Virus record (IMG/VR): IMGVR_UViG_3300050821_005794
Length of the DNA: 20,000 bases
Strand: one strand, 5' to 3'
Source: an uncultured virus (IMG/VR IMGVR_UViG_3300050821_005794)
Taxonomy: Duplodnaviria > Heunggongvirae > Uroviricota > Caudoviricetes
Of this stretch, positions 1-20,000 are shown in pieces. The position numbers were made by a program, and so were the translations under genes. How positions within the stretch are numbered: the first letter of the stretch is position 1; each line of letters starts with the position of its first letter. Below the pieces are notes generated by a model, which made no database searches, was not told the origin of the DNA, and saw only the letters and a list, made by a program, of their open reading frames with translations.

Positions 1-1110
1 CTTCAGTTTCCACCAACCTTCGGCAGCTAATTCAGAATTCAGGTGTTCTATATCAGCTTCCATTTCTTTAATACTCATCATGGACTTGGGGCCGGGACCG
101 GAAAATTTATTTGCTAATTCTTCCGCACCTTTGGCTGCTTCAGGACTATATTTTGTAAGCGACGGAGTTATTTTTGCGCGAATAGCGTCGGCAACGGGAG
201 CCACGTCCTTCAAGTCGTTTTCATGCGTCTTAATCATGGGTTTGACTTGATTATTCCACAATTCATCCGAAGCAGTTAGTGCAGCATCGGATACACCTTC
301 TACTCCCTTGCCTTTTATATCAGGTAATTTTTTTACAAGTTCAGGAAGGGCGCGATTCCAGTCATCTTCCCATCTGGTATTCCATTTGCCAGGCTTACCT
401 GACCGCGTAGCTTCGGCTAACGAATCGCGACCAATGCCGACCGCTTCGCCAACTTTTTGCGCACCTGCGATCCCTAATTCAGCCAATAACGATCCTACGG
501 CCCCGCCTTCGGCACCTGATTTAGCGCCGCCCGCAGCATCGCCTTCGGCGGCTCCTTTAATACCGCCCTGAACACCACCGACAGTTCCGCCCTTCAGCAT
601 ACTTATAATAACCTTAGACGCTGTGGGATAGTCCTCCAAAATTTGCATGATTTCAGGTGCTCTAGTGGCTATCTCGGACACCGATGTTAGGGTTTTCAGA
701 CCTTCTTCACCTATGAGCCATTCTATACCTTCTTCGCCGACATTGCCAGCGCCTTCGCCTATATTTTTAGGTTCTGCTAGAGCGCGGCCTTTAGCTAGCA
801 CACCTTCAACATTTTGGTTGCTGCCAGTGGCTTTACTAGCTAGTTCGCCTATGCCAACAGCAGTTTTCAGAGCACCTTTGCCCATGCCGACAGCAATGTC
901 TTTGGGAGTTGCGGTTAGGTCTTGCTGTGACTGGCGGATTGCCATGTCCTGGGGAGACACATTGGCAGACGCAAAAGACTGGCCACCAAATTCGGCATAG
1001 GGGTCTGATGCAGCAGGCGCGGGGGCCGTAGGATTGGTATTTACTTGAATTGTCTGCCCGCCGAACTCAGCGTACGGGTCTTGCGCGGTTTGCGGTGCTC
1101 CGTCTGCCAT
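1..1110 (-). CDS. Putative internal virion/DNA ejection protein, N-terminal 370 aa (runs off the left edge; absent from the ORF track)
   Basis: ATG at 1110 after GAGGA (TAGAGGATAAATG). Manual translation MADGAPQTAQDPYAEFGGQTIQ...ELAAEGWWKLK is open to position 1. Ala/Gly-rich, with two DPYAEFGGQ repeats. Function inferred from position after the tail genes. Confidence 0.7.
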   Translation of the reverse strand, partial: MADGAPQTAQDPYAEFGGQTIQVNTNPTAPAPAASDPYAEFGGQSFASANVSPQDMAIRQSQQDLTATPKDIAVGMGKGALKTAVGIGELASKATGSNQNVEGVLAKGRALAEPKNIGEGAGNVGEEGIEWLIGEEGLKTLTSVSEIATRAPEIMQILEDYPTASKVIISMLKGGTVGGVQGGIKGAAEGDAAGGAKSGAEGGAVGSLLAELGIAGAQKVGEAVGIGRDSLAEATRSGKPGKWNTRWEDDWNRALPELVKKLPDIKGKGVEGVSDAALTASDELWNNQVKPMIKTHENDLKDVAPVADAIRAKITPSLTKYSPEAAKGAEELANKFSGPGPKSMMSIKEMEADIEHLNSELAAEGWWKLK

Positions 1111-1117
1111 TTATCCT

Positions 1118-3139
1118 CTACTTTATGACTTGAGCGTTCGGGTATTTCTTTTGAAAATCGGCTAGTTTGTCTTGTGAAACATACCCAGCAGGCTGACCCG
1201 GGATTTGAACATGAACTGTTCCGGCAGGAGGACCTCCCTGTCCAGGCACAGCCGTCCACTTATCCATGATGGCTTGGTTTTTTTCAGATACGACGGGTTG
1301 TTTCACACTTTCGGGAGTGCGGCCACTCATGTTGGACTTGAATTTGTCCCGAATAGTTTCAATTTGAGTTTTCAGAAGATCAAGATTACCAACGATTTGA
1401 GCTTTCTGAGTATTGGGGCCGGCGTTACGGTTCAAATTCTTGCGCTGGGCTTCGATTTCCTGATCTGAGGCAGAACCGCCAATTTTGACCGCGTTGGCAG
1501 CCTCCGCAGCGGCCTTATTAGCGACCATGTCATACAAAACAGGTTCAGGTTGGTCAGTTTGGATGCCATATTCGTTAGCTAACTGATTGAGGGCGCGCAG
1601 ATGTTCCTGCGGTAAACCCGTAGCAACTTGGCCCAATAAATCTAAGTGACCTATAGCGGTGTTGATACGGTCTCTGGCTGCGCCTTCGCCGTGTGTTCCG
1701 CTTTGGTATTCTTTCAAGTATTGAACTTCAAGCGGATATTTTTTCTCATCGTAGGGATCATTAGGATAGGCGTGGTTCACAGCATCAATGTATTTCTGTT
1801 TTTCTTGGCCGCGCGGCAGAGACGTAACGGATTGACGGCGGTCATGAATGGCCTGAACTGTGTCCCACATCTGCGGCGGCAAACTTTGAATAAAAGGTTC
1901 TCCTGTTAGCGAATAATCTCCAACAGGGGTATTCATGTCTCCTTTTGATGGGCCGACATAATGTAATTTCTGACCTGTTCGATCATCAACTACCCAAGTG
2001 CTCAATTGTTGTGTGCCAGGATTCCAAATATCTTTAAATGTTGTTTTTCTTTCACCAGATAGGGGTTCTCCCGTATCTGGGTCTTTCATTATTTTAGCTA
2101 TTCCTAGCACAGAATTTATACTAACCTTAATGGGGTTGCCGTTTTTGTCGGAAATTGTGTCATCGTGCCAGTTTTTAGTGTCTGTTAATGCTTCGTTGTA
2201 TTTTTTCAAACCCTGGTAGTCTAGAGCGTTCCACTGTTCAAATGGAATTGTCTGGCCTGTTTCTAGTGATTCGGCACCTGGGATGCCTACCGCTTTGAGA
2301 TGCTCGACTTGTACCGGAGTTAGTTTTACGGGTTTGTCAATTTCCGCCAAACTATATCGTTTCTCGACAGGCATTTCTCCTGTTTTTGGGTCAGGAACCG
2401 CGCCTTCTACTGGTACGACCCTTGTGAGAAAGGGTTTGTATTTTAGATAGTCTGGATTATCCTGCCGAAACTTAAGTGCTTCATCCCAAGTCATATCTTG
2501 AGCAATTATTTTATTCCCACCGGCGGCAACAGCGCCTAGTCTATCCTGTCCTAAAGCTGCGTATTTGGACTGGCTTTCCATCGTAGCATTGCGAAGTTCT
2601 TGCGCGGCCCTGGCGGTTTCAATAATCGTATGAGCATTGGTTGCTTTGTTGAGCATCATTTGTTGCTGGCGCTCAAAATCCTCACCTGCCTGCTTGCGCT
2701 CAAGCAACCCTTGTTCTTTCTGTCTCGTTATGGCGTCTTCAGCGCCCGCACCCAAGCCTGACGCAGCCGCAGCTAATCCACTCTTTTGTGGCCCGATTCT
2801 AGAACCCGCAGCCAGTCCTAACAATGCTGACCTGGCAATCTTGCGAAGTTGGTCGCCTGTAGTCGCGCGACCCATTTGAGCAGGTTGCATAACTCCGTTT
2901 TCATCAACCTTGGGTGGGGCAACTTCTTTTTGACTACCTGCGACAGCACCCAGTACGGCACCCATGAAGGCATGGCTAAGGGAATGGAAGCCTGAGCCTG
3001 GTGCAGGTTGCGCTGCCGGACCTTGTAACGTTTGCGGTTGTTGAGGTTGTGGTTGAGGCGCAGGAGCAGGAGGTTGGAGTTGGCCTGTTATGGGTGCCGA
3101 TTGTGTATCTATTTGTGGCGCGTCTACAGGGTCGGGCAT
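1118..3139 (-). CDS. Putative internal virion/ejection protein (673 aa)
   Basis: Long ORF with a Pro/Gln-rich N-terminus, Gly/Ala hydrophobic segments (AFMGAVLGAVAG, ALLGLAAG, AAASGLGAGA) and a Gln-rich helical region. This composition and position are typical of podovirus ejection proteins. Confidence 0.65.
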   Translation of the reverse strand: MPDPVDAPQIDTQSAPITGQLQPPAPAPQPQPQQPQTLQGPAAQPAPGSGFHSLSHAFMGAVLGAVAGSQKEVAPPKVDENGVMQPAQMGRATTGDQLRKIARSALLGLAAGSRIGPQKSGLAAAASGLGAGAEDAITRQKEQGLLERKQAGEDFERQQQMMLNKATNAHTIIETARAAQELRNATMESQSKYAALGQDRLGAVAAGGNKIIAQDMTWDEALKFRQDNPDYLKYKPFLTRVVPVEGAVPDPKTGEMPVEKRYSLAEIDKPVKLTPVQVEHLKAVGIPGAESLETGQTIPFEQWNALDYQGLKKYNEALTDTKNWHDDTISDKNGNPIKVSINSVLGIAKIMKDPDTGEPLSGERKTTFKDIWNPGTQQLSTWVVDDRTGQKLHYVGPSKGDMNTPVGDYSLTGEPFIQSLPPQMWDTVQAIHDRRQSVTSLPRGQEKQKYIDAVNHAYPNDPYDEKKYPLEVQYLKEYQSGTHGEGAARDRINTAIGHLDLLGQVATGLPQEHLRALNQLANEYGIQTDQPEPVLYDMVANKAAAEAANAVKIGGSASDQEIEAQRKNLNRNAGPNTQKAQIVGNLDLLKTQIETIRDKFKSNMSGRTPESVKQPVVSEKNQAIMDKWTAVPGQGGPPAGTVHVQIPGQPAGYVSQDKLADFQKKYPNAQVIK

Positions 3140-3534
3140 GTTTCAGGGTCCTCAACTTTCGATTCCAGTAGCCAACTAATTTTCGTACTCAAAGTTATAG
3201 TAGTATCTTTTAGAGAACGTTGCATAAAAAGTAATATTTTCCTGGCGGCGCGGTCATCTGAAAATCCATAGACAGCCAGCAAGTCTTTCAATGTGTTCTC
3301 AGGCGTCAGTCTGTGATTCTTGCCCGAACACTTAGCTGCGACGTCTGAGCAGGCGGCCTTTATGCCCCCGCCGAAACTTGTAAAAACGCGGTAGTGATCT
3401 GAGTCGCATTTTTTTTCTGGACGATACGACCGCAGCAAAAGCGGGCTTTTCAAACTGAACGACTTCGATTCTGGCGAGTCGAAGCAACCGTTTTGGTTGC
3501 CGATTCCGATTACGAGCAACTCTATTTTTAACAT
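3124..3534 (-). CDS. Hypothetical protein (~136 aa), possibly a degenerate lysozyme-like virion protein
   Basis: ATG at 3534, just after the upstream stop; the 3' end overlaps the next start. The segment YRVFTSFGGGIKAA...TLKDLLAVYG weakly resembles phage lysozyme-like virion proteins. Confidence 0.5.
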   Translation of the reverse strand: MLKIELLVIGIGNQNGCFDSPESKSFSLKSPLLLRSYRPEKKCDSDHYRVFTSFGGGIKAACSDVAAKCSGKNHRLTPENTLKDLLAVYGFSDDRAARKILLFMQRSLKDTTITLSTKISWLLESKVEDPETCPTL

Positions 3535-3541
3535 TAGACTA

Positions 3542-4300
3542 TCAATAAACAGAAGATGGCATCTGCCCACTACCAAATCCTGGTCCTAAAGGTAGATTTG
3601 TATTGCCACCGCCAAGACTATTGCCGAGACTACTACCCAATGACGCACCAAGCGGGCCGCCTAATGCTGCCCCGCCAATTGCGCCTATCGCTCCCATTAC
3701 CGGGGCCATCCAACTAGAATTTGCTTGTTGAATTTGCGTCGCGCCTTCCATTGAAGAACTGGCCGCACCTGTAGCCGCGTTTTCACTTCCTGAAACCGCG
3801 CCACCGAACCCGGAACTGGCACCGGCTAGTCCTTCTGCTCCGCCGACCAATTCACCTATTGCCGTGTTGAAATTCTGGCGACCAGTTGCGTAATTAGCTT
3901 GTGTAATATTTTCTTGCTGGTTGGCGTTAGCTATCGCACCTTGTGTGTTGACCATCTCGCCAATCTGTTGGTTGGCCCCGCTAGGAACGAATGCACCGCC
4001 TCCGCCAGCGGCAGCTTCTTTAGCGTTGGCTGCGATTTGGGCGTTCTGGGTGCCTTGTGTGATAGCATCCGAAGCCTGGGTTCGCATTGCGGCTTCTTCT
4101 GGCGCGGAAAATCCCGTTTGGTTAGGCCCGGCGCTGATAATTGGTTCCAGCGCAGTTTTAAGCGACCCTAAAATGGCTTGATTTTGCCCAAAAATAGTCG
4201 CGAAATCTTGGGCCATCAAATTTGTAAAGTTCATCGAGGCAGTAGCGTTGGCTGCTTCTGCTGATTGCGCCGCATTTTGGGCGTCTGAGGCTCCACAGAT
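3542..4300 (-). CDS. Small internal virion/pilot-type protein, probable ATC start (252 aa)
   Basis: The track ORF 3542..4234 extends in frame to ATC at 4300, 7 nt after AGAGGG, giving (M)CGASDAQNAAQ. Ala/Gly/Gln-rich, with a C-terminal glycine zipper (MGAIGAIGGAALGGPLGASLG). Confidence 0.7.
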   Translation of the reverse strand: MCGASDAQNAAQSAEAANATASMNFTNLMAQDFATIFGQNQAILGSLKTALEPIISAGPNQTGFSAPEEAAMRTQASDAITQGTQNAQIAANAKEAAAGGGGAFVPSGANQQIGEMVNTQGAIANANQQENITQANYATGRQNFNTAIGELVGGAEGLAGASSGFGGAVSGSENAATGAASSSMEGATQIQQANSSWMAPVMGAIGAIGGAALGGPLGASLGSSLGNSLGGGNTNLPLGPGFGSGQMPSSVY

Positions 4301-4304
4301 AGAA

Positions 4305-4727
4305 TTACCCTCTTTCTGCTAAATTTAAGTTACAAACAATCTCATTTTTGCTTCGGCGAAATCCAAACTTACGTAAAAACCAAATCAGAGGTGCAGAGAT
4401 GGATTCAAAAATCAACTGAGCGTACTGGGGTCTGGCTTCTTGCTTAATATGGTTGATAAATTCAGCCATAGCCTTCCTTGTTCTGGCGATTTCCGTTGGC
4501 GGCGCAAACTGACAGTGGATTCTGAGGATATTTTCCATTTTGAGGTACCCAATTGTGCCGATTTCGTCTTCTACAGCAACGTAATCTGTGCCTTTGTGTT
4601 TTTGACTTACGTCTTTCGGAGGCAACCAGAAAGAAAGATTCGATGTTTTCGAGTGTTCGTCGTCCGCGACTAGCCATTTTTCCAGCAAAAGTTCATCGTT
4701 GACCGCGATGGGTCTGAATTTGAGCAT
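4305..4727 (-). CDS. GNAT-fold acetyltransferase-like protein (140 aa)
   Basis: N-terminal FRPIAVND, central VAVEDEIGTIGY and C-terminal WFLRKFGFR fit a GNAT pattern. SD AAGAGA. Sits just upstream of the internal virion genes, as in other podoviruses. Confidence 0.6.
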   Translation of the reverse strand: MLKFRPIAVNDELLLEKWLVADDEHSKTSNLSFWLPPKDVSQKHKGTDYVAVEDEIGTIGYLKMENILRIHCQFAPPTEIARTRKAMAEFINHIKQEARPQYAQLIFESISAPLIWFLRKFGFRRSKNEIVCNLNLAERG

Positions 4728-4729
4728 AT

Positions 4730-4966
4730 TTATCTCTTAAAAGAATGAAAAGCATCGAAAATAAAGTGTATAAACCCGCCGATACCTAAAGCGGCCCCAC
4801 TGAAGTACCAAATTTTCTTTTCGACGGCCTTCATATCCTTCTGAAGCCTCGGTACGGCCCCGGTTTCGCCATCATCTGAAACCAATAAATCCATTTTGGT
4901 GCCCAATTTCGCAAGATGTGTTAAAACTTGTGTTTCAAACTCATTGTTGCTATGCGTTTCTTCCAT
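4730..4966 (-). CDS. Small membrane protein (coiled coil plus C-terminal TM helix; holin/XhlA-like candidate)
   Basis: 78 aa with SD AGGAGG upstream and a hydrophobic C-terminus IWYFSGAALGIGGFIHFIF followed by a basic tail. Confidence 0.55.
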   Translation of the reverse strand: MEETHSNNEFETQVLTHLAKLGTKMDLLVSDDGETGAVPRLQKDMKAVEKKIWYFSGAALGIGGFIHFIFDAFHSFKR

Positions 4967-4972
4967 AACAAT

Positions 4973-5215
4973 CTAACTTCCTCCTGGCCGGATGCCATTG
5001 CGGAGTGGCGGGGTAATTCTGTATTGCGGGATGCTGTTGGCGTAAAATTGACGCAGAGAATCTGGGTCAGTAGCGAGTGGGGACGGTATGAGACACCTAA
5101 GAAAACCATTTTTGGAGCTTTCCTGCGGGAGTTGGTTCATTACGGGCGTAGCCATTGCAGAATTTGAATCTATTGGCCGCAATTTTGACATGTCGGGTTG
5201 CATGAATTTGCTCAT
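4973..5215 (-). CDS. Hypothetical protein (~80 aa)
   Basis: ATG at 5215 just downstream of the tail-gene stop (MSKFMQPDMSK...). Fills the operon gap. Confidence 0.6.
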   Translation of the reverse strand: MSKFMQPDMSKLRPIDSNSAMATPVMNQLPQESSKNGFLRCLIPSPLATDPDSLRQFYANSIPQYRITPPLRNGIRPGGS

Positions 5216-5220
5216 ATTGA

Positions 5221-8200
5221 CTACGATTCTCCATGGTGCGAGCCATAGACTGTAAACGTAAAAATCTCGTTCCTGACGCCATCTGTAGACCCGAAATCTA
5301 TCTTGACTTGCATGTGCCGCGCCCAAGCAGGCAACGGAACAGCAGGACCGCTGACGCTTTGTTTGAAGTCATAGCGGTTGGAATACAACGTTGCTGGCGC
5401 AAGCGTGGTTCCGTACAAAGCAGGTGGGTCTTGATGAACGTATCCTGAAATACTTTGGAATGGCCCAGAAATTTCGTTGAGCAGCACAGAAAGAACAGGA
5501 CTCGTTCCGACCAAGTTGAAATCACAAGTAATAAATGCCAGTTCGGCTAACTGGCCGGGATAAGCCAAAACGATGCTGCCCATGATGAAGTTGGCCGGAT
5601 AGGTTTTACCGTTGTCCGTAAAAACATTGGCGTTGCGATAGTAAATATACCCGCCGCCTGCTGTGCCTGTATCTGCCGCTGAAGCTTGGTTAGCGTGTGT
5701 AATCGCCGTAGTAAACTGTGTCGGCGTGGCTGATACGATAACTTGGTTAGCTACGTTAAAAATTCCGCTGCCGTTAGTGGTGCCTACGGTAGTAATGATC
5801 TGGCCAACTACGAAGTTATTGTTGGCAGTATAGGTCGCCACATTTGAGGTTAGCGAAGTATTGGTAATAACCGCCGAGCCTGGTCCAACCAAAAGTTGAT
5901 GCACGCCAGGACTAGTTTCGATTGATTGAATAGCCTGCGCACCGCCAGTAATGTTAGCTTTGGGACTCCAAACAAATCCGCCTTCGGGAGCCTGGCTTGT
6001 ATTGCACCTGAACCAACCTGTGCTACCGTCCGAAATGTGAACAGCCTCGTCTTGGTTTGAAGCGTGCCACGTTACGTAAGAATTAGCCGGATTGAAGGAT
6101 TGCAATGTAGGATCGTTCGGATAGGCTGGACACGGTGCGCCAATAGGAAATCCGATTTTAGATATCCCAGAAGTGGGATCAAGCTGTACGAATTGTTTGT
6201 CTGCCGTGTGTGCGTAAATCGTCGTGCCATTCACGTCAGCCGCGAATTGATTGAGCAGTCCAAGATTTTGAATAAACGGTGCAGGATAGAAGACAGTGAT
6301 CCCTGAAACCCCGCTCGCAGCCGCAACCGCCGAACCCGTACCATAAATAATATAAACATCCGAAATCGTAAAAACAAGCAAGCCTACCGAGGTAGGAATT
6401 AACTTGCTGACTTTGGAAGGAAAGACAAAGTTGTTAGCGGGCGACCAGCTTTCGTAAGGATTGCCTAGAATGTTGCCTAAATCGGGGCCAGTAGCGTAAT
6501 AAACAACGTTTGAGACGAAACCCCACATACGCCCCATGTGAAATACCATGCCGCCGATTCCAGTTGGCGGAGGCGTGTTCTGGCCTGCCTGCGCGGGCAA
6601 TTGAAACTGGTTGAGCGTAGCATCCAAGGATTGGTCTACAATCGTGGTTGAAGTATTAGGATAGGGATTCGTAGGCAAGGAATAAAATGTGTTACCGCCG
6701 TCCTTGGTTCGGAAGACCCAGATTGTGTTGACTTGAGGATCGGTACTTGCTACGACGGTTATGTCTACAACCTTGCTAGAAAACGCACCTGTGCTCGCTG
6801 AAGCGGGAGTCATGTTAGAGAAGACTGGCGGCGAGACGTTGGTATTGGCGTAGGCATACCCATATTCATACCCCGTCGTGGCCGAGAGTGCTCCTGAGCC
6901 GCCAACAGAAACAGAAATCCCTGCCGTGAAAACTTGAATTTGAGCCGAGTCTATACTGAAGGTCTGGCCGCTACCGGAAACTACAATCTGAACCCCGAAG
7001 TTACTCGTGTTTATAATAGAAGGATTAAGAGTTGCGCCCCAGACATCCGTGCTGCCACCAAAGGAAATCAGCATGTCTGAAGTGCCAGGCATCAATAATA
7101 ATTTCTGGTTGCCTATGGCGTTACCGTTGTTGTCTTGTAATCGTGCATAAATAAGTGTGTCACCCGCGACCGCTGAAACATGTCCTGTCACGTTAACTTG
7201 AACGCCCGTAACGGTGCCGGAAACGCTGAAGCTATAATTCGTCGCGAACAACGGAGCGGTCTGAAGGTCTGCTGTAGGAATTGTTGTCGCGTACGCCCCA
7301 TCAGGAGCGCCTTGGACATTTGTAGGGTTGGTCCAACTCACGACAACTGGGGATGTGTAGTAGACAGTTACGCTGATATAATCTATGAGAGCTTGTCCGG
7401 TAGCGTGACTCTGAGAAGTGTTGAACTTCGTAGCTACCGCAATACCAAAACCAGAGTTGTTTATATCTGATGGCGCTAGCGTAGCACCCCATAGATCGGA
7501 AGATGATCCCCATGTTTCTGGCGTAATTGACGGAGTATACGCAGTGCCGCCAGTGTGCCCAGTTCCAGATTGAACATTTGCTTTCAGTATTTGAATGGAA
7601 TCTGTAGTTATTGTGCCGCCGGAACCAAGAGACCTGGCCCTATATACATTCGCGACTACCCCCGTAATAGTGGCCGTTGAAGGTATGGCAAACTTAAAAT
7701 TAGTAACATTCAGATAGTTACTACCGTCACTACCTGGACCACCTGTTACGGAAAACGCAGCCGAAGCATAGACCCCATCAAGAACTTCTGCGTTTGTCGG
7801 ATTTGACCAAACTTCGTTGCCATCAGGACCAGATATGCCCGAATCTGTCGCTGAAAATGGAGAACTCGGGCCTTGCGATCCCGAACCGCCTCCGGCTGAC
7901 CCTGAAACGCCCGTTCCGGCGTACGCGCTAGTAAGCGTAATACCTGCCGTAGCAATGCCCCAGTTTCGAAGGGCTACTTGCACGGCTGTGCCTGTATCTG
8001 CCGCTGAACCTACGTTTGCGTGAACTATGGCGACCGTGAATGACGTTGAGTTGGCCGTAGCGATGACAGCATTTGTTACGTTGAAAACACCGCTGCCGTT
8101 TGTTGTGCCTGTTACTGTGACCAAGCGGCCAGCGACAAAGTTGTTAGCCGCAGTATATGTTGCGACGTTGGAAGTCAGGGCGGTGTTGGTTATGATTGCC

Positions 8201-8685
8201 TGACTAGGCGCAAAGCCCGGCCAGGCTAGTTGGTCTACGCCGTCGCCGATATAGAGTGTGTTGTTGATCCCGAAAAACGATGCCTCTCCCGCGCCATTCG
8301 ACTTGGTAAAAATACTCGTAACTTGTGCCGGACTGATCGTATAAATCTGAGTCAGACCATCCATCATGACTTGAATGGTTTCTGAAATCGTAGTAAATGT
8401 TTTGAAGGAATAGAACGAGTTGATGGCCTCGCCTACAGTTTGCAAAGAATACTGGCTGACACCGGGGCGTCTGGAAAGAGTGAGCAAATTCGTAAGTTCG
8501 ATGTTGACGCCAGAAATAATAGCTTCGTTGCGGCCACCGTAATACAGAGTCTCTACGCGGGTGCCCGGAGAACGCAAAGGATTGCGCTGACACCACAGCC
8601 CCGTAAAAAACAGGGAGGTCCATAAAGGAGCGTAGTGTGTTTGTTTTGTATCTTGGCTGCCTGCCTGTTGAAGTGGATTAGGCAT
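5221..8685 (-). CDS. Tail nozzle / DNA-stabilisation protein (P22 gp10 / T7 gp12-like) with inserted beta-rich domains (1154 aa)
   Basis: N-terminal NIELTNLLTLSRRPG, beta-propeller-like segments (FHMGRMWGF, GLLVFT) and position right after the adaptor gene. Contains two copies each of two inserted Ser/Thr/Gly-rich modules. Confidence 0.7.
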   Translation of the reverse strand: MPNPLQQAGSQDTKQTHYAPLWTSLFFTGLWCQRNPLRSPGTRVETLYYGGRNEAIISGVNIELTNLLTLSRRPGVSQYSLQTVGEAINSFYSFKTFTTISETIQVMMDGLTQIYTISPAQVTSIFTKSNGAGEASFFGINNTLYIGDGVDQLAWPGFAPSQAIITNTALTSNVATYTAANNFVAGRLVTVTGTTNGSGVFNVTNAVIATANSTSFTVAIVHANVGSAADTGTAVQVALRNWGIATAGITLTSAYAGTGVSGSAGGGSGSQGPSSPFSATDSGISGPDGNEVWSNPTNAEVLDGVYASAAFSVTGGPGSDGSNYLNVTNFKFAIPSTATITGVVANVYRARSLGSGGTITTDSIQILKANVQSGTGHTGGTAYTPSITPETWGSSSDLWGATLAPSDINNSGFGIAVATKFNTSQSHATGQALIDYISVTVYYTSPVVVSWTNPTNVQGAPDGAYATTIPTADLQTAPLFATNYSFSVSGTVTGVQVNVTGHVSAVAGDTLIYARLQDNNGNAIGNQKLLLMPGTSDMLISFGGSTDVWGATLNPSIINTSNFGVQIVVSGSGQTFSIDSAQIQVFTAGISVSVGGSGALSATTGYEYGYAYANTNVSPPVFSNMTPASASTGAFSSKVVDITVVASTDPQVNTIWVFRTKDGGNTFYSLPTNPYPNTSTTIVDQSLDATLNQFQLPAQAGQNTPPPTGIGGMVFHMGRMWGFVSNVVYYATGPDLGNILGNPYESWSPANNFVFPSKVSKLIPTSVGLLVFTISDVYIIYGTGSAVAAASGVSGITVFYPAPFIQNLGLLNQFAADVNGTTIYAHTADKQFVQLDPTSGISKIGFPIGAPCPAYPNDPTLQSFNPANSYVTWHASNQDEAVHISDGSTGWFRCNTSQAPEGGFVWSPKANITGGAQAIQSIETSPGVHQLLVGPGSAVITNTSLTSNVATYTANNNFVVGQIITTVGTTNGSGIFNVANQVIVSATPTQFTTAITHANQASAADTGTAGGGYIYYRNANVFTDNGKTYPANFIMGSIVLAYPGQLAELAFITCDFNLVGTSPVLSVLLNEISGPFQSISGYVHQDPPALYGTTLAPATLYSNRYDFKQSVSGPAVPLPAWARHMQVKIDFGSTDGVRNEIFTFTVYGSHHGES
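5657..5875 (-). repeat. ~70-aa module, copy in the C-terminal part of the nozzle protein
   Basis: VITNTSLTSNVATYTANNNFVVGQ...NQASAADTGTA. Shares an exact 24-mer (5660-5683 = 7985-8008) with the copy at 7983-8199. Confidence 0.9.
6930..7810 (-). repeat. Two tandem ~140-150-aa beta-rich domains inside the nozzle protein
   Basis: WSNPTNAEVLDGVYA...WGSSSDLWGATLAPSDINNSGFG followed by WTNPTNVQGAPDGAYA...FGGSTDVWGATLNPSIINTSNFG. Boundaries approximate. Confidence 0.8.
7983..8199 (-). repeat. ~70-aa module, copy in the N-terminal part of the nozzle protein
   Basis: IITNTALTSNVATYTAANNFVAGRLVTVTGTTNGSGVFNVTNAVI...NVGSAADTGTA. Confidence 0.9.
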
Positions 8686-8688
8686 GGA

Positions 8689-9621
8689 TTAGGTTTGCAA
8701 ACTCTGTCGCCCTTGCTGGACCTTGATACCTGTTGCCTGTTGTTCTGCAACCATCGAGAGCCACGCAGCTTGAAAAATGTTGCGCTCCTCGTCCTTAAGG
8801 CCTTCAGCAATTCCCAACAGCGCGGCTACGAATTTCTGACTTGTGGGCATCCAGCGCGGATCATTGAAGTAGGCTAGAATTAATGTGAGGAATCCCCATT
8901 GGTAGACGAAGGAGTAGTGATCTGGAATCGGTGCCCATGTTCCGGCCAAGGTTGAAAACAATGCAGGTTGTTTCTTCTGGTAGATTACGTTAATTTGATA
9001 AACTTGATCGGGTACAGGCAAAACACGGAACGTAATATTTCCGGCGTTGTCATCTACTTGTGGCGCGATATACGCAGGTGCCCCAGATTCGTTGCCGCTA
9101 CCCAAGATGTTTCGCTCAAATGAGACTTCTGAAACTTTGCCGGATAGCGCGGTCCCAGTATCGGCGGCAGAGCCTACGTTGGAATTAACAATTGCAACCG
9201 TGAATTGTGTTGGTGACGCACTAGCAATAACTTGGTTCGTTATGTTGAAGACGCCCGCACCGTTTGTCGTGCCTGTCACAGTAACAGTGTTGCCCGCTAC
9301 GAAGGAATTTGCAGCGGTGTAGGTGGCAACGTTGGAGGTTAGACTTGTATTGGTTATGGTTGCCGCTGGAACATACGAGGCTTTCTCAATGAACCCAAAT
9401 GTAGTGACCGCCGTTGCGTAATCTTGTACTCCAATGGTTGCCAGAAAGGAAACGTTCGCTCGATTCCAGTTCCAACAAAACGGCGGTGACAGAATAGTCT
9501 GTTGGATAATGTTCGCAGATGTGATAGCAGGTTCGTTGCCCGCGCCGATATTTAGGCTTAGGAAATCAACATGTGATTGGCTAAAATTTATACTGTTTTG
9601 CAGAGTAATCGTTGAAGCGAT
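8689..9621 (-). CDS. Head-tail adaptor / tail tubular A-like protein, probable ATC start (310 aa)
   Basis: The frame is open 114 codons upstream of the track's GTG (9279) with no ATG/GTG/TTG. SD GAGGTG (9631-9626) precedes ATC at 9621, giving (M)ASTITLQNSINF...PPFCWNWNR...QDYA. The C-terminus has FRVLPVPDQVYQINVIYQ...PIPDHY. Paralog of 11207..12244. Confidence 0.75.
   Translation of the reverse strand: MASTITLQNSINFSQSHVDFLSLNIGAGNEPAITSANIIQQTILSPPFCWNWNRANVSFLATIGVQDYATAVTTFGFIEKASYVPAATITNTSLTSNVATYTAANSFVAGNTVTVTGTTNGAGVFNITNQVIASASPTQFTVAIVNSNVGSAADTGTALSGKVSEVSFERNILGSGNESGAPAYIAPQVDDNAGNITFRVLPVPDQVYQINVIYQKKQPALFSTLAGTWAPIPDHYSFVYQWGFLTLILAYFNDPRWMPTSQKFVAALLGIAEGLKDEERNIFQAAWLSMVAEQQATGIKVQQGRQSLQT
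9148..9360 (-). repeat. ~70-aa module, third copy, inside the adaptor gene
   Basis: TITNTSLTSNVATYTAANSFVAGNTVTVTGTTNGAGVFNITNQVI...NVGSAADTGTA. Confidence 0.9.
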
Positions 9622-9630
9622 GATACACCT

Positions 9631-10470
9631 CTAAGGTCTTAAGGAAGAAAACATGTCGCAGCAGTCTCGTTCGCCAACTGCGATGGTTCCATCTGACTGA
9701 AGCCTGTCTTGAAGTTTTGGGTCTATTCTAACAACCGGATGCGTGCAACCAAGAAGACCATTAATATCTTTGGCCGCGAACTTGCAATGCCAACACTCGC
9801 GTGGCGGAACATTTTCTTCATCCGTAACAAAGCCCGAAGTTGGCGTGCCGTCTTTAAGCGGAGCCGGAGAGCCTTCGCGTTTGTTTGTTAGGGGAATCAC
9901 TCCTGCCGAAGTGAACATTAGAACGCCACTAGGATAGACTAATCCTTCATACCCGACTTGGCCTTCGGATTTAGAGTTGAATGTGTTGTGTAAAAATGAT
10001 ACGGTTGAGCCGTGGCCAACGATTAGAATAGGTTTGTTCAACTTCTGAACAATTGCAGCCACATCATCAAAGAATTTAGCCTGTCGATTGTCAAACTGGT
10101 TGAGTGATTCGCCGCCAGGAATCTTGAGTGAGCGGTTCTTGATGTACTTGTCTAGGGGATAGTCGGCTTTGGATTTGCCTGTAAAATCTCCAACATTCAG
10201 GGGCCGCAAGCGCTTGTCTACGTGGCTTTCGCGAATGTCTAGAATACTTTGCAAAATTTCGCGAGTTTCTTTTGAGCGGTCTAGATCATCCGAGATAATT
10301 AGCGGGAACTTTATGCCGGTACCTTGCAGGAACAATGCTGATTGGCGGATTCCGTCGCGGCCTTCGGGCGTTAGCTGTGCGTCTGGACCGTTCGACCAGC
10401 TACGATAGGTATTGGCTTGGTTTCCGCCAGTTTTTCCGTGGCGAACTAAAAACATAATTGGGTTTATGAT
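9631..10470 (-). CDS. Histidine phosphatase (phosphoglycerate mutase-like) family protein with a C-terminal Cys-rich domain
   Basis: LVRHG, LTPEG, SDDLDRS, PGGESL and IVGHG motifs; C-terminal ECWHC...GCTHP...DCC. Start is either ATG 10455 or ATC 10470 (after GGGGGT). Confidence 0.85.
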   Translation of the reverse strand: MINPIMFLVRHGKTGGNQANTYRSWSNGPDAQLTPEGRDGIRQSALFLQGTGIKFPLIISDDLDRSKETREILQSILDIRESHVDKRLRPLNVGDFTGKSKADYPLDKYIKNRSLKIPGGESLNQFDNRQAKFFDDVAAIVQKLNKPILIVGHGSTVSFLHNTFNSKSEGQVGYEGLVYPSGVLMFTSAGVIPLTNKREGSPAPLKDGTPTSGFVTDEENVPPRECWHCKFAAKDINGLLGCTHPVVRIDPKLQDRLQSDGTIAVGERDCCDMFSSLRP

Positions 10471-11204
10471 GGCCGACCCCCGATAACGGAGTGTTTGTAG
10501 ATTTTTGAAATGTGGGACAAGAAATAATCTTTGGACCAAATACGCTTCATAAAATTGCACGTATTGCAGCACGGGGCCACATTATCTGTGCGGTATCCTA
10601 TTTCGTTATTGATCCGGTCTACTCCATTGTAGGTAAAAGAACCATTTGATTGGCGGGAATATTCTGTTGATGGCGGGATACCGCAGTAGACGCAACAGCG
10701 AGTGACGATATTGAAAAACTGTTCATCCGATAAATCCCACTCTAAACCACGTTTGGTTGCTTCTCGTTTATAGCGTCCGATTACTCTATTTTTAGCAGCT
10801 ACTCCGAGACCCGCAGTTCGCTGTTCTTTTTGTAAGCATCCGCAACTTCTAGTATTACCAAGAAGATGTGGAAGTGCGACGGTTGTTATATTTCCGCAAT
10901 CGCACTTACAAAGATACATCTGTCCTTTAGTCTTGCTGTAGCCCAGAAAAGCGGTCGCCAATAATCGGCCATTTCTGTAGCCTGACCAATCCTTTTCGGG
11001 GAACTTCTCGCACTTACAACTTTTGACGCAGACATTTCCTTTTCGAATGTTTCCTGGTCGCGCAGTTGTTTCTTCGCCGCAATTTTTACATTTTACAATC
11101 CATGTAGTTAGAAATCCTGTCGGAGTCTTAAAGGGAATTCCTTTTTTGACAACAACGAGATTATCCTTTATAGGATAGTTTTGAAAATTAGGTGTTAAAC
11201 GCAT
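10464..11204 (-). CDS. Free-standing HNH homing endonuclease
   Basis: CKCDCG...SCGCL zinc modules, then CVYCG...YNGVDRINNEIGY...NVAPCCNTCNFMK. Likely ATG at 11204, directly after the upstream stop. Confidence 0.85.
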   Translation of the reverse strand: MRLTPNFQNYPIKDNLVVVKKGIPFKTPTGFLTTWIVKCKNCGEETTARPGNIRKGNVCVKSCKCEKFPEKDWSGYRNGRLLATAFLGYSKTKGQMYLCKCDCGNITTVALPHLLGNTRSCGCLQKEQRTAGLGVAAKNRVIGRYKREATKRGLEWDLSDEQFFNIVTRCCVYCGIPPSTEYSRQSNGSFTYNGVDRINNEIGYRTDNVAPCCNTCNFMKRIWSKDYFLSHISKIYKHSVIGGRPS

Positions 11205-11206
11205 GA

Positions 11207-12244
11207 CTAGAAGATCATCCAAGGGAGCTGGAAAGGCCAAGCGGGGCCAGGGTATAGACCCCCGACGGTAGGTTCTATGACACCTCGGGACGGGTAGAAA
11301 CCGGAATTATCGCGCTCGCGATCACCCTGCATCTTGGCATTCATCAGACTTTCTTTCCACATTCTGTACTGATCCTGAAATTTTCCCCGAACACCTTTGT
11401 CTGTTGAGTGGCTGTACGCCAAAGCTACGAATCCATCCTTGAAATACTTGATGAAATCGTCAGGTATGGGTTCTAGCGTTTGGTTGAACGATGTGAATAG
11501 CCCGTTAGAGAACGCGAATGGTCTGTACTGAGCGAATAAATTAAATTGGTAGACAACTCCTACTTGCGGCGGAATAGGATAGCAGCGAATGCCTTGGCCT
11601 TTGGGGTTGATCGCCGTCCAAATGACTGTTCCGTCTGTTACGGTTGTAGCGACCGTGTTGGGACTGTTCTGTGTGGGATATGCCAATGTTATGGGCCACG
11701 AAGGTTGGCTGCCCCCAGTAATTCCGTACCCTGTAACCGACCAAAAGTTACCATTAGGGTCCTGAATTTGAAGGATAGGATTTGCCGGAGTAACAGTTAC
11801 GCCAATCGGACTCAGAATTTGTACATTCGCGCCGGGCCACACGGAGTACTGAAGCTGATCATTTGGCAGCCACGAGACTTGGCCAGGGATTCCATACTGT
11901 GCCGAAGTCATCATCAAGTCTTTGACAACTTCGATAGGCCAGATAGGTTTGGGCAGGGCCGTATTGTTTATATCTATTAATGCACCGTTCTCTAGCCAGC
12001 CAAGATTGACAACATTTAGAGCGTAGTCTTGCTGCCACGAATTCGTATACACCAGAGGCAATTTGAACCTATTCCACTTCCAGTTGAAAACTTGTGCAAT
12101 AATTTCAGTCATCGTATCATTACAGATACTCAGCACTGGGCCTAGCGTAGCCCCGCCAGCAGGAACTTGCAGAAAGGGCGCAATTTCAGGAAATGACCGC
12201 CCATGAGCAACAATATCTGAAATTTTAACTGTACTATTAGGCAA
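11207..12244 (-). CDS. Head-tail adaptor-like protein, paralog of 8689..9621 (TTG start, ~345 aa)
   Basis: SD AGGGGT then TTG at 12244 (MPNSTVKISD). Shares FNWKWNR...QQDYA...GWLE and IRCYPIPPQ...PIPDDF motifs with the downstream paralog. Has an internal module ending VTDGTVIWTAI. Confidence 0.7.
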   Translation of the reverse strand: MPNSTVKISDIVAHGRSFPEIAPFLQVPAGGATLGPVLSICNDTMTEIIAQVFNWKWNRFKLPLVYTNSWQQDYALNVVNLGWLENGALIDINNTALPKPIWPIEVVKDLMMTSAQYGIPGQVSWLPNDQLQYSVWPGANVQILSPIGVTVTPANPILQIQDPNGNFWSVTGYGITGGSQPSWPITLAYPTQNSPNTVATTVTDGTVIWTAINPKGQGIRCYPIPPQVGVVYQFNLFAQYRPFAFSNGLFTSFNQTLEPIPDDFIKYFKDGFVALAYSHSTDKGVRGKFQDQYRMWKESLMNAKMQGDRERDNSGFYPSRGVIEPTVGGLYPGPAWPFQLPWMIF

Positions 12245-12295
12245 CCTTTTGACCCCTAAACCGCATCTAAATATATACAAACGGAGTTTTAACTG

Positions 12296-12946
12296 ATGGA
12301 AATGTTTACCTGCACCAAATGTAAAATTGAGCAACCAATTACTGAATTCTATAAAGACCCATTAACCAAAAGGGGGCATTCGTCCCATTGTGCTACGTGC
12401 CACCGAGCGAGAGTTAAAAAATGGGCCAAAGACAACCCGAAAAGACATAATGCTAACGGCCAAAACTGGAAGAAAAACAATCCCAGAAAGATAAAAAATT
12501 CTCAATTGGTATATCATTTTGGGATAACTCTCGAAGAGTTCGAAAGACTCAAAACAATACAGGATAACAAATGTGCTATTTGTGGGTTTGAACCACATCT
12601 AAAAGCATTGGCCGTAGACCACGATCATTCTCACCATGAAAACCCAAAAAGAGGGTGCCGAGAATGTGTTCGAGGACTCCTATGCAATGATTGTAATAGG
12701 ATAGTACTTTGGGTTTTAGAAGCGAATCCCAAACTTCAAAGTGATTTTATAATAGCCTACCTAAAACAAAGACCCTTCGCTAGCCGCCCGAATAAAATTA
12801 TCCAGTGCGGTCTCGAAGCCCCAACCCCCATTTCTCCAAAGAGTCATAGTGGGGTACCACAGGCAACTATTCCCGTCCATCCCGAACTTCCAATCAACGG
12901 CACCGCTCAAGAGAACATGAACCTTTTTACCCATGCTAGCGGCTAG
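12296..12946 (+). CDS. Endonuclease VII-family (His-Me finger) nuclease, probably a free-standing homing endonuclease
   Basis: CTKC...CATC N-terminal zinc finger; GITLEEF...QDNKCAIC...LAVDHDH...VRGLLCNDCN core. SD GGAG. Inverted relative to the operon and overlaps the glycosyltransferase 3' end by 186 nt. Confidence 0.85.
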   Translation: MEMFTCTKCKIEQPITEFYKDPLTKRGHSSHCATCHRARVKKWAKDNPKRHNANGQNWKKNNPRKIKNSQLVYHFGITLEEFERLKTIQDNKCAICGFEPHLKALAVDHDHSHHENPKRGCRECVRGLLCNDCNRIVLWVLEANPKLQSDFIIAYLKQRPFASRPNKIIQCGLEAPTPISPKSHSGVPQATIPVHPELPINGTAQENMNLFTHASG

Positions 12947-14008
12947 ATGCGGTACCGCCGTATCAACGCTAACAATCACATCTAGACTATCTATCAAAAC
13001 CGCAGTATTTAGCCACGATTTGAGCGGCATCCGTTCAACCCCGTCCAACGGGGCATCGGGAACTTGAAGACTGACCCAATGAACATCTATGCTAGAAACT
13101 AGTTTCTGCGCCTGCTCTCTTCCTAGTTCTCGGTACACAGAAGCCTGACAGATAGGCGTTTCCATGGCTCTTGCCGCCCATACTATGCCAACTTTCGGTC
13201 GCGTGTCGCCGTTCGCTGACACTTCCAAATGTCGCCGTTCGCTGACTTTCCAAACTGGCGGATTCGGAATCTCACTAGGAATGGTTTGGAATATGGCTGG
13301 CAGATCAAAGAACCCCGCGCTAGGAGTGTTAGGTTTTGCTTCGGTTAGCGGTTTTATTTCGGGGCACCAAGATTGCTGACACATCAAATCCACGAAACCC
13401 GACTGAAAGAAATACGGCGGCAGAAAGACAGTAACGTGTTCCGCAATCTCGGTACATTTTGATAAGTACCTAGAATTTTGGATTAAATCGCCGTATCCGC
13501 CTTCGGATAGGACTTGTAATTCCTTCGTTGGTCGCCCATCCCATGTCGGAAGATACGCGGCGTAGCACATACGCTTCTTCAAGGATAGGGTAATTTCCCA
13601 AGCCTTCAGCCAGGATTCCGCAGTCTGTCTGAATAAAAGAGCACCTTGGTACCCAATATCCACTTCATACCCCGGCTCATGCGGGAACCTATAGGACTGT
13701 TCGTAATATTGAAGGGCTTCCTTGATGCGTCCGAAATGATGAAGGGCTACCGCAACCAAGGCACAACTCTGTGCTGTCTTAGAGAACTTGAAGGCTTCCT
13801 GAGCGGCCTCTAGCATCTTCTGGTCGCCCAGGGCCTCATACAGTACCGCCCTAGCGCACAGATACGTAGCTCGCTCATGCCCTGAGAGCTTGGTTTTTAA
13901 TTTTGTATCTAAATCAGCAATGAGTTTATGGGCCTGTTCGGGGCTTGAAACCAGCGTGTCTGATTTGTTGGGTTCGTATCTGCGGGTGCTTCTATATGCT
14001 AGTTGCAA
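12761..14008 (-). CDS. TPR-repeat / GT9 (heptosyltransferase-like) glycosyltransferase (415 aa)
   Basis: TPR-like N-terminal helices; WDG...EGGYGDLIQNSRYL, KVGIVW, LDVIVSVDTAVPHLAASMGK, DWKFG and WYPTMTLWR motifs. SD AAGGA, TTG start. Confidence 0.85.
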   Translation of the reverse strand: MQLAYRSTRRYEPNKSDTLVSSPEQAHKLIADLDTKLKTKLSGHERATYLCARAVLYEALGDQKMLEAAQEAFKFSKTAQSCALVAVALHHFGRIKEALQYYEQSYRFPHEPGYEVDIGYQGALLFRQTAESWLKAWEITLSLKKRMCYAAYLPTWDGRPTKELQVLSEGGYGDLIQNSRYLSKCTEIAEHVTVFLPPYFFQSGFVDLMCQQSWCPEIKPLTEAKPNTPSAGFFDLPAIFQTIPSEIPNPPVWKVSERRHLEVSANGDTRPKVGIVWAARAMETPICQASVYRELGREQAQKLVSSIDVHWVSLQVPDAPLDGVERMPLKSWLNTAVLIDSLDVIVSVDTAVPHLAASMGKKVHVLLSGAVDWKFGMDGNSCLWYPTMTLWRNGGWGFETALDNFIRAASEGSLF

Positions 14009-14018
14009 AAATAAATCC

Positions 14019-14047
14019 TTGACAGCCGATAGCGGCTATGTTACGTT
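14019..14047 (+). promoter_or_regulatory. Putative sigma70-type promoter for the 14078 gene
   Basis: TTGACA (14019-14024), 17 nt, TACGTT (14042-14047) with an extended -10 TG; A-rich upstream element. Confidence 0.6.
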
Positions 14048-14077
14048 GAGCATGGCAAACCTGCCAAGGAGGAAGAT

Positions 14078-14509
14078 ATGAACGTCGCGTTGCTTCGGAA
14101 GATTCAGAAGTTGTTCCGCGAAAAACCGTCCAAAGCACTAATGGATTCGTATGTTGAATTGAAAGACCAGTATAAAGACAAATTTGAGCCAGGAGAAGAA
14201 ATTAACTTTTGCAAGACTCATCTCTGTGTCGCGGGGTCAGCACTTGTTTTGTCTGGTAAGGCGAAACTTCAATGGACTGAGTATGATGTGCAGTTTATGA
14301 GCGCAAAAACGGGAAATCGAATCTGTGGCTATTTTGACGCCGCTCAAAAAGTTCTCGGGATTGGCGTGAACCAAGCTCGCCATTTGTTTTATGAAGATGA
14401 ATGGCCCGAGCAATTCCAAAGTGGCAAGAACACAACAGGTTCGCGGCATCTCGCCAAAATGATGGTCGCTAGAATCGAGCACTTCATCAAAACTAAGGGT
14501 CGCGAATAG
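14078..14509 (+). CDS. Hypothetical phage protein with a CxTxxCxAG motif (143 aa), moron-like inverted gene
   Basis: Perfect SD AAGGAGG and its own promoter. CKTHLCVAG and AQKVLGI...ARHLFY..WP resemble an uncharacterised phage family. Confidence 0.8.
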   Translation: MNVALLRKIQKLFREKPSKALMDSYVELKDQYKDKFEPGEEINFCKTHLCVAGSALVLSGKAKLQWTEYDVQFMSAKTGNRICGYFDAAQKVLGIGVNQARHLFYEDEWPEQFQSGKNTTGSRHLAKMMVARIEHFIKTKGRE

Positions 14510-14512
14510 AAA

Positions 14513-14791
14513 CTAAACCTTAATCCCGTTAATGAAGCTGTTGGCCGCCGATACGTCTATCCATTGGCCGTTGCGCCAGTAGCCTTGGCCTTGCTTCGTA
14601 GGTTCTGGCGTGACCGCAGAAGTAGGATCGGGACTAGGTGTCTTCGTACCATCTAGTTTGTTGATAAGCTCGGTGTAGGCCGCTGGATCGAGGTCTCTGA
14701 AAGTATTAATCTCGCGGCTGTTCATTTCTGCATAACTAAGTTTACGTAGTTCATCAAGTGAACGGACGGGCTGTTCGGTTTTGCTGTACAC
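14513..14791 (-). CDS. Hypothetical protein (92 aa)
   Basis: GTG start overlapping the upstream TAG; SD GAGGT. Confidence 0.7.
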   Translation of the reverse strand: MYSKTEQPVRSLDELRKLSYAEMNSREINTFRDLDPAAYTELINKLDGTKTPSPDPTSAVTPEPTKQGQGYWRNGQWIDVSAANSFINGIKV

Positions 14792-15375
14792 TAGGCTACC
14801 TCAACTTTTTCGAAGAGGAAGGTGCTAGATGCCGACATACTGTTGTCCGTAGGCCATTGCATGGCCTCGGCCCAGCCAGGTGTTGCAGGAATAGGCACAA
14901 TTTTGCCGCCTTCGATGTTCCATTTGTTCGCCGGGTGCCATTCCTTGCCGCACCGCTGGCACAATACGAAGTGCGAACCCGCAGGCAATTTGTGCTTTAC
15001 GACGGAGTACATAGAGTCATCACCTTGGCCGCGCATAACAGCATCGGCCCCGCGACCGCCCTTACGGTGATTGCAATTGGCCTCTCGCGACGCGCGCTGC
15101 GCCAAGAACTGAAGCGTAGCTTCGTTTTTCCTTCTAAAATCTTCGATTTTGGCTGCGTATTCGGCCTGTATTTTTGTCCATGTATCTTTCTTGATAGCCA
15201 TATCCAACTTGCGGTATTCGATTTCTTGTTTCTTTTGTTCTAGGTCAAGCGCAGCCAGTTCGTCTAGTAATTGAGCATTGGTTTTGCTCTCTAGTTCCGC
15301 TACGTACTCGGCGGGCTTCTTGAATTTATTTGTGCTATTTATGCTGCTTGTTACGTTGTTTGTATCGTCTGACAT
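14791..15375 (-). CDS. Hypothetical coiled-coil plus zinc-ribbon protein (194 aa)
   Basis: SD CAGGAG; heptad-rich N-half; CNH...CQRCG metal-binding motif. Confidence 0.8.
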   Translation of the reverse strand: MSDDTNNVTSSINSTNKFKKPAEYVAELESKTNAQLLDELAALDLEQKKQEIEYRKLDMAIKKDTWTKIQAEYAAKIEDFRRKNEATLQFLAQRASREANCNHRKGGRGADAVMRGQGDDSMYSVVKHKLPAGSHFVLCQRCGKEWHPANKWNIEGGKIVPIPATPGWAEAMQWPTDNSMSASSTFLFEKVEVA

Positions 15376-15437
15376 TTGATTCTCCTGTAGGGTAATGCCC
15401 TAATAGTTTGTACTGTCTATACTTCTAGTTGTTCAAC

Positions 15438-16073
15438 TTATGAACGAGGTGTATTACGAATGTGCTTTAAATATTCTCTATAGCGGCGAGAAACAGGCCC
15501 AGTTTGGGGTTCGCCGAACGCTTGGTGGGCCTCAACTTCAGTTAGAATTCTATTTTCAATTAGCTTCAATAGGATCGTGCGCCAGCCTCTACGCTTCGGT
15601 CCTAGAGGCACGTTGTATCTATCGAAGTAGAGTTCCTCGTATTCCTGCATAAAAGGAGCCTGAACGAAGCCTACGTACTTGGTTTTATCATTAACGGAAA
15701 CGTACAACCCGAGAGTCTTGGCCATGCCGCCTTTGTCAGAGTACCAACAGTTCAGACCGGCGGCCCTCAGCTTGGTTATAAATTCGTTCATGTGTAAAAT
15801 GCGGCCAGTTCGCTGTTGTTTCAATTCTTCTTGGTTGGGCCAGTGATATTCCTGACGGTTGGCTACGTTCTGCTCGAATAGCCTAAGATATTCTTCCTTG
15901 GATTGGTTGCTAGATACCGCCAGTTCTGATTCTTCCTCGACGCGCTTCAAAGTTGCGGCCAAGTTAGATTCTATGTCTAGATTGGCGTGGTACTTCCCGC
16001 CGTACTGCCCGTCGTCGTACTTGAATTCGTCGTCGTAACTTTTGTAGGAGGGCTTAGAAATACTGCTTGACAT
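15438..16073 (-). CDS. Hypothetical protein (211 aa)
   Basis: SD GGAG followed by ATG at 16073 (MSSSISKP). The track's longer start overlaps the opposite-strand HNH and is unlikely. Confidence 0.75.
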   Translation of the reverse strand: MSSSISKPSYKSYDDEFKYDDGQYGGKYHANLDIESNLAATLKRVEEESELAVSSNQSKEEYLRLFEQNVANRQEYHWPNQEELKQQRTGRILHMNEFITKLRAAGLNCWYSDKGGMAKTLGLYVSVNDKTKYVGFVQAPFMQEYEELYFDRYNVPLGPKRRGWRTILLKLIENRILTEVEAHQAFGEPQTGPVSRRYREYLKHIRNTPRS

Positions 16074-16095
16074 TAGGACTCCATTGTGGTATAAT
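16067..16095 (+). promoter_or_regulatory. Consensus sigma70 promoter for the inverted HNH gene
   Basis: TTGACA (16067-16072), 17 nt, TATAAT (16090-16095) with a TGn extension. Confidence 0.85.
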
Positions 16096-16116
16096 ACTCT
16101 ACTATTGAGGCTTACG

Positions 16117-16743
16117 ATGGCTAAGAAACGCGGTAAATGCAAAGATATGAGTGGTGAGCGCCACAACCGCTTACTTATTTTATGGCGGTGGTATGATCCT
16201 ACTAGCAAACGAGCTAGATGGTTGTGTCTGTGTGATTGTGATAACTATATTGTTGCGACAGGCAAAGATGTTCGCCAAAGAAAAGTTCAGAGTTGTGGTT
16301 GTCTGCGAAGTGAAATGTCTGCCGAAAGAGCTAAAAAGAACTCGGTTCTGAATACATTACCAGCAGGAGAAATGGCTTTCAACCAACTTTTCACAAACTA
16401 TAAATTTCATGCTGGCAAAAGAGACCTACCATTTGTGCTGTCGCGAGAGGAATTCAAAATTCTTACGAAAGGGGACTGTTTTTATTGTGGGGCGGCCCCA
16501 TCTCAATGGTATCATCGCGGCCACAAAAGCGGTTCGTACATTTACAATGGTATAGACAGGTTAATAAATTCCGAAGGATATTATCTAAATAACTGCGTTC
16601 CTTGTTGCGGTGTTTGTAATGATATGAAAAGAACACGTTCGGAATCGGGCTTCATAAAAGCATGTCAAGCTGTCGTAGAACATCAGAAGAGGAGAGCCGA
16701 AGAATTGTTCCGACTCTCCCTCCCTAAAATTGCTACTGCTTAA
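16117..16743 (+). CDS. Free-standing HNH homing endonuclease, convergent with the capsid gene
   Basis: SD GAGG then ATG 16117. CLCDCD...SCGCL and CFYCG...YNGIDRL...NCVPCCGVCNDMK motifs. Its stop overlaps the capsid stop (TTAA 16740-16743). Same architecture as 10464..11204. Confidence 0.85.
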   Translation: MAKKRGKCKDMSGERHNRLLILWRWYDPTSKRARWLCLCDCDNYIVATGKDVRQRKVQSCGCLRSEMSAERAKKNSVLNTLPAGEMAFNQLFTNYKFHAGKRDLPFVLSREEFKILTKGDCFYCGAAPSQWYHRGHKSGSYIYNGIDRLINSEGYYLNNCVPCCGVCNDMKRTRSESGFIKACQAVVEHQKRRAEELFRLSLPKIATA

Positions 16744-16760
16744 CTGACTGCGCTTGTTGC
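16740..16760 (-). CDS. Major capsid protein, last exon (ATSAVS*)
   Basis: Follows terminal G 16761 and joins in frame to ...LRYID. Confidence 0.75.
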   Translation of the reverse strand, partial: ATSAVS

Positions 16761-16977
16761 CAGAAGTGTTACCGCGTACGCGGGTTAGATCATTTCTGTC
16801 TAACTCTTACAGTTACGTTTCCTGTAAGCTCGGACTATCGCATCACCCCCGAAGGGTGCCCTCTCGCTTAGTCTCTCAGGCTACGATTTCTCGCTTGCCC
16901 CTTGTCGGCATTGCAGCTTCCAAGTCAATTAGAGTGGGTTGTCATTTCCGCATTTCGGCGGAACGAGACTGAAATCA
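16761..16977 (-). ncRNA. Group I intron E in the capsid gene, ORF-less, 217 nt
   Basis: P1 GAU|UG...CAGUC with U.G at the splice site; P3 CCCACUC/GAGAGGG; P7 GAGACUA/UAGUCC; UUCG-capped P8; P9 hairpins; ends in G. Confidence 0.88.
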
Positions 16978-17097
16978 ATCAATATAGCGCAAACGTTGGG
17001 TTGTATCGGGTGGTAAACTAGCAGTGAAGTGAACACGGTAGCTAGTCCAGCCGGGTATCAAACCAGACGGATCGGCTACGCTTAAGGGTGCATTTTG
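16978..17097 (-). CDS. Major capsid protein exon (40 codons)
   Basis: QNAPLSVADPSGLIPGWTSYRVHFTASLPPDTTQRLRYID; the DP...GW motif matches the C-terminus of N4-gp56-like capsids. Confidence 0.85.
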
Positions 17098-17312
17098 CCG
17101 GAATTGTTACCGCTTTCGCGGGATCAGTCATTTCTGCTGATCTCTCATAGTTGTGTTCCCATGAGAGCAGACTATCGCATCATCCCGAAGGATGTTCTCT
17201 CGCTTAGTCGTTCACGGTGCTTTCGCTTCCGCCTTGTTTGCATTTCAGCATCCAAGTCAATTAGAGAGAATTATCTACTGACGGATTACGCCATCAGGAG
17301 TCCATTTAATTG
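17098..17312 (-). ncRNA. Group I intron D in the capsid gene, ORF-less, 215 nt
   Basis: P1 AGUU|CA...UGGACU; P3 UUCUCUC/GAGAGAA; P7 ACGACUA/UAGUCU; UUCG-capped P8; ends in G. Clearly homologous to intron E. Confidence 0.9.
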
Positions 17313-17557
17313 AACTACGTTGCACTCTATGTTCCTCCAGTTACCGTCATTAATCGCGTTGTCACCACGTCCGCCAAGGCGAACTGCAATGACACCGTCT
17401 TTACCGAAAATATAAGTCCGGTACGCGACCACGCCAGACGAACTCTGATACGAAGAAGTCAACGTAACAAGGTTCGACTGGAAGAAAGCCACGCCCGACG
17501 CGGGGAATTCAAGTGTGTCGGCCAGGTCGATAGAAACGAGGTCGTCCATACGTTGTA
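17313..17557 (-). CDS. Major capsid protein exon (245 nt)
   Basis: (L)QRMDDLVSID...GVAFFQSN...YRTYIFGKDG...IECNVV; corresponds to track ORF 17286..17549. Confidence 0.88.
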
Positions 17558-18532
17558 CAATTGTATTTTAAGATGCCGCCATCTCTGACGGCTCGCTCTC
17601 ACGGTTGCCCGCGAGTTTAGACTGTATCATCTTTACTGAAGAGATTTGAAGAGTTTAGCCCGTTTTTCGTTGTTGTGTTCCCCGCTCATTCGTAAAAATT
17701 GGAGAACAACATTAGCATTATGCTTTTTGATTACCAAATACGGAAGCATGTTCAAGATAAACTTCTCTTGATTCGGTGCCCCATAGATAGCCCAATCATA
17801 TTGTTTTTTGTGTATCTCACTTCGTTTGCGGGGATAAATTGATCCTCCGTAAATAGATTTAAGATACCGAATGATCGGTTCAAAGGTGTTGGTGGCGCTT
17901 ACTTCTACGACGTAATGGTTGCCCCACTTCTCATCGCGGCACTTAATTGTGAATGTGCCTTCTGCGTCTGCCAAACCAGCATAATAGGCGTTAACTAAAT
18001 TCTGTTTTTCAGGAAAGTTTAGCGTTTCAGTCGTTACGGAGTCTTTGTGATTCGCACTGTAGCAACGAGTATACAATTCAAATCTCTTTTCGGGATTCTT
18101 TTTGCCGTTTAGGGCATAGTATTCCCGAAAGATTTTGGCTTGCTCTCTTTTTTGCTGCAAATACGGAATAATTAAGGACAGAACCCAATCTGAATGCTTG
18201 GCACCTTGCGGCGACCAAACATAGCTAGTTTTGTGTTCATCCGTAGCATCTCTGCCAATCGACCACGACCCCCCGAAATGCTTAACTAGCCACTTCATTA
18301 TGGGTAGATACGTGTTATAAATATGGAAGTCTGCTACGTACTGGCTGCATCCATTGCTATCCTCGCCGTGGCGGATATAAAGACTTCCGTCGCCGTCAAT
18401 AAGACCTGCAATGTACGCTTTAGTTTTATCCTTCACTAAGATTTCCTCGGTATTGTCTTCTATCATTAGATGCTTCCTACTGTAGAAGGGTTTCACCGAT
18501 ATAGCTAAATTTATTCAGGGCTACTTTTGTTA
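17558..18532 (-). mobile_element. Group I intron C (975 nt) with a double-motif LAGLIDADG ORF
   Basis: P1 CAGGGU|...GCCCUG; P10 GUA/UAC; P3 UUUAGC/GCUAAA; P4 UAUCGGUGAA/AAUACCGAG; P7 ACGACUG/CAGUCU; ends CAAUUG. Confidence 0.9.
17633..18436 (-). CDS. Intron-encoded LAGLIDADG homing endonuclease, two motifs (~267 aa)
   Basis: YIAGLIDGDG and YYAGLADAEG motifs, each followed by a PYL..K motif. Probable GTG start at 18436 after GAGGA. Confidence 0.92.
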   Translation of the reverse strand: MKDKTKAYIAGLIDGDGSLYIRHGEDSNGCSQYVADFHIYNTYLPIMKWLVKHFGGSWSIGRDATDEHKTSYVWSPQGAKHSDWVLSLIIPYLQQKREQAKIFREYYALNGKKNPEKRFELYTRCYSANHKDSVTTETLNFPEKQNLVNAYYAGLADAEGTFTIKCRDEKWGNHYVVEVSATNTFEPIIRYLKSIYGGSIYPRKRSEIHKKQYDWAIYGAPNQEKFILNMLPYLVIKKHNANVVLQFLRMSGEHNNEKRAKLFKSLQ

Positions 18533-18611
18533 ACCCTGGTACAGTGTGTTTTAAGATATCTACCGCAGAGTTATTGCTAGAATCGTTAAGCAAATCGCCA
18601 ACGGTGAAAGG
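18533..18611 (-). CDS. Major capsid protein exon (79 nt)
   Basis: PFTVGDLLNDSSNNSAVDILKHTVPG plus 1 nt; completes the GVIH|P motif. Confidence 0.88.
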
Positions 18612-19319
18612 TAATTGTGTTTGTAGTCCCGATTTAGATAGGCGCGACCAAATTATGGGTTGTGTTAGTTAAATCGTCACAGATCGTTGCTGTGCCCCGA
18701 TTCACATCGGGGGCGCTCTCGTCCTTGCGGGCGAGTTCAGACTCTATCTTCTGTTCATTTTGTGAACAGTCTAGCGTATTAGTCGTTACGGAGTCTCCAC
18801 GTTTATTGAGGCTGGATAAACGAAGTCTGAGTTCTTCTCGTTTTTCAGGATTAGTTCGCTCCCCGTACATAGAGATGCGAATATATTCCAAGAGGATTTT
18901 CGCCTGTTCATCTTTAATAACGAGATACGGCAGAACCCCAAGAAGTACTTTTTCCAGATTCTTCGCTCCCTTGGGCCGCCAATCATATTCTACTTTGTGG
19001 ACTGTGGACCTTCGGGATTTTGTATAGTAAACACCGCCAAAATTCTTAATGAGCCACTTCATCAACTTTTCGTTTGTATTATAAACGCTGAGTCTGTGAT
19101 TCATCATCCAGTAATCCGTATTCAAATACTTACGGGTTTTCTGTAATCGGCGGTAAATACTAATACAACCTTCACCATCAATAAGGGCGGCCAGATACGA
19201 CCATTTTGTTTTATCGTTTGTCATTTGGAGTTTCCTCGGTATTGCCTTTCAACTTAGATGCTAACTTGGTTGAAAGGGTTTCACCGATTTAGTTAGATTT
19301 TACATCCACCATTTCATTA
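18612..19319 (-). mobile_element. Group I intron B (708 nt) with a single-motif LAGLIDADG ORF; terminal nucleotide A
   Basis: P1 CAUCCAU|...GUGGAUG; P10 UGAAAUG/CCUUUCA; P4 AUCGGUGAA/AAUACCGAG; R CCGUAACGACUAAU; S AAGAUAGAGUCUGA; ends CACAAUUA. Confidence 0.88.
18634..19224 (-). CDS. Intron-encoded LAGLIDADG homing endonuclease, single motif (196 aa)
   Basis: YLAALIDGEG, KNFGG and LPYLVIK motifs; SD GAGGA. The C-terminal ~55 aa are encoded by the ribozyme core and P9 region. Confidence 0.92.
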   Translation of the reverse strand: MTNDKTKWSYLAALIDGEGCISIYRRLQKTRKYLNTDYWMMNHRLSVYNTNEKLMKWLIKNFGGVYYTKSRRSTVHKVEYDWRPKGAKNLEKVLLGVLPYLVIKDEQAKILLEYIRISMYGERTNPEKREELRLRLSSLNKRGDSVTTNTLDCSQNEQKIESELARKDESAPDVNRGTATICDDLTNTTHNLVAPI

Positions 19320-19557
19320 ATGGATGACTCCGGCCATTAAACTTTCTGCCTCGTTGAAGGGCAGCACTGCTCGGCCACCGAGTGATTGAACTTGTGCGCG
19401 AATATTGGATAGCGCCAAGGACGTGCCGCCAGCAATCTTTACGGAAACCGCACTGTCGATGCTGTTAGCACCATCAGCTACGGCTCGTACGATTGCGGAC
19501 AGGGTTTGTCCAAGACGATAACTAAGTTCGCGGCCAACGTTCTCTACAACTGGATCA
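19320..19557 (-). CDS. Major capsid protein exon (238 nt), N4-gp56-like
   Basis: Manual translation DPVVENVGRELSYRLGQTLSAIVRAVADG...MAGVIH. The DP.....L......T pattern and IHP motif recall N4-gp56-family capsids. Confidence 0.85.
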
Positions 19558-20000
19558 CATATTTGTTTTGGATTTCCGCATCACTGCGGGATCGCTCTTA
19601 TGGTCACCCATAAGGTTCAGTCTCTATCTTTATTTCTTGAATTGACTAAGTTGATGAGCAATCTCACATCTTCCTTCGGGCATTGCAATGAGCCCCAAGC
19701 GGACAAAAGAGAGAAGTAACTTTGCTTGTTCTTTTTTCGCAATCAGATAAGGTACCATCTTCAGGAGAAATCTTTCAATAGGTTTATTTGTGGAAAGCGA
19801 CCAAGTATGTTCCCACTTTCTGTCTTTGCTGCGCAAAAAGGAAACAAGGCCGCCACCGTAAGTTTTCTGCATAATCTTCGGTATTCTTTTGACCGAATTT
19901 CCTGCCGAAATTCGCGGCTTATACCACACTCCCGAACCTCTCGAATATTCTGATTGCTTAGTCTCATATATTCCCAAACTACCTTCGCCATCAAAGAAAC
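19558..20000 (-). mobile_element. Group I intron A, 3' part (5' end outside the window)
   Basis: S-like AAGAUAGAGACUGA directly after the ORF stop; P9 CUUAUGG-GUGA-CCAUAAG; CCGCA-GUGA-UGCGG; ends AAAUAUG before the exon. Confidence 0.85.
19630..20000 (-). CDS. Intron-encoded LAGLIDADG endonuclease, C-terminal part
   Basis: The frame is open to the window edge and reads (G)FFDGEGSLGIY...; contains YGG and VPYLIAKKEQA motifs. Confidence 0.9.
   Translation of the reverse strand, partial: FFDGEGSLGIYETKQSEYSRGSGVWYKPRISAGNSVKRIPKIMQKTYGGGLVSFLRSKDRKWEHTWSLSTNKPIERFLLKMVPYLIAKKEQAKLLLSFVRLGLIAMPEGRCEIAHQLSQFKK

What the first reader, a model, noticed from the sequence alone, without database searches (positions are those of the whole stretch)
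4234..10482. Repeated use of ATC as start codon in late genes
Seen: (1) GAGGTG-TATC-ATC at 9621 opens 114 codons with no ATG/GTG/TTG, and these align with the N-terminus of the paralog at 12244 (ASTITLQ vs PNSTVKI; WNWNR vs WKWNR; QDYA in both). (2) AGAGGG-N7-ATC at 4300 gives (M)CGAS, resembling the MC starts of podovirus internal virion proteins; an in-frame stop lies just upstream. (3) GGGGGT-N5-ATC at 10470 gives (M)INPIMFLVRHG, though ATG 10455 is an alternative. Neighbouring genes use TTG (12244, 14008) and GTG (14791). Known: AUC/AUU starts are rare and are policed by IF3. Inference: weak start codons may tune the stoichiometry of low-copy virion proteins, or the phage or host has relaxed initiation fidelity.
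Basis: partly seen in the sequence, partly recalled or inferred. Interest (0 to 1): 0.75.

Follow-up and report, generated by a model that had tools for sequence, protein, structure and literature searches.

The report
Three ATC start codons in phage
In a soil phage, three neighbouring genes (two virion-module genes and a phosphatase) have ATC exactly where their relatives have a normal start codon, so they most likely start translation at this rare, weak codon, and gene finders cut them short.

Summary
All genes lie on the minus strand. ATC 9621, ATC 4300 and ATC 10470 each sit at the column where homologs have their start codon.

- **Site 1:** 34 of 37 aligned homologs start there. So do 41 of 52 well-anchored ORFs in related loci.
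- **Site 2:** 7 of 7 anchored homologs start there. The closest relative (80% identical) begins MCGSS.
- **Site 3:** a variant at least 90% identical begins MINPLF...RHG at that position.

Each ATC has a well-spaced Shine-Dalgarno sequence and lies within 9 nt of the upstream gene's stop. The downstream canonical codons have no such sequence.

At sites 1 and 2 no canonical start would keep the conserved N-terminus. Site 3 stays ambiguous, because ATG 10455 lies five codons downstream.

The sequence is identical in a second assembly. Other lineages carry ATC or ATT at homologous starts.

Best reading, about 0.7: genuine, weak AUC initiation helped by the ribosome-binding site and by translational coupling. 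TAG recoding, a readthrough fusion, sequencing error and gene decay are poorly supported.

Tuning of protein amounts and relaxed fidelity are untested. No expression data exist, and the rest of the genome could not be surveyed.

The parts
9619..9621 (-). Site 1: ATC at the position of the homologs' start codon. A second in-frame ATC lies at 9622-9624.
   Evidence: 34 of 37 homologs begin M/V/L-A-[TSN]-T at this column. 41 of 52 anchored homolog starts project here: ATG 25, TTG 10, GTG 6.
9626..9631 (-). Shine-Dalgarno GAGGTG, 4 nt before ATC 9621. Its first G is the last base of the upstream TAG.
   Evidence: Duplex with the anti-SD -7.1 kcal/mol at 4 nt.
9631..9633 (-). TAG stop of the histidine phosphatase gene, in the same frame as the site 1 ORF, 9 nt upstream of the ATC.
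   Evidence: Sequence. Close relatives have stop and start directly adjacent and in frame, as TAA-NTG.
8689..9621 (-). Adaptor-like virion gene, 310 codons plus stop. It is called as only 196 aa (from GTG 9279) by gene finders.
   Evidence: PF24175 SU10_adaptor at 26.2 bits against a cut-off of 27. 201 homologs, typically about 311 aa. AF2 pLDDT 85. Fold matches to about 200-aa chains of podovirus portal-tail complexes. Truncated database calls P0010 and P0184.
4298..4300 (-). Site 2: ATC at the homologs' start codon.
   Evidence: 7 of 7 anchored homolog starts: ATG 5, GTG 2. 9 of 19 fetched homolog proteins begin MCG, among them the closest (P0125, 80% identical).
4308..4313 (-). Shine-Dalgarno AGAGGG, 7 nt before ATC 4300.
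   Evidence: -6.3 kcal/mol at 7 nt. The alternative ATG 4234 scores +0.8.
4305..4307 (-). TAA stop of the upstream 140-aa gene (4305-4727), in another frame, 4 nt before ATC 4300.
3542..4300 (-). Gly/Ala/Ser-rich protein of no known family, 252 codons plus stop, beginning (M)CGAS. It is called as 230 aa from ATG 4234.
   Evidence: No Pfam, PHROG or NCBIfam hit. Homolog of Tunturi_3 gp23.
10468..10470 (-). Site 3: ATC at the homologs' start codon. It ends 1 nt before the HNH gene's TAA (10464-10466).
   Evidence: Close homologs begin M-S-N-P-[IL]-F, nine residues before the R of RHG. P0188, at least 90% identical, begins MINPLFLIARHG.
10476..10481 (-). Shine-Dalgarno GGGGGT, 5 nt before ATC 10470 as read from the sequence.
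   Evidence: -9.3 kcal/mol (which counts 4 nt). ATG 10455 scores -1.7 at 16 nt and GTG 10572 scores -1.5.
10453..10455 (-). Alternative canonical start (ATG) of the phosphatase, five codons downstream. It would give MFLVRHG.
   Evidence: Superfamily profiles begin 1-3 residues before it, so it is not excluded.
9631..10470 (-). Histidine phosphatase (His_Phos_1) gene with a Cys-rich C-terminal extension, 279 codons from the ATC.
   Evidence: PF00300 at 74.3 bits against a cut-off of 21.7. It is conserved directly upstream of the adaptor-like gene in close relatives.
10464..11240 (-). HNH homing-endonuclease gene inserted between the paralog and the phosphatase. Its 3' end overlaps site 3.
   Evidence: PHROG HNH families, E 1.9e-15. 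Absent at this place in several relatives, for example L007 and L002.
11207..12244 (-). Paralog of the adaptor-like gene, with a TTG start.
   Evidence: Homologs' M aligns with the window's TTG 12244. BLASTP against the site 1 protein, E 3e-9.

Best explanation
The window is the virion module of a soil podophage-like virus distantly related to Acidobacteriota phage Tunturi_3. In three genes the ancestral start codon has become ATC. The genes are the adaptor-like gene at 9621, the 'MCGAS' protein at 4300 and, less surely, the histidine phosphatase at 10470.

The most likely mechanism is ordinary bacterial near-cognate initiation. fMet-tRNA reads AUC in the P site with a third-position mismatch. 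A strong, well-spaced Shine-Dalgarno sequence holds it in place. Ribosomes that have just terminated on the upstream gene, 1-9 nt away, feed it (translational coupling). Output would be low, which would suit a 12-copy adaptor.

Shown here: the positional homology, the ribosome-binding sites, the lack of usable canonical starts at sites 1 and 2, and reproducibility of the sequence.

Inferred, not shown: that AUC is actually used, that Met is the first residue, the expression level, and any sensitivity to IF3.
For: - Homologs' start codons fall exactly on the ATC. Site 1: 34 of 37 and 41 of 52. Site 2: 7 of 7, and the 80% relative P0125 begins MCGSS. Site 3: P0188 begins MINPLF, and about 15 close loci start nine residues before the R of RHG.
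- SD duplexes of -7.1, -6.3 and -9.3 kcal/mol lie 4-7 nt from the ATC. The alternatives ATG 4234, ATG 10455 and GTG 10572 score +0.8, -1.7 and -1.5.
- Site 1's first 114 codons hold 14 of the family's 40 invariant residues. They fold into confident helices and strands, with pLDDT blocks of 80-93. The first canonical codon, GTG 9279, lies inside an inserted 73-aa module.
- The sequence is identical over 10,641 nt in a second metagenome record. Logan contigs of run X2 show 0 differences over site 2 and site 1. An X4 contig shows 0 differences over site 3.
- The Ile codon at site 3 persists in diverged strains P0186 and P0187.
- AUY sits at homologous starts in other lineages, each with an SD: L010/L011/L069 ATC, L046 ATT and L045 ATC-ATC.
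- In E. coli reporters AUC initiates at 0.1-3% of AUG and yields an N-terminal Met (passages of bioRxiv 10.1101/063800).
Against: - There is no expression, proteomic or ribosome-profiling evidence.
- Sites 1 and 2 are known from one genotype only. All records with ATC there are 100% identical.
- In E. coli AUC gives only 0.1-3% of AUG, which may be too little for an essential virion protein.
- Site 3 has a usable ATG five codons downstream that fits the superfamily's profile starts.
- SD plus ATC alone is at chance frequency.
- In the survey, ATC at projected starts (6 of 375 ORFs, redundant records included) is barely above the noise of other codons, which reach up to 5 each.
- One further candidate, L020 ATT, dissolved on inspection.
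Confidence: 0.7

Rival explanations
1. The downstream canonical codons are the real starts (GTG 9279, ATG 4234, ATG 10455). The proteins are N-terminally shorter in this phage, and the ATC codons are relics.
For: Gene finders call exactly these forms: P0184/P0010 at 196 aa, P0124 at 230 aa and P0185 at 274 aa. For the phosphatase, MFLVRHG begins within 1-3 residues of the family profile starts.
Against: None of the three codons has an SD. GTG 9279 would delete 114 residues holding 14 invariant positions and confidently folded elements, and it lies inside a repeated module. ATG 4234 would delete the conserved CGAS...AQNAAQ stretch shared even with Tunturi_3 gp23.
Confidence: 0.12
2. The genes are dead or dying. 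Start-codon loss in a defective or recently mutated genome means no product is made.
For: All ATC records at sites 1 and 2 are one identical genotype, so the changes could be recent. ATG to ATC is a single base change.
Against: - It needs three hits of the same kind in 6 kb with no frameshift or nonsense anywhere in the 310-, 252- and 279-codon ORFs.
- The genotype is abundant, at about 38x in X2. It is present at 99% identity or more in the independent run X3, and as identical sequence in G001.
- Strong SDs are retained.
- The site 3 Ile codon persists across diverged strains.
- Other lineages show the same state.
Confidence: 0.08
3. Site 1 is expressed by readthrough of the in-frame TAG as a phosphatase-adaptor fusion, or TAG is recoded in this phage.
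For: TAG 9633-9631 is in frame with the ORF. Under TAG=Q the two ORFs merge into 627 aa. L045 likewise has an in-frame TAG three codons before its ATC-ATC.
Against: - The in-frame arrangement is inherited. Relatives have TAA directly followed by ATG, GTG or TTG in frame.
- The phosphatase of relatives ends at the same place.
- None of the 7 longer proteins found is such a fusion, which is weak evidence.
- No tRNA lies in the window or in this genotype's loci.
- At site 2 the in-frame TAG is not preceded by a gene in that frame.
- In L045 the upstream partner is a different gene.
Confidence: 0.04
4. Assembly or sequencing artefact: the true base is G, giving ATG.
For: These are metagenome assemblies. 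Site 2 is seen only in the window's contig and in Logan contigs of a run that may be its source.
Against: Sites 1 and 3 are identical in two records from different datasets. An independent X4 contig covers site 3 with 0 differences. Depth is about 38x in X2. Three errors of the same kind falling exactly on start codons are not credible.
Confidence: 0.02

Closest known systems
AUU start codons of E. coli infC and pcnB (IF3-policed near-cognate initiation)
   Same: A conserved protein starts at an AUH codon with a normal ribosome-binding site. Output is expected to be low and to be discriminated by IF3. That infC and pcnB are the only two confirmed cases in E. coli comes from a passage of bioRxiv 10.1101/063800. 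The IF3 autoregulation itself is recalled.
   Different: Here the codon is AUC, not AUU. There are three genes within 6 kb of a phage virion module. No link to IF3 or any feedback loop is shown. All three lie 1-9 nt from an upstream stop codon.
Reporter measurements of AUC initiation in E. coli (Hecht et al., bioRxiv 10.1101/063800; passages read)
   Same: AUC supports initiation, at 1-2% or 0.1-3% of AUG, and yields an N-terminal Met. This is the mechanism assumed here.
   Different: Those are artificial constructs in E. coli. Here the genes are natural, the host is unknown, and translational coupling is present.
ATC-initiated uORF upstream of hfq in Sinorhizobium meliloti (bioRxiv 10.64898/2026.05.12.723736; passages read)
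   Same: A natural bacterial ATC start with a ribosome-profiling peak and a weak reporter signal.
   Different: That is a 19-aa regulatory uORF of unclear role. It is not a full-length conserved protein whose homologs use ATG.
Stop-start translational coupling in phage and bacterial operons (recalled, general knowledge)
   Same: The upstream stop lies 1-9 nt from the start. Relatives of site 1 have TAA-NTG directly adjacent.
   Different: Coupling is normally described with canonical restart codons. Its ability to rescue an AUC start is inferred here.
ATC start codons in mitochondrial genomes (search listing only)
   Same: ATC is annotated as an initiation codon.
   Different: A different translation system and genetic code, with no Shine-Dalgarno sequence.

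Membership tests
Near-cognate (AUU/AUC/AUA/CUG) bacterial start codon | The codon occupies the position of the protein's N-terminus as defined by homologs. | tested here: met
   for all three sites.
Near-cognate (AUU/AUC/AUA/CUG) bacterial start codon | A ribosome-binding site at functional spacing, and no better canonical start that preserves the protein. | tested here: met
   for the SD energies. for site 1 and for site 2. Site 3 meets this only in part, because ATG 10455 exists.
Near-cognate (AUU/AUC/AUA/CUG) bacterial start codon | The product begins with (f)Met at that codon. | not testable with these tools
   No proteomics. No RNA run is listed.
Near-cognate (AUU/AUC/AUA/CUG) bacterial start codon | Discrimination or regulation by IF3. 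| not testable with these tools
   Host unknown. The genome outside 26 kb is not available.
Podovirus head-to-tail adaptor (Pfam PF24175 SU10_adaptor), site 1 protein | Match to the family profile above the curated cut-off. | tested here: inconclusive
   The window protein scores 26.2 bits against a cut-off of 27. Most listed homologs carry a precomputed PF24175 hit.
Podovirus head-to-tail adaptor (Pfam PF24175 SU10_adaptor), site 1 protein | Fold like solved adaptor chains of portal-tail complexes. | tested here: inconclusive
   Foldseek: 9k09_d E 2.2e-4 with TM(target) 0.52, 8zkk_B 0.47, 9nwi_A 0.49 and 7wmp_m 0.54. The chain roles were not verified, and unrelated E1-enzyme hits score alike. 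The PDB sequence search found nothing.
Histidine phosphatase superfamily branch 1 (PF00300), site 3 protein | Profile match above the cut-off, and an RHG motif near the N-terminus. | tested here: met
   74.3 bits against 21.7. RHG lies at residues 10-12 from the ATC.
Programmed stop-codon readthrough fusion | The fusion is conserved or found as a fused ORF in relatives. | tested here: not met
   None of the 7 longer hits is a phosphatase-adaptor fusion. Relatives keep a stop between the two genes.
TAG-recoded phage genetic code | In-frame TAG inside conserved genes, and a suppressor tRNA. | tested here: not met
   TAG ends the phosphatase where homologs end. No tRNA lies in the window or in this genotype's loci. 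TAG=Q lengthens other genes by only a few codons.

The most novel reading that the evidence does not exclude
AUC, with AUU in sister lineages, is a deliberately used class of start codon in this group of soil phages. On this reading it sets very low or conditionally released expression of particular virion-module genes. One route would be through the state of host IF3 late in infection. Another would be a phage or host initiation apparatus with relaxed third-position reading. The three-fold use in one genome and the recurrence at the same genes in other lineages would then be a selected trait and not tolerated decay.
Probability: 0.2. Interest if true: 0.8.

Novelty: new member of a known kind. 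Interest (0 to 1): 0.55.

Why it matters
Natural protein-coding genes that start at AUC are very rare in bacteria. In E. coli only two non-canonical starts are confirmed, and both are AUU. My three searches of the paper library found no phage case.

Here three sit within 6 kb of one phage, and related phages show the same state at the same genes.

- **Annotation:** standard gene finders truncate or mis-start all three genes. The public protein collections hold only the 196-, 230-, 274- and 313-aa forms. A virion adaptor is therefore recorded without its conserved N-terminal third.
- **Biology:** these are natural test cases for how far a strong ribosome-binding site and stop-start coupling can rescue a near-cognate start. 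They also test whether phages use such codons to set the amount of low-copy virion parts.

Tried and rejected
- **TAG=Q reading.** It merges the phosphatase and adaptor ORFs, but other genes gain only a few codons. Rejected (see rivals).
- **tRNA scans.** The window has 0 tRNAs. Of 60 loci scanned, none of this genotype has a tRNA, and only distant relatives have tRNA clusters.
- **Own genome.** The assembly is not held. The 54-kb contig behind L052 is not held. A genome-wide survey of ATC starts, initiation factors and tRNAs was therefore impossible. Only the window plus 5.9 kb of G001 could be read, and G001's extra genes show no further ATC start.
- **Megablast of 8.9 kb against phage records:** no match.
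- **Genome-contig scan with the adaptor alignment:** no relative, so no prophage and no host clue.
- **Degenerate DNA patterns across sites 1 and 2 in viral contigs, to catch ATG variants:** only G001 (ATC) for site 1 and nothing for site 2.
- **Sequencing runs:** no RNA holder listed.
- **Laid contigs.** Variant contigs cover site 1 (X2 record 5 with 15 differences, X4 record 22 with 9 differences). The output lists only part of the differences, so I cannot say what they carry at 9619-9621.
- **PDB sequence search with the adaptor profile:** 0 hits.
- **Rfam at gathering score:** 0 hits.
- **L020 ATT candidate:** dropped, because an ATG with a strong SD lies 11 codons upstream.
- **CTG hits of the survey:** nearly all lie in antisense frames and were dropped.
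- **+1 frameshift from the 140-aa gene into site 2.** I considered this from the sequence alone and did not pursue it, because relatives have an independent ATG start there with a stop one codon upstream.

Full report
**What the window is**

All relevant genes lie on the minus strand. The window is part of the virion module of an uncultured soil phage.

- Megablast against phage records finds nothing.
- The only isolated relative is Tunturiibacter phage Tunturi_3, found with the site 1 protein at 31% identity. From passages of PMC11924767, it is a 97.6-kb podovirus of an Acidobacteriota host from tundra soil.
- Its gene order matches the window's: structural protein, tail protein ... acetyltransferase, hypothetical protein, lytic tail fibre protein.
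- The window is 100% identical to a 54-kb metagenome contig over 13,939 nt. It is also 100% identical to a second record, G001, over 10,641 nt.
- Parts of it occur in seven soil runs of seven studies.

**Site 1 (ATC 9621)**

The sequence reads TAG(9633-9631) AGG TGT ATC ATC GCT. From ATC 9621 the ORF runs 310 codons, and the first ATG/GTG/TTG is GTG 9279, 114 codons in.

The protein has 201 database homologs, typically about 311 aa.

- In an alignment with 37 of them, 34 begin at the column of the window's Ile 9621: 29 M, 4 V and 1 L, followed by A-[TSN]-T-[ILV]. The other three are N-terminally shorter calls.
- At the DNA level, 41 of 52 homologous ORFs whose start is pinned by a nearby upstream stop project their start onto this codon (ATG 25, TTG 10, GTG 6).
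- Only records of the window's own genotype carry ATC there.
- The first 114 residues hold 14 of the family's 40 invariant positions.
- In an AlphaFold model (pLDDT 85.1, pTM 0.73) they form confident helices and strands.
- GTG 9279 lies inside a 73-aa module that is repeated twice in the next gene. A product from GTG is therefore implausible.

The protein scores just under Pfam's cut-off for SU10_adaptor, at 26.2 against 27 bits. Its model matches about 200-aa chains of podovirus portal-tail complexes with TM 0.47-0.54 on the target. I did not verify the roles of those chains. I read it as a head-to-tail adaptor with an inserted domain.

**Site 2 (ATC 4300)**

The sequence AGAGGG-TAATTCT-ATC TGT GGA gives (M)CGAS. 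An in-frame TAG lies seven codons upstream, and the upstream 140-aa gene ends at TAA 4307-4305 in another frame.

- Homologs in related loci begin ATG TGY GGN (MCGAS, MCGPS, MCGDS) with a stop one codon upstream. Others use GTG or TTG.
- 7 of 7 anchored starts project onto the ATC.
- Among 19 fetched homolog proteins, 9 begin MCG. One of them is the closest, P0125 at 80% identity, which begins MCGSSQQ.
- The database holds the window's protein only as the 230-aa form from ATG 4234. That codon has no Shine-Dalgarno sequence.
- More distant relatives, Tunturi_3 gp23 among them, carry a 20-40-aa N-terminal extension that ends just before the Cys.

**Site 3 (ATC 10470)**

The phosphatase (PF00300, 74.3 bits) is a conserved gene directly upstream of the adaptor-like gene in the close clade. 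It is not cargo of the HNH gene.

- Close homologs start M-S-N-P-[IL]-F, nine residues before the R of RHG. That is the position of the window's ATC in I-I-N-P-I-M-F-L-V-R-H-G.
- In the cluster at 90% identity or more, P0188 (279 aa) begins MINPLFLIARHG. P0186 and P0187 are diverged strains called from GTG 10572, and they keep A-I-I-N-P-I-M-F-L-V.
- The Ile codon therefore persists among strains that carry the overlap with the HNH gene. A close strain with a different N-terminus has a canonical start at that position.
- ATG 10455, five codons on, would give MFLVRHG. That begins within 1-3 residues of the superfamily's profile starts.
- Site 3 therefore stays ambiguous. The only Shine-Dalgarno sequence, however, serves the ATC.

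**Ribosome-binding sites and coupling**

| Codon | SD duplex with the anti-SD (kcal/mol) | Distance to the codon (nt) |
|---|---|---|
| ATC 9621 (site 1) | -7.1 | 4 |
| ATC 4300 (site 2) | -6.3 | 7 |
| ATC 10470 (site 3) | -9.3 | 4 |
| ATG 4234 | +0.8 | 16 |
| ATG 10455 | -1.7 | 16 |
| GTG 10572 | -1.5 | 3 |

Most homolog-anchored canonical starts of the window score -5 to -7 at 3-8 nt in the same call. Two of them, ATG 4727 and ATG 8685, score only -2.9 and -2.4.

Each ATC lies close to the upstream gene's stop: 9 nt after it at site 1, 4 nt after it at site 2, and ending 1 nt before it at site 3.

In relatives of site 1 the phosphatase's TAA is directly followed, in frame, by ATG, GTG or TTG. 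Tight stop-start coupling and the in-frame arrangement are therefore ancestral.

**Controls against over-reading**

- SD plus ATC by itself is at chance level: 18 of 303 ATC on the coding strand against a mean of 16.2 in shuffles.
- I surveyed 4,141 stop-to-stop ORFs from the window and the related loci. In 375 of them at least three homolog starts agree. The codon at the projected start is ATG in 205, GTG in 39 and TTG in 22. ATC follows with 6, CTG with 5 and ATT with 4, and the remaining codons have 5 or fewer each.
- The raw ATC count is thus barely above the noise of misprojection.
- On inspection, nearly all CTG cases are antisense frames, and L020 ATT has a good ATG upstream.
- The cases that survive each have an SD and no nearby usable canonical start. 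They are the window's three sites, L010/L011/L069 (ATC, site 2 family), L046 (ATT, site 2 family) and L045 (ATC-ATC in the paralog family, with GGGGTG and an in-frame TAG three codons upstream).

**Is the sequence right?**

- Sites 1 and 3 are identical in G001, a record from a different dataset.
- Logan contigs of run X2, which may be the source, cover sites 2 and 1 with no differences at about 38x and 31x.
- An X4 contig covers site 3 with no differences.
- Variant contigs also cover site 1, but the output does not show what they carry at the ATC.

**Rivals**

- **TAG recoding or readthrough.** TAG ends the phosphatase where homologs end. No tRNA was found. None of 7 longer proteins is a fusion.
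- **Decay.** It would need three hits of the same kind on start codons with no other lesion, in a genotype that is abundant and seen in several samples.
- **Downstream starts.** These fail for sites 1 and 2, as shown above, but remain open for site 3.

**Mechanism**

The most likely mechanism is ordinary near-cognate initiation at AUC by fMet-tRNA. The SD stabilises it, and terminating ribosomes feed it.

In E. coli, AUC gives 1-2% of AUG in one construct and 0.1-3% in another, with an N-terminal Met (passages of bioRxiv 10.1101/063800). A natural ATC-initiated uORF has been reported in S. meliloti (passages).

Low output would fit a 12-copy adaptor. That copy number is recalled for podovirus adaptors and was not tested here. 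16 of the 41 anchored homolog starts of this gene already use GTG or TTG.

Whether the weak codon is selected for dosage, is tied to IF3, or is merely tolerated cannot be decided here.

**What is missing**

There is no expression evidence of any kind. The host is unknown. About two thirds of the genome, tRNA and factor genes included, could not be read. The supplements of the papers were not consulted.

Noticed in passing
window 17041-19556 (minus strand), continuing beyond 20000 into G001 (L087 4784-5113): The major capsid gene is in five pieces. A relative's uninterrupted 317-aa protein aligns to L087 4784-5113 and to window 19556..19320, 18611..18522, 17558..17310 and 17097..17041. Three of the four intervening stretches carry LAGLIDADG endonuclease ORFs: 19630 to beyond 20000, 18634..19224 and 17633..18496. 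Group I intron matches are only weak (E 0.005 and 0.062, below the gathering score), and there are none at the gathering score.
   Followed up: partly
window 10464-11240 (-) and 16084-16743 (+): There are two free-standing HNH endonuclease genes. The first sits between the paralog and the phosphatase, and its last codons overlap site 3. Strains with the HNH overlap share the N-terminus IINPIMFLV. A close strain, P0188, has MINPLFLIA. The ATC at site 3 may therefore have travelled with the endonuclease's flank.
   Followed up: partly
window 9144-9365 (adaptor residues 86-159), and inside 5221-8685: A 73-aa module of the adaptor-like protein is repeated twice in the downstream 1154-aa protein, at residues 163-235 (79% identical) and 937-1014 (67%).
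   Followed up: partly
window 3542-4300, and relatives (P0128, P0132, P0134-P0138; L051 23434-24165): The site 2 family has two forms. A short one begins MCG[AP]S. A long one has a 20-60-aa N-terminal extension that ends just before the same Cys-Gly. This hints at removal of a propeptide to expose an N-terminal Cys. It was not tested.
   Followed up: no
window 9631-9870: The virion-module histidine phosphatase has a C-terminal extension rich in Cys and His (CWHC...GCTHP...CC) beyond the Pfam domain. It is conserved next to the adaptor-like gene in close relatives. Its role is unknown.
   Followed up: no
L045 10649-10668: A distant relative has TAG-CCGGGGTGC-ATC-ATC-GCC at the start of its paralog-family gene. 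It shares the 13-mer GGTGYATCATCGC with the window's site 1. Apart from records of the window's own genotype, it is the only one of the 88 loci with this 13-mer. Whether this is convergence, ancestry or exchange is undecided.
   Followed up: partly
window 12244 and 14008: Two further homolog-anchored starts in the window are TTG where most relatives have ATG. Of about ten anchored starts in this phage, five are not ATG.
   Followed up: partly

Follow-up and report, generated by a model that had tools for sequence, protein, structure and literature searches.

Group I introns of two families in the major capsid gene of an uncultured soil phage: five predicted introns, with exon ligation across three in environmental RNA

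The sole major capsid gene of a soil phage related to the Tunturiibacter phage Tunturi_3 is, very probably, interrupted by five group I introns that belong to two families. If so, this phage needs five RNA-splicing events within a 1-kb coding sequence to make its most abundant virion protein, and a gene of this kind will come out of ordinary gene callers in fragments. The analysis was carried out on a stretch of 20,000 nucleotides from an uncultured virus (IMG/VR IMGVR_UViG_3300050821_005794), referred to as the window. Selfish elements of this type are familiar, and the present gene is an extreme example; phage capsid genes with several introns have been published before.

Organization and identity of the capsid gene

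When the window is combined with an overlapping, independent IMG/VR virus record (G001; 10,641 nt shared at full identity), the introns of the gene number exactly five and its exons six. The original prediction had counted at least five introns and allowed for others beyond the window. The five stood, and the further ones did not, because G001 holds exon 1 and the rest of intron 1, the start of the gene that is absent from the window. Exon 1 (317 nt) starts with ATG, has AGGAAG upstream, and occupies, with the rest of intron 1, what would be positions 20001-21076. All the remaining parts are on the minus strand of the window. Exon 2 (19320..19557, 238 nt) was placed by tblastn colinearity, relatives and an RNA contig, and its first base, 19557, finishes an Ile codon started in exon 1. 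Exon 3 (18533..18611, 79 nt) was placed by colinearity with homologues, exon 4 (17313..17557, 245 nt) by colinearity and two RNA contigs (X6 record 12 and X7 record 15), exon 5 (16978..17097, 120 nt) by colinearity and an RNA contig, and exon 6 (16740..16760), whose 21 nt comprise six codons and TAA, by an RNA contig and by its fit to the C-terminus of the homologues. Within the window, the five pieces of exon total 703 nt, or 233 aa and a stop codon, and the full spliced product has 339 aa. Frameshifts and premature stops are absent from the joined exons. The five sets of exon coordinates predicted earlier proved exact, the translations reproduce the peptides quoted with them, and the in-frame join, with exons as short as 79 and 21 nt, was reproduced.

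The introns fall into class A (introns 1 to 3) and class B (introns 4 and 5). Intron 1 has 1,202 nt (G001/L003 5104-6305), of which the 3' 443 nt are in the window (19558..20000). It is followed by intron 2 (18612..19319, 708 nt) and intron 3 (17558..18532, 975 nt, with U at -1 and a final G). Introns 4 (17098..17312, 215 nt) and 5 (16761..16977, 217 nt) contain no ORF; each was delimited by an RNA junction and by a class B alignment (A1). No motif matches to further introns of either class were found elsewhere in the window, and the leader-RNA motif TAATTAC occurs there once, which is not above chance.

The intron-less major head protein of Tunturi_3 (343 aa) was compared by tblastn with the overlapping record. 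The matching segments (residues 2-105, 106-189, 190-216, 216-298 and 298-337) were colinear and gap-free at the junctions, and their ends coincide with the exon boundaries given above. Seven intron-less relatives, about 90% identical, read uninterrupted through each junction that they cover, so that the colinear alignment with intron-less relatives proposed earlier as a check was obtained with these as well as with Tunturi_3. PHROGs and Pfam assigned no family to the single exon peptides, which are too short, and a full-length relative was used instead. The family and fold tests were therefore run on L090, an intron-less relative 91% identical to the joined product. L090 matched phrog_1357, 'major head protein' (E 9e-17); it had no match in Pfam, and phmmer against PDB sequences returned a marginal match only (E 0.06). 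An AlphaFold model of L090, built on a 62-sequence alignment from a representative search, reached a pLDDT of 85.3, and a model built on a shallower alignment of 22 close relatives was discarded (pLDDT 28.9). The best Foldseek match of the retained model was the capsid of phage N4 (9e99_A, E 1e-12, TM 0.62), the top matches were the N4, Moo19 and B2 capsids (E 1e-12 to 1e-11), and 314 matches had E<=0.001. Through L090, the family and structure matches support the earlier assignment of the gene as a major capsid gene with a modelled N4-like HK97 fold.

As judged from relatives, the phage genome would be about 95-100 kb. A portal gene was observed upstream of the capsid gene. The capsid genes of the relatives form a series with 0, 1, 2, 3 and 5 introns, drawn from two intron families and inserted at 11 or more sites, and among the 96 distinct capsid genes sampled from the family, none exceeds the five seen here. 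A protein library also held many exon-sized matches to the capsid family, the source of which could be split genes or contig ends.

RNA structure, guide pairing and splice sites

The insertions had been described as group I introns with P1, P3, P4, P7 and P9, and this description is supported by P1/P10 pairing, covariation, LAGLIDADG ORFs and spliced RNA. The covariance-model check proposed with it gave a divided answer. At the gathering score of Rfam RF00028 (50 bits), the whole window had no matches, but sub-threshold matches on the correct strand lie inside introns 1 to 4 (E 0.0019-0.97): 24.8 bits in intron 4 (E 0.0019), 23.2 bits in intron 2 (E 0.006), 21.5 bits in intron 1 and 15.8 bits in intron 3. 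Intron 5 had no RF00028 match even below the threshold. A blastn search of 50,697 phage records returned a single weak metagenomic match for intron 4 and none for an ORF-less class A intron.

Alignment A1 comprises 22 class B introns, including introns 4 and 5. In it, 99.2% of 964 cells are paired and compensatory changes occur at 32 of 44 pairs; none of 500 shuffles reached the observed pairing values, and slid controls were 29-40% paired. The topology is that of P3 enclosing P4-P6, a P7 pseudoknot around P8, and then P9 and P9.1, with the P7 sequence GACUA/UAGUC invariant in all 22 introns. In class A, compensatory changes were found at 13 of 16 pairs of the 3' domain (P9/P9.1) among nine introns. 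For the 5' halves of class A, where the MAFFT alignment was too uneven to count pairs, the helices P3, P4 and P8 were read by eye; they also show compensatory changes.

The guide sequence of each intron pairs with its own two exons. In P1 of all five introns, U at -1 faces a G; the helix measures 7, 7, 6, 4 and 3 bp in introns 1 to 5 (only 3 exon bp in intron 5), and P10 has 4 bp in intron 1 and 3 bp in intron 3. Among 23 introns, P1 averaged 6.0 bp in cognate pairings and 3.2 bp in 498 non-cognate ones, and P10 averaged 3.1 and 0.85, respectively. This test used, for the ambiguous site q185 of L117, the reading with U and a terminal A, which scores slightly lower than the top colinear junction, with A at -1 and a final G. 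The junction table leaves out site q207 of L102 (refinement score 2) and the last exon pair of L140.

On this basis, the end of the upstream exon, with its U opposite G, would pair with the internal guide sequence to form P1, and the start of the downstream exon would pair with the adjoining guide bases to form P10. The intron would fold into a P3-P9 core with a guanosine pocket in P7 and undergo the two usual transesterifications. The late transcript would thereby lose all five introns and encode the 339-aa coat protein.

The original description of the introns was borne out except in intron 2, which ends in A rather than G. Introns 1, 3, 4 and 5 have the terminal G. Intron 2 starts with UAA, and the sole colinear reading, with the junction H|PF, makes its last base A; the best alternative junction of the U..G type scores 16 lower and adds 6 aa. 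A terminal A followed by an exon C recurs in five other introns with intact flanking exons. With intron 2, they occupy three sites (two of them share its site, and the rest lie at two further sites) and represent both families. The sea-anemone mitochondrial group I intron ND5-717 also has a terminal A and is precisely spliced in vivo (PMC8146996). We tentatively propose, at somewhat less than an even chance, that the introns with a terminal A before an exon C are still spliced, and that small ORF-less introns have colonised at least 11 sites of a single capsid gene, possibly with help from a free-standing HNH gene at its end. If this is true, non-canonical 3' splice sites would be a recurrent, selected trait of mobile phage introns; the terminal A might block hydrolysis at the 3' site or circularisation, or might alternatively tie capsid production to an intron-encoded maturase.

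Exon ligation in environmental RNA and competing explanations

Metatranscriptome contigs with 100% identity join the exons exactly as predicted across three of the five introns. Contig X6 record 10 joins L003 5103|6306 across intron 1 and covers exon 2 at L003 6306-6466, and X7 record 15 joins L003 8550|8766 across intron 4 and L003 8885|9103 across intron 5. The joined contigs, identical over 259 and 266 nt, come from two runs that are independent soil metatranscriptomes. The RNA evidence as a whole consists of assembled contigs of depth 3-5 from three runs. Junction-spanning RNA had been proposed as a check, and exon ligation was found for introns 1, 4 and 5, the junctions within the cover of the RNA runs; the junctions of exons 2-3 and 3-4 are uncovered, and we infer the splicing of introns 2 and 3.

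Some DNA may be present in RNA libraries, and the contigs show neither strand nor level. The joined contigs could thus derive from contaminating DNA of a sister strain that has the same exons and no introns, instead of from splicing. This is very improbable: when the spliced coding sequence was searched by blastn in a set of 149 loci, the nearest relatives without introns gave no match above the 80% filter, whereas the joined contigs are 100% identical over their 259 and 266 nt. In the accompanying DNA run (X3), continuous sequence crosses both boundaries of intron 1, with exon 1 and with exon 2, and no joints occur. Contaminating DNA would also cover intron interiors, and in the RNA runs those of introns 1, 3, 4 and 5 have no cover at 99% identity. 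A different reading is that the gene is a decaying pseudogene, in a defective or satellite-dependent genome, in which at least intron 2 no longer splices. The terminal A of that intron would fit, as would an RNA-library contig (X8 record 19) that passes from intron 2 into exon 3 with no splice and the absence of the exon 2-3 junction from the RNA contigs. We consider decay very unlikely, since all exons are intact and keep about 90% protein identity to intron-less relatives, two independent soil metatranscriptomes contain transcripts of the phage with three other introns spliced out, and a terminal A followed by C recurs beside intact exons and is compatible with splicing in the sea-anemone intron.

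It is scarcely conceivable that the insertions act at the DNA level, as free-standing endonuclease cassettes or inteins, with the capsid assembled from fragments or by protein splicing. Three of them do carry LAGLIDADG ORFs, a domain also found in inteins, and the Rfam scores are sub-threshold, but every insertion has in-frame stops at or soon after its start, the exons change frame, two insertions lack any ORF, introns 1, 4 and 5 are absent from the RNA contigs, and the RNA structure is conserved and covarying. Inteins, group II introns and assembly chimeras were rejected in view of the in-frame stops, the frame changes between exons, the lack of any reverse transcriptase, the group I topology, and an independent IMG/VR record to which the window is identical over 10.6 kb. 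The interpretation that we retain, as very probable, is that of a capsid gene with five spliced group I introns.

Endonuclease genes, intron spread and known systems

Introns 1 to 3 presumably encode LAGLIDADG homing endonucleases, as judged from profile matches (PF00961 cut-off, 23.1 bits). The ORF of intron 1 is of the double-motif type, and its C-terminal 122 aa lie in the window (19630..20000, minus strand; full frame, L003 5271-6233). This piece matched phrog_5046 (E 4.8e-13) and scored 19.5 bits with PF00961, below the cut-off because it is partial. The single-motif ORF of intron 2 (18634..19224, minus strand, 196 aa) scored 24.1 bits with PF00961 and matched phrog_5046 at E 6e-22, and the double-motif ORF of intron 3 (17633..18496, minus strand, 287 aa) scored 42.3 bits and matched phrog_5046 in two stretches (E 1.6e-38). 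The ORFs sit in the P6 loop and continue through the core, reaching P8 in introns 1 and 3; in intron 2, the last 55 codons or so overlap the P7-P9 ribozyme core. A free-standing HNH endonuclease gene (16084..16743, plus strand; phrog_374, E 1.9e-14; phrog_1035, E 5.5e-14) is convergent with the capsid gene and abuts its stop codon. Among relatives, this downstream gene co-occurs statistically with class B introns, and it is a possible helper of the ORF-less introns.

The enzymes of introns 1 to 3 would presumably cleave capsid alleles without the intron when a relative infects the same cell, whereupon the intron would be copied in. Introns 4 and 5 probably owe their spread to co-conversion with introns nearby or to help from the HNH gene. 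Since a natural intron series and a cultured relative (Tunturi_3 on Tunturiibacter) exist, intron spread is open to experiment, and the same system could show what the introns cost in late gene expression and how well a terminal A is tolerated.

In cyanophage S-PM2, an ORF-less intron in psbA and the free-standing endonuclease F-CphI constitute a case of collaborative homing. The arrangement here is alike in that an ORF-less group I intron adjoins a free-standing endonuclease gene, although the link to the HNH gene consists of statistical co-occurrence with class B introns. Landthaler and Shub reportedly described in 1999 a gene of the cultured Staphylococcus phage Twort with three group I introns that splice in vitro, another phage gene with several group I introns.

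The premise that phage group I introns lie mostly in DNA-metabolism genes, usually one to three per gene, is outdated, since capsid-gene and multi-intron cases have been published (PMC3706429, PMC7886860, PMC12880540). The likely group I intron in the major capsid gene of mycobacteriophage LittleE (Pope et al. 2013, PMC3706429) resembles those described here in the U that ends exon 1, the G that ends the intron, a LAGLIDADG-like ORF and splicing demonstrated on RNA, and a related ORF-less copy lies in another structural gene. LittleE has one intron with an opposite-strand ORF, in contrast to five introns and same-strand ORFs here, and its splicing was shown by RT-PCR in culture, whereas ours is seen in environmental RNA contigs only. 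The Jug jumbo gut phages (genomes of 360-400 kb, about 18 introns each) have terL and nrdD split by many small group I introns (about 206 nt), with splicing confirmed by metatranscriptome reads; their genes are in two to three fragments, compared with five introns in one 1-kb coding sequence here (PMC12880540). ND5-717 is organellar, vertically inherited and obligatory (PMC8146996), unlike the mobile phage introns of two families discussed here, and its splicing with a terminal A was seen in vivo, whereas here the terminal A occurs at three sites in predicted introns. The crAss-like Zeta-group genome OLRF01000054 offers a close parallel, with a capsid gene in five fragments and four insertions (Yutin et al. 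2021, PMC7886860). Like the present one, it is a major capsid gene broken into many fragments by insertions of group I type, several of which have endonuclease domains of the intron type, and it was discovered by comparative genomics in metagenomes. It belongs to gut phages of Bacteroidota, and the gene described here to a soil relative of an Acidobacteriota phage, with six exons and an intron count that exceeds the crAss-like example by one. Relative to OLRF01000054, the present gene adds exact junctions, RNA structures, RNA ligation across three introns and two ORF-less introns.

Exon map and identity of the capsid gene

The translations of the five exon pieces that the original prediction had placed on the minus strand at 16740-20000 agreed with the peptides assigned to them; a seeming mismatch at 19557 is explained by a codon that starts upstream and has this base as its third position. 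The start of the gene, an ATG preceded by AGGAAG, was found in G001, an overlapping IMG/VR record that is identical to the reverse complement of the window over 10,641 nt and extends 5.9 kb past the window end. Since G001 supplies the gene start, exon 1 and intron 1, the gene consists of six exons of 317, 238, 79, 245, 120 and 21 nt, separated by five introns of 1202, 708, 975, 215 and 217 nt, and the predicted count of at least five introns settles at five. The spliced product is 339 aa long. Located 5′ of the capsid gene are a portal gene, a DNA methyltransferase gene in the opposite orientation and an ORF of 305 aa.

The exon peptides matched Tunturiibacter phage Tunturi_3 in a tblastn search of GenBank phages. 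Tunturi_3 is a podovirus of ~98 kb that infects an acidobacterium, and introns are not mentioned in the available part of its description (PMC11924767). Its annotated major head protein, uninterrupted and 343 aa in length, matched the split gene over five segments in colinear order, and exon 6 corresponds to the final six residues of this protein. The proposed colinearity with capsid homologues therefore held, with no residue gained or lost at any junction. Seven relatives share ~90% protein identity; four of them have complete uninterrupted genes that span all five junctions without a break, and the remaining three are uninterrupted at each junction within their reach. One intron-less relative (L090, 91% identical) matched phrog_1357 'major head protein' with an E value of 9e-17 and had no match in Pfam. 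A structure model of L090, for which the input was a 62-sequence alignment from 784 library hits, reached a pLDDT of 85.3 and a pTM of 0.79, and its top structural matches were the capsids of phage N4 and Shigella phages Moo19 and B2 (E 1e-12 to 1e-11, TM about 0.6). The anticipated N4-like HK97 fold is thus supported by phrog_1357 and by the model, with a close relative as the query rather than the joined product itself.

The protein library also contains many 60-130-aa 'proteins' that match just exon-sized parts of the capsid family (P0028, P0029, P0031, P0060, P0062 and others), for example profile positions 101-189, 212-303 and 2-90. These resemble gene calls made on pieces of intron-split genes, the alternative being truncation at contig ends.

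Group I features of the introns

The Rfam group I model had no match in the window at its gathering score of 50. Reporting by E-value yielded sub-threshold matches, full-length and in the correct orientation, inside four of the five introns: intron 4 (24.8 bits, E 0.0019), intron 2 (23.2 bits, E 0.006), intron 1 (21.5 bits) and intron 3 (15.8 bits), with none in intron 5. The covariance-model check proposed with the original prediction therefore gave sub-threshold support for introns 1-4, on the right strand, and none for intron 5. Because the scores were below gathering, the structure was tested independently on relatives. Two IMG/VR scans returned 263 and 289 related loci, and the best 80 of each were retained. 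Many of these carry insertions in the same capsid gene; by sequence, the insertions form two families.

Class B, which includes introns 4 and 5 of the window, comprises ORF-less introns of about 170-240 nt. RNAalifold, applied to an alignment of 22 distinct copies, predicted a P3 that encloses P4, P5 and P6, and after it P8, P9 and P9.1, with 32 of the 39 pairs being compensatory. When the invariant P7 pseudoknot (GACUA/UAGUC flanking P8) was added, 99.2% of 964 cells were paired and double changes were present in 32 of 44 pairs. None of 500 shuffled controls reached any of the five measures, and moving the partners by 1-3 columns lowered pairing to 29-40%. Class A, which includes introns 1-3, starts with UAA. 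Compensatory changes between copies were seen by eye in P3 (CUAGAC/GUCUAG, UUUAGC/GCUAAA, UUUGAC/GUCAAA), P4 and P8, and 13 of 16 pairs in the 3′ domain (P9 and P9.1) were compensatory among nine introns. The internal guide of each intron pairs with its own exons, in agreement with the predicted P1: cognate combinations averaged 6.0 bp in 23 introns versus 3.2 bp for 498 non-cognate combinations, and the adjoining P10 averaged 3.1 versus 0.85 bp.

The class A introns of the window encode LAGLIDADG proteins, double-motif in introns 1 and 3 and single-motif in intron 2. These ORFs begin past P6 and continue through the P7/P3′ core, the frames crossing it at window 18634-18800 and 17990-18040 (minus strand), and they have in common a peptide motif, DSVTT, encoded by the ribozyme core. 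The second domain of introns 1 and 3 appears to sit in the P8 loop, so catalytic RNA and protein-coding sequence overlap. Intron 2 has in addition a 66-nt insertion between P9.1 and the conserved tail (window 18613-18680, minus strand), absent from the other nine class A introns; the C terminus of the intron 2 ORF is encoded in this insertion.

Splicing in soil RNA and the terminal A of intron 2

Eight runs contained part of the capsid gene, of which three soil metatranscriptomes and one DNA run were compared, using the coordinates of L003, a record of the same locus. An RNA contig from run X6 (record 10) joins 5103 to 6306, the exact loss of intron 1, and one from run X7 (record 15) has two joints, 8550 with 8766 and 8885 with 9103, so that introns 4 and 5 were both removed in one molecule; neither contig has mismatches. 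The DNA run was continuous across both ends of intron 1, where it meets exons 1 and 2, and had no joints. No RNA contig at 99% identity lay within introns 1, 3, 4 or 5 in the three soil RNA runs. Of the five splicing events originally predicted, junction-spanning RNA thus confirmed those of introns 1, 4 and 5, the exon 2-3 and 3-4 junctions lying outside contig cover. The contigs are low-depth assemblies that show the existence of joined forms and are silent on splicing efficiency.

In the three RNA runs, intron 2 was the sole intron whose interior had cover at 100% identity, from a contig of run X8 (record 19) that is unspliced from the ribozyme core into exon 3 (L003 7082-7324, window 18781-18539). 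This single contig would fit a slow second step of splicing. In its only colinear reading, intron 2 ends in UUA at window 18612 and is followed by CCU in the exon; if U at -1 and a final G are required, the best junction has six extra residues and a score lower by 16. By colinear reading, six of the 23 introns in the junction table end in A; they represent three insertion sites and both families, and C is each time next in the exon (last bases at window 18612, L086:8224, L117:8181, L130:8548, L146:1581 and L098:7545). The introns of L086 and L117 occupy the same site as intron 2; L117 is ambiguous, since the junction that scores highest for it has A at -1 and a final G. Terminal-A introns are found at q210 (window-protein numbering) in L130 and L140, where the nearest intron-less relative differs at two residues of a 52-aa junction window, none at the junction, and at q105-107 in L146 (class A) and L098 (class B). 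Class A introns keep a constant spacing of 72-75 nt between P7 and their last base, be it G or A, and the terminal A therefore occupies the homologous position. The P7 G-C pair is unaltered in the terminal-A introns, and a P10 of 3-5 bp adjoins five of the six junctions. A sea anemone group I intron with a natural terminal A is spliced precisely, and its authors proposed that the A blocks 3′-site hydrolysis and circularisation (PMC8146996). Splicing of intron 2 could be efficient, could depend on the product of its ORF, or could be a weak point of the genome.

Intron spread, neighboring endonucleases and known systems

Intron counts, lower bounds from alignment gaps and core motifs, were taken on 96 distinct capsid genes with an N-terminus. 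No intron was counted in 73 genes, one in 15, two in five, three in two (at least four genes by hand) and five in one, the window's own record. Insertion sites are at about positions 22, 52, 91, 105, 185, 207-212, 261, 267-272, 292, 313, 316, 325-329 and 333-337 of the window protein. Related contigs also carry class B cores that lie upstream from the capsid gene by several kilobases (L018:1948-2130, L128:26-202, L140:2001-2176), and this family is therefore also located outside it.

A free-standing HNH endonuclease gene (window 16084-16743, plus strand) lies convergent to the capsid gene, whose stop codon it overlaps. Among 58 distinct loci with sufficient downstream sequence, from the best 80 per scan of ~290 related loci, an HNH-like gene was found within 1.8 kb downstream of 8 of the 15 capsid genes that carry a class B intron versus 3 of the 43 that lack one (Fisher's exact p = 0.0004, ignoring relatedness of loci). 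This co-occurrence is a lead that the HNH gene may help class B introns spread. Further free-standing HNH-like and endonuclease VII-like genes (window 10464-11240, minus strand, and 12296-12946, plus strand) lie amid structural genes matching Tunturi_3 gp12 (11231-12244) and gp13 (8911-9618), with no intron core motifs near them.

The recurrent terminal A and the spread over many sites of ORF-less introns beside an HNH gene are two sub-observations worth a bench test. Within the consulted passages of the literature on phage group I and capsid-gene introns, no phage gene with five introns was found. Mycobacteriophage LittleE has a single capsid-gene intron (PMC3706429), and lactococcal phage Tuc2009 has one according to the introduction of the same article. 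In Jug phages, where metatranscriptome reads confirmed splicing, each genome has about 18 small group I introns (PMC12880540). A capsid gene of the crAss-like Zeta group is described as five fragments with intron-type domains in three of the four gaps (PMC7886860), compared with six exons here. The five-intron capsid gene is real and well supported, and is an extreme case of a known phenomenon.

Follow-up and report, generated by a model that had tools for sequence, protein, structure and literature searches.

The stretch of viral DNA analysed here (the window, 20,000 nt) carries on its minus strand, from position 20000 down to about 16740, a phage major capsid gene split by five introns, designated A to E. 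The gene comprises window positions 16740-20000 (minus strand) and L003:4787-5862, its start lying outside the window at L003:4787. Exon 1, which is likewise outside the window, was taken from that second sequence (G001, locus L003), an IMG/VR record identical to the window over the 10,641 bases they share, and it matches the major head protein family phrog_1357 (E = 4e-9). Exon 2 (19320-19557, minus strand), mapped by tblastn, consists of 79 codons and one further base and ends in ...GVIH, with CAT as the last codon. Exon 3 (18533-18611, minus strand; 79 nt) encodes PFTVGDLL...VPG, and the last exon (16760-16740, minus strand) encodes ATSAVS followed by a stop. All six exons are intact. Upstream of the capsid gene there are a portal gene and a likely scaffold gene, and between these two, on the opposite strand, lies a DNA methyltransferase gene (phrog_56; L003:3081-3779, minus strand). 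Among cultured phages, Tunturiibacter phage Tunturi_3 has the closest capsid protein (64.7% identity), encoded by an uninterrupted gene. The runs in which the sequence is found are soil metagenomes. A megablast search of the region against 50,697 phage records gave no match, and the intact capsid protein, used as a query against bacterial genomes, found just two weak Streptomyces matches (39% identity over 73 residues), so that no host can be named from that scan.

Two types of intron are represented: A, B and C share one and contain LAGLIDADG genes, while D and E belong to the other and are ORF-less. Intron B (18612-19319, minus strand), a group I intron, is 708 nt long, contains a LAGLIDADG ORF and has A as its final base. 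Intron A has a total length of 1202 nt and begins outside the window; its 3' part occupies 19558-20000 (minus strand) and ends with a G at the terminal (omega) position, 19558. Intron C (17558-18532, minus strand) is of the same family, has a two-domain LAGLIDADG ORF and also ends in G, at 17558. Intron D (17098-17312, minus strand) has its omega-G at 17098, and its junction, NVV/QNAPLSVADP (here and below a slash between exon residues or bases marks the splice site), was confirmed by L010. The D-like intron E (16761-16977, minus strand) was read against the C-terminus ...IDATSAIS of L009. Relatives have anything from no intron to four or more in the capsid gene, distributed over roughly a dozen sites, and introns of the B type are patchy, ie present in some close relatives and absent from others. 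Free-standing HNH or endonuclease VII-like genes (phrog_374, phrog_1035) occur in the window at 16084-16743 (plus strand) and 10464-11240 (minus strand). One such gene lies directly after the capsid gene on the opposite strand, adjoining introns D and E, and this gene and the two ORF-less introns could form a partnership akin to collaborative homing.

On the minus strand the boundaries of intron B read ...atccat/taatgaaatgg... and ...cacaatta/cctttcacc, with A 18612 (T on the plus strand) as the last intron base and 18611 as the first exon base. Among 42 related viral loci, 36 are uninterrupted at this site, and all 36 read H/PF; the other six carry an intron either at the B site or 5 nt upstream. 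Given H/PF in every uninterrupted homologue, the mRNA must join CAT/CCT. This join restores the reading frame and gives GVIHPFTVGDLL, which is colinear with the 36 uninterrupted homologues. When all in-frame joins were tried by script against an intact homologue, a single option was obtained for intron B, having U at the end of the 5' exon and A at omega, and any other choice of splice sites would leave an insertion or a deletion at H-P. The 3' end of the intron aligns with the conserved tail of the family, which ends in G in introns A and C, and A 18612 sits exactly at the omega-G position of these siblings, between P9.0 and P10. The earlier note had ended intron B at this A, had reasoned that GVIH-PF can be restored only by CAT/CCT, had aligned the end with that of intron C, and had taken P10 as support for the 3' site and the G-C pair of P7 as retained; coordinates and bases were as given there, and each of these points is borne out by the comparisons reported here.

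The secondary structure is that of a group I ribozyme with its full set of core helices (all positions on the minus strand). The 5' exon strand of P1, CAUCCAU (19320-19326), faces the internal guide sequence (19303-19316), in which GUGGAUG (19309-19303) is the P1 strand and UGAAAUG (19316-19310) the P10 strand. P1 is a 7-bp helix of AUCCAU(C) with GUGGAU(G), and U19320 forms a U.G pair with G19309 at the splice site, as in all six of the introns ending in A that are described below. P10 is formed with CCUUUCA, the first seven bases of exon 3, and has six of seven positions paired and one C.U mismatch. The P3 5' strand, J3/4 and the P4 5' strand lie at 19283-19297 (P3, 19297-19292; P4, 19287-19283). 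The 5' strand of P7 (18781-18786) is A-[C bulge]-G-A-C-U, the bulged C being C18785, and G18784, the guanosine-binding G, pairs with C18740 of the 3' strand, AGUCU (18739-18743). There follow the AA of J7/9 (18736-18737), proposed as the P9.0 partner of U18614 and U18613, the P9 hairpin (18718-18735), which has a GNRA loop (GCAA), and the P9.1 hairpin (18695-18712), with the loop GUGA.

Covariation within the family agrees with this model. Over P7, P9 and P9.1 together, 96% of 247 cells are paired and 13 of the 19 pairs have changed on both sides; the latter applies to five of the seven pairs of P9, which is 98.9% paired, and to all seven of P9.1. None of 500 shuffles scored as high, and slid controls reached 28-45%. 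Pairing is found in 77 of 78 cells of P3, 65 of 65 of P4 and 39 of 39 of P6, in seven, four and five versions of the helix, respectively. P8 is a hairpin in each sequence, the hairpins being out of register in the alignment columns. In L013 both sides of P9.0 have changed together, AG with CU. The guanosine-binding pair is G-C in all 13 family members aligned, five of which end in A. Inspection of P7, J6/7 and J8/7 found no change that tracks omega-A, and members with A and with G at omega can be identical there. The P7 pair directly below the binding pair is a non-standard A.C in three of the 13 (L014, L037, L033_90), and by eye it is C.A in intron A of L003; this layer of P7 seems to be loosely constrained in the family. 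At gathering thresholds no Rfam model matches the window. Below the gathering score of 50, RF00028 matches intron B with 23.2 bits (E = 0.0058), intron D with 24.8 bits (E = 0.0019) and an ORF-less family member in L035 with 38.6 bits (E = 1e-6).

The ORF of intron B (18634-19224, minus strand) encodes a single-domain LAGLIDADG homing endonuclease of 196 amino acids and overlaps the ribozyme from P6' to P9.1. It matches PF00961 (E = 7e-5; 24.1 bits against a cut-off of 23.1) and phrog_5046 (E = 6e-22), and its motif is LAALIDGEG, in which the acidic residue is kept (LIDGEG), as in active endonucleases. The ORF was also considered as a truncated two-domain gene; this was rejected, single-domain ORFs of 143-196 amino acids being the rule in the family. 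In all family members the endonuclease ORF runs through P6', P7, P3', P8, P7', P9 and P9.1 (in intron B, window 18634-18800, minus strand), and about 55 endonuclease codons double as ribozyme core sequence. In many members the UAA of the conserved tail is the stop codon of the endonuclease.

The base at 18612 was checked by comparing contigs of four runs (X1 to X4) with positions 16700-20000; X1 and X2 may be the samples from which the window was assembled. The contigs of the DNA runs X1 (about 37x) and X2 (about 34x) show no variant at 18612, at a level, that of contigs, which hides rare variants. A 243-nt contig of X3, an RNA library of a third study, matches 18539-18781 with no differences, and the intron also occurs in contigs from two metagenome projects. 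The X3 contig is the sole RNA-library contig on this phage; it crosses the 3' splice site unspliced and could derive from precursor, from an intermediate or from contaminating DNA. X3 yielded no spliced contig, a result that at the level of contigs does not amount to absence. In X4, a DNA run of another study, introns A and C of a near-identical phage are covered and 18809-19474 is not, at a depth of 2-5, which makes the gap uninformative on intron B. A further contig of this soil sample in X1 (depth 14.6) skips the ORF: in it the 5' end of a B-like intron is followed directly by the P7 region (joint 18792 to 19280). It lies in a diverged capsid gene (flank PFDEASKSF) and its 3' end is outside view; the joint appears to represent an ORF-less derivative at the same site.

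Selection on the protein was estimated from L003 and L008, both of which carry an omega-A intron and both of which have intact spliced reading frames. The pN/pS ratio between them is 0.135 downstream of the site and 0.139 upstream, with synonymous sites near saturation. Purifying selection on the downstream exons means that the exons after the intron are translated, and this in turn requires exact removal of the intron. Protein conservation and selection taken together thus point to exact exon ligation.

Introns of the B type with an ORF were found at the B site in two other loci, L008 (669 nt) and L050 (665 nt), each with A as its last base. Relative to the window, exon 2 of L008 is 87% identical and the capsid of L050 only about 35%; the three introns are 59-64% identical over the intron. 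In L008 and L050, changes in the P10 guide strand are matched by changes in the 3' exon (UUU/AAA against AAA/UUU), and this locates the 3' splice site on independent grounds. In L033 and L035 the same site is occupied by an ORF-less intron of the other type, which ends in G. Three more family members, at other sites, end in A (L022, L013 and L063; P1 7-9 bp, P10 4-5 bp); L063, which has a P1 of 7 bp and a P10 of 4 bp, was found by a scan with core and tail. The total is six omega-A introns at four sites. In a census of the capsid genes of the fetched loci, restricted to introns of 60 nt or more, 22 of 27 mapped introns have a U...G option; the five that have none (B, L008, L050, L022 and L013) are all U...A. 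The scan with core and tail, which also brought up L073, gave 13 loci, with G as the base following the tail in 11, A in two and C or T in none, several of the G loci being copies of one intron. One site is seen in both states, since the intron of L022 ends in A and that of L073, inserted at the same place (after GGGGT, 5 nt upstream of the B site), ends in G.

On a tree of 21 intron endonucleases omega-A needs four changes, and well-supported branches force at least two. Among the first six positions of P10, five pair in each of the five omega-A introns tested, against a median of four in 11 omega-G siblings (one-sided Mann-Whitney p of about 0.01, for introns that are few and related). A metagenome scan with the 5' pattern gave five loci and no new orthologue at the B site. 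L049, L056 and L059, which were found via the pattern search, are introns with a different core in an unrelated gene (exon end ...MKCFNIH); they share the 3' strand of P1 and the bases following it with intron B because their exon ends in the same ATCCAT.

On this evidence intron B probably (we would put it at about 0.8) functions as a mobile group I intron within a phage capsid gene and has A as its natural last nucleotide, and the family of ribozymes to which it belongs seems able to join exons without the usual terminal guanosine. The earlier note had offered a natural omega-A intron in an essential gene as one of two possibilities, and the agreement of three runs, the A endings of the same-site orthologues and of three other members, and purifying selection on the protein all speak for it. 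Splicing would follow the ordinary two-step path, with an external guanosine at the intact G-C site opening the 5' splice site. For the second step the 3' splice site would be positioned by P9.0 and by a comparatively strong P10, and a ribozyme of this type would tolerate a purine other than G at omega. The cost would probably be some loss of rate, with or without help from a protein. The G-C site has to be preserved for the first step, which uses external guanosine, and this may be why the site has not been adapted to A. The change from G to A at omega on at least two occasions within the family suggests that it is nearly neutral or mildly useful. In classical work on the Tetrahymena intron, replacing omega-G by A reportedly impairs exon ligation severely unless the binding pair is altered as well. 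By that mutant work an unchanged G-C site should handle omega-A poorly, and this counts against the explanation we prefer.

A more radical mechanism can be put forward tentatively, with the odds against it. The second step might be independent of docking of a terminal G altogether, P9.0 and P10 alone placing the site and omega being any purine, with protonated A (A+) perhaps binding the G of the binding site at its Hoogsteen edge. In that case omega-A would have been favoured repeatedly, abolishing 3' hydrolysis, circularisation and reverse splicing while ligation persists. Selection for A can also be proposed by itself. If omega-A blocks those side reactions, which depend on omega-G, capsid mRNA would not be lost to dead-end products and the A would be kept as useful. 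This proposal overlaps with the reading of intron B as a functional intron with a natural terminal A and differs from it only in claiming selection for A; we consider it doubtful. The A is indeed kept in same-site orthologues as divergent as the three compared above, and PMC8146996 proposes the same rationale for the mitochondrial intron ND5-717. The recurrence of omega-A in the family is predicted equally by neutral transitions, however, and most members keep their G, including introns A and C of this very gene, while the site shared by L022 and L073 has been found in both states.

It is unlikely that a protein has to assist the second step, whether a host factor or the LAGLIDADG product of the intron itself in the role of a maturase, and that this step is slow enough to limit capsid synthesis; the earlier note had raised slow or protein-assisted splicing that could throttle the capsid. 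LAGLIDADG maturases occur in fungal mitochondria, and all six omega-A introns have an intact LAGLIDADG ORF; the omega-G siblings carry the same kind of ORF, however, so that it is not specific to omega-A, and in intron B the retained acidic residue of the motif is that of an active endonuclease. The unspliced RNA-library contig across the 3' splice site would fit slow ligation, but may be carry-over of DNA. Introns A and C have omega-G on the same core, and any throttle would therefore act through one intron of the five.

We think it very improbable that the true 3' splice site is an upstream G, with the terminal A being exonic. The earlier note had dismissed the nearest upstream G because it would break the frame. 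This holds for G18628, which is the nearest, and for G18629, but G18630 and G18648 are in frame and stop-free, and their use would add six and 12 residues, respectively, after GVIH. Moreover, the sequence before G18648/18649 resembles the G-ending tail of members such as L037. It lies within an extension peculiar to intron B (18631-18694, minus strand) and absent from L008 and L050, which consists of a small hairpin (CACAG with CUGUG) and then a 7-bp stem (CGAUUUA with UAAAUCG) enclosing a second, G-ending copy of the family tail; the extension looks like the remnant of recombination with another family member. The reading frame allows these alternatives; what excludes them is the invariant H/PF together with P10, P9.0 and the orthologues. 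An insertion between H and PF is found in none of the 36 uninterrupted homologues. The guide cannot pair with the exon start created by either alternative, as against six of seven positions with CCUUUCA, and the alternative G residues lie in or beside the predicted 7-bp stem. For L050 and L013, the 40 nt upstream offer no in-frame alternative ending in G that is free of a stop codon.

The remaining possibility, that the A was introduced by sequencing or assembly or is a recent, inactivating mutation of a dead genome, would be natural to suspect at a single base where G is almost universal and where X1 and X2 may be the very samples behind the assembly, but its probability is close to negligible, and the error or point mutation allowed for by the earlier note is refuted for practical purposes, given that three runs of three studies (the independent RNA-library contig among them) and two metagenome projects have the same base and none has G at 18612 at contig level, that five introns in other viral contigs also end in A, L008 and L050 among them, and that the six exons are intact and under selection as strong downstream as upstream.

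A natural omega-A is already known, and intron B joins this rare kind. ND5-717 of hexacoral mitochondria (sea anemone, mushroom coral) ends in A and its exons are ligated exactly in vivo, according to PMC8146996 and PMC6545197; like intron B it is a natural group I intron ending in A in an essential protein-coding gene. It is obligatory and vertically inherited, has whole genes inside P8 and is thought to depend on host factors, as described in PMC3679873. The introns described here, in contrast, are mobile, belong to phages and encode homing endonucleases, and close relatives may have or lack them; their omega-A arose at least twice beside omega-G siblings that have the same core and lie in the same gene, and is read from sequence. 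With settings as different as a mobile phage intron and an obligatory organelle intron, the likeness to ND5-717 is claimed as one of kind only. What the phage introns add is the recurrence within one mobile family, the same-site pair with A and G, and the G-ending siblings in the same gene. These omega-G siblings (introns A and C; L016, L018, L024, L037, L042, L045, L073 and others) have the same P3-P4-P6, the same P7 with its bulged C and G-C pair, the GNRA-capped P9 and P9.1, the A/C-rich tail and the LAGLIDADG ORF running into the core, and differ by the terminal G.

Self-splicing introns are found in essential genes of phages T4 (td, nrdB, sunY), SPO1 of Bacillus and Twort of Staphylococcus; they are often mobile by means of an encoded endonuclease, and several may sit in one gene. 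These classical phage introns are not known to end in a base other than G. The present family differs from them in matching RF00028 weakly (23-39 bits against the threshold of 50). An engineered Tetrahymena intron is said to splice with adenosine (Been and Perrotta 1991, Science 252:434), for which the G-C binding pair reportedly had to be changed. Like intron B it is a group I intron that works with A in the nucleoside-binding site, whereas the present family retains the G-C pair in all 13 aligned introns. A literature search on phage introns without a terminal G, or on a G414A mutant, found no relevant paper in sources that mostly exclude subscription journals.

Group I splicing is regarded as universally dependent on a terminal guanosine; the natural exception that we found in print is a single organelle intron lineage. 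In the phage family A has replaced G at least twice, at four insertion sites, and the guanosine-binding pair is unchanged. If docking of a terminal G is indeed not needed, a single capsid gene would provide a natural matched set, the omega-A intron B beside the omega-G introns A and C, for measuring what omega-G is needed for. The small ribozyme would be a clean, harmless system for exchanging A and G and for following, in the presence or absence of the encoded protein, exon ligation, hydrolysis at the 3' splice site and the formation of circles. There is also a consequence for annotation, in that intron finders which demand a terminal G will misplace capsid junctions of this kind or call the gene broken.

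Some capsid genes of relatives also contain insertions of 40-56 nt, none a multiple of three, which start after U and end in G and whose removal restores the conserved protein exactly. They were found in L005 (between residues 30 and 31, 50 nt), L014 (30/31, 46 nt), L033 (52/53, 40 nt), L024 (20/21, 43 nt, and 307/308, 46 nt), L042 (20/21, 56 nt) and L045 (20/21, 41 nt). Each contains a guide that pairs with both exons (in L024 at 307/308, P1 of 8 bp and P10 of 7 bp) and has no P4-P9 core. Translational bypass was considered for L005 and L014 and rejected, as landing at a matching codon leaves the frame unrestored. The insertions may represent mini-introns that lack a core and are removed in trans by the ribozymes of sibling introns. 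No natural precedent for such trans-excised elements was found in the literature; engineered "spliceozymes" have reportedly been described (PMC4094466). All six loci with mini-insertions also have full-length introns, and of the approximately 26 loci that have no full-length intron none has a mini-insertion.
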